From: an uncultured Chloroflexia bacterium
GTDB taxonomy: Bacteria > Chloroflexota > Limnocylindria > Limnocylindrales > CSP1-4
Direction of reading: 5' to 3'
NCBI GenBank assembly: GCA_963819655.1
Contig: CAWFXA010000002.1
Span: 512,001-576,000 of the forward strand
Length of the DNA: 64,000 bases
In this document: piece after piece, positions 1 to 64,000 of the stretch
Layout: each line of letters opens with the position of its first letter
How positions within the stretch are numbered: position 1 is the stretch's first letter
Notes under the pieces: generated by a model
What the model saw: the letters and a program-made list of their open reading frames with translations, nothing else
What the model was told of the DNA's origin: nothing
Database searches by the model: none
Translations under genes and position numbers: made by a program

Positions 1-1
1 C

Positions 2-688
2 ATGGGCCTGTTCATGGTCATCCTGAAAGACCCCGAACGAGCCCGAACGCTGGGGCTGCTGGGCGCGAAGGCGCAGCTAACCGCGGGGACCGCCGATTGG
101 CAGACGTACCTCAACCTGCTCGGCCAGGCGGTAGCGGTCGGCGGGGCGATCCTGTTCGCATTCCTGACCGCGTGGGTCTTTGGACGCGAGTTCGCGGATA
201 AGACCGTTCGTGGACTGCTCGCCAATCCGACGTCAAGGGGCACGATCGTGCTCGCCAAGGCGATCGTTGTGGCGACCTGGGGTCTCGTGATTACTGCCTG
301 GGTCCTGGCACTCGGACTACTCATCGGTGTCCTGGTGGATATTCCGGGTTGGTCGTCATCCGGTGGGATGGCGACCGTGATGGCCATCGCGCTCGCCGCG
401 TTCCTGACGATCGCCTTGCAGGGTTGGGCAGCGTGCTTCGCCAGTATCGGCCGCGGCTACATCGCGCCACTCGCTTGGACTGTGGCGATGGTCGCGCTAT
501 CCCAGATCCTGACTGTCCTCGGATGGGGTACGTGGTTTCCGTGGGCCGTGCCAGCGCTGCTTACCGGAGCTGGCGGTGCGGCAGTTGAGCCGGTGAGGGC
601 TGCCGGCGTGATCCTGGTGCTCATCGCCGCGACAGCTGGACTCCAAGCCACGATCACTTGGTGGGGCCACGCAGATCAGACCGGATAA
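2..688 (+). CDS. ABC-2 type transporter permease (probably 5'-truncated by the window edge)
   Basis: Multiple hydrophobic helices; WVFGREF..KTVRGLLANPTSR..IVLAK motif typical of ABC-2 permeases. Confidence 0.8.
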   Translation: MGLFMVILKDPERARTLGLLGAKAQLTAGTADWQTYLNLLGQAVAVGGAILFAFLTAWVFGREFADKTVRGLLANPTSRGTIVLAKAIVVATWGLVITAWVLALGLLIGVLVDIPGWSSSGGMATVMAIALAAFLTIALQGWAACFASIGRGYIAPLAWTVAMVALSQILTVLGWGTWFPWAVPALLTGAGGAAVEPVRAAGVILVLIAATAGLQATITWWGHADQTG

Positions 689-902
689 GTAGTGGACGAA
701 ACGAGGATCGAGGTCTCAGCGAACCAAGCCCTGGTATTCGACCGGCGAGACGTTGGTGTGTAGGGAGTTTCAGTCGGCTCAGGGGCGAGTGACGCCCAGG
801 AAGACAGGTGAGCAGGTGAGCACGTCATCGAGGGTCTTGTGCATTCCACCGGAGGTGCCGTGCCTCACGGTGGATCGTCGCACCAGGCAGGAGCTGCGAA
901 CC

Positions 903-1226
903 ATGTCAAAGGGACGCATCGCCTTCATCGACTACGTCGCATATGCGGGCACCCGGGGCCTCCGGGTCGGGCGCGTTTGGCTCCGTTGGCTCGACGGGTC
1001 TGCGCCGATCCCTGATCACGTTGTCCGTGTGTCCGGATCCGATCAGCCCGTCCTGATCCGGGCGGAGCTTGCCCCGGTGATGGTTCGAGAGCACGCCGCC
1101 CTCAGGGTCTGGGGGCTACGACTACCGCGCCGATTTCGACGCTTGACCATCGCCATTGCTGACGGGGGCCCTTGGCTCGCCTTCGTGGACGCGCGAGCAA
1201 CGCCGTTTGGGTGGCGTGCGCGATAG
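903..1226 (+). CDS. hypothetical protein
   Basis: ATG at 903 with upstream GGAG, in frame with ORF 753..1226; no recognised motif. Confidence 0.4.
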   Translation: MSKGRIAFIDYVAYAGTRGLRVGRVWLRWLDGSAPIPDHVVRVSGSDQPVLIRAELAPVMVREHAALRVWGLRLPRRFRRLTIAIADGGPWLAFVDARATPFGWRAR

Positions 1227-1238
1227 GTGCGGCCACAG

Positions 1239-1478
1239 ATGACGCAGCCTGCCTTGGCCATCTATCCCCGAACAGACCTGGAGTTCGTCGCGATGGTCTA
1301 CGCCCTGCTCGTCGACCATGCGGATCCGGCCGAACTGCAGGCGCGGCTCCGTGAGACCTACCCACTCGCGGTCGTGCGCCCGCGGGTGATCAGCTCCGAG
1401 CCAACGTCCTTGTGGTACGTCTACCGCGATGGGCGATGGAATCCCGATCTCCCGCCCGATGGCTTGCCGCCCGCATGA
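1239..1478 (+). CDS. small hypothetical protein (WYVYRDGRW motif)
   Basis: Protein-like composition, GC-rich third codon positions, follows the previous ORF closely. Confidence 0.55.
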   Translation: MTQPALAIYPRTDLEFVAMVYALLVDHADPAELQARLRETYPLAVVRPRVISSEPTSLWYVYRDGRWNPDLPPDGLPPA

Positions 1479-1546
1479 GTGGGAATGACCGTCCCGCGCT
1501 CGAAAGCGACTCCCCAACGATCCGAGGGGCAACTGTGGATCGACTC

Positions 1547-1577
1547 TTGACATTGGACCGACTCCAAGGTCTACGTT
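1547..1577 (+). promoter_or_regulatory. MerR-type promoter: TTGACA, 19-bp spacer with dyad, TACGTT
   Basis: -35 at 1547-1552, -10 at 1572-1577; TTGGA-N5-TCCAA dyad in the spacer; ATG 7 nt downstream. Confidence 0.8.
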
Positions 1578-1584
1578 TCGCGTC

Positions 1585-2673
1585 ATGGCAGTGACACCCG
1601 AGACCGGCTTCCTGGTCCTCGCCGATCTGACCGGCTACACCGCGTACCTCTCCGGGAGCGAGATCGAGCACGCGCCAGCCATCGCCGGCGACCTCCTGGA
1701 GACGATCGTCGGACGCCTGGAACCGCCGTTCCGATTGGTCAAGTTCGAGGGCGATGCGGCCTTCCTGTTCGTCGAGGACGGGCGCGCCGACGGGTCGTTG
1801 CTCCTCGACGCGATCGAAGCGGCATACCTCGCCTTCCGGCGTCGGCTGCGGAGCATCGACCAGGCGACGTCCTGCGACTGCAACTCGTGTCAGCTAGCGC
1901 CGAGGCTCGACCTCAAGGTGTTCGTCCACCACGGGGCCTTCGTCTGGAGTCGCATCGCCGGGCGCGACGAGCTGGCGGGAACCGACGTCATCGTCGCGCA
2001 CCGGCTGCTGAAGGGCGCTGGCGCCGCGGAGGCGCGTGCCAACGGCTTCGCGCTGTTCACGGCCGCCGCCGTCGACGCTCTGGGTCTCGACGCCGATGCC
2101 CTGCAGCTCCGGGCGGGCGCGGAGGAGATCGAGCACCTCGGCCGGGTCGACACGTTCACGTTGGACCTCGAGACCCGCTGGCAGGACGAGAGCACCATGC
2201 GCCGGCTCGACATCGCCGACACCGATCTCGCCTTCGACATCGAGGCCACATTCACAGCAGACCCGTCGGTGATCTGGGCGCACCTGACGTCGCCCGCCCT
2301 CCGAACGCGTTGGGAAGGACCGATCGTCATCGAGGAGACGTCGGCCGGCGGGCGCCGCGGCGTGGGGACCACGGCCCAGTGCGTGACCGGACGGCTGGCG
2401 ACACTCGAGGAGATCGTCGACTGGCAGCCCTACGACCGCGTCGCCTGGCGGCTGGCGGTGCCAGGCGTCGGTCCGGTCGCGGCCACCGCGGATCTCGCCC
2501 CGGCCGAGAGCGGGACGCATCTCCGGCTTCGCTGGGGCTACCTGGGCCGAGGGCCCGCGGAGGCTGACGCGGTCGAGTTGTTGCGGGTCGACAAGGAGGC
2601 CGGATACGCGCGCCTCGCAACCGTCATCGCCGGCGACTTGCCGGTCGTCGAGCAGAGGGAGGTCGTGAGGTGA
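1585..2673 (+). CDS. DUF2652 (nucleotide-cyclase-like) domain fused to an SRPBCC domain
   Basis: FLVLADLTGYT and KFEGDA motifs, CDCNSC insert, VFVHHG; C-terminal IWAHLT..EEIVDWQP START-like domain. Confidence 0.8.
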   Translation: MAVTPETGFLVLADLTGYTAYLSGSEIEHAPAIAGDLLETIVGRLEPPFRLVKFEGDAAFLFVEDGRADGSLLLDAIEAAYLAFRRRLRSIDQATSCDCNSCQLAPRLDLKVFVHHGAFVWSRIAGRDELAGTDVIVAHRLLKGAGAAEARANGFALFTAAAVDALGLDADALQLRAGAEEIEHLGRVDTFTLDLETRWQDESTMRRLDIADTDLAFDIEATFTADPSVIWAHLTSPALRTRWEGPIVIEETSAGGRRGVGTTAQCVTGRLATLEEIVDWQPYDRVAWRLAVPGVGPVAATADLAPAESGTHLRLRWGYLGRGPAEADAVELLRVDKEAGYARLATVIAGDLPVVEQREVVR

Positions 2674-3128
2674 TCCCGTTCCGGAGCGAACAGACGATTG
2701 ATCGATCGGCAATGGAGGTCTGGGAATACGCCGCCGACATCGACCGCCATCCGACATGGATGAGCGTGCTCGACGCACGCATCGTGGAAGGGCGGTCGAC
2801 GGAGGTCGGCGCCCGAGCGTTCGAGAACGTCAAGATCGGCCCACGACGACAGACCATCGAGTTTGAAGTCGCCGAGGCAGAGCCAGGACGTCGGCTCGCG
2901 TACCGTGTGCTGTCGGGCCCGATGCGCGGCCAGGTGGCGATGGACCTCGAGGCCACCGGGCCGGGGAGCACGAAGGTGGTCTGGGCCGGGTCGCTCGGCC
3001 TGACCGGGCTGATGCGGCTCCTCGAGCCGCTGTTTGCAGGCGAGATCCGAGCGGGTGAGGCCGCAGAGCTGGTCCGCCTCAAGGAGCGGCTCGAGGCGGC
3101 CCCGGCCGCGGCGACGGCGATGTCGTGA
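2670..3128 (+). CDS. SRPBCC (polyketide cyclase/START-like) family protein
   Basis: EVWEYAADIDRHPTWM N-terminus and C-terminal LVRLKERLE helix; GTGA overlap. Confidence 0.85.
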   Translation: MIPFRSEQTIDRSAMEVWEYAADIDRHPTWMSVLDARIVEGRSTEVGARAFENVKIGPRRQTIEFEVAEAEPGRRLAYRVLSGPMRGQVAMDLEATGPGSTKVVWAGSLGLTGLMRLLEPLFAGEIRAGEAAELVRLKERLEAAPAAATAMS

Positions 3129-3517
3129 CGACGTTGAGCAAGTTCCCGATCAGCGCCAGGGCCGCGGCCGTCGACCTCGGACGGGCGCGCCGCTGGTACG
3201 AGGAGAAGCTCGGCCTCGTGCCCGAGCACGAGGATCCGGGCGGCGTCTGGTATCGCTTCGGCGGCGAGACGTGGCTCTACCTGTACGGGACCCCATCAAC
3301 CGGGACGGCCCAGAACACCATCGCCGGCTGGGCAGTCAGGGACATCGAGTCGGTGATGGCCGGACGGCGCGAGCGTGGCGTGTCGTTCGAGGAGTACGAC
3401 CTCGGCGAGATCCAGATGGTCGATGGACTGGCCGACTTCGGGATAGCGAAGGCCGCCTGGTTCAAGGACAGCGAGGGCAACACGTACGAGTTGACGGAAG
3501 TCCGCCGGGACCCTTGA
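3125..3517 (+). CDS. VOC/glyoxalase family protein
   Basis: DLGRARRWYEEKLG and AWFKDSEGN..EL motifs. Confidence 0.9.
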   Translation: MTTLSKFPISARAAAVDLGRARRWYEEKLGLVPEHEDPGGVWYRFGGETWLYLYGTPSTGTAQNTIAGWAVRDIESVMAGRRERGVSFEEYDLGEIQMVDGLADFGIAKAAWFKDSEGNTYELTEVRRDP

Positions 3518-3537
3518 CATCGGAGCCACTCCAAGGT
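3514..3537 (+). promoter_or_regulatory. second MerR-type operator/promoter in front of the merR-family gene
   Basis: TTGACAtcGGAGccaCTCCaaggt, near-identical to the site at 1547-1570; -10 element is poor. Confidence 0.65.
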
Positions 3538-3548
3538 TTGCTGCCCGC

Positions 3549-4013
3549 GTGAGGATCGGAGAACTCGCCGACGCGGTCGGCGTGTCGACGGACACGGTGC
3601 GCATCTACGAGCGTTCCGGATGGCCTCCGCGAGCGAGTCGGCGAGACAACGCGTACCGGGACTACGGGCCGGCCGACGTCGAACACCTGCGCCTGATCAT
3701 CGACCTGCGCCGCCTCGATCTGCCACTCGAGGATGCCGCCCGGATCGCGGGTTGGTGCCACTCTGGGCATTGCGTGGACTCGACCGCCACCCTGCCCCGC
3801 CTGATCGAAGAACGGCGCGCCGACGTTGCCGACCGGATCGTGAGGCTGCAGGCGCTGGACGCACGGCTGGCCGGACTGCTCGGGCATCTCGGGCGCCCAC
3901 GCCCTTCTCTCGCGGTGCTCGATGGTCCGTGTTGCGAGGCTGCCGACGTTGTCGTCGGAGCCGCCGAGGGCGGGTGTTCGTGCTGTTCAACCATGCCGGA
4001 GATGGCCAAGTAG
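3549..4013 (+). CDS. MerR family transcriptional regulator, Cys-rich C-terminus
   Basis: MRIGELA..GVSTDTVRIYER HTH, YRDY; CHSGHC, CC and CSCC clusters. Confidence 0.9.
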   Translation: MRIGELADAVGVSTDTVRIYERSGWPPRASRRDNAYRDYGPADVEHLRLIIDLRRLDLPLEDAARIAGWCHSGHCVDSTATLPRLIEERRADVADRIVRLQALDARLAGLLGHLGRPRPSLAVLDGPCCEAADVVVGAAEGGCSCCSTMPEMAK

Positions 4014-4189
4014 GTCCAGCGGGCGTCGAATGTCCTTAGGTCAGGAGATCCGGCGATGACCAGCCGACCGGACCAAACCCGATCCGCCAGCCGCCCCGCC
4101 GACGGGCGTCCTTCGCACGCTCCTGGGACTGCCCGACCACCTCTATCTCGTGGCCGGTCGATCGCGTCTGGTACGTGTCCGGCGGGCCG

Positions 4190-5107
4190 TCATCCGGCCA
4201 GCTCGACGTACATCTCGGGAGACTCCCAGGGCATCACGTGGCCGACGCCATCGATCCTGCGGGAGCTCCAGCTGGGATGTGCCGCCTCGACCTCGTCGAT
4301 GAGACGCTGCGGGATCACCCGGTCGTCGGCACCCCAGAGCAGCATCGTCGGGGCGATGATCGAGTCGAGCGCCTTGCGAGTCCTGGCTTCATCGACGGTC
4401 AGCGCGCGGAGGACCGAGATGGCAGCGTCTACGGCTCCCTCGACGCGCCATGGGAGCACGAGGCGCCCGACCTCCTCTGCCGCGAGGGACAGCAGCTCGG
4501 GCGACATCCGGGACACCTCCGGCCCGAGGCGAGGGTCCCGATCATCCACCCGGCGACGCCACGCGTCGGCCTTCACGCGGAGACCGGCGCCAACAAGGAC
4601 ATCAGCAAACGGCCGCACGACGCGAAACCCGACACGCCATGCACCGGGGAACGGGGGCGGGTCGGGGAGGCCGGGCAGGGGCGCGGACGTGAGGACGAGG
4701 CGTTCGACACGATCGCGGACCCTTCCAGCGAGCAGGCCACCGACGAGGCCGCCCAGCGAATGCCCGTGCACGATCATGCGCTCGATCCGGAGCGCCGTGG
4801 TGAAGTCATCCAGGAACTCGGCGCCTTCGAAGGTGTCGCCAGCGCCACGCCGCAGCGGGCGGCTCCGGCCGGATCCCGGCAGGTCGGGTGCGATCACCAG
4901 CCCCTTCCGGGAGAGCGGGCCGATCACGTCCATCCACGACCAGGCGCCCGTGCTCATCGGGTGGACGAGCAGATGGATCTGACCGTTGACCTCGGTGCCG
5001 GCGCGCAGGTAGTGGACGCGGGTACCACCGATGTCCACGACCCTGCTGGTGATGCCCACCCACCGTGGCGTTCGTTGTCCCCAGTCGTATCCCGGCCCGA
5101 TCCGCAT
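4190..5107 (-). CDS. alpha/beta fold hydrolase
   Basis: APDLPGSGRS, GHSLGG nucleophile motif, WGADDRV, GVGH. Confidence 0.9.
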   Translation of the reverse strand: MRIGPGYDWGQRTPRWVGITSRVVDIGGTRVHYLRAGTEVNGQIHLLVHPMSTGAWSWMDVIGPLSRKGLVIAPDLPGSGRSRPLRRGAGDTFEGAEFLDDFTTALRIERMIVHGHSLGGLVGGLLAGRVRDRVERLVLTSAPLPGLPDPPPFPGAWRVGFRVVRPFADVLVGAGLRVKADAWRRRVDDRDPRLGPEVSRMSPELLSLAAEEVGRLVLPWRVEGAVDAAISVLRALTVDEARTRKALDSIIAPTMLLWGADDRVIPQRLIDEVEAAHPSWSSRRIDGVGHVMPWESPEMYVELAG

Positions 5108-5235
5108 CACGCAGGCAGCATACGGGCGCGATCGACTAGGGCGGCTGTGCCCTCCGGCCGCTCGTCGCCATGGTCCCGCAGGCCTAGCACGCCGGGCGAA
5201 TAGACCGCGCCAGCCGCCCACCCGACAATTCGCGG

Positions 5236-5613
5236 GTGAAGCTGTGCACGGTCTGTGGTGTCGTCACGAGCCGCGCGGGCAATCGGTGCAGGGAGCACGC
5301 CCGCCAGTCCAACCGCAGCCGGCACAACGCCCTCTACAGCACGCGGGCCTGGCAACGTCTCAGCGCCCGCGTCCTCCGTGCCTGGCGTGGCGAGCACGGC
5401 AACTGGTGCCCGGGCTACCAACGCAGCGCCCATCGTGCGGGCGATCTCACCGTCGATCACGTCACCTCGCTCGCTGCGGGCGGTGCGCCGTTCGACATCG
5501 CCAACTGCGCGGTGCTGTGCCGCTCTTGCAACTCGAGCAAGGGTGCGGCGACCGACCGGGGTGGGGTAGCCCATGTGGCGACGTCGATGCCCGCAGACCG
5601 CGCCCGGCGATAG
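5236..5613 (+). CDS. HNH endonuclease (phage packaging-associated type)
   Basis: N-terminal CxxC..RCxxH; YSTRAWQRL; VDHV..GG..N..LCxxCNxxK. Confidence 0.85.
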   Translation: MKLCTVCGVVTSRAGNRCREHARQSNRSRHNALYSTRAWQRLSARVLRAWRGEHGNWCPGYQRSAHRAGDLTVDHVTSLAAGGAPFDIANCAVLCRSCNSSKGAATDRGGVAHVATSMPADRARR

Positions 5614-5708
5614 TGTGCGCACGGCCGAGTTTCGCGAACTGTCCCGGTCACTGATCGGAGATCGGGCGAGGTGCGCCCGTGGGCACCCACGTTGGCCCAC
5701 GTGCCGCG

Positions 5709-5888
5709 ATGAGCCCGACCGTGGCCACACCCGCGGCCGAACGCAGAAGGGCCTCGCTGGCGCTCGAGGAGCTCGTTCATGTCACCTGGGGCGACGCTGC
5801 CGGTGCTCTTGTCATCGCGCTGATCATCGCCCGCGAGGGTTGGGCGTCCGTGCAGGTGGCCCGCTCGAACGCTTCACACAGGCCCTGA
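5709..5888 (+). pseudogene. possible internally deleted cation-efflux (CDF-like) transporter remnant
   Basis: WGDAAGALVIALIIAREGW resembles the last TM helix of CDF-family proteins; only 59 aa. Confidence 0.3.
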
Positions 5889-5900
5889 GCGTGGCTGCGA

Positions 5901-5930
5901 TTGACCGAGATCCCCGTTCGGCCGTACACT
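5901..5930 (+). promoter_or_regulatory. sigma70-type promoter of the rplU operon
   Basis: TTGACC-18 bp-TACACT about 100 nt upstream of rplU. Confidence 0.65.
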
Positions 5931-6028
5931 CCACCGTCCGCGTCCCGGCTCCGCCGGGCGTCATCCCATGTCCGACAGCCCGATCGCTACGCGCGTCGCC
6001 CGCCGTCGTCAAGAAGTCCTGAGGATCC

Positions 6029-6757
6029 ATGTACGCAGTCATCGAGACCGGCGGAAAGCAGTATCGCGTCGAGGTCGGCACCGAGCTCGACGTCGAGCTG
6101 CTCGACGCTGAGCCCGGCAAGACCGTCACGCTCGCCCGCGTGTTGTTGGTCGCCGACGGAGACGACGCATCGATCGGTCGCCCGCTGGTCGAAGGCGCCG
6201 AGGTCAGCGCCGAGGTCGTCCGTCAGGGACGGGGCGAGAAGCTCATCGTCTTCAAGTACGGCCCGAAGACGCGACGCCGGGTCAAGAAGGGTCACCGCCA
6301 GGAGCTGACCACGCTCCGGATCAGCGACATCAGGCTGAACGGCAAGAGCGCCGCGAAGTCGGCTGCAAAGGCCGCCACGGATGCCAAGACCGAGCGTCAG
6401 CGCCTCGAGGAGGCCGCAGCCGCCCAGGCAGCGAAGGACGCCGAGCTCGCCGCGAAGCTCGCGGCGGCGACAAAGGCCGACGCGAGGAAGGCCGAGGCAA
6501 AGCCGAAGCCGACGGCAGCGGCCACGAAGGCCGAGGCGAAGACCGGGGCCAAGACCGAACCCAAGGCAGACACGAAGGCGGACACCAAGGCGACCGCTGC
6601 CAAGGCCGCACCTGCGAAGAAGCCCGCGACGCGAGCCAAGGCGGCAGGGGCCGCGGACGCCAAGGCAGCCACGAAGACGGACACCAAGGCGGCGGTTGCC
6701 AAGCCTGCCCCGAAGAAGCCGGCCGCCAAGCCGCGCGCCACAAAGAAGGACGAGTAG
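6029..6757 (+). CDS. rplU: 50S ribosomal protein bL21 with a long Ala/Lys-rich C-terminal extension
   Basis: [14 protein letters not shown]...KKGHRQ. Confidence 0.97.
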
Positions 6758-6761
6758 CGAG

Positions 6762-7037
6762 ATGGCTCACAAGAAGGCCGGCGGCAGCGTCAAGAATGGC
6801 CGCGACAGCGTCGGCCAGCGGCTCGGGGTGAAGATCGGCGACGGCCAGACCGTGAACGCCGGCGGGATCATCGTCCGCCAGCGTGGCATGACGTTCGCCG
6901 CGGGCCCAGGCACAGGCCTCGGCAAGGATTACACCGTGTTCGCGACCGTCACCGGGACGGTCAAGTTCGAGCACGCGACCAAGACCAAGAAGCGCATCCG
7001 GGTCGAGGCGGTCGAAGCCGCCCCGACGACCGCCTAG
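6762..7037 (+). CDS. rpmA: 50S ribosomal protein bL27
   Basis: [22 protein letters not shown]. Confidence 0.98.
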
Positions 7038-7126
7038 GCCGCATCGGCGGCCTGGGACCGGAGTAGCCGGCGATCACCGGCTGGGCGATGGCCCGGCGCG
7101 GAAGACGTCGGAGGAGAAAAGAACTC

Positions 7127-7339
7127 GTGAAGCCCGACATCCATCCCAAGTACTACGAAGCGAAGGTCCACTGCGGCTCGTGCGGCCGCGAATGGACGGT
7201 CGGCTCGACCCGACCGGAGCTGCGCGTCGATGTGTGCAGCAACTGCCACCCGTTCTTCACGGGCACGCAGAACATCATCGACACCGCCGGACAGGTCGAG
7301 CGCTTCCAAAAGCGCCTGGACCGCCAGGTCCGCAGCTAG
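7127..7339 (+). CDS. rpmE: 50S ribosomal protein bL31, zinc-binding type
   Basis: MKPDIHPKY, CxxC..CSNCHPFFTG; GGAGGAG RBS. Confidence 0.97.
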   Translation: MKPDIHPKYYEAKVHCGSCGREWTVGSTRPELRVDVCSNCHPFFTGTQNIIDTAGQVERFQKRLDRQVRS

Positions 7340-7361
7340 ACGCACTCGGTTCGACACCTCG

Positions 7362-7388
7362 ACGGCCGGCCTTTCGGGCCGGCCGTTC
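7362..7388 (+). terminator. GC-rich hairpin after rpmE
   Basis: ACGGCCGGCC-tttcg-GGCCGGCCGT stem-loop; weak U tract. Confidence 0.55.
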
Positions 7389-7451
7389 GGATTCCGGGTA
7401 CCGGTACCGATGGGCGGACCCTGTTCCCAGCCATCGCCGGTAGACTTGCCC

Positions 7452-8494
7452 GTGATGTCAGCGCAACCGGCTCCGCTGGCGGCGGACGGCGGCCGTCGCG
7501 GCGGACCTCCCTCGTTCGCCTACGGAGGCCAGGCCCTCATGGAGGGCGTCCTCATGCGGGGTCGCAACGCGATCGCCGTCGCGCTGCGCCATCCGGACGG
7601 CCGGATCGTGACCTCCACTGAGCGTCTCGAGTCGCGGATGCATACCTCACGCGTCGCGAAATGGCCACTGGTCCGCGGCCTGGTCGTCCTCTACGAGACC
7701 CTGGTGATCGGCACGCGCTGGCTCATCCGCAGCGCCAACGTCCAGGCCGAGGACGACGACGTCCACCTCGGCAAAGGCACGATCCTCGTGACCCTCCTGA
7801 TCACGTTCGGGGTGGCCATCGCGGTCTTCAGCCTGCTGCCGCTGTTCGTGTCGAGCGTCGCCACGTCCGGCGCCAGCCAGGGCTGGGCGCAGCCGGCGCT
7901 CGAAGGTCTGATCCAGGTCGGGCTCTTCCTGGCGTACCTGACGTTCGTGTCGCGCACGCCGGACATCTTCCGGGTCTTCCAGTACCACGGCGCCGAGCAC
8001 ATGACGATCCACGCCCTCGAGGCCGGTGATCCGCTGACTGTGAACGAGGTCCGCAAGTACCCGACCGCCCACCCCCGCTGCGGCACCGAGTTCCTGGTGA
8101 TCCTCGTCCTGCTCTCGATCTTCGCCTTCTCGTTGGTCGGCAAGCAGGAGCCGCTCGTCATGGTCGCGAGCCGGTTCCTCGGCATCCCGGTCCTAGCGGC
8201 CGTGGGCTATGAGGTCCTCAAGCTCGGCGCGCGGTTCCGCCACATCCGGGTCGTGCGCGCGATCATGTTCCCCGGGATCCTCGTCCAGATGATCACGACG
8301 AAGCGTCCCACCGACGACATGATCGAGGTCGCCATCTCGTCGATGGAGGAAGCGCTCGAGGCCGACGGGAACCCGATCCCCGCGGGCTCGACGGTATTCG
8401 AGCGGCATCCGCTGGAGCTGCCGTCGACCGACGCCCCGCCCGAAGCGACCGATCCGGTCGTCGCCGCCAGCCCGGGCGAGCCACCAGCCCTCAC

Positions 8495-8498
<4 letters not shown>
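7452..8498 (+). CDS. DUF1385 domain membrane protein
   Basis: [29 protein letters not shown]; typical rpmE-prfA neighbour. Confidence 0.92.
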
Positions 8499-9578
<1,080 letters not shown>

Positions 9579-9592
<14 letters not shown>

Positions 9593-11861
9593 CACGGCGC
9601 CTGTCCGGTACCTGCCCGCGCGAGCGGCGCCCATCGTGAAGGCGACCGACCTGGGCTCGGTCCAGGTCCTCAAGCACGGCAACCGGTTCCTGCTGACCGA
9701 TTCATTCGGCGACATCCACCCGGATTCGCGCGGGCTCGGCCTGTATCACGGCGATACGCGCGTCCTGGCCTGCTCTGTGCTGCGGGTCGGCGGCAGCCGT
9801 CCGGTCCTGCTCCAGACGTCGGTCGGTGCCAACTATCGCGGCGGCATCCAATTGACCAACCCGTCGGCCGACCGGAACCCCGACGCGAAGGTCCACCCGG
9901 TCGATGGGCTGGTCGGGCGGACGATCGGGATCAGCCGCGAGCGGCTCATCGGCGCCGACGGTGTCTCGGAGCGCGTGAAGATCGTCAACCACGCCGGGAG
10001 CCCCGCGGCCGTGCCGGTCGATCTCGAGCTGGGCGCCGACGGCGCCGACATCTTCGAGGTGCGGGGCTATCCGCGCCGCGGTCGAGGTCGGCTCCTGCCG
10101 CTTGCGGCGACCGATCGGCGCATCACCTTCCGCTACGTCGGCCTCGACGACATCGAACGGTTCACCCACATCGCCTTCTCGGAGCCTGCCGCATCGGTCG
10201 AGCCGATCGATGACAGCTCGCCCGGGGGGTCGGATCGGGGCGCAGCGGTTCGCCTCGGCTGGACGCTGTCGCTCGGGCCCGGCGAGACACGCGTGTTGAG
10301 CTGGATCGTCTGGTGCACGGATCGCCCAGCCCCGCCGGACGCCACCGATGAGCCGTTCCGGCCGGCCGACCAAGCGGCTTTGTTCCCCGCGATCCCGCGC
10401 GTGTCCGCCGACGAGGGTGCCGCGGCGTATCACGCCTGGGAGCGCGGAACAGCGTCGGTCGTCAGCGACCACGAGCTGTTCAACCTCGTCATCAAGCGCT
10501 CCGTGTCCGACCTCCGACTGCTCGTGAATGACGGCCCGGGCGAGGACCAGCGCTACATCTCGGCGGGCGTTCCCTGGTTCACCACGCTGTTCGGGCGCGA
10601 TTCGCTGATCTCTGCCTTCCAGGCGCTGGCGTTCCGGCCGCAGATCGCAGTCGAGATCCTCGACGTGCTCGCGGCATACCAGGCGACGGAGGACGACCCG
10701 TTCCGGGACGCCGAGCCGGGCAAGATCCTGCACGAGCTGCGGACGGGCGAGATGGCACGTTCCGGGGAGCTGCCGCATACGCCGTACTACGGCTCGGTCG
10801 ACTCGACGCCGCTGTGGCTGATCCTGCTCGGCGCCACATTCGACTGGACCGGCGACCGCGCGATGGTCGATCGATTGTGGCCGAACGCGCTGGCGGCACT
10901 GTCCTGGATCGACACCTACGGCGATGCCGACGGCGACGGCTTCGTCGAGTACGAACGCCGCTCGGAGCGGGGGCTGCTCAACCAGGGCTGGAAGGATTCG
11001 AGCGACGCCATCCGCGACCGGAGCGGTCGGGAGGCCATCCCGCCCATCGCCCTTGCCGAGGTCCAGGGTTATGTCTTCGACGCGAAGCGGCGGATGGCGC
11101 GCCTCGCCGGGATGCGGGGCGAGATCGAGCTGGCCGCGCGCCTCGACGCCGAGGCCGACCAGCTCTCGACGCGCTTCGAGTCGGCGTTCTGGATCGAGGA
11201 CCGCCGGTTCTACGCCATCGGCCTCGACGCCGACAAGCGGCAGTCCGACGCGATCGGCAGCAATGCCGGCCAGTGCCTTTGGTCGGGCATCGTGTCGCCC
11301 GAGCGGGCGCCCGACGTCGTCGAGCAACTGCTCAGCCCGTCGATGTTCTCTGGCTGGGGCGTCCGCACATACGCCGCCGACCAGCCCGGCTACAACCCGA
11401 TCGGCTACCACACCGGGACGGTCTGGCCGCACGACACATCCCTGATCGCCGCGGGCTTCAAGCGGTACGGCTTTGACGATGCGTCGAACCGTCTCGCGAG
11501 CCAGATGATGGAGGCAGCGCAGGGCTTCCAGGACTACCGGCTGCCGGAGCTGTTCTGCGGCTTCGATCGCACCGATGCCCACATGCCGGTCCCGTACCCG
11601 GTCGCCTGTTCCCCGCAGGCGTGGGCCGCGGGATCGTCGTTCCTGTTCCTCGAGACCATGCTGGGTCTCCGCGCGCATGCCGACCGGAACGAGCTTGAGC
11701 TGCTCCACCCGCACCTCCCCGACTGGCTCGGCAAGGTCACGCTGACCGACCTGCGCATCGGCGACGCATCCGTCGACCTGCTGTTCCATCGGTGGCGCGG
11801 CACGACCAGCGCCGAGGTGCTGCGCAAGGTCGGCGACCTCGCCGTCACGATCCGACTCTGA
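9579..11861 (+). CDS. amylo-alpha-1,6-glucosidase / glycogen-debranching family protein
   Basis: [46 protein letters not shown]. Confidence 0.92.
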
Positions 11862-11869
11862 CGCGCCCG

Positions 11870-12783
11870 ATGACCGCGACCCGCGCGCTGGTGGAAGCCG
11901 GCACCGAGCGCCTACGCGCGGCAGGATCCGACACGCCGCGTCTGGATTCCGAGCTCCTGCTCGCGTTCGCGATCGGCGTCGACCGGACGGCCGTCATCGC
12001 CCACGCCGACGCGCCGGTCGGGGTCGACGCGGAATCGCAGTACCTGGCCCTGATCGATCGGCGGGAACTGGGCGAGCCGGTGGCCTACCTGCGCGGCATC
12101 AAGGAATTCCACGGGATCGCGTTGTCGGTGGACGCGCGAGCGCTCATCCCGAGGCCAGAGACCGAGTTGCTCGTCGACCGGGCGATCGCCGAGGTCATGG
12201 CCGGCCTGACCGGCGGGGTCGACAGAGCCGGCCCTCTTCGCGTCGTCGACGTCGGGACCGGCAGCGGCGCGGTCGTCGTTGCGTTGGCGGTCGCCCTGCG
12301 CGCACGGCGGGTGCCTCCGACCGACATCGAGATCACCGCGGTCGACATCTCGATGGACGCTCTCGATCTGGCGCGCGAGAACGCCGTAGTCCATGGGGTC
12401 GGAGACCGGATCGCGTTCGAATCGGCCGACCTGCTGCCGCCGGCCGCGCGGTCGAATCCCTATGACCTCGTCATTGCGAACCTTCCGTATGTGAGGACCT
12501 CGGAGCTCGACGCGCTCGCCGGGCGGCCCGTCAGCACGACGTTCGAACCGCGGCTCGCGCTCGACGGCGGCGCCGACGGACTGGCGGTCATCGGGCGCCT
12601 CCTCGACCAGCTGCCGTGGGGACTCGCCGACGACGGCGAGGCCCTCCTCGAGATCGGCGCGGACCAGGGCCCGGCGATCGCGGCACTGACAGCCGAGAGC
12701 GTCTGCCGGCATGGTCGTGCGACATCGTCCCGGACCTCGCCGGCCTGCCGCGGGTCGTCGCGCTCCGTCGGGGCGCGACGTGA
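11870..12783 (+). CDS. prmC: release factor glutamine methyltransferase (frameshift near 12695)
   Basis: GEPVAY, LIPRPETE, DVGTGSG, ANLPY; terminal DLAGLPRVV lies in another frame after GAGAG at 12695-12699. Confidence 0.9.
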
Positions 12784-13754
12784 CGCTGACCGCCGCGGGC
12801 ACGTCGCTGCTGCCGGCGTCCCTGCCCGTGACGCCGGATCCGGCGTTCCCGATCCGGCTCATCGCGCTCGATATCGACGGCACGATCATCGGCGACGACC
12901 AGGAGATCACCACGCGGACGATCGAGGCTGTCCGCCACGCGATGGAGCGAGACGTCGCGGTCTCGCTGGTGACGGGCCGGATGGTGTCGTCGGCGATGCG
13001 GTTCGCCGCGGAGCTGGGCCTCACTGGCCCCATCGTCGGCTACCAGGGCGGCCTCATCCGCGCCATGCCGATGCCGGATACCCGTCGCCTCGGCAAGTTG
13101 CTCCTCCATACGCCGCTCCCCGCGGACGCGGCACGGGACATCCTGACGTGGACCCAGGCCCACGGCCTCGATCCGCACGTCAACCACCTGGAGCGCTTCA
13201 TCCTGCGCGCCGACGACCCACGCGCCGACGACTACTCGGCGTTCATGGGGGCGAGGGCCGAGCTCGTCCCCGACCTCTTCGAAGCGATCGACCATCCCGT
13301 GACGAAGATCCTCGCCGTCGGGGAGCCGCCGGTGCCGGTCGATATCGCGCCGCTCGCCCGGGCCGAGTTCGCGGGCAGGGCCGATGTGACGATCTCCCAC
13401 CCGCGGTTCCTCGAATTCGTGGCGCCCGGCGTCTCGAAGGGCCGGGCCGTCCGCTTCCTCGCCCGTCGCCTGCGCATCGCGCTGGCTGCGACGCTCGCGA
13501 TCGGCGACCAGTGGAACGATCTGGAGATGCTCGCCGAGGTCGGACACGGGACGGCGATGCCGAGCGCGCCGCCTGAGGTGCGCGCCACGGCCCGCTATGT
13601 CGCCCCACCCCTCGCCGATGATGGTGCCGCACGCATGATCGAGGACCTCGTCCTGGCCTCGCCGCGGGACATCATGGCGAACGCCGACCGCCTCGAGCGC
13701 GCCTCGCTGGAGGCGGCCGCTGGAGGCGACCCGATGATGGACGTGGCCCGATGA
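12780..13754 (+). CDS. Cof-type HAD-IIB hydrolase
   Basis: IALDIDGT, VTGR, GVSKG, IGDQWNDLEM. Confidence 0.92.
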   Translation: MTLTAAGTSLLPASLPVTPDPAFPIRLIALDIDGTIIGDDQEITTRTIEAVRHAMERDVAVSLVTGRMVSSAMRFAAELGLTGPIVGYQGGLIRAMPMPDTRRLGKLLLHTPLPADAARDILTWTQAHGLDPHVNHLERFILRADDPRADDYSAFMGARAELVPDLFEAIDHPVTKILAVGEPPVPVDIAPLARAEFAGRADVTISHPRFLEFVAPGVSKGRAVRFLARRLRIALAATLAIGDQWNDLEMLAEVGHGTAMPSAPPEVRATARYVAPPLADDGAARMIEDLVLASPRDIMANADRLERASLEAAAGGDPMMDVAR

Positions 13755-14398
13755 CGGCCCGCGTACTGCGCGACGATGCGGCCGGACGCGACGCGGCGAT
13801 CGAGGTCCTGCGCGGCGGTGGCATCGTTGCCCTGCCGACCGACACCGTCTACGGCATCGCGGTCGCGGTCGCGACGCCGGGCGGCATCGAGCGGCTGTTC
13901 GAGGTCAAGGGTCGACCGCCCGACAAAGCGATCATGCTGCTCCTCGACGATGCGACCCAGGCGGCGCGTGCCGGCGTGATGACTCCGGCGGCCGCGGCGC
14001 TCGCCGCCGCGGCCTGGCCAGGCGGGCTGAGCATCATCGTCGCGCAGCGGTCCGACGTCCCGTGGCCGTCAGTGCTGACAGGCGGGGCGGCCACGATCGG
14101 TCTGCGGGTGCCCGACCACGATGCCCCGCGAGCCCTCGCGCGCGGCGTGGGACCGCTGCCGACGACGTCGGCGAACGTGTCCGGTCTGCCGGTCGTCAGC
14201 GATGCTGCCGGGATCGTGGAGCAGCTCGGGGACGCTATCGACCTCGTGCTCGACGGCGGGAAGGCGCACGGTGGCCCGGCCTCGACGATCGTCGATTGCA
14301 CCGGCGCCGTGCCGGTCGTCGTGCGGGTTGGCGCCGTCCCTGTCATCGACGTCGCCGCGATCCTCGATCGGGCCGGCGTCGAGCACGACCTCACCTAG
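13751..14398 (+). CDS. tsaC: L-threonylcarbamoyladenylate synthase (TsaC/Sua5, short form)
   Basis: PTDTVYG, KGRP, WPG, TTSANVSG, STIVD. Confidence 0.93.
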   Translation: MTARVLRDDAAGRDAAIEVLRGGGIVALPTDTVYGIAVAVATPGGIERLFEVKGRPPDKAIMLLLDDATQAARAGVMTPAAAALAAAAWPGGLSIIVAQRSDVPWPSVLTGGAATIGLRVPDHDAPRALARGVGPLPTTSANVSGLPVVSDAAGIVEQLGDAIDLVLDGGKAHGGPASTIVDCTGAVPVVVRVGAVPVIDVAAILDRAGVEHDLT

Positions 14399-14407
14399 GC
14401 GAGACGC

Positions 14408-15532
14408 CTACCCGTTCCTGCCGCGGGCGTCGACCGGCCACGTGCCGGCAAGCTCGCCGCCCCGGACGACGAGGAACGAATCGACGAGGTTCACGACCGG
14501 GCAGATGTGGTTCGGGATCACGGTCACGACACGACCGACCTCCGGCATCCGATCCCCCGGGGCGATGTCCACGATCCCGTGATAGTCGGCGACGCGCGCG
14601 ACGACCGCGCCGCCGAGCTCCGGGATCTCGCCGTGGCCGGGCATGTAGGACGCGACGTCCTTGCCCAGGATCTTGCCCCCGGCGTCGAGCACGAACCGGT
14701 GTTCGGCTTCGTTCACGCTGACGACCCGGGCGGCCACGACCGCCGCGACGGCATCCGGCTCGATCGACCCCAGGACGACCTGTTGCCGGTCGCCGAACAC
14801 GTACGTCCCGGGACGCTCCTCCGTGACGGCGCCGCGCGCCGAGTCGACCGCGGTCGGGGTCGACCCGGCGCTCACGACCCGCGCCTCCACGCCCACAGTG
14901 TTGAGAGAGCTCGCGGCCGCGGTCAGCGATCGGACCTCGTCGTCGGCGGCGTCCGCCCGAGCGTCCGGGCCGGCATAGCCGTGGCCGCCGTGCGTGAAGA
15001 CGCCGATGACCGTGAGCCCGAAGTCGCTCGCGATCCGTGCGACCTCTGCGGCGCCCGACGGCGCCACGCCGCTGCGCCGCCCGCCGGAATCGATCTCGAT
15101 GAGCAGCTCGACTGCGTCACGATCCGGTCCCAAGGCGTCGGCGACCGCTCGGACACCGCCCGCCGAATCGACGCCGACCCGAATGCGACTGCGGCGCGCG
15201 AGCGCCCTCAACCTGGCCGCCTTCGGTCCGCGCGGCACGAGCGGATACGAGATGAACAGGTCGTCCAGTCCGGCGTCGGCGAAGACCTCGGCCTCGCCGA
15301 TCGTCCCGACCGTCAGTCCGGCGGCCCCTGCAGCAAGCTGGCGGCGGCCGACCTCGATGCTCTTGTGGGTCTTGGCGTGCGGCCGGAGGTCGACGCCGCG
15401 GTCCGCCATGACAGCCGCCATCCGCCCGACTGCGGCGTCCAGCCGATCGAGGTCGACGACGACCGCAGGCGTATCGATGGCCTCGCGCGTCTGCGTTGAC
15501 AGGGACGGGGCCTCGATCGTCGGAGTTGGCAT
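14408..15532 (-). CDS. DSD1/D-threonine aldolase-like PLP-dependent enzyme (alanine racemase fold)
   Basis: LRPHAKTHK, SAGSTPT, RPGTYVF, PNHICP. Confidence 0.88.
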   Translation of the reverse strand: MPTPTIEAPSLSTQTREAIDTPAVVVDLDRLDAAVGRMAAVMADRGVDLRPHAKTHKSIEVGRRQLAAGAAGLTVGTIGEAEVFADAGLDDLFISYPLVPRGPKAARLRALARRSRIRVGVDSAGGVRAVADALGPDRDAVELLIEIDSGGRRSGVAPSGAAEVARIASDFGLTVIGVFTHGGHGYAGPDARADAADDEVRSLTAAASSLNTVGVEARVVSAGSTPTAVDSARGAVTEERPGTYVFGDRQQVVLGSIEPDAVAAVVAARVVSVNEAEHRFVLDAGGKILGKDVASYMPGHGEIPELGGAVVARVADYHGIVDIAPGDRMPEVGRVVTVIPNHICPVVNLVDSFLVVRGGELAGTWPVDARGRNG

Positions 15533-15654
15533 CGGACTTCGGGTCGACCTCGTGCTCGATGGGGTGACGTTCGTGGGAAGATACCCCGAGCGTGCCGCCG
15601 AGCGGGGTGGCCGCCGGGTGGGGGCGCTCGCGGGCAGGAAGGAGCCGGCAACGC

Positions 15655-16983
15655 ATGACCATCTCCCAGGGGCGCGGGCTCGCGCTCGAGTCGATCGCCG
15701 AGATCGATCCAGCGCTGTGGGAGGCGATGCAGGGCGAGCGGCGCCGTCAGCACGACAACATCGAGCTCATCGCAAGCGAGAACTACGTCTCGGCCGCGGT
15801 CATGGAGGCGCAGGGCAGCTGGCTCACGAACAAGTACGCCGAGGGGCTGCCCGGGAAGCGCTACTACGGCGGCTGCGAGTTCGTCGACATCGCCGAAACG
15901 CTCGCCCAGGAGCGGGCACTGGCGCTGTACCCCGGCGCGGAGCACGTCAATGTCCAGCCGCACTCGGGCGCACAGGCGAACATGGCGGCCTATTTCAGCG
16001 TGCTGCAGCCGGGCGACCCGATCCTCGGCATGAACCTCGCGCACGGTGGTCACCTCACGCACGGCATGGCCCTCAACTTCAGCGGCAAGCTGTACCAGGT
16101 CCACGCCTACGGTGTCCGCCAGGACGACGAGCGCATCGACTACGACGCGATGGAAGCCCAGGCGAAGGAGGTTCGCCCCAAGCTCATCGTGGGGGGTGCG
16201 AGCGCCTACCCGCGGCTGTGGGATTTCGAGCGCATGGCGGCGATAGCGCATGGCGTGGGGGCGCTACTGTTCGTCGACATGGCGCACGTCGCCGGGCTGG
16301 TCGCGGCAGGCGTGCATCCGAGCCCGTTCCCGTACGCCGACATCGTCACGACCACGACCCACAAGACGCTCCGCGGGCCGCGCGGCGGCATGATCTTCGC
16401 GCGCGCCGGGCTGCCTGACGGCATCGACCCCGCGAACTTCCCGGCGCTCAAGGGAGCGCTCGGTCCCGCGGTCGACAAGACGGTCTTCCCGGGCGTCCAG
16501 GGCGGGCCGCTCATGCACGTCATCGCCGGCAAGGCCGTCGCGTTCAAGCTCGCGGCCGAGGAGCCGTTCCGCGAGGACCAGCACCGCACGGTCCGGAATG
16601 CCGCCGTCCTTGCCGAGACCGTCGCGGAGCAGGGTGCCCGCGTCGTGTCGGGCGGCACGGACAACCACCTGATGCTCGTCGACGTGACGCCGCTCGGCGT
16701 GACTGGCAAGGAGGCGGAGCACCTGCTTGACGAGATCGGGATCACCGTCAACAAGAACGGCATCCCGTTCGATCCGCTGCCGCCCAACACGGCCTCGGGC
16801 ATCCGGCTGGGCACGCCGGCCACCACGTCCCGTGGCTTCGGCGAGGACGAGATGCGCAGCGTCGGGCGCATCATCATCGAGGCCATCCGTTCCCGCGACG
16901 ACGACGCGGTCCAGCGTCGGCTTGCCGGCGAGGTCGCCGACATCGTCGCGCGCTTCCCTGTCCCGGGGCTGCCGGCAGCGTGA
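15655..16983 (+). CDS. glyA: serine hydroxymethyltransferase
   Basis: [30 protein letters not shown]. Confidence 0.98.
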
Positions 16984-17008
16984 TCAACGCGCGCTCGGCC
17001 GCCCGGTC

Positions 17009-18142
17009 GTGACGTTCATCGAGGGGGTCGGCGAGAGCTTCCTGCCCATCGTCGCAGTCTTCGTCCTCTCAACCCTCGTGGCGCTCCTCTTGACGCCGCT
17101 CGTCCGTCGCACGGTGCGGCGCTATGGCATCGTCGATCGGCCGGATGCGCGGCGCGTCAACACCCGGCCGATCCCGCGCGCCGGTGGGATCGCGATCGCC
17201 GCGGCCTTCCTCGGCGTCGCGGTCCCGTTCGTTGCGCTCAACGAGGCGAATGGCTGGGTGCCGACGCCGCTCAACATCAAGCTGGGCGACCTGGCCGCCC
17301 TGTTCGTCGGCGGCCTCGCGGCAGCGATCATCGGCGTCCTCGACGACCTGTACGACCTCCGGGCGCGCTGGCAGCTCCTGGGCCAGGTCGGGCTCGCGCT
17401 CGCGGCCGCCGCCCTCGGCATCGGCATCGCCCTCATCAACAACCCCCTCGGAGCGGGCGTCATCCCGTTCAACCCGGCCTTTTCGGTCGGGTTCACGGTG
17501 TTCTGGATCGTCGGGATGATCAACAGCATCAACTGGATCGACGGTCTCGACGGGCTGAGCACCGGGGTCGCCCTGATCGCGTCCGTGACGCTGGGCCTGA
17601 TCAGCCTCACCACGCAGGTCAGCCAGCCGCTCATCGCGGTGCTGTGCTTCGCGTTGGCGGGCGCACTGGCCGGGTTCCTGCGCTGGAACTTCTACCCGGC
17701 CAAGATCTTTACCGGGACGACCGGCGTGCAGTTCGTGGGTTACACGCTGGCCGTGCTGGCGATCCTCGGCTCGGCCAAGGTCGCGGTCGCCCTGCTCGTC
17801 CTCGGCGTGCCGATCATCGACACGTTCTGGATCATCGTCGGGCGCGTGTCACACCGTCGCTCGCCGTTCACCCCTGATCGGTCGCATATCCACCACCGCC
17901 TGCTGGACCTCGGGCTGTCGCACCGCAATACGGTGCTGTTCATCTACGGGATCTGTGTGGGGCTCGCGATCCTGGCACTGCTCGTCCAGGAGGTCGCGCA
18001 GGCCTACGCGTTCATCAGCCTGTTCATCATCGCCGGGCTGATCCTGTTCGGACCGACGCGCGGGGCATTCCAGCGTCCCGATGAACTCGAGGCCGAGGCA
18101 TACGAGGGGGCCGTGGACGACACGATGCGAGGTGGCGCCTAG
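17009..18142 (+). CDS. MraY/WecA/TagO family polyprenyl-phosphate sugar-1-phosphate transferase
   Basis: PRAGG, GVLDD, NSINWIDGLDGL, NFYPAKIF, HIHHRL. Confidence 0.9.
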   Translation: MTFIEGVGESFLPIVAVFVLSTLVALLLTPLVRRTVRRYGIVDRPDARRVNTRPIPRAGGIAIAAAFLGVAVPFVALNEANGWVPTPLNIKLGDLAALFVGGLAAAIIGVLDDLYDLRARWQLLGQVGLALAAAALGIGIALINNPLGAGVIPFNPAFSVGFTVFWIVGMINSINWIDGLDGLSTGVALIASVTLGLISLTTQVSQPLIAVLCFALAGALAGFLRWNFYPAKIFTGTTGVQFVGYTLAVLAILGSAKVAVALLVLGVPIIDTFWIIVGRVSHRRSPFTPDRSHIHHRLLDLGLSHRNTVLFIYGICVGLAILALLVQEVAQAYAFISLFIIAGLILFGPTRGAFQRPDELEAEAYEGAVDDTMRGGA

Positions 18143-18231
18143 GAGTCGCCGACCCCGGGGCGCGCGCGCAACGCCACGTCCCGTGTCGGTGTCGGCGCGG
18201 CACCCGGCCGGTGCTAGCATCGAGTCGACGA

Positions 18232-18786
18232 ATGCCCATCGATCTGCCTGTCGTCCTCCTCATCGCGGCCGTCGCGCTGGTCGTAGCTTCGACCGTCGCG
18301 CAACGGGCCGGCGCCCATGCCGATCGAGAGGCCGGCCGCCTTCGCGTCGCGCACGCTGATCGGCGTGGGCCGATCGGTGCGGTCGTGGACGTCCTGGACA
18401 AGTCGGTGGCCGCCTACACCGTGCGCACGCGCCTCGGCCTGTCGACCATGACGCGGGAAGAGCGTCGGGCAGCCGATCAGCGAGCGGCCGCCATCGCCCA
18501 TGCCGAGGACATCAGGCGAGTCCGCATCGGTGCGCCGAAGCGGTTGGTCGTGGCCGGATCGGCGGGACACGGGGCGCCGGTCGGGACGCCCGCGCGCTCT
18601 ACGCTCTCGGTCGAACTGCTGGCCGCCGGTCTCGGCCTCGTGGTCGTCGTCGGGATCGTCATCGGGATGTGGCCGCAAGAGCGTGGCGGGGTCCTGTCGG
18701 CGACCGGCGCGCCGGCCGTGTCGGCCGCTCCGAGCCCCGTTGCGACACCCTCGCCGACGGCGTCTCCGGAGCCCGCTGCGACCTGA
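18232..18786 (+). CDS. hypothetical membrane protein with Pro/Ser/Thr tail
   Basis: Two hydrophobic segments; upstream TGnTAGCAT extended -10 at 18212-18220. Confidence 0.6.
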   Translation: MPIDLPVVLLIAAVALVVASTVAQRAGAHADREAGRLRVAHADRRGPIGAVVDVLDKSVAAYTVRTRLGLSTMTREERRAADQRAAAIAHAEDIRRVRIGAPKRLVVAGSAGHGAPVGTPARSTLSVELLAAGLGLVVVVGIVIGMWPQERGGVLSATGAPAVSAAPSPVATPSPTASPEPAAT

Positions 18787-18814
18787 CCTTCGTTGGCGAC
18801 CGAAGTCGCGCAGA

Positions 18815-18823
18815 TGCTACAAT
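18815..18823 (+). promoter_or_regulatory. extended -10 promoter of the atp operon
   Basis: TGCTACAAT 23 nt before the first atp gene. Confidence 0.6.
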
Positions 18824-18846
18824 CCGGCTGCCTTGACAGGTCGTCG

Positions 18847-19068
18847 ATGATCGAGCCCGGCCGGGGTGGGGCGTACATCGTCCTCTTCTCGGAGATCGGG
18901 ATCTCACTCCTGATCACGACCCTGCTCGGCGTACTCGTCGGCTATTGGATCGACCAGCAGCTCGGGACGATTCCGATCTTCGTACTCGTCGGTTTCTTCG
19001 TCGGCGCCGGAGGGGGCGCGCTGACGACCTACAGACTGGTCATGAGGTTCCTCAAGTCGATGGAATGA
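18847..19068 (+). CDS. AtpZ/AtpI family protein
   Basis: GYWIDQQLGTIP motif; first gene of the atp operon. Confidence 0.85.
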   Translation: MIEPGRGGAYIVLFSEIGISLLITTLLGVLVGYWIDQQLGTIPIFVLVGFFVGAGGGALTTYRLVMRFLKSME

Positions 19069-19143
19069 GGTCGGGCCAGCCGGCCGGAGAGAGGTAGCGA
19101 GCGCGGCGGAACGCCGCGCTCCTGTGTGTGGAGCGGAGGAAGT

Positions 19144-20160
19144 TTGTCGAGCGAGCAGGTCGTCCCCCAGGACCCTGAAGCCCTGCCGGCGCCGCGAGGG
19201 CGTGGGCTGTCGTCGCGCTGGTTCGCGTTGATCGGACTGGTGATCGTGGGGAACATCGTCGCCTTCATCCTCGTTCCGCCCTTCCCGCGTGGGGGCCAGC
19301 CTGGCGAGGCGTGCGCGTACCCCGTCTGCTTCATCAATGGCACACTCGAGTTCCCCGCGCCGCACACGGTCATCGGCCCCCACGCCCCGGCCGACCAGCT
19401 CGTCACGTTCACGCCGAGCATCAGCTCCACGATCCTCACGATGTGGATCGTGATGGCGATCGTGCTCGTCGCGGTCATCTTGATGACCCGGGGTCGCCAG
19501 CTCTTGCCTGGGCGGGCGCAGAACGCCTTCGAGTTCCTCTACGAATTCATGGGCGACTTCGGGGTCAGCATCGCCGGGCAGGCGGCCCGCCCGTACATCC
19601 CGCTCTTCATCGCGTTCTTCATCCTCATCCTGTTCTCGAACTGGAGCGGCCTCATCCCGCCGGTCGGCCGCGTCGAGCAGCTCCGCGCCCCGACGAGCGA
19701 CGTGAACGTCACGATCGGCCTGGCGCTCGTGAGCTTCGTCTACTTCGAATTCCAGGGGTTCCGCCGCCTCGGCGTCCGCGGCTATCTGGGCAAGTTCTTC
19801 CCGCTCTACGAGTTCCGCAACGGCATCGCGGCGGGCGGCATCGCCCTCTTCGTCGGTCTGGTCGAGCTTATGCTCGAGTTCGTCAAGCCCGTCACGCTCT
19901 CGATGCGACTCTTCGGCAACATCTACGGCGGCGAGGTCGCGCTCGGCGTGATCACCGCCCTGACCGTCGCCTTCGTCCCCGTGGCGTTGCTCGGGCTGGA
20001 GGTCATGCTCAACGCCATCCAGGCGCTGATCTTCTCCGTCCTGACGCTCATCTTCATCACCCTCGCGATCGAGAGCCACGAGCATGAGGAGGGGCACGTC
20101 GCCGAGGAGGCGATCGACGTCATCGAAGGTGAGGGTCATAAGCTCCAGCCAGCCCATTGA
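19144..20160 (+). CDS. atpB: ATP synthase F0 subunit a (start uncertain)
   Basis: APTSDVN, LSMRLFGN, QALIF. Confidence 0.95.
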   Translation: MSSEQVVPQDPEALPAPRGRGLSSRWFALIGLVIVGNIVAFILVPPFPRGGQPGEACAYPVCFINGTLEFPAPHTVIGPHAPADQLVTFTPSISSTILTMWIVMAIVLVAVILMTRGRQLLPGRAQNAFEFLYEFMGDFGVSIAGQAARPYIPLFIAFFILILFSNWSGLIPPVGRVEQLRAPTSDVNVTIGLALVSFVYFEFQGFRRLGVRGYLGKFFPLYEFRNGIAAGGIALFVGLVELMLEFVKPVTLSMRLFGNIYGGEVALGVITALTVAFVPVALLGLEVMLNAIQALIFSVLTLIFITLAIESHEHEEGHVAEEAIDVIEGEGHKLQPAH

Positions 20161-20230
20161 CGGGTCCGACCACCAACGGTCCCAACAACTTTCCGGTCGA
20201 TAGGACCGGGCAGTAGGAGGAAGTCACGAC

Positions 20231-20449
20231 ATGGATTACTTCGGCGCCGGACTCGCCGCCCTTGGGGTGATCGGCCCAGGCATCGGGGTCGGCATCATCG
20301 GCGGCCTCTCCGCCCAGGCGATCGGTCGCAACCCTGACGCCGCGGGCCAGATCCGCGGCATCGCGATCATCCTCGCGGCGTTCGCCGAGGGCCTTGGCGT
20401 CCTCGCCATCGTGGTCGGCCTGCTGGCGATCTTCATCCAGCCCGCGTAG
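20231..20449 (+). CDS. atpE: ATP synthase F0 subunit c (no Na+-binding signature, likely H+ type)
   Basis: GRNP loop, FAEG carboxylate; AGGAGG RBS. Confidence 0.96.
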   Translation: MDYFGAGLAALGVIGPGIGVGIIGGLSAQAIGRNPDAAGQIRGIAIILAAFAEGLGVLAIVVGLLAIFIQPA

Positions 20450-20473
20450 CCCTTCCGGCAGGGAGAGACCATC

Positions 20474-21046
20474 GTGGATGTCCTCGCCGTCGCGTCCGAA
20501 GTCGGTCGCGCGGCCGCTCAGCTGACCGCGGAGGAAGGTGGGGCTGCGCTGTTCCAGGTCAACCTGTTCTGGGTGATCGTCAGCGCGCTGAACTTCATCG
20601 TCTTCTTCGTGCTCATCTGGACTTTCGCGTTCAAGCCCGTCTCGAAGATGCTCGACGATCGGCGCGAGCGGATCGAGCAGGGGCTCAAGGATGCCGAGCA
20701 GGCGCGCCGCGATCGGGAGAGCGCCGAAGCCGAACGCGTCGCCACCCTCGCGGAAGCCCGCAAGGAGGCGAACGACATCCTGGCGCGAGCCCAGAAGGTC
20801 GCCCAGGAGACCCGCGATGCCGACCTGACCGCGACCCGTGCCGAGTTGGAGCGGATACGTGAACGGGCGGCGAGCGACATCGAAGCGGAGAAGCAGCGAG
20901 CGATCGCCGAGCTCCGCGGCGAGGTCGCCGATCTGGCCCTGGCCGCCGCTAGTCGCGTGCTGGGCGAGTCGCTGACCGACGATCGCCAGCGCCGGCTGGT
21001 GCGTGACTTCCTGGCATCACCCGATGTCGGGGATTCCAAGAACTGA
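20474..21046 (+). CDS. atpF: ATP synthase F0 subunit b
   Basis: N-terminal TM segment (ALNFIVF) and long charged helix. Confidence 0.95.
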   Translation: MDVLAVASEVGRAAAQLTAEEGGAALFQVNLFWVIVSALNFIVFFVLIWTFAFKPVSKMLDDRRERIEQGLKDAEQARRDRESAEAERVATLAEARKEANDILARAQKVAQETRDADLTATRAELERIRERAASDIEAEKQRAIAELRGEVADLALAAASRVLGESLTDDRQRRLVRDFLASPDVGDSKN

Positions 21047-21591
21047 TGGCGCGCCGCAGCAGCACCGGGCGCCGCTACGCGGAAGCCGCGTTCGAAGTCG
21101 CCACGCGCGACGGGACGCTGGAACGGTGGCGCGCCGACCTCGACCTCGCGGCCGGCCTGGTCGGCGATGAGCGTGTGCTCCACGTCATGGCCAACCCGTC
21201 CATCCCCGTCGAGAAGCGGGCAGCGGCGCTCGACGAGATGGTGGGAGACCGCCTCTCGAAGCCCGTCACGAACCTCATCCAGTTGATGCTCCGCCGAGGC
21301 CGTATCGAGGACATGCGCCGCGTCGCCGCGGAATTCCGGCGTCTCGATGACGCGCAGCAAGGCATCACCCACGCCACCGCCACGTCCGCAGCCGCGCTGA
21401 CCCCGGACGAGGTCCAGGCCCTCACCGCGCGGTTGGAGCAGTCCACCGGCGGCCGCATCGCACTCGACGTCGAGGTCGACCCCAGCCTGTTGGGCGGCCT
21501 GATCGTGCGCGTCGGCGATCGCCTGATCGACGGGAGCGTCCGAGGTCGCCTCGAGCGGCTGCGGAACCAGCTCATCTCGGGCGCCCTCTAG
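21046..21591 (+). CDS. atpH: ATP synthase F1 subunit delta
   Basis: RRYAEA, VDPSLLGG..VGDRLIDGSVR. Confidence 0.96.
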   Translation: MARRSSTGRRYAEAAFEVATRDGTLERWRADLDLAAGLVGDERVLHVMANPSIPVEKRAAALDEMVGDRLSKPVTNLIQLMLRRGRIEDMRRVAAEFRRLDDAQQGITHATATSAAALTPDEVQALTARLEQSTGGRIALDVEVDPSLLGGLIVRVGDRLIDGSVRGRLERLRNQLISGAL

Positions 21592-21603
21592 GAGATCCGC
21601 ACC

Positions 21604-23328
<1,725 letters not shown>

Positions 23329-23350
23329 CGACGGCGTGCGGACGGCCTGG

Positions 23351-23442
23351 CGGCCCAGGGCAAGGCGGCGGCGAGCACGTGAGCGAGCGTGGCCTGAGCC
23401 ACGTGAGCGAGCGCGCGCAGCCGACAACGCCGCCATGGGCCG
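23351..23442. repeat. palindromic REP/MITE-like intergenic element between atpA and atpG
   Basis: Terminal inverted repeats CGGCCCAgGGC/GCCaTGGGCCG; internal direct repeat CACGTGAGCGAGCG x2. Confidence 0.6.
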
Positions 23443-23465
23443 AGCAGGGCGGTCGCTGAAGTCCG

Positions 23466-25761
<2,296 letters not shown>

Positions 25762-25773
25762 CATCGCAACCCA

Positions 25774-25814
25774 CCGAGGCCCGAGGTCAAGCTCCGCGGG
25801 CCCTCGGTCCGAGG
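25774..25814 (-). repeat. copy 1 (inverted) of a ~46-bp palindromic intergenic repeat
   Basis: Reverse complement aligns with 26288-26333 and 28717-28762. Confidence 0.6.
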
Positions 25815-25822
25815 TTTTCCTG

Positions 25823-26251
25823 ATGCCTCTCCAACTCGAGATCGTCACGCCCGAGCGGCTCGCCTACTCGGACACGGTCGACTCGGTCCAGCTGCCGGGG
25901 TCGGAGGGCGAGCTCGGGGTGCTGCCGCACCACGCGCCGCTGATCTCGACCCTGGGCGTCGGTGAGCTGCGGATCCGCAAGGGTGGGCAGGAGGAGTCAT
26001 TCGCCATCGTCGGCGGCTTCCTCCAGGTCCGCCCGGACAAGGTCGTCGTGCTCGCCGAGACCGCGGACATGTCGAGCGAGATCGACCTCGAGAAGGCACA
26101 GGAGGCCCGGCGCGAGGCGGAGAAGGCGCTCGAGTCCGGCTACCACGAGGGTGCCGATCTGGCCGCGGCGCGAGCCGCCCTGCAGCAGGCGCTCCTTCGG
26201 ATCCGCGTCGCAGAGCGGCGATACCGAGAAGGTCCACGGCATCGGCCGTAG
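25823..26251 (+). CDS. atpC: ATP synthase F1 subunit epsilon
   Basis: LEIVTPE, GELGVLPHHAPLI, GGFLQV. Confidence 0.97.
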   Translation: MPLQLEIVTPERLAYSDTVDSVQLPGSEGELGVLPHHAPLISTLGVGELRIRKGGQEESFAIVGGFLQVRPDKVVVLAETADMSSEIDLEKAQEARREAEKALESGYHEGADLAAARAALQQALLRIRVAERRYREGPRHRP

Positions 26252-26287
26252 ATCCGTGCCGGTCATAACGGATCGCCACGCTCGAAT

Positions 26288-26333
26288 CCTCAGGCCGATG
26301 GCTCGCCGTGGCGTCGCCTCGGCCTTCGGAGCG
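26288..26333 (+). repeat. copy 2 of the ~46-bp palindromic intergenic repeat
   Basis: 36/46 ungapped identity to 28717-28762; AGGCCGA/TCGGCCT stem. Confidence 0.7.
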
Positions 26334-26337
26334 TTCC

Positions 26338-27684
26338 ATGGCTGATGCACGTCCCTTCCACTGGGAGTACGTGCCCGAACCCGTGACCCGGGAGGTCTTC
26401 CGGGTCGAGGGCGGGCGGCCGCTGTCTGGGTCCGTGGCCATCAGCGGCGCCAAGAACGCCGCTCTCAAGATGCTGGCTGCGGCGACCCTGACCGGCGAGC
26501 GCTGCCGGATCACGAACGTGCCCGAGATCGAGGACGTGCGGGTCATGGCCCAGACGCTCACCGAGATCGGCGTCGTGGTCGACCATCCCGAGGACAACAC
26601 CTACGAGGTCGCCGCCGGCGACGTCGAATGGCAGTTCGTGCCGCTCGAGGCCGCCGCCAAGATGCGCGCCTCGTTCATGCTCCTCGGCCCGCTGCTGGCG
26701 CGCTTCGGTCGCGTGATCATCAGCAACCCGGGAGGTGATCGGATCGGCCGCCGACCGGTCAACCTGCACGTCGAAGCGATGCGCGCACTCGGTGCCCAGA
26801 TCGAGTACCGCAACGGCTACTACTTCGCCACTGCGCCCGGTCGGCTGCGTGGCGCGGAGGTCCGCTTTCCCTTCGTGTCGGTCATGGGCACGGAGAACGC
26901 GATGCTCGCGGCGACCCTGGCCGACGGCCACACGGTGATCCGCCCCGCCGCCCAGGAACCCGAGGTCGACGACCTCATCGCGTTCCTCCAGAAGATGGGC
27001 GCGGAGATCGAGCGAACATCTCCCGACACGATCGAGATCGATGGCAAGCGGCGACTGCGCGGTGCCGACCACCGCGTCATCCCCGATCGCATCGAGGCCG
27101 GTACGTTCATCGTCGCCGGCGCCGTGACGGGTGGCCGCATCACGCTCACCGGCGCACCATGCGAGCACCTCGGGGCCTTCGTCGATGCGGTCGGGCGAGC
27201 CGGCGTGGGGGTCAGTTGCGGCACCGACACGATCGAGGTCGACGGCACGGCACTCCACGAGCCGGGCTTCCGGGCTGTCGACATCGAGACGGGGCCGTAC
27301 CCGGGCCTCGCGACGGACCTCCAGCCACCCACCTCGGTGCTGCTGACCCAGGCGCGCGGGGCGTCACGCGTCGACGAGACGATCTTCGAGGACAGGCTCG
27401 AGTGGATGTCCGAGCTGCGGCGCATGGGCGCGCAGATCGACATCGTCGACCCGCATCGAGCCGTCATCACGGGTCGCTCGCAGCTCCACGGCGCGCACGT
27501 CGAGATCGGCGATCTCAGGGCCGGTGCCTCGCTGATCCTCGCCGCGCTCGCCGCCGACGGGCCGACCGTGATTCGCGGTGCGCATCACGTTCATCGGGGC
27601 TATGAGAACATCGAGGCGAAGTTCCTGGAACTCGGGGCCAGGATCGAGCGCCTCGCAGAAGGGAACGACACCACCTCCCCATGA
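26338..27684 (+). CDS. murA: UDP-N-acetylglucosamine 1-carboxyvinyltransferase (Asp-type active site)
   Basis: [34 protein letters not shown]. Confidence 0.97.
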
Positions 27685-28679
27685 AGATCGGCATCGACCT
27701 CGGCACGGCCAACGTGCTCGTGTACGTCAAGGGCAAGGGCATCGTCATCACCGAGCCATCGGTGGTGGCCGTGTCGGACGACAACCGCATCGTTGCCGTG
27801 GGCGAGGAGGCCCGCGAGATGATCGGACGGACGCCCGGCAACATCCAGGCCATCCGGCCCATGAAGGACGGCGTCATCGCCGACTACGTCATCACCGAGG
27901 CGATGCTCCGGTTCTTCATCGCCAAGGCGACGAAGGGGCGCATTGGATTCAGCCGGCCCGAGGTGATGATCAGCGTGCCGGCCGGGGTGACGTCGGTCGA
28001 GAAGCGCGCCGTGCGCGACGCCGCGCTCAAGGCGGGTGCCAAGGACGCCTATCTGATCGAGGAGCCGCTCGCCGCGGCGATCGGGGCGAACGTCCCGATC
28101 AGTGGACCGTCCGGGAACATGATCATCGACATCGGCGGCGGGACCAGCGAGATCGCGGTCATCTGCCTGGGCGGGATCGTCGTGTCGCACTCGTTGCGGG
28201 TCGGCGGCAACAAGTTCGACGAGGCGATCGCAACGTACATCCGCAAGAAGTACAACCTCATGATCGGCGAGCGAACGGCCGAAGAGGTCAAGATGCAGAT
28301 CGGGACCGCCCTGCCGCTCGAGCGTGAGCTCACGATGGAGGTCCGCGGCCGCGATCTCATCGCCGGTCTCCCGCGGACCATCCCGATCACCTCGTCCGAG
28401 GTCATGGAGGCCATCGAGCAGCCTCTCCAGCAGCTCGTCGCGGCAGTTCGATCCGTCCTCGAGCAGACTCCGCCCGAGCTGTCGTCGGACATCATCGACA
28501 AGGGCATGGTCATGTCGGGCGGCGGCGCACTGCTGCGGAACATCGACAAGCTGCTCACCCAGGTGACCGGGGTGCCGTGTCACGTCGCCGAGAACTCGCT
28601 CGATTGCGTCGCGCTCGGGACGGGGCTCGCCCTGGAACACTTCGACTTCTTCAAGAAGTCCCTGGTGCAGCAGATCTAG
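27681..28679 (+). CDS. mreB: rod shape-determining protein MreB/Mbl
   Basis: [20 protein letters not shown]. Confidence 0.95.
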
Positions 28680-28716
28680 AGATGGTCCCGCGCGGGGAGA
28701 TCGACACCGCGCGAGC

Positions 28717-28762
28717 CCTCGGGCCGATGGCGTCGCGGGGCTCCGCCTCGGACCTCGGAGCG
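28717..28762 (+). repeat. copy 3 of the ~46-bp palindromic intergenic repeat
   Basis: CCTCgGGCCGATGGC...CGCCTCGGaCcTCGGAGCG. Confidence 0.7.
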
Positions 28763-28773
28763 CGATGGACGGC

Positions 28774-29484
28774 ATGACCGTCGAGGGTGCCAGCACCAGA
28801 TACTTCGTCGATCTCCATTGCCATACCTCGGCGTCGTTCGATTCGCTGGCGGATCCGGTGAAGGTGGCACGTGCCGCCGCCGAGCGCGGCCTGACCCACC
28901 TCGTCATCACCGACCATGACCGCATCGACGGGGCGCTGCGCGCGCGTGACGCGGCCCCCGACGGGCTGACGGTGATCGTCGGGACGGAAGTCCGGACATC
29001 CGACGGCGACCTCATCGGGGCATTCCTCCTGCGTCCGGTCCCGCGTGACCTGCCCGCCCTCGAGACGATCGCCGCGATCCGCGACCAGGGCGGGCTCGTC
29101 GGGATCCCGCACCCGTTCGACCGGTTTCGGGGCTCGCTCATGCGCGACGCTCGCATGGCGTCTCTGGCGCCGCTCGTCGACTGGGTCGAGGTCCACAACG
29201 CGCGGCTTGTCGGCTCCGGCAACGAGCGCGCGGTGGAGTTCGCGGCCGAGCATCGCCTGCCGGGCGTGGCCGTGACGGACGCGCACACTGTCATGGAGGT
29301 CGGCGTCGCGTACACCGTCCTGTCGGGCGATCCCTCGACAGCCGCCGGGATGCTCGCGGCGTTGGCCGACGCGGAGCTCGTCAGGGGCCGCGCGACCTAC
29401 GCGGTCCGCCTCTGGACGCCGGTCGCCAAGCTCCTGCAGCGGGCCGCCGGCAACGGGCGGGGCGCACGCGGAGCGGGAGCGTGA
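28774..29484 (+). CDS. PHP domain phosphoesterase
   Basis: DLHCHT, ITDHD, HPFD, TDAH; alternative start at 28765. Confidence 0.9.
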   Translation: MTVEGASTRYFVDLHCHTSASFDSLADPVKVARAAAERGLTHLVITDHDRIDGALRARDAAPDGLTVIVGTEVRTSDGDLIGAFLLRPVPRDLPALETIAAIRDQGGLVGIPHPFDRFRGSLMRDARMASLAPLVDWVEVHNARLVGSGNERAVEFAAEHRLPGVAVTDAHTVMEVGVAYTVLSGDPSTAAGMLAALADAELVRGRATYAVRLWTPVAKLLQRAAGNGRGARGAGA

Positions 29485-30695
29485 GCGAGCCCCGGCAGGA
29501 CCATCGACCGATGGCCGGTGGGACCGACGAAACCGTAGTGTCGACGACGATGGAGGCCACGCCCGCGATCCCACCGCGCACCGCCGTGACCGGCGCGTCC
29601 GTGGGGGCGCGGCCAGCGCAGCCGGACGTCACATCGCCCGGTGGGACCGAGCCCGATGCCGAGGGCATGTCCCTGGCGCGACGCCTGCGTCAGCCGCGGA
29701 CCATCGTGTCGATCGCGGTTCCGATCGCCATCATCGCGGCGTTCGTCGGGATCAACGGCTCCCAGCTCTCGAGTGTCCCGAGTCTCATCCTCGCGGCCGA
29801 CCCGGTGCTTGTCCTGGCGGCGTTCCTGGTCTTCTACGCCGGGTTCCCGTTGCGCGGTCTGCGCTGGGCGATCCTGCTGCGCGGGACCGGCCAGAACGTC
29901 TCCACCAAGGACTCGACGGAGATCATCTTCCTGTCGTGGCTGGTCAACTGCGTCGTCCCGGCCAAGCTCGGCGACGTCTATCGCGCCTACCTCCTCAAGA
30001 TCAACAGCACCACGGCCTCGATGTCGCGGACACTCGGGACCGTGTTCATCGAGCGAGCCCTCGACGTCTTCGCCATCGCTGTCCTCGGGCTCGCCGCCGG
30101 CTACTGGAGCTTCAGGAGCGGGATGCCGCCGGCCATCCAGATCGTGTTCGGTGTCGGCGTGGTCGTGGTCGTGATTCTCGCGTTCGCCCTGCTCACGATG
30201 CGCAACTTCGGTCGGCAGATCATCGTCGCACTCCCGCTGCCGCATCAGATCCTCGAGCTGTACGACCGGTTCGAAGAGGGCGTCTTCGGAGCGCTCGTGG
30301 CGCGCCATCTGCCGAAGCTCGGCCTGTTGACCGGTCTGATCTGGATGACCGAGGGACTGCGCCTGTTCCTCGTGGTCCAGGCGCTCGGCTTCGACGATGT
30401 CTCGCTCGGGCTGTCGGGCGCGGTCTTCGTCGCCCTCATCGGTTCGCTGCTCACCGCGGTGCCCCTCAGCCCGGCCGGGCTCGGGATCGTTGAGGCCGGC
30501 GTCGTGGGTGTGCTCCACGTCGCGTATGGCGTGCCCCTCCCCGAGGCGACCGCCATCGCCCTCCTCGATCGCGTCATCAGCGTGTTCTCGATCATCGTCT
30601 TCGGCTCGATCGTCTACGCGTTCTCGTCGAAGCCGCGTGGCCTCGGGCGGATCGACAGTCCCGCTGACACATCGGCTGCGTCCACGCCGGCGTGA
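29481..30695 (+). CDS. lysylphosphatidylglycerol-synthase TM region (UPF0104) flippase-like protein
   Basis: RGLRW, N..VPAKLGD, ER..D, SPAGLGIVE. Confidence 0.88.
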   Translation: MSEPRQDHRPMAGGTDETVVSTTMEATPAIPPRTAVTGASVGARPAQPDVTSPGGTEPDAEGMSLARRLRQPRTIVSIAVPIAIIAAFVGINGSQLSSVPSLILAADPVLVLAAFLVFYAGFPLRGLRWAILLRGTGQNVSTKDSTEIIFLSWLVNCVVPAKLGDVYRAYLLKINSTTASMSRTLGTVFIERALDVFAIAVLGLAAGYWSFRSGMPPAIQIVFGVGVVVVVILAFALLTMRNFGRQIIVALPLPHQILELYDRFEEGVFGALVARHLPKLGLLTGLIWMTEGLRLFLVVQALGFDDVSLGLSGAVFVALIGSLLTAVPLSPAGLGIVEAGVVGVLHVAYGVPLPEATAIALLDRVISVFSIIVFGSIVYAFSSKPRGLGRIDSPADTSAASTPA

Positions 30696-31017
30696 CCCTG
30701 CGTCCGGTCGGCACGCCGCCGCTCGGGCTCCCGGACGGCGGTCGGCAACGTCATTCGCACCACCTTTCACGCGGCCTGCGAGGCGTGCCTGAACCAGAAG
30801 GCGTACCTTCGTACCATCCGCCGGGCGTCGGAGGACCCCATCCGACCGACGATCACCCCACCCCTCCCATCCGTTCCCGCACCGCGCCGCCGCGGAGCCG
30901 ACCGGTACCAACGGGTGATACAGGCGCGCTGCCGCCCTCCGCATCATCGTGGCATCGAGGCACCGGACGAGCGGGACTTGACCGCACGCGGCACGCCCCT
31001 AGGAGCGCCCAGGCAGC

Positions 31018-31587
31018 ATGACCACTCAGAACGGCCGAGCGTTCAACGAATGGCTTCGGGCCCAGCTCAAAGCCAAGAAGATGTCGCAGCGGCAACTGGC
31101 CCAGCAGTCGGGAGTCGATCACTCGACCATCTCCCGGTTGATCCGTGGTGACCGTATGCCGTCGCTCGGCACGGCGACCAAGCTGGCCCGCGGTCTGCGT
31201 GAGTTGCGCGACGATGCGGACACGCCGCAATACCTGGGGCTCGTCGCCGCGGGCGCGACCAATCCGACCGCCCGTGTCGAGTACGCCTTGCGCGCGGACG
31301 ACCTTTTGTCCGAGCCGCAGGTCCGTCAGATCATGGAGTACTACCTGGCGGTGCGGATGCGCCGCTTCGGTCGCGCCTTCCCGAGCGGCGGTTCCACGGG
31401 GACGGGCACGACCGGCGAGCGCAGCAACGAACGATCCGATCGCCCGATGGGCGCGTCGGTCGGTGGCCGCCCGATGTCGACCGGTCGAGTCGGTGGTCTG
31501 GGCCCGACCGGCCAGGTGGGTGTGACCGCCGTCAGCACCGTCCGATCGGTCACGCGAGGCACGGGCCGGAACCCCGGCCGCTTCTAG
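31018..31587 (+). CDS. XRE-family helix-turn-helix regulator
   Basis: MSQRQLAQQSGVDHSTISRL..R.PSL; AGGAG RBS. Confidence 0.88.
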   Translation: MTTQNGRAFNEWLRAQLKAKKMSQRQLAQQSGVDHSTISRLIRGDRMPSLGTATKLARGLRELRDDADTPQYLGLVAAGATNPTARVEYALRADDLLSEPQVRQIMEYYLAVRMRRFGRAFPSGGSTGTGTTGERSNERSDRPMGASVGGRPMSTGRVGGLGPTGQVGVTAVSTVRSVTRGTGRNPGRF

Positions 31588-31642
31588 AGAGAATCTCAGG
31601 GCACGACCCGGATCGCCCTCCACCGTCCGGGTCTCGGGGACA

Positions 31643-31675
31643 GCGAACGCCGGCGTCTGGGGCGCCGGCGTTCGC
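31643..31675. terminator. hairpin between convergent genes
   Basis: 13-bp perfect stem GCGAACGCCGGCG/CGCCGGCGTTCGC. Confidence 0.6.
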
Positions 31676-31707
31676 ATATCCAGCGTCCCTCGGCCGTCGG
31701 CCCTCCG

Positions 31708-33270
31708 TCAGTCGACCGGCGCGTACGCCGACACCCAGCGACCCGGCGCCACCTCGAACCGGTCGAGCAGCACGCCCCAGTCCGGTCCGCCGGCATCCGG
31801 AGCCACGGCCGATTCGGCCGGACCGCCACAGTCGGCGCCGATCGCGTCGCGGAACAGCTGGTCGCACAGCAGGACGAGCCCTCCGGGACGCGTGGGCGGT
31901 GTCACGCCGCCATCGGGCGCGATGCCATCCGGTGTCTCGGCAAGCACGGCTCGACCCATGCGGACGAGGGGGTACGCGACGGCTTCGGTCGACTTGAAGT
32001 CCGGGAGCGACCGGAGCAGGGGCGCCCGGTCCGGTCCGACGCCACCGTTCGCGAGAGCCGAATCGATCCGTGCGGCGGCACGCTCCGCAGCCGGGAAGCC
32101 GCCATCGGGATGGACGGCCGGCGGGAGGTGCGTGACGTTCCAGGCGACAAATGCCACAGTCAGCGCGGTCGCAGCGGCCCATCCGGCCGGGGCGCGGATC
32201 TCCCGCACGAGCGCAGCCGCACCGAGCCCCACGAGCACGAACACCAGCGGGTCCGCGAACGCGTGGTAGTGGTCGTTCGGGAGGCCGCGCACGACCGCCG
32301 CGAGGCTGGGCGCGGCGATCGTCAGGAACGCGACCGACCAGAGCAGGCCCAGCCCGAACCAGCGGACGACGAACCGCTCGGCGTCGCGATCGGTCCGCCA
32401 GCGCCACAGCACGATCGCGATCACCGTGACCGTCGCCAGCGCCCCGGCGGCGAACCCATCGGTGATCAATCCGGTCAGAGGCCAGCTCAGGACCCGAAGG
32501 GTGACGATCCCGAACCGGACCGGGATGGCCACCTCGGTCGGCTCGCGGCCCGTGGCGAGATAGTCGGTCGCGGCGCCGAGCTCTGAGAACCCAGTGGTGA
32601 GCTCATTGACCAGCAGTGGGGCATAGGCGGCGACGAAGATCGCGAGGATGCCGACCGGCACCCAGCCGAGACTCCGTCGGCGCGCATCGGCGATCAGCGG
32701 CGCCGCGATGATCGGGAGGAGCGCGATGCCCAGGACGTGGCACTGCATCGTCACCGCGGTCCCGACGGCGGCCACGAGCCACCAGCGGCGGTCGCCGCCA
32801 GACCATGCCTTCCAGGCGCCGGCCAGGGCGACGGCGCTCGAGAGAGCGATCAGGTTTGGGTTCCAGATGAACGTCGACTCGTCGACAGCGGCGGTCGATG
32901 TCGCCATGACCAGTCCCGCGACCAGCCCCGCGACCGGCCCGCCGATCGAGCGCGCCAGCCACCACACGACCCCGACCGCAGCGATGCCGGCGATGGCGAT
33001 GAGGAGCACGACCGCGAGGGGCGAGTCGCCACCGGTCAGCGCCGCGGCGGGGGACAGGATGTAGTAGTACCAGGCGCCGTGATGGACGTCGCCGATCGAC
33101 GTCGGCGGGCCCAGAAGCGGCACGACGCCATCGCGAACGAGCGTCCGCAGGACCAGCATGTCGTGACCCTGGTCGCCGTCCCATGTCCCGCGCGTGGCGA
33201 GATCCGGTAGGCGCAGGAGCGCTGCGAGGAGGAGCAGCCCGGGCAGGGCCAGGCGATCGACGACCGCCAT
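31708..33270 (-). CDS. GT-C fold (ArnT/PMT-like, GT39/83) membrane glycosyltransferase
   Basis: LRL..L...WDGDQG..PLLGP..HGAWYYY, WNPN, many TM helices; alternative GTG start at 33306. Confidence 0.82.
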   Translation of the reverse strand: MAVVDRLALPGLLLLAALLRLPDLATRGTWDGDQGHDMLVLRTLVRDGVVPLLGPPTSIGDVHHGAWYYYILSPAAALTGGDSPLAVVLLIAIAGIAAVGVVWWLARSIGGPVAGLVAGLVMATSTAAVDESTFIWNPNLIALSSAVALAGAWKAWSGGDRRWWLVAAVGTAVTMQCHVLGIALLPIIAAPLIADARRRSLGWVPVGILAIFVAAYAPLLVNELTTGFSELGAATDYLATGREPTEVAIPVRFGIVTLRVLSWPLTGLITDGFAAGALATVTVIAIVLWRWRTDRDAERFVVRWFGLGLLWSVAFLTIAAPSLAAVVRGLPNDHYHAFADPLVFVLVGLGAAALVREIRAPAGWAAATALTVAFVAWNVTHLPPAVHPDGGFPAAERAAARIDSALANGGVGPDRAPLLRSLPDFKSTEAVAYPLVRMGRAVLAETPDGIAPDGGVTPPTRPGGLVLLCDQLFRDAIGADCGGPAESAVAPDAGGPDWGVLLDRFEVAPGRWVSAYAPVD

Positions 33271-33302
33271 GCCACCTGCGTCTGACGCGAGGCGCCGATC
33301 GG

Positions 33303-34277
33303 TCACGTCGCGGCCATCCGCCCGCGGGCGCTGCCCACCAGCTCGAATGCCCCCTTCGGCAGCGGGCGGAGCGGCTTGCCGGCCCACAATGCCCGCGCCC
33401 GTTCCATGTTGATCGCGTCGTATCCGGCGTCCATGCCGGGTGTCTCGAGGATGTAGGTCGCGTCGATCAGGCGCGGATGGCGCAGCACATGCGCGAGGCC
33501 CTCGGCGGGGATCCGGCCTGCCGCGAGATGCTCGTGCCGATCGGTCCGGGAGCCGAGGGCCGAGCGGGTGTCGTTGAAGTGGACGAGGACGAGGCGGTCG
33601 AGGCCGATGCGCGCGTCGAAGCCGGCCAGGAACGCGTCGACCACCCCTGGTTTCCCGACATCGATGCCCGCACCCCAGGCGTGGGCCAGGTCGAGGCAGA
33701 ACCCGACGTCGCCGCGCCGGACACCGCGCGTCCCCAGCAGGTCGGCGATCGCGGTGAGCTCGTCGAGCGAGGTCCCGAGGCCGGCCCCGCCGCCGACCGA
33801 GTTCTCCAGGACCAGCGTCGCCCGCTCGGCCGATCCCCCGTCGGCTCCGTCGCGGATGGCGTCCGCCAGGGCGAGAACCTCGACGATCCCGTCGACGAGT
33901 CGCCGTGTGCCGACCTCGACGCCCGTGCCCCGGTGCGACCCGATGTGGACGTTGACGTACCTCGCCCCGAACGCCGACGCGCCGGCCAGCTCACCGGCCA
34001 GCATCGCCACGGACCGCTCGAAGGTCGCCGGGTCGGGCCCGGGCAGGTTCACGAGATAAGAGGCGTGGATCGCGACCGGCCGGATGTCCAGCTCGGCCGA
34101 CTTCGTCCTGAAGGCCGCGAGCTGCGCCGACGGTTCGCGGCGGCGGCGCCAGGCCGTCGGGTTGTCGGTGAAGATCTGGATGGCGCTGGCCCCGATGGCG
34201 TGTGCGCGGTCGACCGCCTTCACCATCCCCGGCGCGAGAGGCAGATGCGCGCCAAGCCGTCGACCATCAGGCAGCAT
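33303..34277 (-). CDS. nfo: endonuclease IV (AP endonuclease family 2)
   Basis: LGAH, QIF, HASYLVNL, H.GS, LEN, HFND, DRHEH, LETP. Confidence 0.93.
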   Translation of the reverse strand: MLPDGRRLGAHLPLAPGMVKAVDRAHAIGASAIQIFTDNPTAWRRRREPSAQLAAFRTKSAELDIRPVAIHASYLVNLPGPDPATFERSVAMLAGELAGASAFGARYVNVHIGSHRGTGVEVGTRRLVDGIVEVLALADAIRDGADGGSAERATLVLENSVGGGAGLGTSLDELTAIADLLGTRGVRRGDVGFCLDLAHAWGAGIDVGKPGVVDAFLAGFDARIGLDRLVLVHFNDTRSALGSRTDRHEHLAAGRIPAEGLAHVLRHPRLIDATYILETPGMDAGYDAINMERARALWAGKPLRPLPKGAFELVGSARGRMAAT

Positions 34278-34284
34278 CCGGCGG

Positions 34285-34881
34285 TCAGCGTCGCCGGCCG
34301 TTGCTCTTGTCGTGCCCCGTGGTGTACTCGCCCCCGACGATCGGCTCGATCAAGCCGAGGTCGCCGTCGTTCCGCGTGTAGAGGATGGCCACATGCTCCG
34401 TCTCGGCGTTCACGAAGACGAAGAACTGATGGCCAAGCTCCTCCATCGCGGCGACCGCATCCTCCTCGAACATCGGCTCGATCGCGAACCGCTTCGTCTT
34501 GACGATCCGACGCTCGTGCCCGGGCTCGGACGTCCCATCGGCAAGGTCGCGCAGGATCCGCTTCTCCTGCTCCGGTCGCGCCCGGAGCCGAGGCTTCTCC
34601 TTGTAGTCGACAGCCTGGCGCTCGACCTTGTCGACCACGTCGTCGAGTGCTGCCTGGTAGCTGATGCCGACGGCGTGGCTGCGCAGCGTGCGGCCATCGA
34701 TCACGAGCGTGACCTCCGCGATGTGGGCATCGGACGCGCTGCGGTGCATCTCGTTCGAGAACTCGACGATCGCATCGGTCCGGTCGTCGAGCAGCCGTTC
34801 GAGTCGATGGAGCTTGCGCTCGGCATAGCTGCGGACGCGGTCTGGGACCTCGACGTTCTTGCCCTTCACGATGGTCCGCAT
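34285..34881 (-). CDS. hpf: ribosome hibernation factor, long HPF/RaiA type
   Basis: GKNVEV..YAERKL; C-terminal PMFEEDAVAAMEELGHQFFVF. Confidence 0.95.
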   Translation of the reverse strand: MRTIVKGKNVEVPDRVRSYAERKLHRLERLLDDRTDAIVEFSNEMHRSASDAHIAEVTLVIDGRTLRSHAVGISYQAALDDVVDKVERQAVDYKEKPRLRARPEQEKRILRDLADGTSEPGHERRIVKTKRFAIEPMFEEDAVAAMEELGHQFFVFVNAETEHVAILYTRNDGDLGLIEPIVGGEYTTGHDKSNGRRR

Positions 34882-34943
34882 GCATCACCTCCGGGCTCTC
34901 GGGTCGTCGTCCGAGTATAGCCCCGGGGGCCCACCCGCTCCGG

Positions 34944-35630
34944 TCAGCGCTCCCGTGCGACCGTGATCGCGGAGACCCCGAGTGCGCCCGCGGACTCCAG
35001 CGCCGAGGCGCATGCGGCGAGCGTCGCGCCGGTGGTCACGACGTCGTCGATCAGGAGGATCCAGCGTCCGTGGCACGCGGAAACGGCCCCGCCGTCGACG
35101 ACGAACGCGCCCGAGACGTTGTGCGCCCGGTCGCGCCGGTCGAGGTCGAACTGGGCGATGGTCGCCCGTGCGCGCGTGAGCAGCGGGACGAACGGGAGGC
35201 GGAGCTCGTTCGCCGCTCTTCGTGCGATCAGCTCGGCCTGGTCGTAGCCGCGCCGCCGGGCTCGGTCCTCGTGCACCGGTACGTGCGTGATGAGCTCGGC
35301 GCCCACCCCGACGGCCGCCCATCGGCGCGCGATCGCCCGCCCGAGCGGGTCCGCGAGGCGCTGCTCACCCCCGTACTTGATCGCGTGGAGCGCGTCACGC
35401 GCGACGCCATGGAACGGGGCGCACCACTCGAGCTGGAGGAGCGGCTCGGGGATGTCGCCGGGCAGCCCGATCGCCACGCCCGCCGGGCTTTTCAGGCGGG
35501 CGTCGAGGGTGGGCTCGCAACGCGCGCAGATCGGTGGTCCTTCCGCCCGGCAGCCGACGCAGTTCGCCGGCAAGGCGGCATCGAGCGCTCGAGCCGCGGC
35601 CGTCCGAACGAGTGAGGTGAACGTCGCCAC
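34944..35630 (-). CDS. comF: ComF/ComFC family competence protein
   Basis: CxxC..CxxC, KY, RGYDQA, LIDDVVTTGAT. Confidence 0.92.
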   Translation of the reverse strand: MATFTSLVRTAAARALDAALPANCVGCRAEGPPICARCEPTLDARLKSPAGVAIGLPGDIPEPLLQLEWCAPFHGVARDALHAIKYGGEQRLADPLGRAIARRWAAVGVGAELITHVPVHEDRARRRGYDQAELIARRAANELRLPFVPLLTRARATIAQFDLDRRDRAHNVSGAFVVDGGAVSACHGRWILLIDDVVTTGATLAACASALESAGALGVSAITVARER

Positions 35631-35715
35631 CCGGGCAGGATGGCCGGAGTCGCTCCACCGGCGATCACCCGGGACTTATCGCCCACGTCCTCGACCACAG
35701 CGGCAGGATCGGACG

Positions 35716-36078
35716 TCAGGCGATCTCGATGAGGTCGCCCACGTCAGTCTCCGACGCGTCGATGGTCCCGACGGGGAGCTCCACGACGCCGTGCGCGCCG
35801 CGCACGAACGGAACCAGCCCTGTCCATGCCTTGAGATCGCGGGAGACCGCGACCACCGGCCGGGCACCATCGGCGGTGGCGCGTCCGACGAACACCGCGT
35901 CGATCGGGAAGCGCATGAACATCATGTGGATCCCGTTGGAGTCAGGCAGCCACAGACCGGCACCCGGCGCGAGCGACGGCCGGCCCATCAGGCCCTTGAA
36001 CTTGGCCCACAGCGACCCCGCGACCTCGACGTCCGAGGCGAGCACGCTCGAGCGGGTGCGATTGCGCGCGGCGGTCAC
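35716..36078 (-). CDS. DUF192 domain protein
   Basis: GLMGR, IHMMFMRFPIDAVF, VVELP.G. Confidence 0.9.
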   Translation of the reverse strand: MTAARNRTRSSVLASDVEVAGSLWAKFKGLMGRPSLAPGAGLWLPDSNGIHMMFMRFPIDAVFVGRATADGARPVVAVSRDLKAWTGLVPFVRGAHGVVELPVGTIDASETDVGDLIEIA

Positions 36079-36094
36079 CGGGCGCGAGGAACGG

Positions 36095-37033
36095 CTAGCT
36101 CGTGGCCAGGTTCTGGACGATCAGGATGATCGCCGGCCCGAGGATGACGATGAAGAGCGAGGGGAAGATGCACCCGACGAGCGGGAACAGCATCTTGATC
36201 GGCGCCTTCGCTGCCTGCTCCTCAGCGCGCTGGCGGCGCTCGATGCGGAGCTGCTCCGACTGGACCTGGAGAACCTTCGACACCGACACGCCGAGCTGCT
36301 CGGCCTGGATGATCGCGCCGACGAAGTTCGTCAGCGGCCCGACCTCGGTCCGCGGCACGATGTCGCGCAGCGCGTCACGGCGCGCCTTGCCGACCCGCAC
36401 CTCGGCCAGCGCCCGACGGAACTCGTCGGACAGCGGGCCCTTGAGCTTCTCGACCACCTTCGCGAGCGCGGCATCGAAGCCGAGGCCCGCGCGGACCGAG
36501 ATCGTCAGCAGGTCCAGCGTGTCGGGGATCATCAGGAGGATGGCCTTCTGGCGCTTCTTCACCCGTCCACCCAGCCAGAATTCCGGGAAGATGTACCCGA
36601 AGAGCGCACCCGCCACACCGAGCAGATAGCCGATCGGGAACGGGAAACCGAGCAGGCCGATGACGCCGAACAGGACGGCGAAGATGACGGCCCCCACGAT
36701 CGCGCCGACCGCCTTCACGCCGAGCCAGTCGGCCACACGGAGGTCCCCTGGGTTGCCGGCGAGGGCAAGACGCTTCTCGGTCCGCTCCGTGAACGACGAT
36801 GAGGCCGCACGGGACATCCGCCCCGACAGGCTCGCGACGAGCGGTCGCAGGGTTCGCTCGATGAACGGTTGCTGGAGCTCGAGTTCCTCGAGGTTCTTCG
36901 CCTGCATCGTGCCGAGCTGGGTCAGCCTGGCCTGCACCGGATCGACCGGCGAGCCGCCGGCCAGGCCGATGACGATGAGCAGGATCGCACCGGCGGCGAG
37001 CGCGGCGACGATGACGGGCATGAGGTCCGACAT
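36095..37033 (-). CDS. tadC: Tad pilus platform protein TadC (T2SSF family)
   Basis: PDTLDLL..AGLGFDAAL, AEEQAAKAPIKMLFPL. Confidence 0.92.
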   Translation of the reverse strand: MSDLMPVIVAALAAGAILLIVIGLAGGSPVDPVQARLTQLGTMQAKNLEELELQQPFIERTLRPLVASLSGRMSRAASSSFTERTEKRLALAGNPGDLRVADWLGVKAVGAIVGAVIFAVLFGVIGLLGFPFPIGYLLGVAGALFGYIFPEFWLGGRVKKRQKAILLMIPDTLDLLTISVRAGLGFDAALAKVVEKLKGPLSDEFRRALAEVRVGKARRDALRDIVPRTEVGPLTNFVGAIIQAEQLGVSVSKVLQVQSEQLRIERRQRAEEQAAKAPIKMLFPLVGCIFPSLFIVILGPAIILIVQNLATS

Positions 37034-37036
37034 CGC

Positions 37037-38041
37037 CTAGACCTCGATGTCCACGATGCGGCGGATCATCATGAAACCGATGAACATCATGAAACCACCG
37101 AAGAACAGGATGATCACGCCGGCCGGCAGGCCCGCGATCGCCGGCGGATTGGCGAACATCGGATCCATGAACCCGGGCGCTGCGACGAACAGGAAGCCGG
37201 CCAGGGCGATCGGCAGGAAGCCGACCACATAGCCCGACAGGCGCTGTTGCGCGGTGAGGGTATTGATCTCACCCTTGATGCGGATGCGCTCCCGGATCGT
37301 GTAGGCGATCGAATCGAGGATCTCCGCCAGGTTGCCACCGACCTGGTGCTGGATGGAGATCGCGGTGGCCATCAGCTCGAGGTCGTCGGACCGGACGCGC
37401 CGGACCATGTTCTCGAGTGCCTGCTCGAATGGCAGGCCGAGGTTGACCTCGCGGATGACCCGGCTGAACTCGGTCGAGATCGGCGGGCGCGACTCGCGCA
37501 CGACGAGCTCGATCGCCTGGAGGAACGACGAACCGGCGCGCAGCGCATTGGCGATGAGCGTGATCGTGTCGGGGAGCTGCTTGTTGAAGGCGTTCAGGCG
37601 GCCGCCCTTGCGGCGGTTGAGCCAGAACCGCGGGAGCAGGAAGCCGACGAACCCGCCGATGAGCAGCGCGATCGGTGACCCAAGGGCCTCGAAGAAGAAG
37701 CTGAAGATGAAGAACAGGACCGGAACGCCGACGATCGACCCGATCCAGATGAACAGGAACTCGGACGGCTTCAGCCGCAGGTCGGCACGGGCCAGCTCGC
37801 GGGCGAGGTTCGCCCCGAAGTCGCGACCCTCGACGACCTTGTTCAGGTTCGCGAGTGCCTGGCTCTGGGCGATCAGGTCGCTGATCGGCCCCTGGCCGGT
37901 CGTGACCGCCTTCGTGCCCTCGCCGCGGCCGGAGGCATAGCGCTCCAGCCGGTCGGAGATGCCCGAGTTGCCGGAGCTGGCGATGCCGAACGCGATCAGG
38001 ATGACCGCCAGGGCAGCGACGCCGGCGACGGCGAGCGTCAA
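37037..38041 (-). CDS. tadB: Tad pilus platform protein TadB
   Basis: QLPD..ANALRAG, GGNLAEILD, LTAQQRLS; true start is probably GTG 38049 with a 1-nt indel. Confidence 0.9.
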   Translation of the reverse strand: MTLAVAGVAALAVILIAFGIASSGNSGISDRLERYASGRGEGTKAVTTGQGPISDLIAQSQALANLNKVVEGRDFGANLARELARADLRLKPSEFLFIWIGSIVGVPVLFFIFSFFFEALGSPIALLIGGFVGFLLPRFWLNRRKGGRLNAFNKQLPDTITLIANALRAGSSFLQAIELVVRESRPPISTEFSRVIREVNLGLPFEQALENMVRRVRSDDLELMATAISIQHQVGGNLAEILDSIAYTIRERIRIKGEINTLTAQQRLSGYVVGFLPIALAGFLFVAAPGFMDPMFANPPAIAGLPAGVIILFFGGFMMFIGFMMIRRIVDIEV

Positions 38042-38066
38042 GGATCCACGATGTCCTCCCTCCGCC

Positions 38067-39476
38067 TCAGTACGCGAAGCCGAAGAGGCCCGGGGGCAGG
38101 TTGATGCCCATGATCTCGAACTTCTCGACGAACTTCGGCCGGATGCCCGTCGCCTTGAGGCGACCCTGGATCTTGCCCTCGACGACACCCGTCTGCTCGA
38201 AGACGAACACGTCCTGCATGACGATGACGTCGCCTTCCATGCCCTGGACCTCGGTGATGTGGGTGATCTTCCGGGTCCCGTCCTTGAGGCGGCTCTGGTG
38301 GACGATCAGGTCGACGGCGGATGCGACCTGCTCGCGGATGGCCCGCAGCGGCAGGTCGACGCCGGCCATGAGGACCATCGTCTCGAGTCGGGCGAGCATG
38401 TCGCGCGGGGAGTTGGCGTGGCCGGTCGACATCGAGCCGTCGTGGCCCGTGTTCATGGCCTGGAGCATGTCGAGCGCCTCGCCCGACCGGCACTCCCCGA
38501 CGATGATCCGATCGGGCCGCATGCGCAGGGCGTTGCGCACGAGCTCCCGGATCGGGATCGCACCCTTGCCCTCGATGTTCGGCGGGCGAGACTCGAGGGT
38601 GACGACGTGCTCCTGGCGGAGCTGCAGCTCGGCGGCGTCCTCGATCGTGACGATCCGCTCGTCATTCGGGATGAACGACGAGAGGACGTTGAGGGTCGTC
38701 GTCTTGCCGGAGCCGGTGCCGCCGGACACGAAGATGTTGAGCCGCGCCTCGACGCAGGCGCGCATGAAGTCGAACATGTCGGCAGTCGCCGTGCCGAACC
38801 GGATGAGATCGTCGACGGTGAAGGGGGACGCCGAGAACTTCCGGATCGTGATGACGGGTCCGACCAGCGAGAGCGGCGGGATGATGGCGTTGACGCGCGA
38901 GCCGTCGGTCAGCCGCGCGTCGACCATCGGCGAGGACTCGTCCACGCGCCGACCGATCGGGGCGATGATCCGGTCGATGATGCGCATGACGTGGTCGTCG
39001 TTCTGGAAGACGACGTTGGTCAGCTCGAGCTTGCCCGATCGCTCGATGTAGACCTGACGCGGGCCGTTGACCATCACCTCGGTGATGGACTCGTCGCGCA
39101 GGAGCGGCTCGAGCGGTCCCAGACCGATGATCTCGTCCGTGATCTGCTCGAGCATCCGGACGCGCTCGGCACGGGTCAGGGCGAGGCCTTCCTCGTCGAT
39201 GACCTTGCCGAAGATCTCCTCGATCTGACGGCGCACCTCGACCTGGTTGGACAGGTCGAGCTTCGGATCCAGGTCCTGGATGACCCGGTTCTGGATCCGG
39301 AACTTCACGTCCCGGAACGATTCCCGGACCGGCGCCTGCGTCTGGAGACGCGGCATCGTGGGCATCGTTGGCGGTCCACCGGCTGGCGCCGGTACGTTCG
39401 AGACCGGCGGCCCACCCGCCGGCGCCTCGCCGGAACTGCCCGGTCGAGCACTCTCGATCCGCTTCAACAGGGACAT
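38067..39476 (-). CDS. cpaF: Tad pilus ATPase CpaF/TadA
   Basis: GGTGSGKTT, LRMRPDRIIVGE, AMNTGHDG. Confidence 0.96.
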   Translation of the reverse strand: MSLLKRIESARPGSSGEAPAGGPPVSNVPAPAGGPPTMPTMPRLQTQAPVRESFRDVKFRIQNRVIQDLDPKLDLSNQVEVRRQIEEIFGKVIDEEGLALTRAERVRMLEQITDEIIGLGPLEPLLRDESITEVMVNGPRQVYIERSGKLELTNVVFQNDDHVMRIIDRIIAPIGRRVDESSPMVDARLTDGSRVNAIIPPLSLVGPVITIRKFSASPFTVDDLIRFGTATADMFDFMRACVEARLNIFVSGGTGSGKTTTLNVLSSFIPNDERIVTIEDAAELQLRQEHVVTLESRPPNIEGKGAIPIRELVRNALRMRPDRIIVGECRSGEALDMLQAMNTGHDGSMSTGHANSPRDMLARLETMVLMAGVDLPLRAIREQVASAVDLIVHQSRLKDGTRKITHITEVQGMEGDVIVMQDVFVFEQTGVVEGKIQGRLKATGIRPKFVEKFEIMGINLPPGLFGFAY

Positions 39477-39534
39477 GAGCTACACCCCTTCTCGCCCCGA
39501 GGGCCGGATTTGGCGGCCTGATCCGTCACGACGA

Positions 39535-40803
39535 TCAGCGCCATGCGAACAACGATTTCTTCTGTGTGGCCTTGCGGTTGTCTTCGGTGACGGGCGCGAC
39601 TTGCACCCGTTCGCCGACGACGGTCCGCGCGAGCCGAAGGATGTCCTGGGAGACCTGCGCCTCCCGATTGCTGAGGAAGAACGGGACGCCTCGATTGAGG
39701 GCGTAGACCACGCTCCGCCCATCGCTCACGATGGTCTCGTCGACCTTGCGTCCGATCGAATGCTCGACGTCCGTCACGCGGATGCCGAGCGCCGAGTCCG
39801 CGCGGTTGAGGATGAGGCGGACCTTCCCGCCATCGTATCCGAGCTGGTCGGCGACCTCCAGGAAGAGGCGCATGTTCTTGATGCTCGTGATCTCGAGGCT
39901 CAGCATCGTGAGGATCGTATCCGCCGAGTCGAGGATCGCCAGCGTCGTGTCGTTGAAGAACGCCGTGCAGTCGACCACCACGAGCTCATGGGTCATCCGC
40001 AGCGCTTCGATCACGCGCTTGATGCCGGCCGGTGTGATCAGCTCGGCCATCTCCGGGCTGGGCGGGGCGAGCAGGACGCGGATCCCGGCGGAGTGATTGA
40101 TGACGAACGTGTCGATCGACTCCACCTCGTGACCGGCCTGTTCGAGCTCCGGGACGAGGTCCGCGATCGACTTGTTCTTCGGGTTGAGGTTGAGCAGGAC
40201 CCCGACGTCGCCGAACTGGAACGAACCGTCGACCAGGACGACCTTCTTGCCGAGCTCGGTGGCCGCGGCCACGGCGAGATTGACGGCCACCGTCGTCCGG
40301 CCCACGCCGCCCTTCGGGCTGAACACGGCCACGACCTGGCCGGGCTCGCCGGAGGGCGTCTGGCTGGTCCCCGTGCGTGGTCCGCCGGCCTCGGCTGCGG
40401 CGACCGCCATGCGGGTCATCTTCTCCCGCTCGCGTGTGAACACCTGCCGGATCGACGCGGTCAGCTCGTCGCTGCTGAAAGGCTTGACGAGAAACTCGCG
40501 TGCGCCCGCGAGCATCGACCGGCGCAGGTAGTCCGACTCGCCCTGGACGGACATCATGATCACCGACGCCGTGGGGACCTCGCGCGCGAGCAGCTCCGTT
40601 GTGGCGATCCCGTCCATGTCCGGCATGTTGATGTCCATGAGGACGACATCCGGGTTCAGTGAGGTCGCCAGCTGCAGGGCCTCGGCCCCGGACGCGGCCG
40701 CCCCGATGACGTCGATGTCACCCTCGAAGCCCAGCAGCTTCGAGAGGTGGTCGCGCGTCTCCGGGATGTCGTCGACGATCAGGACACGGATCTGGTCGGC
40801 CAT
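39535..40803 (-). CDS. cpaE: CpaE/TadZ: receiver domain plus MinD/ParA-like ATPase
   Basis: IVDD, LMDINMP receiver motifs; SPKGGVGRTT deviant Walker A. Confidence 0.9.
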   Translation of the reverse strand: MADQIRVLIVDDIPETRDHLSKLLGFEGDIDVIGAAASGAEALQLATSLNPDVVLMDINMPDMDGIATTELLAREVPTASVIMMSVQGESDYLRRSMLAGAREFLVKPFSSDELTASIRQVFTREREKMTRMAVAAAEAGGPRTGTSQTPSGEPGQVVAVFSPKGGVGRTTVAVNLAVAAATELGKKVVLVDGSFQFGDVGVLLNLNPKNKSIADLVPELEQAGHEVESIDTFVINHSAGIRVLLAPPSPEMAELITPAGIKRVIEALRMTHELVVVDCTAFFNDTTLAILDSADTILTMLSLEITSIKNMRLFLEVADQLGYDGGKVRLILNRADSALGIRVTDVEHSIGRKVDETIVSDGRSVVYALNRGVPFFLSNREAQVSQDILRLARTVVGERVQVAPVTEDNRKATQKKSLFAWR

Positions 40804-40923
40804 CTGAGGGTCTGGCTCTCGTCCTTACTGTTCGGTTGACGCCCGACGGGCGCGGGACCCGGCTGGTCCATCGCGCCCGTCGCGCTGGGTCATGGTACCG
40901 GCGGACTGCCGGTCGTGCGGTGA

Positions 40924-41826
40924 CTAGCGCCGGGCCTGCGCCGGCAGGACCGTCTCGATGAGCTCCGGCGGCAGGACGCCGTAGCGGTCGACAAGTGACT
41001 TGAGGATGATGCCGGTGGTCGGGTCCGGCAGCGGCGGCGGATCGATGGGCAGGCCGGTCAGGGGGTCGAGGAAGTCCTCGCCCGACCGGAGGATCAGGCT
41101 GATCTCGCCATCCATCTGGGCGAACTTGATGACCTCGGCCTGCTGCGCGTCGACCGACAGGGCGACGATCTCCTGCTGGCCGGTCAGGGCCGTTCCGCTC
41201 TGGTCCGGCGCGGGCTGGCCCTCCGCGCTCTGCGCCTGCTCGGGGGGCGGTGGGAGCAGCGTGCCGAGCACCTGCATGCCCTGGAGGAGCAGCTTGACGC
41301 TCGTGCCGTTGATGCCGGAGACGACGGTGAAGGTGTCGTCGACCGGGTTGGTCGTGATGACCGGGAACTTGTCGGCGCGGATACCGACGACCATGTCGAC
41401 GTAGTCACCGGTCTTGATGACGGTGCCGACGCCCGTCACCTGGTCGACCTGGACCGTGATCGCGCGCTGGCCCGGTGGGACCTGGATGTCGAGGATCTGG
41501 CCCGGCCTGACCGCCTGACAGCGTCCGGCTGGTGATCGCCGCGCCGGTCACGACGGGCTCGCGGACGGTCTTGCCGAGGACCTGGGAGACGTCCCCGAAG
41601 GCATCGACATCGCGCCCGTCGATGGGCTTGTCCTCGACGGTCACCTTGTCCGCGGTGATCCGCGCGCCGAGCGGGATGTCGGCCGTCGCGATGACGGTCG
41701 TGCCGTGGTCGGGAGCGGTGGTGTGCCGCCGCCGCCGCCGCCCGGTTGCAGGAATATGACGGCGATGAACGCGACGATCGCCAGGAAGACCCCGACGAGC
41801 AAAACCAAGCGATTAGAACGCTTCAA
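40924..41826 (-). CDS. cpaB: Flp pilus assembly protein CpaB/RcpC (two frameshifts)
   Basis: N-terminal TM segment, SAF-like VIATADIP, VP.GQRAITV.VD..TGVG..I..GDYVD, LLLQ; split over three frames. Confidence 0.85.
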
Positions 41827-41892
41827 GAGACCTCTCCCCGAGTCGGTGGTGTGACAGGTGGCACCACTGTAGCATCGCGAAAGAGGCGCGCG

Positions 41893-41967
41893 ACTATACC
41901 AATGGGCTAGGACCCTGTGGTAGGAAACGGCAGGAATCCGCGCACCTTGCAAGGTCGATTGCAAGGT
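41893..41967 (-). promoter_or_regulatory. cpaB operon promoter region
   Basis: TGgTATAGT extended -10 (41893-41901); ACCTTGCAAGGT palindrome with repeated TTGCAAGGT (41944-41967). Confidence 0.55.
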
Positions 41968-41981
41968 TCCGCGGAGGGCAT

Positions 41982-42015
41982 GAAAGGGCCCGCCGGACGG
42001 GTGTCCGGCGGGCCC
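41982..42015 (-). terminator. intrinsic terminator after the last flp gene
   Basis: 13-bp perfect stem followed by TTTC on the minus strand. Confidence 0.75.
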
Positions 42016-42036
42016 ACAACGAGGACGAAAGAGCGA

Positions 42037-42210
42037 TCAGACTGCGTTACCGATGACGCTGAGCTTGTCGCTGATCTGGCTTCCGAGGTAGATGAGCGCG
42101 ACGATCGCGATGACCGCGATCAACGCGAGGATGAGTGCGTATTCGGCCAGGCCCTGTCCGTCCTCGTCCCCACGGAGTCGGTCCACGAAGGACACGACAC
42201 GAGTCGTCAT
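42037..42210 (-). CDS. flp: Flp family type IVc pilin
   Basis: G|QGLAEY motif plus hydrophobic helix; GGAGGT RBS. Confidence 0.93.
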   Translation of the reverse strand: MTTRVVSFVDRLRGDEDGQGLAEYALILALIAVIAIVALIYLGSQISDKLSVIGNAV

Positions 42211-42242
42211 AGTGTTCACCTCCTTTCCACGAAGGTGCCGTC

Positions 42243-42286
42243 AACGTACGTCCCGCCGCCTCGATGTCAATAGGCCCCTCGGGTCA
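42243..42286 (-). promoter_or_regulatory. pilin promoter with upstream box
   Basis: TTGACA-16 bp-TACGTT; TAGGCC-N4-GGGTCA box abutting -35. Confidence 0.6.
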
Positions 42287-42314
42287 CTACGGGCATGGAC
42301 GCACCAGAGACGGA

Positions 42315-42349
42315 GAGACCGCCGTGCCACTCGGGACGCCGGCGGTCTC
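42315..42349 (-). terminator. hairpin after flp 42368..42535
   Basis: GAGACCGCCG/CGGCGGTCTC stem. Confidence 0.5.
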
Positions 42350-42367
42350 GATCGGTTGGCGGCTCGG

Positions 42368-42535
42368 CTAGACCGAGTTGCCGACGGTGCTCAGGATCGA
42401 GCTGACCTGGTTGCCCAGGAAGATCAGCGCGATGATCGCGATGATCGCGATGAGTGCGAGGATCAGCGCGTACTCCGCGAGACCCTGGCCTTCGTCACGT
42501 CGGAACGAATCGATAAGAGCAAGAAACTGCGTCAT
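42368..42535 (-). CDS. flp: Flp family pilin (55 aa, absent from the ORF track)
   Basis: MTQFLALIDSFRRDEGQGLAEYALILAL...VGNSV; AAGGAGGT RBS. Confidence 0.93.
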   Translation of the reverse strand: MTQFLALIDSFRRDEGQGLAEYALILALIAIIAIIALIFLGNQVSSILSTVGNSV

Positions 42536-42587
42536 GTATGGATACCTCCTTTCCTTCGAAAGCTCCCCGCTGAACGGAGGCCACGCG

Positions 42588-42634
42588 ACCCTACGGTCGC
42601 ACCATCGGGTCTGTCAACTCGGCCGATGTACCTA
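42588..42634 (-). promoter_or_regulatory. pilin promoter with upstream box
   Basis: TTGACA-18 bp-TAGGGT; TAGGTA-N4-GGCCGA box 1 nt upstream of -35. Confidence 0.55.
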
Positions 42635-42655
42635 GCGGTGCGTCGGCAAAACGAA

Positions 42656-42682
42656 GACCGCCGGTCGCTGTGACCGGCGGTC
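42656..42682 (-). terminator. intrinsic terminator after flp 42705..42875
   Basis: 11-bp stem followed by TTCGTTTT on the minus strand. Confidence 0.65.
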
Positions 42683-42704
42683 CGTCCGTTGTCGGAAGTC
42701 GGTG

Positions 42705-42875
42705 CTAGACCGAGTTGCCGACGGTGCTCAGGATCGAGCTGACCTGGTTGCCCAGGAAGATCAGCGCGATGATCGCGATGATCGCGATGAGTGCGAGGAT
42801 CAGCGCGTACTCCGCGAGACCCTGGCCCTCCTCGTCACGGCGAAGCGTGGCGAGGAACGAGGTGAAGAGCGCCAT
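42705..42875 (-). CDS. flp: Flp family pilin
   Basis: MALFTSFLATLRRDEEGQGLAEY...; AGGAGG RBS. Confidence 0.93.
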   Translation of the reverse strand: MALFTSFLATLRRDEEGQGLAEYALILALIAIIAIIALIFLGNQVSSILSTVGNSV

Positions 42876-42998
42876 GCGTAGGTGCCTCCTGGATGAGTAC
42901 TCACCCCCAGATGAGGGCTGGGCCACTATATGGAGAGGTCGCGCGATCCCGAAACTGAGACGATGGTACCGGCGGTGCTCTCGCTCACCGGTACCCGG

Positions 42999-43157
42999 TC
43001 AGCCGCCGGTGGCGCGGTCGATCGCGATGCCGATGGCGGCGAGCGCGTCTGACACGGTCCCGCCGAAGACCACCAGCCAGACCGCCGTCAGGGCGCTCGA
43101 GATGGCCAGGATGAGGCCGTACTCGACGAGCCCCTGGCCGTGGTCACGCCGGCTCAT
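42999..43157 (-). CDS. flp: divergent Flp family pilin (52 aa, absent from the ORF track)
   Basis: MSRRDHGQGLVEYGLILAI...; ATGA overlap with the upstream kinase. Confidence 0.85.
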   Translation of the reverse strand: MSRRDHGQGLVEYGLILAISSALTAVWLVVFGGTVSDALAAIGIAIDRATGG

Positions 43158-44345
43158 GCGCCGGTCGTCGGAGCCGTCGCCTCGAGCGCCGGCAGGTCGG
43201 TCGCCAGGTGGAGATGTCCGCCGTCGGCCCGCAGCTCGGCCTCGACGCCGACCGACGCGGCGCGGTCCTGTATCTCATGCCACGTCGCGGCCGGCAGGAC
43301 GACGATCGATGCCCGGACCGCGGCCGCCGCGGCTTCACGTTTCGCCGTCCGTCGATCCTCGACGAGCGCGGCGAGGGCCGGCGGCAGGTTCTTGCCGGCC
43401 TCCACGGTGGGGATGGCGATATCCGTCGGCATCGTCGACTCCGCCGCGACGGCACGCGTCGCAACGACGTCGGCGGTCAGCCGATCGCTCCAGTCGAGCT
43501 TCATCGAGATGAGGTCCGGCTCGGCGCCGAGGTAGCCCGCGAGGGCCTCATCGAGGATCCGGAACAGTCCGCTCTCGAGATCCATCGGCAGGCGCTGGTC
43601 CTGTCCCATCGATTCGAACTCCACCGGGATGTCGGCCCGCCGACTGCGCTCCCGTGTCGCGCGCCGGAGCGTCGGGACGAGGCCGAGGTCGTCGAGCACC
43701 ATCGGGCGGACGTCGAAGATGAACGTCTTCGTCGCGTCGAGAGTCTGCTGGACCATCGCCACCAGGTGCTGCACCTCGACGGCCGACGCCTCGGGGTCCT
43801 TGCCGACCAGACGCTCGACGATCTGTGCCTGCAGGACGATGTTCGTGAGGCTCTGGGCCGGGCCGTCGTGCATCGCCCGCGCGATCTCGCGTCGGAGGTC
43901 TTCCTGGGCACCCATCAGCAGCCGCGCCACCGCCGGCGGCATCGGTTCGTCTCCGGCGCCGTCCGCGCCGCCGGTCCCTTCGGCCCCGACGCCGCTCAGC
44001 GCGTCGATGTAGCTCACGATCGCATCGCGATAGCGCGCAAGCGCGCGGCGCTTGCCGTCGAGCACCTCGACCTGCGTCTCCATCAGCGCCGCCCGTTTGG
44101 TCAGCCCGACCAGGGCGGCCGTCTGTTCGAGGCGCTCGGTGATGTCCGCGCTGCCCGACAGGCCCTCGCAGCTTGTCCGTCGTGGACGTGCGGCGCGCCT
44201 CGTGACGGGCAGCCTCGGTCCTGGCCTGGGCGATGAGCAGGTCGACCTCGTCCAGTTCCTTGTCGAGGGTGAGGAGGTCGTCGGCGAGCCGCGTCGACAG
44301 CGCGTCGACGCCTGTGGTCGGCTGGGTCGCGGTGTCGTTCGCCAT
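43154..44345 (-). CDS. DegS-like HisKA_3 histidine kinase with degenerate ATPase domain (frameshifts near 44100-44165)
   Basis: N-terminal coiled coil; IARAMHDGPAQ, RPMVLDDLGL; no DxGxG box. Confidence 0.8.
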
Positions 44346-45091
44346 CAATCCTCGGGCATCCGGATCCAACCCTGGCGCATCGCGTACACAACGGCCTGGG
44401 TCCGGTCGTTGACCGACAGCTTGCGCAGGATCGAGCTCATGTGGTTCTTGACGGTCTGCTCGCTGATCGTCAGCGCGTAGGCGACCTGCTTGTTGGTCAT
44501 GCCCTGCGCGATGTTGTCGAGGATCTCGACTTCGCGCGGGGACAGTGGGGCGAAGATCGGTGCGGCCTCCTGGCCGTAGACCGCCAGCTCGCGGAACTCC
44601 TTGAGGACACGCGTCGCGACCGCCGGCTTCGAGAAGACCTTGTCGTTGATGAGGAACTCGCCATCGGCGACGCGCCGGATGATCGTGACGAGATCGTCCG
44701 GTCCGACGTCCTTCAGGATGAATGCCGCGGCACCCGCCTTGATGGCGTCGAACAATGAGTCCTCGTCCTCGTTGACCGCGAGGACGATGATCCCCGTTGC
44801 CGGCAGCTCGCGCTTGATGCGCTGGGTCGTCTCGATCCCGCCGGGCGCCGGCAACGACAGGTCCATGAGGATGATGTCGGGCGACGTCTCGAGGGCACGG
44901 TCGACCGCGCTCCGCGAGTCCTCGGCCTCACCGACGACCTCGAGGTCCGACTCCCGAGAGAGGATGTTGGCGATCCCGACCCGGAACAGGGCATGATCGT
45001 CGACGATCAGGATCCGGGTCATCTCGCCGGCGGCGCGGCGGTCGGGACCACCCCGACGCCGATCCGGCCCGCCGTATTCGGTTGCGCTCAT
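44345..45091 (-). CDS. NarL/DegU family response regulator
   Basis: IVDDH, LMD, LSPRE..G.TNK..A..L.ISEQTVKNH LuxR HTH. Confidence 0.95.
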   Translation of the reverse strand: MSATEYGGPDRRRGGPDRRAAGEMTRILIVDDHALFRVGIANILSRESDLEVVGEAEDSRSAVDRALETSPDIILMDLSLPAPGGIETTQRIKRELPATGIIVLAVNEDEDSLFDAIKAGAAAFILKDVGPDDLVTIIRRVADGEFLINDKVFSKPAVATRVLKEFRELAVYGQEAAPIFAPLSPREVEILDNIAQGMTNKQVAYALTISEQTVKNHMSSILRKLSVNDRTQAVVYAMRQGWIRMPED

Positions 45092-45786
45092 CCGTTCTCC
45101 TTTGCTCCCGTCAGGTCCCCCGTCGGGATCGCGAGCCGGACCACGGTACCGCCGTCCGGTCGAGATCGTACGTCGAAGCGGGCGCCGATCAGCTCGGCGC
45201 GCTCGTTCATGACCTGCATGCCGAAATTGCGGTGGCCACGTTTGGCCACCGTGCCCATATCGAATCCGCGACCATCGTCGCGGATCTCAAGGGTCCATTC
45301 ATCGCCGGTCACGTCGGTGCTGACCATGACGGTCGAGGCGCCGGCGTGCTTGCGAACATTCTGAAGAGCCTCCTGCGCGACGCGCAGGACAACGGTCCGT
45401 TGTCGATCGTCGAGTCGATCGCTCGGGGCTCGAAGGTCGGTCGTGACGCCCATCCGCGTCGCCGATCGAAGACCATCGACGGCATCGACGAGGGCGACGT
45501 CGAGGCCGGCCGCATCGACCGTCGCCGGACGCAGCTCGGAGATGAACTCGCGGACGTTGGCCAGCTCGCGACGCAGCAACGCGCGGAGCTGACGGAGCCC
45601 GACCATCGCCGCGTTCGGGTCGCGCTCGATCAGACGTTCGATGTCGTCGACCTCGAAGATGGCGTTCGTGAGGGCCTGGGCCGGACCGTCGTGGATCTCG
45701 CGCCCGATCCTGGCTCGTTCGGCGTCAAGCGCCTCGAGGACCATCGCGGCGGCGTCCATCGGGTTCGGAGTATAGGGCTCGGTCAT
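45088..45786 (-). CDS. sensorless HisKA_3 histidine kinase
   Basis: ERARIGREIHDGPAQ, QEALQNVRKHA, DDGRGF, FGM..M.ERA, GGT. Confidence 0.9.
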   Translation of the reverse strand: MTEPYTPNPMDAAAMVLEALDAERARIGREIHDGPAQALTNAIFEVDDIERLIERDPNAAMVGLRQLRALLRRELANVREFISELRPATVDAAGLDVALVDAVDGLRSATRMGVTTDLRAPSDRLDDRQRTVVLRVAQEALQNVRKHAGASTVMVSTDVTGDEWTLEIRDDGRGFDMGTVAKRGHRNFGMQVMNERAELIGARFDVRSRPDGGTVVRLAIPTGDLTGAKENG

Positions 45787-47435
45787 GGGGTATTCCCCGT
45801 GCAGCCGATCTCGTACACGGTCGTCGTCGCGAGCGGATCGACACCCGTCGCCCGTGTACGGACCGAGATCGATCGGGGTGAAGCACTCCGCGCCAGGAAG
45901 ACCCGCCCGCAGGTCGCCCGGCCAATGCTTGCCTTCCGGGCTGGTCAGGATCAGGTAGCGCGTGCCGGTGAACGTCGCGGCCGAGATCGAGCACATCCGT
46001 CGGCGGCTCGTCCGGCAGCGCCAGCGTCGAGACGCGTTGCGTCTCGGCCACCCAGATCGGAAAGTTGCTCATCAGGCGGAGGCCGGGCGTATCGACCGGA
46101 TGACCTGCTTCGGCCAATCGGGGTCCGAGCTCCCCGTACGTCGCCGCGGTCATCCGCGATCCCGTGCCGAACGACGGCAAGAGCACGACCGAGAACAGGA
46201 GCGACGTCGCGACACTGCCGACCATCCCGACCCACGTCGATCTCGCTTGGTCCATGCCATGCGACGCCCGAGACGCGTGATGGCTGCGTCGATCGCCAAG
46301 ATCGCCGAAAGGACGACAAGGACGTGCACAGGGCCGGCCGCGTGGAGGAACGTGCCCCATTGGGTCGCCGCCGGAAAGAGCAGGCTGGTGACGATGAACA
46401 TGATCAGACTGATCAGCGACGAGCGGCCGCAGTGCGAAGCCACGGCCCTGCCACGGCAGGGCAAGCAGGCCGAGGCACTGACATGGGCAGCCCGAGAAGC
46501 ACAAGCACGTTGAACAGGTTGTGCGCGAGGCCGGTCAGGCGGAGCTGAACGAGCCCGCCCGGGCCGAGCGCCAGATGGCGGGCGAGAGTCGGGGGATCGT
46601 TCCACGCGAAGATGTCGTACCCAGTCAGGTACAGGGCATTGGTGATGGCCTGGCCGGGCAGCGGGCTGCCGAACTCGCCCAGGTTCCGATAGGCCCACGG
46701 AGCGAATACGATGCAGCGCGACGACCGCCGACGATGGCGACGAGCCGGAGGCGCACAGATGCCGGGGCGTCGACGGATCGCCAGACGAGCCCCACCCAGA
46801 TCAGCGCCAACCAGATCGTTTCGTTGCGAGTCAGGGCACCCCAGCCCGAGCAGTACACCCACGGCGATGAGGCGCGGGTCGCGAGAACCGGGCGCCGCGT
46901 GGGTCTCGGAGCGATGCGGGTCATCAGCAGGCAGGCGCCGAGCACGATCGCGGCGAACAGCATGGTCGAGTCCGGGAGGGCCGAGTTGAGCACCATCGGC
47001 AGGTAGACGGCGCTCGTCAGCCCGGCCCCGAGCCCGACCCACCGCGAGCGTTCCACGTCGAACGCCCGTTCCGAGGCGACGTCGATCGCCAGGCGCCAGA
47101 TCAACACCGGGACGACCGCGCCGACGAGGACGCTCGAACTTTGCGCCGCCGCGAATGACGTCCCGAACAGGGCCATCGGGATGACCGCCAGGAATGTCGG
47201 CAGCGGGAGCCACACCTCGAATGCCGGGCGCGGGAAGATCGAGCGGCGGCGTCGCGTAGCTCCAGAGGGCGTCGGACACGAGGCCACGACCCTCGACGAT
47301 GTTGCGGGCCACCCCAACGTAGTACGCGGTGTCCTCGGGCTTCGGGAACACGATCTGTCCTGCGAAGTACGCCCGGACGACGAGGGCCACGAGAAAGACG
47401 AGCCCGGCCGACAGGACGGCTTCGCGACGGCTCAC
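45783..47435 (-). CDS. GT-C-type membrane glycosyltransferase (multiple frameshifts)
   Basis: PEDTAYYVGVARNI, WLPL, LTRNE, PW..RN...FGS across several frames. Confidence 0.7.
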
Positions 47436-49005
47436 GAGCCGGTCTCCACGGGGAAGATCGCGAACGTCGGCGGGCGTCCCTCGAGGAGGATCGGCTCGCC
47501 GAGCCAGGCAGGTCGGGATCCGTCGAGGACCGGCGCCATCGACTTGACACTGTCGTCACGGTCGAGCACGAGCCAGCTGATGTCGTACGCCTCGACGACC
47601 TTGTGGATGGCTTCTTGCGGGTCGTTGACGAGCACCACGCCGCCGCGTCCCGTCCAGTACTTGGTCCCCGCGGCGTCGATCGACATGACCCGGTCCGAGC
47701 TCGGTGCCGCGACCCGGTCGAGAGCATCCGCGATCCGCACGAACTTGTCCCGGCTGTCTGCCCACACACCGTGCACGAATGCCGACCCGACGGCGGCCGC
47801 GCCCGACCGCGAAGACCAGCGCGGCCCCGGTGAACGCAGTGGTCGCCGCCCCGACGTTCCATGTCGGGCGCCGAGTCGCGGCCCACGCCACCGTGAGCGC
47901 GATCCCTTCGAGGGCGAGCACGTACGAATGGGGCGCGAGGGCCACTGCCGAATGGATGAAGGTGCCGCCAGGGACATGCACGGCACTGACCAACGCGGAG
48001 AAGCCGAACAGCAGCGCTGCGTAGATGAAGAACGGTCCGAAGTCAAGCGAGCGACGGCGAGCCCAGCCGCCGATCGACCATGAACGGCGCGAGCACGAAC
48101 CCCGCCACCAAGGTCGTGTAGATCATCACGGCGGCGACGAGACCACCTAGCCGGCGAGGCGAGCAATGGTCCGATCCCGACGCCCAGCAGGTGCTCGAGG
48201 GTCGCTGGGGTCGTGATGCTGTTCCACTCGCCGATGTCGCGGATGAATAGCACCTTTCCCGAGGCCGTCGATGGCGAGATCGAGCCGAAGACCGCGAGCT
48301 GGCGGAGCCACCACGGCGCCATGACCAGGACGAATAGCGCTACACACGCGGCGGCCGCCGTCCAGGGGATCGCGCGACGCCGCCAGCGGTCCCAGAGGAA
48401 CGTGCAACCGAGGGCGGCGAGCACGAGCAGCCCGTCGTTGCGCGACAGCGTTGCGAGCCCGGCGAGGAGGCCTGCTACAGCGAATGCGCGCGGCGACCCC
48501 TTTAGCCCTCGGGCGCCCATCCAGAGGGCGCCGAGGACGAGCGGCTGGAAGAGCGAGAAGTTGTCTGGCTGGGCCATGTACACGACCGACATGACGGGGA
48601 TCGCCACCAGGAGGCCGGCCCCGACCGCGACCGAAGCCGATGCCCTGGCGTCCCGTGCCATCGCCCATGTCATCGGCGCCGCCAGGGAGCCGATCAGCGC
48701 GAACGGCAGTGCCGACGCCGATCGCCGTCGGACCGAGGACCGCCAGGAATGGGACCTGGACGAGCGAGGCGAGCGGCATCCAGTGTGCGTTCGACGGGAT
48801 CGGCAGGGTCGGATCCGACGGGGATACTGCCGCCGACCTCTGGGAAGATCCAGACCACATCGATGTTGAAGCCATGGCCAGCGACGAGGCTGCGCGCGAC
48901 TTCCACGTAGTAGAAGGAGTCAGGGTAGGCCGGGTCCGGGAAGTGCCATACGAGCACGAGGCGGACGACGAGGGCGAGCCCATATAGGACGATAGGGATA
49001 CGCAC
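47432..49005 (-). CDS. GT-C-type membrane glycosyltransferase, paralog of the adjacent gene (frameshifts)
   Basis: PDSFYYVEVARSL, HWMPL, LSRNDG, PWWLRQLAVFGS. Confidence 0.7.
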
Positions 49006-49121
49006 GGCCGGTGCAGCGTAGCACCGGGTCCTGGTCCTTCCGACCAGTACGAACGGGCTACCCAGGACGGCCGAATCGCGACCTGTCGATCTCGTCGCGT
49101 CCGAGCGTCACGCGTGTTCGA

Positions 49122-50270
49122 TCACGTCGCGCGAACCCAGCTCAGCTCAGGATCAGTGATCGGCCGCGGTTCACGGCCGGCGGACCCGCGGACCGTTCGG
49201 TGGCGACGGAACGGTCGCTCGACGTATTGGTACAGGACGATAGCCAGGGCCCCCGAGAGGGCGAGCGCGACGCCCACTCGAAGGACCGGATGCGACCCCT
49301 CGAGGACCGCGTTCAGCATCATGAACACAGGCACGTGGACGAGGTACAGCGAATACGAGCGCTCGCCGAGCCATCCAAGAGCGGGAGAGGCCAGACCCGT
49401 CCAGCGTTGTTCGCGTCGCAGAGCGCTCACGACCACACCCAAGGACGCGACCACGGCGATCGTGTACCCGGAGCCAGACCATCCCGGATTGACCAGCGGT
49501 ACGGTCGCCACGACGAGCAGGGTGATCATCGCGACGGGCCCGATCCACGATCCAGGTTGCCAAGCCGGCCATCGCGCACGGGCCGCCGCCAACGCGCAGC
49601 CGACAAGCAAGGCGTCCGCTCGGGTATCCGTCCCGAAGTAGATCCGGTCGCCCGGCGCCCCGGAATCGATCAGGACGGCCCGGACGGCCGTCGAGCCGAC
49701 TGCGAGCCCCGCAAGAACGCCGACGACCGTCCAGCTCGCCGGCTGTCGGAAGCGAGTGAGCACTGCGAACCCAAGCGGCGCGACGAGGTAGAACTGCTCT
49801 TCGATGCTCAATGACCATGCGTGGTTCCACAAACCCATCTGGTCGCCCATGGCCCGCGCCCAGTTCGCCACGTACGCCAAGGTCAGGACGGAGTCCTCGA
49901 CGACCCACCGAGTTTCTCCGCTGAGGACAGCGATCGCGCCGACCACCACCATCACGGCGACGAGGGCCGGGAGGAGACGCCGAGCGCGTCGGGCCACGAA
50001 GGCACGCAGGTCCACGCCACCGTTGGCTTCCCGTTCTGCGATCAGGAGCGACGTGATCAGGTATCCGCTCAGGACGAAGAAGAGTGTGACCCCGACCACA
50101 CCGCCGGACAGGATCGGCACGCCAGCGTGAAAGGCCAGCACGAGGATGATCGCAAGACCGCGGACACCGGAGATGGCAGGTTGCCAGGGGAGGCGCGTCG
50201 CCGACCCCCCAGCGCGACGTGATTCAGGCAATCGAAGACCGGCCCGATAGCTCCAGGCCGGTCTCGCCAC
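49122..50270 (-). CDS. acyltransferase-3 (OafA/OatA-like) O-acyltransferase
   Basis: GVRGLA..FH, GVTLFFVLSGYLIT, RRARRL, WSLSIEEQFY, SYSLYLVH; start uncertain. Confidence 0.9.
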   Translation of the reverse strand: MARPAWSYRAGLRLPESRRAGGSATRLPWQPAISGVRGLAIILVLAFHAGVPILSGGVVGVTLFFVLSGYLITSLLIAEREANGGVDLRAFVARRARRLLPALVAVMVVVGAIAVLSGETRWVVEDSVLTLAYVANWARAMGDQMGLWNHAWSLSIEEQFYLVAPLGFAVLTRFRQPASWTVVGVLAGLAVGSTAVRAVLIDSGAPGDRIYFGTDTRADALLVGCALAAARARWPAWQPGSWIGPVAMITLLVVATVPLVNPGWSGSGYTIAVVASLGVVVSALRREQRWTGLASPALGWLGERSYSLYLVHVPVFMMLNAVLEGSHPVLRVGVALALSGALAIVLYQYVERPFRRHRTVRGSAGREPRPITDPELSWVRAT

Positions 50271-50429
50271 TCGCTCGGCACGATGCTATCGGCGACCGGG
50301 CAAGTCACCGTGCCGTGAGCCTTGTCAGGCTCTCGCTACCCCAGAAGGCCGCATCGTCCCGTGTCGACGTACGGAATGCAAGCTGGTCGTTGCCGGGCCG
50401 CACCACCCTGAATGGGGTGCTGCGCCCTC

Positions 50430-51102
50430 TCAGGCGGGCGTTCTCGCGATGAACAGCACGTTGAAGTGCAGGAGCGAGTAACTGAGATGCTCGACGTGCC
50501 ACCCGGCCAGCATCTCGCGCACTTCGCCGGGAAGGTACTCGTTGTGGAAGGGCTCGCTGTGCGGGCAGGTGCTCGACAGGAAGCGGAGCTTCCAGATCAA
50601 AGCGCGTGCCGGCACGGATCCGACGAGGACACCCCCGGGCGTCAGGACCCGTTTGAATTCCGCCAGAGCGAGAGCGGGATCAGGGATGTGTTCGATGACC
50701 TCGGTGCAGAGGACCGTTCCGAAGCTTCCGTCGGCGAAGGGCAGGTGCTCGATGTCGCCTTCGACGACCTCGTGACCGGGGAGGCGCTCACGAAGCAGCG
50801 CGACGTTGCGCGGATTGATGTCGACCCCGACCGAGCCCGGGGGAAGGTGGCGCAGGTTCAGGCCGGTCCCGCACCCGGCATCCAGGATCGGTAACCCCCT
50901 GCGTGGCACTCTTCGCGATCAGCTTTCGGACGACGCGTGCCCTGTTGCGATGGAAGAAGGCCTCGAGTCCGCGGAGGTTGTCGGCAACGTCGACCCAGTC
51001 GTAGGTCTCGACGTCGCGGTAGTAATCCTTGACCCACTCAGACCAGGCCGCCGAGCCCGGCTCCAGGTCGATCCCGTGCGAGGCGTGGTCGTGCTGGTGC
51101 AT
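50430..51102 (-). CDS. class I SAM-dependent methyltransferase (frameshift near 50905)
   Basis: LDAGCGTG, LPFAD.SF, EVIEH, L.PGG; N-terminus in another frame with GAGGAG RBS. Confidence 0.8.
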
Positions 51103-51273
51103 CACTCCTCCAAGTCGTGGCGACCAGCGCAGCTTCAGGGTTCGGCCCTCCCTCAAACATCCACTCGATAGTCCTACGTCAAACGAGCATAGCCTTGGGG
51201 CGACGATGGGGCGGGCCGGATAGAACTTCTGGTGCATCGACCTGATGGACCTCTCCGGCCGAGACTCGCCGCC

Positions 51274-51417
51274 ATGGCCGATGGCATGTGGGCAGTCCTG
51301 GGCGCGACCCTGACGTTGATCGCGGGCTACGCGACCGCGTGGCTCGTCCGGCATGAGCTCGCGGTGCGCCGGTTCCGCGGGCAGGCACAGCAGGCGGGGT
51401 CAGGCGACCGGCGCTGA
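51274..51417 (+). CDS. small membrane protein
   Basis: 47 aa with one hydrophobic helix and a basic tail. Confidence 0.35.
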   Translation: MADGMWAVLGATLTLIAGYATAWLVRHELAVRRFRGQAQQAGSGDRR

Positions 51418-51459
51418 CGAGGCTCGTTCCTCGACCTCCGACCGACCTACGATGACCGC

Positions 51460-53700
51460 GTGAGACCCCGCGAGACGCTCGGCTGGATCGTCGTCGCGCT
51501 CCTCTTCATCGACCTGACGTTCTTCAGCGGCGCCTCCAACTTCCTGGCGGCACCACAGTCGCGCATCCTCAACCAGGTCCTGGTCCTCGGCGCGGTCGTC
51601 GTGGCCGGGTTCGTCGCCGTTCGTCGTCGCTCCGACCTGCGGTCGCCGCTCCTGCTGCCCGGCGCGGCCTGGGTGGCGGCAGTCGCCATCGCGACCCTCA
51701 CGAGCCAACGGCCCGCGGCGAGCCTCGAGGCGCTCGCCCTTCTCCTGCTCTGCGCCCCGGCCTATCTAATCGTCAAAGCGGTGCTCGCGGACCCAGCGCT
51801 TCGGCCGCGGATCGACTGGCTGGTCATCGTCGCGACGACTGTGTTCGTCGTCGCGTATCTGCTCCAGGCGCTCACCCAGTGGGCATCGTGGTGGTCGATC
51901 GCGGGCCTATCGATCCCACCGCTCCGCCCCGGCGACGTCGGGCTGACCGTGGGCACCGTCAACGCCGTCGCCCTGTACCTCGAGCTGCTCGCGCCGATCG
52001 CCGTCTGGCTGTCGTGGGTGCGCTGGCGGTCCCGACCATTCAGCATCGGGCTTGCGGTCCTCGCCGCTTTCGCCCTGCTCGTGACCGGTTCACGCGGGGC
52101 CTGGCTCGGGACCATCGGGGGCGCCGTGGTCCTCGGTCTCCTGGCGTGGCGCAGCGGGCGTGTCTCGATCCCGCAACGGCTGCGCTCCCGGCAGGGGTCG
52201 CTCCTCGTGATCGCACTGGGACTGCTGGGCGTGCTGCTCCTACCAGGTTCTGGTCGGGCGGATGCTCAGCGGCGACGCCGGGCGGGTCGAGCTGTGGTCG
52301 GCGGCGTGGTCGATGTTCGCCGGCTCGCCGATCACGGGCGTCGGCCCAGGCGCGTGGCCAAGCCTTCGGGCGTTGACGCCGATCTCGGACGACAACCTCG
52401 CCGTCCTCGCGACCAGTCACAACAGCATCCTGCAGATCCTCGCCGACACGGGGCTGATCGGTGCCCTCGCGGCTGTCTGGCTGGTCGTCGCGATCTGTCG
52501 CCTGGCGTGGCGTGCGGTCGGGCAGGCCGCGGACGCGGATGGGCGAGTCGACGGCTCTCGTCGCTTCGGCGAGCCTGGCGGCCGCCGGGCTCCACTCCGT
52601 GGTCGACATGCAGTTCCACCTTCCGGCGGTCGTGCTGCTCGTGCTCCACCTGGTGGCCCGACTCGAGCTGCTTGCCGGTGTCGCTCTCTCCCGCCAAGGT
52701 CCTGCGCCGCCGACCCGCGTCGTGCTCGGTGTCGCCGGGGCGGCCGTCGCTCGTCGGTGCCCTGCTGCTCGTCCCGATCGACCTCGCGATGGTCCGCGCG
52801 GCGCTCGGAAACAGCGCACTCGACCGGGGCGATGCCCAGACCGCGCTCGCCCAGTTCGAGGCGGCCGTCGGGCTCCACGACCTGCCTCCATACCGTCTCG
52901 GCCAGGCCATCGCGCGGGGCGAGACCGGAGACCTGGCTGGAGCTGCCGACGCCCTGGCGGCCCTCGATCGAGCCGAGCCATTCACGTTCGTGCTCGCTCA
53001 GGAGGCATCGCTCGCCGCCGATCCACGACCCTTCTGGGCGCGCGCCGACGCGGCCGGACCGTACGACCCGACGGCGACGGTGAACCTCGCCGCCGGACGG
53101 TTCTCGACGGACCGTGCTGCAGCGATCCGCGACCTGGCCGCGGCCATGGCCCAGGTGCCGCCGCTCGTGTATTCGGGACGACCGGCGAGCCTGTTCGACG
53201 ACGACGCCTGGGCGGACGCTCAAGAGGCGGCCATCGGCAGCATCGGCACTGCCGACCCGGTGACTGCCGCCGCGGTCGCACTGCTCGCCGGTCGGGCCGA
53301 GGACGCCGCCGCCCAACGATCGGCGGTCCCCGACGGCCCGGAGCGCCGTGCCTTGGATCTCCTCGCCACCGCGACCGCCGGTGGCACAGTCGACCTCGAG
53401 ACCGCTCGTGGATTGCTCAGCGAGGCGCCGGATTCGGCCGGCGTCCACACCGTGCTCTGGATGCTCGCGTTCCGGCTGGAATCCCAGCCGCTGATCGATG
53501 CGGTCAAGGCAGTCGCGGTGCCGCTCTTCTTCAACGTGCCCATCCCGCCGATGGAGCTCGTGACGGACGGTCGGGTCGACGCCGACTACTCGATGCGCCT
53601 GCCGCGCTGGCCTCAGGCGTCGGCCGGCCGGAACGGGCCCAAGCGCCCCTACATCGAGGGGTTCATCACCATCGAGCCCGTCTACCGGCCGAAGCCGTAG
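51460..53700 (+). CDS. O-antigen ligase / O-oligosaccharyltransferase-like (Wzy_C) protein with TPR-like C-terminus (internal frameshifts)
   Basis: TGSRGAWLG; GRVELW..P.TGVGPG..HNS.LQ..ADTG.IG in a shifted frame (52262 onward). Confidence 0.82.
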   Translation: MRPRETLGWIVVALLFIDLTFFSGASNFLAAPQSRILNQVLVLGAVVVAGFVAVRRRSDLRSPLLLPGAAWVAAVAIATLTSQRPAASLEALALLLLCAPAYLIVKAVLADPALRPRIDWLVIVATTVFVVAYLLQALTQWASWWSIAGLSIPPLRPGDVGLTVGTVNAVALYLELLAPIAVWLSWVRWRSRPFSIGLAVLAAFALLVTGSRGAWLGTIGGAVVLGLLAWRSGRVSIPQRLRSRQGSLLVIALGLLGVLLLPGSGRADAQRRRRAGRAVVGGVVDVRRLADHGRRPRRVAKPSGVDADLGRQPRRPRDQSQQHPADPRRHGADRCPRGCLAGRRDLSPGVACGRAGRGRGWASRRLSSLRRAWRPPGSTPWSTCSSTFRRSCCSCSTWWPDSSCLPVSLSPAKVLRRRPASCSVSPGRPSLVGALLLVPIDLAMVRAALGNSALDRGDAQTALAQFEAAVGLHDLPPYRLGQAIARGETGDLAGAADALAALDRAEPFTFVLAQEASLAADPRPFWARADAAGPYDPTATVNLAAGRFSTDRAAAIRDLAAAMAQVPPLVYSGRPASLFDDDAWADAQEAAIGSIGTADPVTAAAVALLAGRAEDAAAQRSAVPDGPERRALDLLATATAGGTVDLETARGLLSEAPDSAGVHTVLWMLAFRLESQPLIDAVKAVAVPLFFNVPIPPMELVTDGRVDADYSMRLPRWPQASAGRNGPKRPYIEGFITIEPVYRPKP

Positions 53701-53703
53701 GGA

Positions 53704-54924
53704 TCAGACGGCGGTCGCCACCGCGTCGACGACGCGGTCGACCTGCGTGTCGGTCATGCCCGGCCAGATCGGCAGGCTGATCGCGCCGGCGTAGGCGGCC
53801 TCGGCGTTCGGGAACTGTCCCGGTCGATAGCCCATCCGCCGGTAGAGCGGGTGCAGATGCAGCGGGATGAAGTGCACGCTCACGCCGATGCCCGCGGTCG
53901 TGAGCGCATCGATGGCCCGCGCCCGTCGTGACGCGAGCGATCGCAGGGACTCCGGCAGACCCGCCACACCGGGCAGGTCGAGGTCCACCTCGTCGGGGGT
54001 CTGCGCCTCGGGACCGATGCGGACGACGAACAGGTGCCAGGCGTGGCCGGGATCGTCGATACCGGGCGGGAGCACGAGGCGTCCTTCGTCCGCGCACTGC
54101 GCCAGCCGTTCAAGGTATCGCCGCGCGATGGTCGCCCGCGCCGCGCGCAGCTCCGCAGCCCGCTCGAGCTGGACGAGCCCGATCGCCGCGGCGAGGTCGG
54201 TCAGGTTGTCCTTGAAGCCCGCCGCCTCGATCTCGTAGTACCACGAGCCCGCGGCCGTGTACCGCTTCCAAGCGTCGCGGCCGATGCCGTGCAGGCGCAT
54301 CGTCCTCGCCCGGTCGGCCAGCGCCGCATCCTCGGTCGCGAGCATCCCGCCCTCGCCGGTCGTGATGGTCTTGGTGGCGTAGAAGCTGAAGGCGCCGGCC
54401 CGCCCGATCGTGCCCGCGAAGCGCCCGTCGAACTCCCCGACCGGCGATGGGAAGGCGTGTGCGGCGTCCTCCACGACCGGCACGTCCCCGGCCGCGTCGA
54501 GCAACCCGCGGAGGTCCGCCGGCAGGCCCCCGATATGGACGACTTCGATCGCGCGGGTTCGGTCGCTGATCGCCGCGGCGACATCCTGTGGCGCGACATT
54601 CGTCGTGGTCGGATCGACGTCCACCAGGATCGGCGTCGCCTTGAGGTACAGCGCCACCTCCGCCGATGCCGCGAACGTGTAGGTCGGCACGATCACCTCG
54701 TCCGACTCGCCGACGCCGATGCCCTCGAGAGCGAGGTGGAGTGCGGCCGTGGCGCTGTTTACGGCGACGGCGTGGCCCACGCCCGCATAGGCCGCGAAGG
54801 CTTCCTCGAACGCGACCGACCGGGCACCGGTGGTCAGCCAGCCCGACTCGAGGACGGCGATCGCGGCGTCACGTTCAGCCTCGCCGAGGGCGGGCCGGTG
54901 GAACGGGATCCGCTCGTCGGTCAC
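53704..54924 (-). CDS. DegT/DnrJ/EryC1/StrS sugar aminotransferase
   Basis: SGWLTTG, EDAAH, FSFYATKTITTGEGG. Confidence 0.93.
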   Translation of the reverse strand: MTDERIPFHRPALGEAERDAAIAVLESGWLTTGARSVAFEEAFAAYAGVGHAVAVNSATAALHLALEGIGVGESDEVIVPTYTFAASAEVALYLKATPILVDVDPTTTNVAPQDVAAAISDRTRAIEVVHIGGLPADLRGLLDAAGDVPVVEDAAHAFPSPVGEFDGRFAGTIGRAGAFSFYATKTITTGEGGMLATEDAALADRARTMRLHGIGRDAWKRYTAAGSWYYEIEAAGFKDNLTDLAAAIGLVQLERAAELRAARATIARRYLERLAQCADEGRLVLPPGIDDPGHAWHLFVVRIGPEAQTPDEVDLDLPGVAGLPESLRSLASRRARAIDALTTAGIGVSVHFIPLHLHPLYRRMGYRPGQFPNAEAAYAGAISLPIWPGMTDTQVDRVVDAVATAV

Positions 54925-56886
54925 GCGGGGATCCGCGCCGGCGCCGGGTCCAGCCGATCCAGCGCCGTTCGCAGCGCCACGCGGCTGGCGGCATGGTCGC
55001 CGCTCGCGCCGACCGCGACCAGCTCCTCGAGCGCGGTGAGCACGTCCTCCGGTTCGCGGTCCGAGGCGGTCGCAGCACGGACGCGCAGCACCTTCGGGTG
55101 GGCGGTCGGCTCGAAGGACTCGGCCTCGTAGAACAAGGATTCGTGCAACTTTTCGCCCGGCCGGAGCCCGATGTACCGGATCGGGACGGAGTCAGGGTCA
55201 CGGCCGGCGAGGCGCGCGAGGTCACGAGCCAGGTCGACGATCCGGACCGGGTCGCCCATGTCGAGCACGAAGAGGTCGCCCGGATCCCCGAACAGCGAGG
55301 CCTGCAGGATCAGCCGCGACGCCTCCGGGATGGTCATGAAGTAGCGCGTCATCTCGGGGTCCGTGATGGTCAGCGGGACGCCCTCGCGAAGCTGTCGCTG
55401 GAAGAGCGGCACGACACTCCCCGACGAGCCGAGGACGTTGCCGAACCGGACGGCGACGTAGCGGACGGCCAGACTGGCGGGCGGCCGCCGCGACGGCGAT
55501 CTCGGCCAGTCGCTTCGTGGCGCCCATGACGGAGGTCGGCTCGACGGCCTTGTCGGTCGAGACGAGGACGAATCGTTCGACGTCGCCCTCCAGGGAGGCG
55601 CGCAGCGCGGCGACCGTCCCGCCGATGTTCGTGTACACGGCGTCGGCCGGATGGTGCTCCATCATCGGCACGTGCTTGTATGCGGCGGCGTGCAGCACCA
55701 TGACCGGGCGGTCCTCGGCGATGACCCGGCGGATCGTGTCAGGGGACGCGACGTTCGCGAGCCGGGTCTCCAGGCGCGCCCGCGGCCTGCCGTCGCGGGT
55801 TGCCGAGCCGGAGTCCCGCTCGCCCATGAGGGCCAGCTCCCGTTCGATGTCGTAGAGGGGACCCTCGGCCCGGTCGAGCAGCACGAGAGCGGCGGGGTCG
55901 ATCTCGAAGACCTGGCGGGCCAGCTCCGACCCGATCGATCCGCCGGCGCCGGTCACGAGCACGGTCTGATCGCGCACGAGATCGCGCAGACCGGGCTCGT
56001 CGATGACGACGGGCTCGCGGCGGAGCAGGTCGTCGACCTGGACCTCCCGGATCGCCGCGGCACCGAGCCGGCCCGAGACCAGCTCGTCGAGCGCCGGCAC
56101 GGTGCGCGTTTCCATGCCGAGCGCCGTGGCGTCCTCGACCGCGCGCCGGACCACGTCGCCAGAGGCGGACGGGATCGCGATGAGGAGCCGTCGGGCCCCG
56201 GTCACACGCGCGATCTCGCCCAGCTGGTCGAGCGTCCCGAGGACCTTCTGGCCGCGCATGATCTGGTTGCGCTTGCGCGGATCGTCGTCGATGAGCCCGA
56301 CGACGCGCATCCCGAGGCCGTCCTTGGCCGACGCGATCGTACGGATGACGGTCGCCCCGATGTCGCCCGCGCCATAGACCAGCGTCGGCACCAGTCCGCC
56401 CCCGCTGGCATCGATCCTCGAGCGCCGCCGATCCGGGTCGCCCGGTCGCCAGCCCTGCCACTCCATCGAGGCGCGGATCAGGAACCGGGCGCCGCCCATG
56501 CCGGCCAGCGTCAACAGCCCTTCGAGCACGAAGAACGACCGCGGGAACTGGCCGGCCGTTGTGACGGTGCCCGGCACGCCGATGGGGACGAGGACGCCGT
56601 AGAAGACGACCACGCCAGCGAGCGAGCCGGCGGCCACGACGACGGCGATGCGTGCCAGCTCACCGACGCTCGCATACGCCCAGGCGCGCGCATACAGGCC
56701 ACCGAGCACGTTGATGGGCGGCCGGACGAGCAACGGGAAGAGGGCGGCCGGGAAGTAGATCAGCGCCTCGTCCACGAAGCGCAGCGATTCGAAGCGCAGC
56801 ACCATCGCGCCGACGATCGCGAGGGCGATGACGACGAGATCGACGACGAAGAGGTGACGGCCCCGAACGCCGCCCAGGGCGGGCAT
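54921..56886 (-). CDS. PglF/CapD-like UDP-GlcNAc 4,6-dehydratase (frameshift near 55460)
   Basis: TM N-terminus, YGAG, TGAGGSIGSEL, HAAAYKHVP, STDKAV, RYFMTIPEA, RPGEKLHE. Confidence 0.9.
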
Positions 56887-56896
56887 GGCCGCCAGT

Positions 56897-57535
56897 CTAG
56901 GGGCGCCCGGTGCGCCGGAGCACCTGCCCGATGGTCATGCCCAGGATCGGCGAGGTCGCCTCGGGTCGATCGCGTCGCAAGGTACTCGGCATCCATCGCC
57001 AGCTTCGCGGGCAGAACGACTTCGCGGTAGGCCCGATCGAGGTCCTCCGCGGTCGGTTCATCGCGACCGCCTGCCCGCGCTAGCTCCCGCGGCGGCCTCG
57101 GCAAGGATCGTCTCCTCATCGCGATATGCGAGTGCGGTCGGACCCGTGATCCCCGGCAGCGCGCCGAAAGACGCGCGCGTGCAGCGGATCGGACAGGTCG
57201 ACGTATCGGGGGTCCTCGGGTCGCGGGCCGACGAGCGCCATGTCGCCGCGGACCACATTCCACAGCTGCGGCAGCTCGTCGAGCTTGGTTCGCCGGAGCA
57301 GTCGACCTATGCGCGTCACGCGTGGATCACCCGCTGCCGTCACCCCGGGACCGGACGAGGCCGTGCCCTCGTACATCGTGCGGAGCTTGTAGAGCGTGAA
57401 GGTCCCACCGGGCCGCACCCGGACAGCACGGTGGAGGGCCGGGCCGCGAGAAGTGGCCCGGATCGCCAGGCCGAGCACCGCAAGGACTGGTGCGACGACC
57501 ACCAGACAGGCGGCCGCGACCACCCGTTGCGTCAT
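56897..57535 (-). CDS. bacterial sugar transferase (PglC-like phosphoglycosyl transferase; frameshifts)
   Basis: YKLRTM, DPRVTRIG..LRRTKLDELPQL.NV..G.M.LVGPRP, PGITG. Confidence 0.88.
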
Positions 57536-58263
57536 GCCGGGCACGGCGGCTTGATGAGCACCGTGCCGAGGTGCGATCGCAGGGGTGGGAGGGCGCTGAG
57601 GACCCGGTAGCGTCGCGGTCCGGCGGCGAACACGCTGCGGGACAACGGCGGCAACAGGGTCAAGGACCGAGCCGCTTGCGGCCAGTCGGGGAAGAGCGCG
57701 CGCAGCGTTCGTGATGTCACGGGCGACACGTGCCGGTTGGAGGGACTCGGGTAGCGCAGGTCATAGACGACGAGCCGTCCGCACGGCATCAGGACGCGCT
57801 CGATCTCCTTCGCGACTCGCAGCCGGAACCAGTCATCCGTGAGGGAGCTGAACAGGGTCATCGCTACGACGGCAATAGCGGCCCCGTCGTCCAGCGGGAT
57901 CTCGTCGGCACTCGCACGAACGAAGGTCGCCCATGGCACCTCCTCGCGCGCGACCGCCAGCCGAGCGTCGAGGATGTCGAGGCCGAGGAGCTGCGCGGGG
58001 CGGGCTTCGGCGTCGTCGAGCAGCCTCCCCAAGGCCCCGTCGCCACTCCCCAGATCGACGACCGTCCCGTCGATCGCCGGCCGCAGGGCCGAGACCAGCC
58101 AGGCATCCCGCTCGCGTGTCGCCTCCTGCATGCCGGGTTCCGGACGGGCCCATCGCTGGGCGTACCCGGAGCGCGTGTAATCCGCGTAGGTCGCGACCGT
58201 ATCAGCGAGGATCGCCGAGCGTCGCGCTTCCTCGTCGTCGTCAGGATGGCCCGTCGAGCTCAC
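57532..58263 (-). CDS. class I SAM-dependent methyltransferase
   Basis: VDLGSGDG, GLDI, TLFSS, RVL.P.G..VVYD. Confidence 0.82.
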   Translation of the reverse strand: MSSTGHPDDDEEARRSAILADTVATYADYTRSGYAQRWARPEPGMQEATRERDAWLVSALRPAIDGTVVDLGSGDGALGRLLDDAEARPAQLLGLDILDARLAVAREEVPWATFVRASADEIPLDDGAAIAVVAMTLFSSLTDDWFRLRVAKEIERVLMPCGRLVVYDLRYPSPSNRHVSPVTSRTLRALFPDWPQAARSLTLLPPLSRSVFAAGPRRYRVLSALPPLRSHLGTVLIKPPCPA

Positions 58264-59270
58264 GCGCCGTCCCGAAGGTGTTCGACGACTCCGCGCCGAT
58301 CACGGATCCACCGCGGGGCGAAGCGCATCAGGCCCTGCCAGAACCCGAGCCCGTAGGCCAGATGCAGGGTGACGAACCCGCGGAGCAGATCGAACCAGCA
58401 CGTCGAGGGTTCCCGGAGCCGCCAGGCCGCGACCGACATGACCGCAGCGTACGGGAGCGTCGCCCCGACTAGGAGGACGATGCCCACCGGTGTGACAGCC
58501 GTCGTCGCCAGGCCGCTCGCCAGCGCTCCGACCCAGATGGGCGGGATGAGCTGCCGGGGGCGGGCGGCGCTGGGATGCTTCTGGAAGACGCGAACCTTCC
58601 ACATCGCGTACTGCCGGTATTGGCTGAAGAGGCTTGCGTAGGTTGCGCGTGGCGTGTAGTCGATGACGATCTCGGGGTCGTACCAGATGCGGCCGCCCGC
58701 GGCCGTGATCCGGCCGCTGAGCTCATCATCCTGGTTGCGCACGAGCTCCGGATCGAACAAGCCGATGCGCTCGAAGACCCACCTCGGCCACAGGCCTGGG
58801 AACGCGGTCTCCACCCACCCCGGTGTCTCCTGATAGTTGTGGGTGGCGTTGCCGACACCGAACGGGCTCGAGGTGACCTTGGCGATCGCGCGCTGGACGC
58901 TCGTGGTCCCCGACCGTCGGATGCGGCCGCCGACGCTCCACGCCGCCGTCGCTGCAAGGGCATCGACGCCCCGTCGGACGTAGTCGGGCGCGGGGCTCCC
59001 ATGCGCGCTCATGACCCCCAGGATCTCGCCGCGCGCGGCGCGGATGCCACGATTGAAGGCGGCCGGCGTCACCCGCTCCGGGTTGGCCAGGATCCGGATG
59101 CGAGGATCGCGCTCGGCGAAACCTCGCGCGATCTCGACCGTCCGATCGCCCGACTGACCGTCGATCACCAGGATCTCGAGCTGCTCGACCGGGTAGTCCT
59201 GATCGGCAAGCGCCTGGAGACACGCCGCGATCGACTCCGCTTCATCACGGGTGGGGACCACGATCGACAC
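58260..59270 (-). CDS. glycosyltransferase family 2 (ExoA-like)
   Basis: SIVVP..DE, IDGQSGD, N.GI, G.FD..L.RNQD.E; start uncertain. Confidence 0.9.
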   Translation of the reverse strand: MSIVVPTRDEAESIAACLQALADQDYPVEQLEILVIDGQSGDRTVEIARGFAERDPRIRILANPERVTPAAFNRGIRAARGEILGVMSAHGSPAPDYVRRGVDALAATAAWSVGGRIRRSGTTSVQRAIAKVTSSPFGVGNATHNYQETPGWVETAFPGLWPRWVFERIGLFDPELVRNQDDELSGRITAAGGRIWYDPEIVIDYTPRATYASLFSQYRQYAMWKVRVFQKHPSAARPRQLIPPIWVGALASGLATTAVTPVGIVLLVGATLPYAAVMSVAAWRLREPSTCWFDLLRGFVTLHLAYGLGFWQGLMRFAPRWIRDRRGVVEHLRDGA

Positions 59271-59444
59271 CGACGGATGGGATGCGGCCGAGGGATCCTC
59301 GGCGTGGCGATTCAGGGCATGCCCCCGGTCACCCAGACCATCGGCCCATGGCGCAGGGTCGGTGTGACGGCGTATCCAAGCGAGGTATCATGCCGCCGCC
59401 TCGCGTCCGGTCGATCCCTGTACCCATGGAGGCGCTCTCCGATC

Positions 59445-60423
59445 GTGGATACCCCAGAGGGTAAGCGCGTCTTCATCACGGGCGGCGCTGGATTTCATCG
59501 GCAGCCGGCTGGCCAGCACCCTGGTCGACCGGAATGAGGTCGTCGTCTTCGACAATCTCATGCGCGACTCCCTTTCGACCTCACCCGTCCGTGACCATCC
59601 GAACCTGCGGCTCATCGTCGGCGACATCATGGATGTCGACGCGCTCCGGTCGGCCATGGTCGGATCCGACATCATCGTGCACTGTGCCGGGATCGCCGGG
59701 ATCGATACTGTCACCCGAAGCCCGACCCGCACGATGCAGGTCAACATGATCGGCTCGGCGAACGTCCTCGAGGCGGCGTCATTGCTGCCGGCGGTCAGCC
59801 GCGTCATCTGTTTTTCCACGAGCGAGGTCTTCGGTCAGCACGCCTTCGAGTCGAGCGAACGAGACCGGACCGTGATCGGCGCCGTGGGCGAAGCGCGCTG
59901 GACGTATGCGGTCAGCAAGCTCGCGGAGGAGCACCTGGCCATCGCGTACTTCCATGAGCGTGGCTTGCCGTCGACGGTCGTCCGGCCGTTCAACATCTAT
60001 GGCCCTGGTCAGGTCGGGGAAGGCGCCTTGAGCATCTTCGTCCAACGTGCCATCGAGGGGCGTACGATCGAGGTTCATGGGTCGGGATCCAGATCCGAGC
60101 TTGGTGCTTCGTTGACGACATGGTCGACGCCGTGCTCCTCGCGATGGAGCATCCGGCGGCGGTGGGTGAGTCGTTCAATATCGGCAACAGGCGAAGTGTC
60201 GAGACCATCTACCGGCTCGCGACGACGGTCGTCCGCGTGACGGGTTCGTCGTCCGAGATCGTCCTGGTGGATCGCGACGAGCCAGATGTCGAGCTCCGGA
60301 TCCACCTCAGTCGACAAGGCGCGCCAAATGATCGGCTTCGATGCCAAGGTCGATCTCGAGGACGGGATCGCACGCACGGCCGCTCACTACCGCCTCCTCC
60401 GACAGCAGGCTTCCCACGCGTAA
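59445..60423 (+). CDS. NAD-dependent epimerase/dehydratase (several frameshifts)
   Basis: ITGGAGF(I)GS, STSEV, YAVSK, RPFNIYGPGQ, LEDGI. Confidence 0.85.
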
Positions 60424-60453
60424 ACGACAGAACCGGGCAGCAGGAACGCCCGA

Positions 60454-61848
60454 GTGCTAGCGCAATTCGGGCGGCACGCCACGGCATACGGTCTCTCGAT
60501 CCTGCTCGCTCGTGGCACGACCTTCCTTCTCGTCCCCATCCTGACGCGGTTCCTCGCGCCGGAGGAGGTCGGTCTCGTCGAGCTTGGAGCCGTTGCGATC
60601 GTCTTTGCCAATGTGATCATCAGTCTCGAGATCGGGCAGGGCCTGGCTCGCTTCGTCCCGGACGAAGCTCATGCGTCTGAGACGCGGACGATCGCCTCGA
60701 CGGCCTTGTGGTTCTCGGTCGCCGCCTACGCAGTCGCGACCGTAGTCGTTGGCATCGGCCTGATCATCGCGAGATCGACGGAGAGCTACGTGCCTGCGGT
60801 GATGCTGGCTGCAGTGACCGGAGGGCTGTTTCTCCTGGTGCAGGGGCAGCTTCGCTGGGAGCTTCGCCCCGTTCCATACGCGATCACGAGCTTCGCCTTC
60901 GCTGCTGTCACATTGATCGCCACGACCGCTCTGCTTGGCTCTGGGGCAGGTGTGATCGGTGCCTTCGTGGGACAGGCAGTCGGCGCGACGACCGGGCTTG
61001 TCCTCGCGCTTGTCGCGTCACGAGGTTCATTTGGACGCGAGTTCGATCGAAAGTGGCTCAAGAGGCTCCTGGCGTTCTCGGGTCCGCTCGTCCCTGCCAG
61101 TGTGGGAGTGCTGATCGCCCTCTATGTCGATCGGGTCGTTATCGCGACGATGCTCACGCTCGACGACGTAGCACGCTTCTCGGTCGGCCACCGGGTCGCG
61201 TCCATCGTCAGCCTGGTCATGACCGCGGTCCAGCTGGCGCTAACACCGCTCATCTATGCGAGCTACCGCCGCGCAGAAGCGCCGGCCGAGATCGCCGAGA
61301 TGTTCCGGTTCATCGTCGGCTGGGCGCTTGGGCTCTGGGTCGCCATCTCCCTCGCGGCTCCGGAGGTGGTTTCCTTGGTCGCACCAGAGACGTATCGCCC
61401 GGCAGCGACCGTCGTCCCCGTCCTTGCTCCCGCCATCATCCTATCCGGCCTGGCCGTCTTCGCCCCGGGTCTCGCGATCGCGCGTCGAACCACTCCGATC
61501 GCGTTGATCAGCATCTTCGGAGCGATCCTGAACGTCGCGCTCTGCATCCTTCTCGTGGCGACGCTCGGGATCATCGGCGCCGCACTGGCGACGCTCACGA
61601 GTGGCGCGACAGCCTTCGCGCTCACGGTCTGGTATGGCCAGCGGTATTACCCGATCCCGTATGACCTCGGTCGCATTGGCGTCGGACTCAGCGCAGTCGT
61701 GATCGTCATCGTCCTGAGCGGGGTTCCATTCGGAGCTCCCATCGGGACCGCCTGGCGGATCGCTCTAGCTGCCGCGACTGCTGCCCTCCTCGTGAGCGTC
61801 GGATTCCTCCGTCTGCCATCGCGAGTCGTTGCGGGCGCCACCTCATGA
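60454..61848 (+). CDS. Wzx-like oligosaccharide flippase
   Basis: LLVPILTRFL.PEE.G, about 12 TM segments, GIIGAALAT. Confidence 0.88.
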   Translation: MLAQFGRHATAYGLSILLARGTTFLLVPILTRFLAPEEVGLVELGAVAIVFANVIISLEIGQGLARFVPDEAHASETRTIASTALWFSVAAYAVATVVVGIGLIIARSTESYVPAVMLAAVTGGLFLLVQGQLRWELRPVPYAITSFAFAAVTLIATTALLGSGAGVIGAFVGQAVGATTGLVLALVASRGSFGREFDRKWLKRLLAFSGPLVPASVGVLIALYVDRVVIATMLTLDDVARFSVGHRVASIVSLVMTAVQLALTPLIYASYRRAEAPAEIAEMFRFIVGWALGLWVAISLAAPEVVSLVAPETYRPAATVVPVLAPAIILSGLAVFAPGLAIARRTTPIALISIFGAILNVALCILLVATLGIIGAALATLTSGATAFALTVWYGQRYYPIPYDLGRIGVGLSAVVIVIVLSGVPFGAPIGTAWRIALAAATAALLVSVGFLRLPSRVVAGATS

Positions 61849-62462
61849 ACGTGACCATCGTGGACTACGGCGTGGGCAACCTCGGCTCGATTCCCAACAT
61901 GCTGGCCCGGATCGGGGTCGATGCGGTCATCTCTCGCGAGCCCGCGGTGATCGGGGCGTCCGATCGTCTGATCCTACCGGGCGTCGGGGCTTTCGATGCC
62001 GGCATGGCCAGCCTCGATCGCTACGGGCTTCGGGGAATCCTCCGCGAGCGCGTGGTCGATGCCGGTGTGCCGACACTTGGGCTGTGCCTCGGTATGCATC
62101 TGTTGTTCGACCAAAGTGACGAGGGATCGATGCCCGGTCTTGGATGGATCCCAGGGCGTGTGGTCCGGTTCTCGGCCTCGCGGATGACAAGTCCTTTGCC
62201 CATCCCCAACATGGGCTGGCACGACCTAAAGGCGATCCGCGACGACCCGATGCTCGACGGCTTGGGCGAGGAGCCGAGGTTCTATTTCGCCCATTCCTAC
62301 CATGCGTCTCCTCAGGATCCTGCCGAAGTCGTTGCAGTTGCCGAGTACGGCTATGAGTTTCCGATCTGCGTTCGCCGCGGCTCGATCTTCGCGGCGCAGT
62401 TCCACCCCGAGAAAAGCCATCGGTTCGGGATGCAGTTCCTCCGCAACTTCATCGGATCCTGA
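61845..62462 (+). CDS. hisH: HisH-like glutamine amidotransferase subunit (glycan-cluster paralog)
   Basis: DYGVGN, LPGVG.F, GLCLGM, YFAHSY, QFHPEKS. Confidence 0.9.
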   Translation: MNVTIVDYGVGNLGSIPNMLARIGVDAVISREPAVIGASDRLILPGVGAFDAGMASLDRYGLRGILRERVVDAGVPTLGLCLGMHLLFDQSDEGSMPGLGWIPGRVVRFSASRMTSPLPIPNMGWHDLKAIRDDPMLDGLGEEPRFYFAHSYHASPQDPAEVVAVAEYGYEFPICVRRGSIFAAQFHPEKSHRFGMQFLRNFIGS

Positions 62463-62465
62463 TCG

Positions 62466-63233
62466 GTGCGGATACCGCGCGTCATCCCGGCTCTTCTTCT
62501 GGAGAACGACGAATTCGTGAAGACGACGCGGTTCCGATCACCGCGCTACATCGGCGACCCGGTCAACACGATCGATCTCTTCAACCAGTTCGAGGTTGAT
62601 GAGATCGCCGTCCTCGACATTCGGGCAACAACCGCCGGTGTCGAGCCTCCCTATAAGCTCCTCGAAGCCCTCGCTGCCCAATGCTGGGTTCCACTGGCGT
62701 ACGGCGGCGGTATCAGGGATCTCGGGATTGCGCGTCGAGTGCTAGGCATTGGCGTCGAGAAGGTCATCCTCGGGACGATCCTTGCCGAAACGCCGGACGT
62801 GGCAGGTGAGATCGCAGCGGTGTTCGGTCGCCAGGCGGTCGTGGCCGCGGTCGATGTGCTCACGGACACTGAGCCTGTCGTGCTCGTTCGCCACGGCAGC
62901 ACGGCGGTCGGCCGAGACCCAGCGGAGTACGCGAGGCGCGTCGAGGCCGCGGGAGCAGGGGAGATCCTGCTCCAGGCTATCCATCGCGATGGCACACGGG
63001 AAGGATTCGATCTGCCGCTCATAAGGTCCGTGGCATCTGCAGTGGATATCCCCGTGATCGCTCTCGGGGGTGCGGGCAAGCGAGCCGACCTTCCTGACCC
63101 AGTCAACAACGCGGGCGCCGCCGCGGTCGCGGCCGGTAGTCTCTTTGTGTTCCAGGGACGGTCAGGCGGCGTACTCGTCAACTTCCCGTCAAGGGTCGAG
63201 CTCGAGGCGATGTTCGGCCGCAGGGACCTTTGA
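62466..63233 (+). CDS. hisF: HisF-like cyclase subunit (AglZ/WbuZ-type paralog)
   Basis: RVIP.LL..VKT..F....YIGDP.N, YGGGI, GAGEILL..I.RDGT. Confidence 0.88.
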   Translation: MRIPRVIPALLLENDEFVKTTRFRSPRYIGDPVNTIDLFNQFEVDEIAVLDIRATTAGVEPPYKLLEALAAQCWVPLAYGGGIRDLGIARRVLGIGVEKVILGTILAETPDVAGEIAAVFGRQAVVAAVDVLTDTEPVVLVRHGSTAVGRDPAEYARRVEAAGAGEILLQAIHRDGTREGFDLPLIRSVASAVDIPVIALGGAGKRADLPDPVNNAGAAAVAAGSLFVFQGRSGGVLVNFPSRVELEAMFGRRDL

Positions 63234-63318
63234 GCCATGTGCACGCAGGGCGTCCCGGCCCGACAATCGTTGCGGACCTTGTCCCTCAGCCAGTGGAGAC
63301 TCTCCGTAGATGGCCCAC

Positions 63319-64000
63319 ATGACTACGGTGCGGTGCGCCCGATGCGTATACGACTCAGCCGTCCCCGGGATCACCTTCGGGCCCGACGGCGTATGCAACT
63401 ACTGCGCGACCCACGATGAGATGGATCGCCAGTACCCGACCGGCGAACGGGGCGACGCAATGCTCGCTGCCATGGCGAGCAAGATCCGAGCCGAGGGGCG
63501 TGGTAAGGAGTTCGACTGCGTCGTCGGCGTGAGTGGCGGCTGTGACTCTTCGTACCTGCTCTACCGGATGGTCGAGATGGGTCTCCGACCGCTCGCCGTC
63601 CATTTCGATAACACATGGAACTCGCCGATCGCGACGCAGAACATCTATAACGTCCTGGAGCACCTCGGGGTCGAGCTCGATACATATGTCGTCAACAATC
63701 GGGAGTACGACGACATCTATCGAGCCTTCATGTTGTCCGGCGTCAAAGACATCGAGTCCCCGACGGACATCGGCCTGACGACGGTCCTGTACCGGGCCGC
63801 GGAGAAACGCGGCATCCGGTACATCATCGAGGGCCATTCATTCCGGACCGAGGGGGTCGCCCCGCTCGGATGGATCTACATGGATGGTCGCTTCATCCAG
63901 AGCGTGCACGCCCGCCACGGGACGCTGCCGATGGATACCTTTCCGAACCTCTGGCTCAAGGACTTCTTGCGCTGGGCCACGGTGCGCAATATCAAGCGAC
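63319..64000 (+). CDS. N-acetyl sugar amidotransferase (WbuX/PseA-like), truncated at the window end
   Basis: CxRC..PGITF..GVCNYC, DCVVGVSGGCDSS PP-loop; alternative start at 63310. Confidence 0.88.
   Translation, partial: MTTVRCARCVYDSAVPGITFGPDGVCNYCATHDEMDRQYPTGERGDAMLAAMASKIRAEGRGKEFDCVVGVSGGCDSSYLLYRMVEMGLRPLAVHFDNTWNSPIATQNIYNVLEHLGVELDTYVVNNREYDDIYRAFMLSGVKDIESPTDIGLTTVLYRAAEKRGIRYIIEGHSFRTEGVAPLGWIYMDGRFIQSVHARHGTLPMDTFPNLWLKDFLRWATVRNIKR

Follow-up and report, generated by a model that had tools for sequence, protein, structure and literature searches.

The regulator gene considered here, P0001, is located on the minus strand of the window (the whole 64-kb stretch of DNA that was analyzed) at positions 44345..45091. 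It encodes a response regulator of 248 aa whose translation begins MSATEYGGPDRRRGGPDRRAAGEMTRILIVDD. Pfam recovered a Response_reg domain at residues 27-139 (6.7e-25, 87.9 bits) and a GerE domain at residues 182-237 (2e-22, 79 bits), both above cut-off, and the closest relatives of solved structure in full-length alignment are VraR, NarL, and DevR (E 4.9e-30 for DevR structure 3c3w). Based on these domains, P0001 is a member of the NarL/FixJ family, with an N-terminal receiver and a C-terminal LuxR/GerE helix-turn-helix (HTH). NCBIfam returned nothing above cut-off for P0001, only a generic NarL-like similarity, and Pfam gave no PilZ match in the protein. In an AlphaFold2 model built from a 65-sequence alignment, receiver and HTH are confidently predicted (mean pLDDT 82, pTM 0.60). 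The interdomain linker, residues 145-181 (~44549-44659 of the window), is 11-13 residues longer than in three aligned VraR sequences; two helices are predicted in it (148-154 and 156-171), and the confidence is low for residues 172-180 after them.

Ahead of receiver strand β1, P0001 carries an N-terminal extension, M1-E23 (45023..45091, minus strand). This tail contains an arginine-rich motif, YGGPDRRRGGPDRR, that occupies exactly codons Y6-R19 (45035..45076, minus strand). A Shine-Dalgarno sequence, AAGGAG, lies on the same strand at 45097..45102, 5 nt before the ATG at 45089-45091; as ATGA, this start codon overlaps the TGA stop of the gene for the HisKA_3 kinase upstream. The extension, its ribosome-binding site, and the overlap had all been described in an initial annotation of this DNA and are present as described. 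The annotation had further considered the extension to be probably translated, and comparison with relatives agrees: a start codon upstream of the motif and preceded by a GGAG-type Shine-Dalgarno sequence is found in 29 of 30 orthologous loci, by which evidence the tail is translated. Residues 1-18 were modeled by AlphaFold2 with pLDDT < 50 and without secondary structure; this predicted disorder fits a linear motif that would fold only on a ligand or partner.

The conservation of the tail was assessed in an alignment of P0001 with its best 120 database matches (121 sequences), from which 119 homologs of 240-255 aa were kept. The mean frequency of the top residue is 0.95 at positions 6-19, 0.65 in the flanks (2-5 and 20-25), and 0.96 elsewhere, which places the motif singled out by the annotation on a par with the folded domains. 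Nine positions are invariant in 119/119 homologs (Y/F6, G8, [DE]10, R11, R12, R13, G14, D17, and R18), and four more are nearly so: P9 is kept in 111, and G15, P16, and R19 in 118 each. The tail core consensus is [Y/F]-x-G-P-[D/E]-R-R-R-G-G-P-D-R-R. Among matches to the exact-motif DNA pattern, the motif codons differ synonymously between genomes, and selection therefore acts on the peptide rather than on the RNA.

The kinase gene that precedes the regulator, HK1, occupies 45088..45786 of the minus strand, with a likely start at M71 of a 302-aa ORF and a stop that overlaps the start of the regulator. It encodes a soluble histidine kinase with HisKA_3 and HATPase_c domains; read from M71, the ~232-aa product consists of DHp and ATPase domains and has no transmembrane or sensor domain. 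HK1 adjoins the regulator in 32 of 32 long loci examined. A second kinase-like gene, HK2 (43154..44083, minus strand), has a Pfam match to HisKA_3 and none to an ATPase domain. In this genome, HK2 is split over two frames, with a plausible coiled-coil N-terminus of 60-85 aa from ~44342 and the HisKA_3 body at 43154-44083; in the relatives L179 and L180 it is a single ORF of ~380-410 aa that starts immediately after the stop of the regulator. The split, within 43154-44369, could reflect a genuine frameshift or an indel in the assembly.

Next on the minus strand are four Flp-type pilin genes in tandem (42999-43157, 42705-42926, 42368-42535, and 42037-42219), identified by Flp_Fap, DUF4244, and their paralogous repeats. 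Three match Flp_Fap at 1.6e-6 to 3.7e-4, all below Pfam's cut-off, and the fourth has a weak DUF4244 match only. Two of them are 98% identical over 130 nt (42367-42496 and 42704-42833), which points to recent duplication or gene conversion. A repeat search upstream of the pilin genes returned the pilin paralogy and one hairpin, and no operator. Just downstream of the last pilin gene, at 41986-42015, lies a perfect 13-nt inverted repeat (GGGCCCGCCGGAC / GTCCGGCGGGCCC) with a 4-nt loop, which may act as an attenuating terminator that separates the pilin genes from those for the machinery.

The Tad machinery as a whole spans 36095..41964 (minus strand) and was identified by Pfam: CpaB/RcpC, in pieces (40924-41964; RcpC), a CpaE-like receiver+ParA protein (39535-40803; Response_reg+AAA_31), the CpaF ATPase (38067-39476; T2SSE), TadB (37037-38188; T2SSF), and TadC (36095-37033; T2SSF). 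The CpaB/RcpC pieces lie in three successive frames, at 41641-41964 (a TM segment), 41405-41644, and 40924-41439 (the RcpC domain), and may represent long-read assembly indels or a decayed gene. The minus-strand order is thus HK1, regulator, HK2, four Flp pilins, CpaB/RcpC, CpaE-like, CpaF, TadB, TadC, and, at the end beyond TadC, a DUF192 gene. The same order recurs in 5/5 loci of family f1 (the window's own) and 7/7 loci of family f3 that are 12-19 kb long, the latter without HK2. The placement of the regulator at the head of an Flp/Tad operon is therefore borne out by Pfam-identified genes and by gene order in 12/12 long loci. From this conserved position, the regulator probably controls the operon.

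The receiver is atypical. In a HMMER alignment to VraR, four members of the canonical receiver quintet (two Asp of the acidic pocket, the acceptor Asp, the Thr/Ser switch, and a Lys) are present (D31, D32, D77, and K127), including the phospho-acceptor Asp (D77, LMDLS; codon at 44861..44863, minus strand). The conserved Thr/Ser switch position, which had already been read as Ala in IIVLAV, is A105 (codon GCG at 44777..44779, minus strand) and aligns with the conserved Thr of VraR. By this alignment, the quintet is not canonical, and P0001 belongs to the family but is unusual in its switch residue. The switch position is Ala in 16/17 f1 and 13/13 f3 loci and Thr in 19/20 loci of families f4 and f83; the acceptor is Asp in all f1 and f3 loci and Glu in 18/20 f4/f83 loci. 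The second acidic-pocket position is Gly in f3 loci and likewise a non-acidic residue in the f4/f83 loci (L039-L058). The f4/f83 regulator has the look of a receiver variant of the aspartate-less kind that acts on another target and, judged from these residues, the whole ortholog group departs from the canonical phospho-switch.

In the window's own 3.49-Mb genome, a six-frame scan for a single GP[DE]RR returned 202 matches, mostly in Arg-rich off-frames. Two abutting copies, 7 residues apart, occur once in all six frames, and only in the regulator gene. The single form [YF]xGPx[RK]R was found at 3 places in 2586 likely-coding ORFs of this genome, namely the regulator and two internal matches that were taken as chance. 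The exact-motif DNA pattern (GP[DE]RRRGGPDRR) matched 8 of 401 Chloroflexota genomes, at one site each, and a reversed control pattern matched none; all 8 belong to the window's own family (its own genome and 7 of 23 others). A GTDB-wide scan with the strict motif pattern, one genome per species, gave at least 119 matches, of which 80 were examined with their flanks. The same regulator accounts for 74 of them. The other 6, from high-GC genomes of Actinoplanes, Frankia, Brevundimonas, Polyangiaceae, Acidimicrobiaceae, and Solirubrobacteraceae, were judged to be off-frame by GC3 or ORF length, with L116 ambiguous. Among the 80 matches examined, the exact motif in frame is confined to this regulator family of the class Limnocylindria, and it thus marks one orthologous family rather than a widely shuffled module.

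Orthologs of the regulator are present in 55 of 61 genomes of the class, and the tail takes several forms among them. Of 16 f1 rows, 7 have the full motif, 2 more have an altered second DRR, and the other 7, which include all of genus g4, have lost the second half. The pilus operon is still kept where the second DRR is lost (5 loci of g4 and 2 others). In f3, all 13 loci carry a shorter E-R-R-[RQK]-G-[GA]-D-R-R, without the Tyr and the Gly-Pro, in which both acidic residues of the motif are kept. The f4/f83 group (57-61% identity) has the arginine tail in 0/20 loci. In a tree of the domains only (49 rows, one truncated row dropped, midpoint root), tailed and tail-less groups are split by a fully supported long branch; because the root is by midpoint only, the tree sets no direction of change for the tail.

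Likewise, Flp, CpaF, TadB, and TadC are all absent within reach, i.e., about 5 kb, in 20 f4/f83 loci of 4.7-10 kb, and this sister group keeps the triad of HK1, regulator, and HK2. With tail and Tad operon both present in 12/12 f1/f3 loci and neither in the 20 f4/f83 loci, tail and pilus operon go together. Full, half-degraded, or shorter, the tail forms are found in regulators that head Flp/Tad operons.

The tail had been compared with the tandem repeats of the Caulobacter Cle proteins. The repeat motif cited there is correct according to the available text of Nesper 2017, in which the arginine-rich (ARR) tandem [Y/F]xGP[D/E][R/K]R directly follows a CheY-like receiver (PMC5677366). As excerpted from Hee 2020, the Cle ARR peptide is unfolded when free and folds on its ligand (PMC7382256), an intercalated c-di-GMP dimer that it binds with a Kd of ~100 nM (PMC5677366, PMC7382256). 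The same excerpts describe the CleD peptide, AYVGPDRRRFNSADYKGPRKRKAD, residue by residue: D154, R155, and R156 contact c-di-GMP directly; D154 and D172 serve base-specific guanine recognition; the Kd rises 25-fold in Y163A, 43-fold in G165A, and 2- to 10-fold in single loop deletions; and R169 of the terminal RxxD is essential (PMC7382256). R113, a conserved Arg in receiver helix α4 of CleD, also contributes to binding (PMC5677366, PMC7382256). Among 302 ARR proteins, 294 are alphaproteobacterial and 91% are single-domain CheY homologs, and the portion of the paper available mentions no LuxR/NarL architecture among them (PMC5677366).

Next to the CleD peptide, the P0001 tail reads EYGGPDRRR------GGPDRRAAGE. 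The tandem YxGPDRR attributed to it holds in full for the first copy, Y-G-G-P-D-R-R, but not for the second, R-G-G-P-D-R-R, which starts with Arg where an aromatic residue is expected. The first block, YGGPDRRR, agrees with CleD YVGPDRRR at 7/8 positions and includes the D-R-R triplet that touches the ligand in CleD, and GGPDRR keeps the G-P and the final R of CleD KGPRKR. In both proteins, a short, disordered, Arg-rich linear segment is attached directly to a receiver with a non-canonical switch residue, a second GP-x-x-R block follows the first repeat, and acidic residues are conserved inside the motif. The differences are considerable. The P0001 repeats abut with a period of 7 rather than the 13 of CleD, leaving 4 residues between triplets as opposed to ~11 between the Cle DRR and [R/K]RxxD; P0001 has neither the 6-residue loop nor its stacking residue Y163, the loss of which weakens CleD binding; and conservation does not extend to the terminal RxxD, most P0001 homologs having x-x-G-E after RR. 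Moreover, the P0001 tail is N-terminal and that of Cle C-terminal, P0001 is a two-domain NarL-type transcription factor and Cle a stand-alone CheY, and the host belongs to the Chloroflexota whereas nearly all ARR proteins are alphaproteobacterial. The α4 of P0001 as predicted by AlphaFold2 (residues 110-119, DSLFDAIKAG) contains Lys and no Arg. In the CheY fold, β1 begins on the side of the receiver where α5 ends, so the N-terminal tail would emerge near the site of the Cle C-terminal tail.

We tentatively propose, with a probability slightly short of an even chance, that the tail is a candidate c-di-GMP sensor and a compact relative of the Cle/CSP arginine-rich peptide. In the mechanism that we envisage, an intercalated c-di-GMP dimer would have its guanine bases recognized by the two [D/E]RR triplets, with Arg on the guanine Hoogsteen edges and in cation-π stacking, Asp/Glu on N1/N2, and Tyr capping the stack. 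VraR/DesR-type regulators use the α1/α5 surface for dimerization. Since the tail would leave the receiver beside this face, the NarL-family dimerization surface, binding of c-di-GMP would favor the active dimer and would add to, or replace, phosphorylation from the sensorless soluble kinase HK1. Ligand-driven dimerization would fit a receiver with Ala at the Thr switch. Drift from the canonical phospho-switch would give room for another input, and the Ala switch of f1 and f3, together with a partner kinase that has no sensor domain, leaves such room. Here we infer the identity of the ligand, the geometry of binding, and the effects on dimerization and pilus transcription.

The best arguments for the c-di-GMP reading are the near-identity with the ligand-contacting half of the CleD peptide, the invariant Asp/Glu between the arginines, the predicted disorder, and the atypical receiver; a motif conserved against drifting flanks and the adjacency of the tail to Tad genes also speak for it. 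Enzymes of c-di-GMP turnover, whose presence the annotation had suggested checking, are encoded in the genome, with 18 matches to GGDEF and 5 to EAL against a single one to PilZ (C2:97615-97869), and this too was counted in its favor. What speaks most against the reading is that the loop and the second aromatic residue are absent, that the f3 form is shorter still, and that g4 has lost the second half. The unconserved RxxD and a motif that is not portable also weigh against it, as does the 64-kb window itself, which contains no GGDEF or EAL gene and no Rfam family, and hence no c-di-GMP riboswitch that could be found there. A phyletic correlation of the tail with c-di-GMP enzymes was considered and set aside. 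GGDEF is found in 17/17 f1, 20/20 f3, 19/19 f4, and 1/1 f83 genomes and in 0/3 of f2, whose three genomes are reduced and also lack the regulator; with GGDEF in tail-less f4 genomes too, the pattern does not discriminate and is compatible with the hypothesis.

A more specific form of the c-di-GMP reading, which we consider unlikely, is that the tail is a minimal clamp of 14 residues and that binding occurs in trans. The tails of two regulators would sandwich an intercalated c-di-GMP dimer or tetramer by the α1/α5 face in a BldD-like manner, replacing phosphorylation as the trigger of dimerization in a receiver without its Thr switch and turning Flp/Tad pilin transcription on or off. If true, linear peptides that bind c-di-GMP would have a second natural family in such clamps, which would also be the first example on a transcription factor and the first from outside the Proteobacteria and Cyanobacteria.

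Alternatively, the tail could be a docking or autoregulatory peptide that binds HK1, the kinase-dead HK2, the CpaE-like protein, or RNA polymerase, or that gates activity by folding back onto an acidic surface of its own receiver. We view this as rather unlikely, although a short, conserved, disordered linear motif is typical of docking peptides, the conserved operon places the tail gene close to two genes for kinase-like proteins and one for a receiver-ParA protein, and the tail co-occurs with the Tad operon. Yet the tail does not track HK2, as f3 has the tail without HK2 and f4 has HK2 without the tail. The low-confidence AlphaFold2 prediction leaves the tail undocked and argues against its packing stably on its own protein, and the specific likeness to the Cle motif is left unexplained. 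Improbable, too, is an auxiliary nucleic-acid-binding arm that makes extra DNA (or mRNA) contacts beside the operator. Arginine-rich arms are common on DNA-binding proteins, and the tail is flexible with five Arg in 14 residues; however, acidic residues at two invariant positions, together with a conserved Tyr-x-Gly-Pro, are unusual for backbone-binding arms, and the tail sits on the receiver, ~160 residues from the HTH. The invariant acidic residues fit base-specific guanine recognition better than a plain polyanion-binding arm.

Recognition of another anionic or guanine ligand, such as (p)ppGpp, pGpG, GTP, cGAMP, or c-di-AMP, has in our view only a small chance of being correct. Asp/Arg chemistry of this kind could also recognize other guanine nucleotides, and the compact spacing differs from the CleD loop that embraces a c-di-GMP dimer, but the only precedent for this type of motif in the sources available binds c-di-GMP (PMC5677366, PMC7382256). 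Finally, it is highly improbable that the extension by itself is functionless or that translation begins at the downstream Met (MTRILIV), a start that the annotation had left open and for which the window's own gene does offer an in-frame ATG at codon 24: this ATG occurs in 1/30 loci (with GTG in one other), most of the 119 homologs have I, V, R, or T at position 24, and a motif kept invariant despite synonymous codon changes follows an M1 with its own Shine-Dalgarno sequence.

Should the tail be a c-di-GMP sensor, P0001 would be a variant among c-di-GMP-sensing NarL-type regulators and not a new category, as VpsT and DevR, which sense the ligand by other means, are known already. The c-di-GMP-binding motif of VpsT is W[F/L/M][T/S]R, located in an additional helix of its receiver; P0001 lacks this motif, and its sole Trp is W243 in GWIR. 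In the available part of a recent review, VpsT of Vibrio cholerae is described as a c-di-GMP-sensing protein with receiver and LuxR-type HTH (PMC12564702). P0001 has the same domain order, and the logic proposed for it is that of VpsT, in which c-di-GMP rather than phosphorylation drives the active oligomer. DevR/DosR of Mycobacterium smegmatis is described in the review as binding c-di-GMP, reportedly by its C-terminal domain, and the ligand stimulates its phosphorylation by the kinase (PMC12564702). DevR resembles P0001 as a NarL-family regulator and a relative of solved structure but lacks an arginine-rich tail.

PprA-PprB of Pseudomonas aeruginosa comprises a kinase and a regulator that are encoded beside flp/tad genes and presumably control them, and HK1 is a soluble HisKA_3 kinase, as is DegS. 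We know of no arginine-rich tail in PprA-PprB or in DegS-DegU-type systems. The annotation had known of no described example of such an architecture, and none was found in the literature on ARR-type motifs with NarL/LuxR regulators; as far as its available text goes, one report uses "arginine-rich" for PilZ only (PMC12943098). A search on Limnocylindria and pili also returned no literature.

To our knowledge, linear peptides that bind c-di-GMP alone are represented by a single family, the alphaproteobacterial Cle proteins. If the P0001 tail binds c-di-GMP, the module would be evolutionarily portable or convergently reachable, and the minimal unit needed for binding would be smaller than so far defined, which would be of use in tools that sequester c-di-GMP. 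Such binding would further establish a direct link from c-di-GMP to Tad-pilus transcription in Limnocylindria, an abundant uncultured lineage of soil and freshwater with many cyclases and few recognized receptors. Tad pili of Caulobacter are under c-di-GMP control, as stated in the available text of PMC6581867. Even without c-di-GMP binding, the tail would stand as a linear motif that is invariant, specific to its lineage, and carried by a pilus regulator.

Upstream of HK1, the minus strand encodes an ORF without family assignment (46413-47435) and a PMT_2-type membrane glycosyltransferase (47432-48673); both occupy the same place in 5/5 f1 loci.
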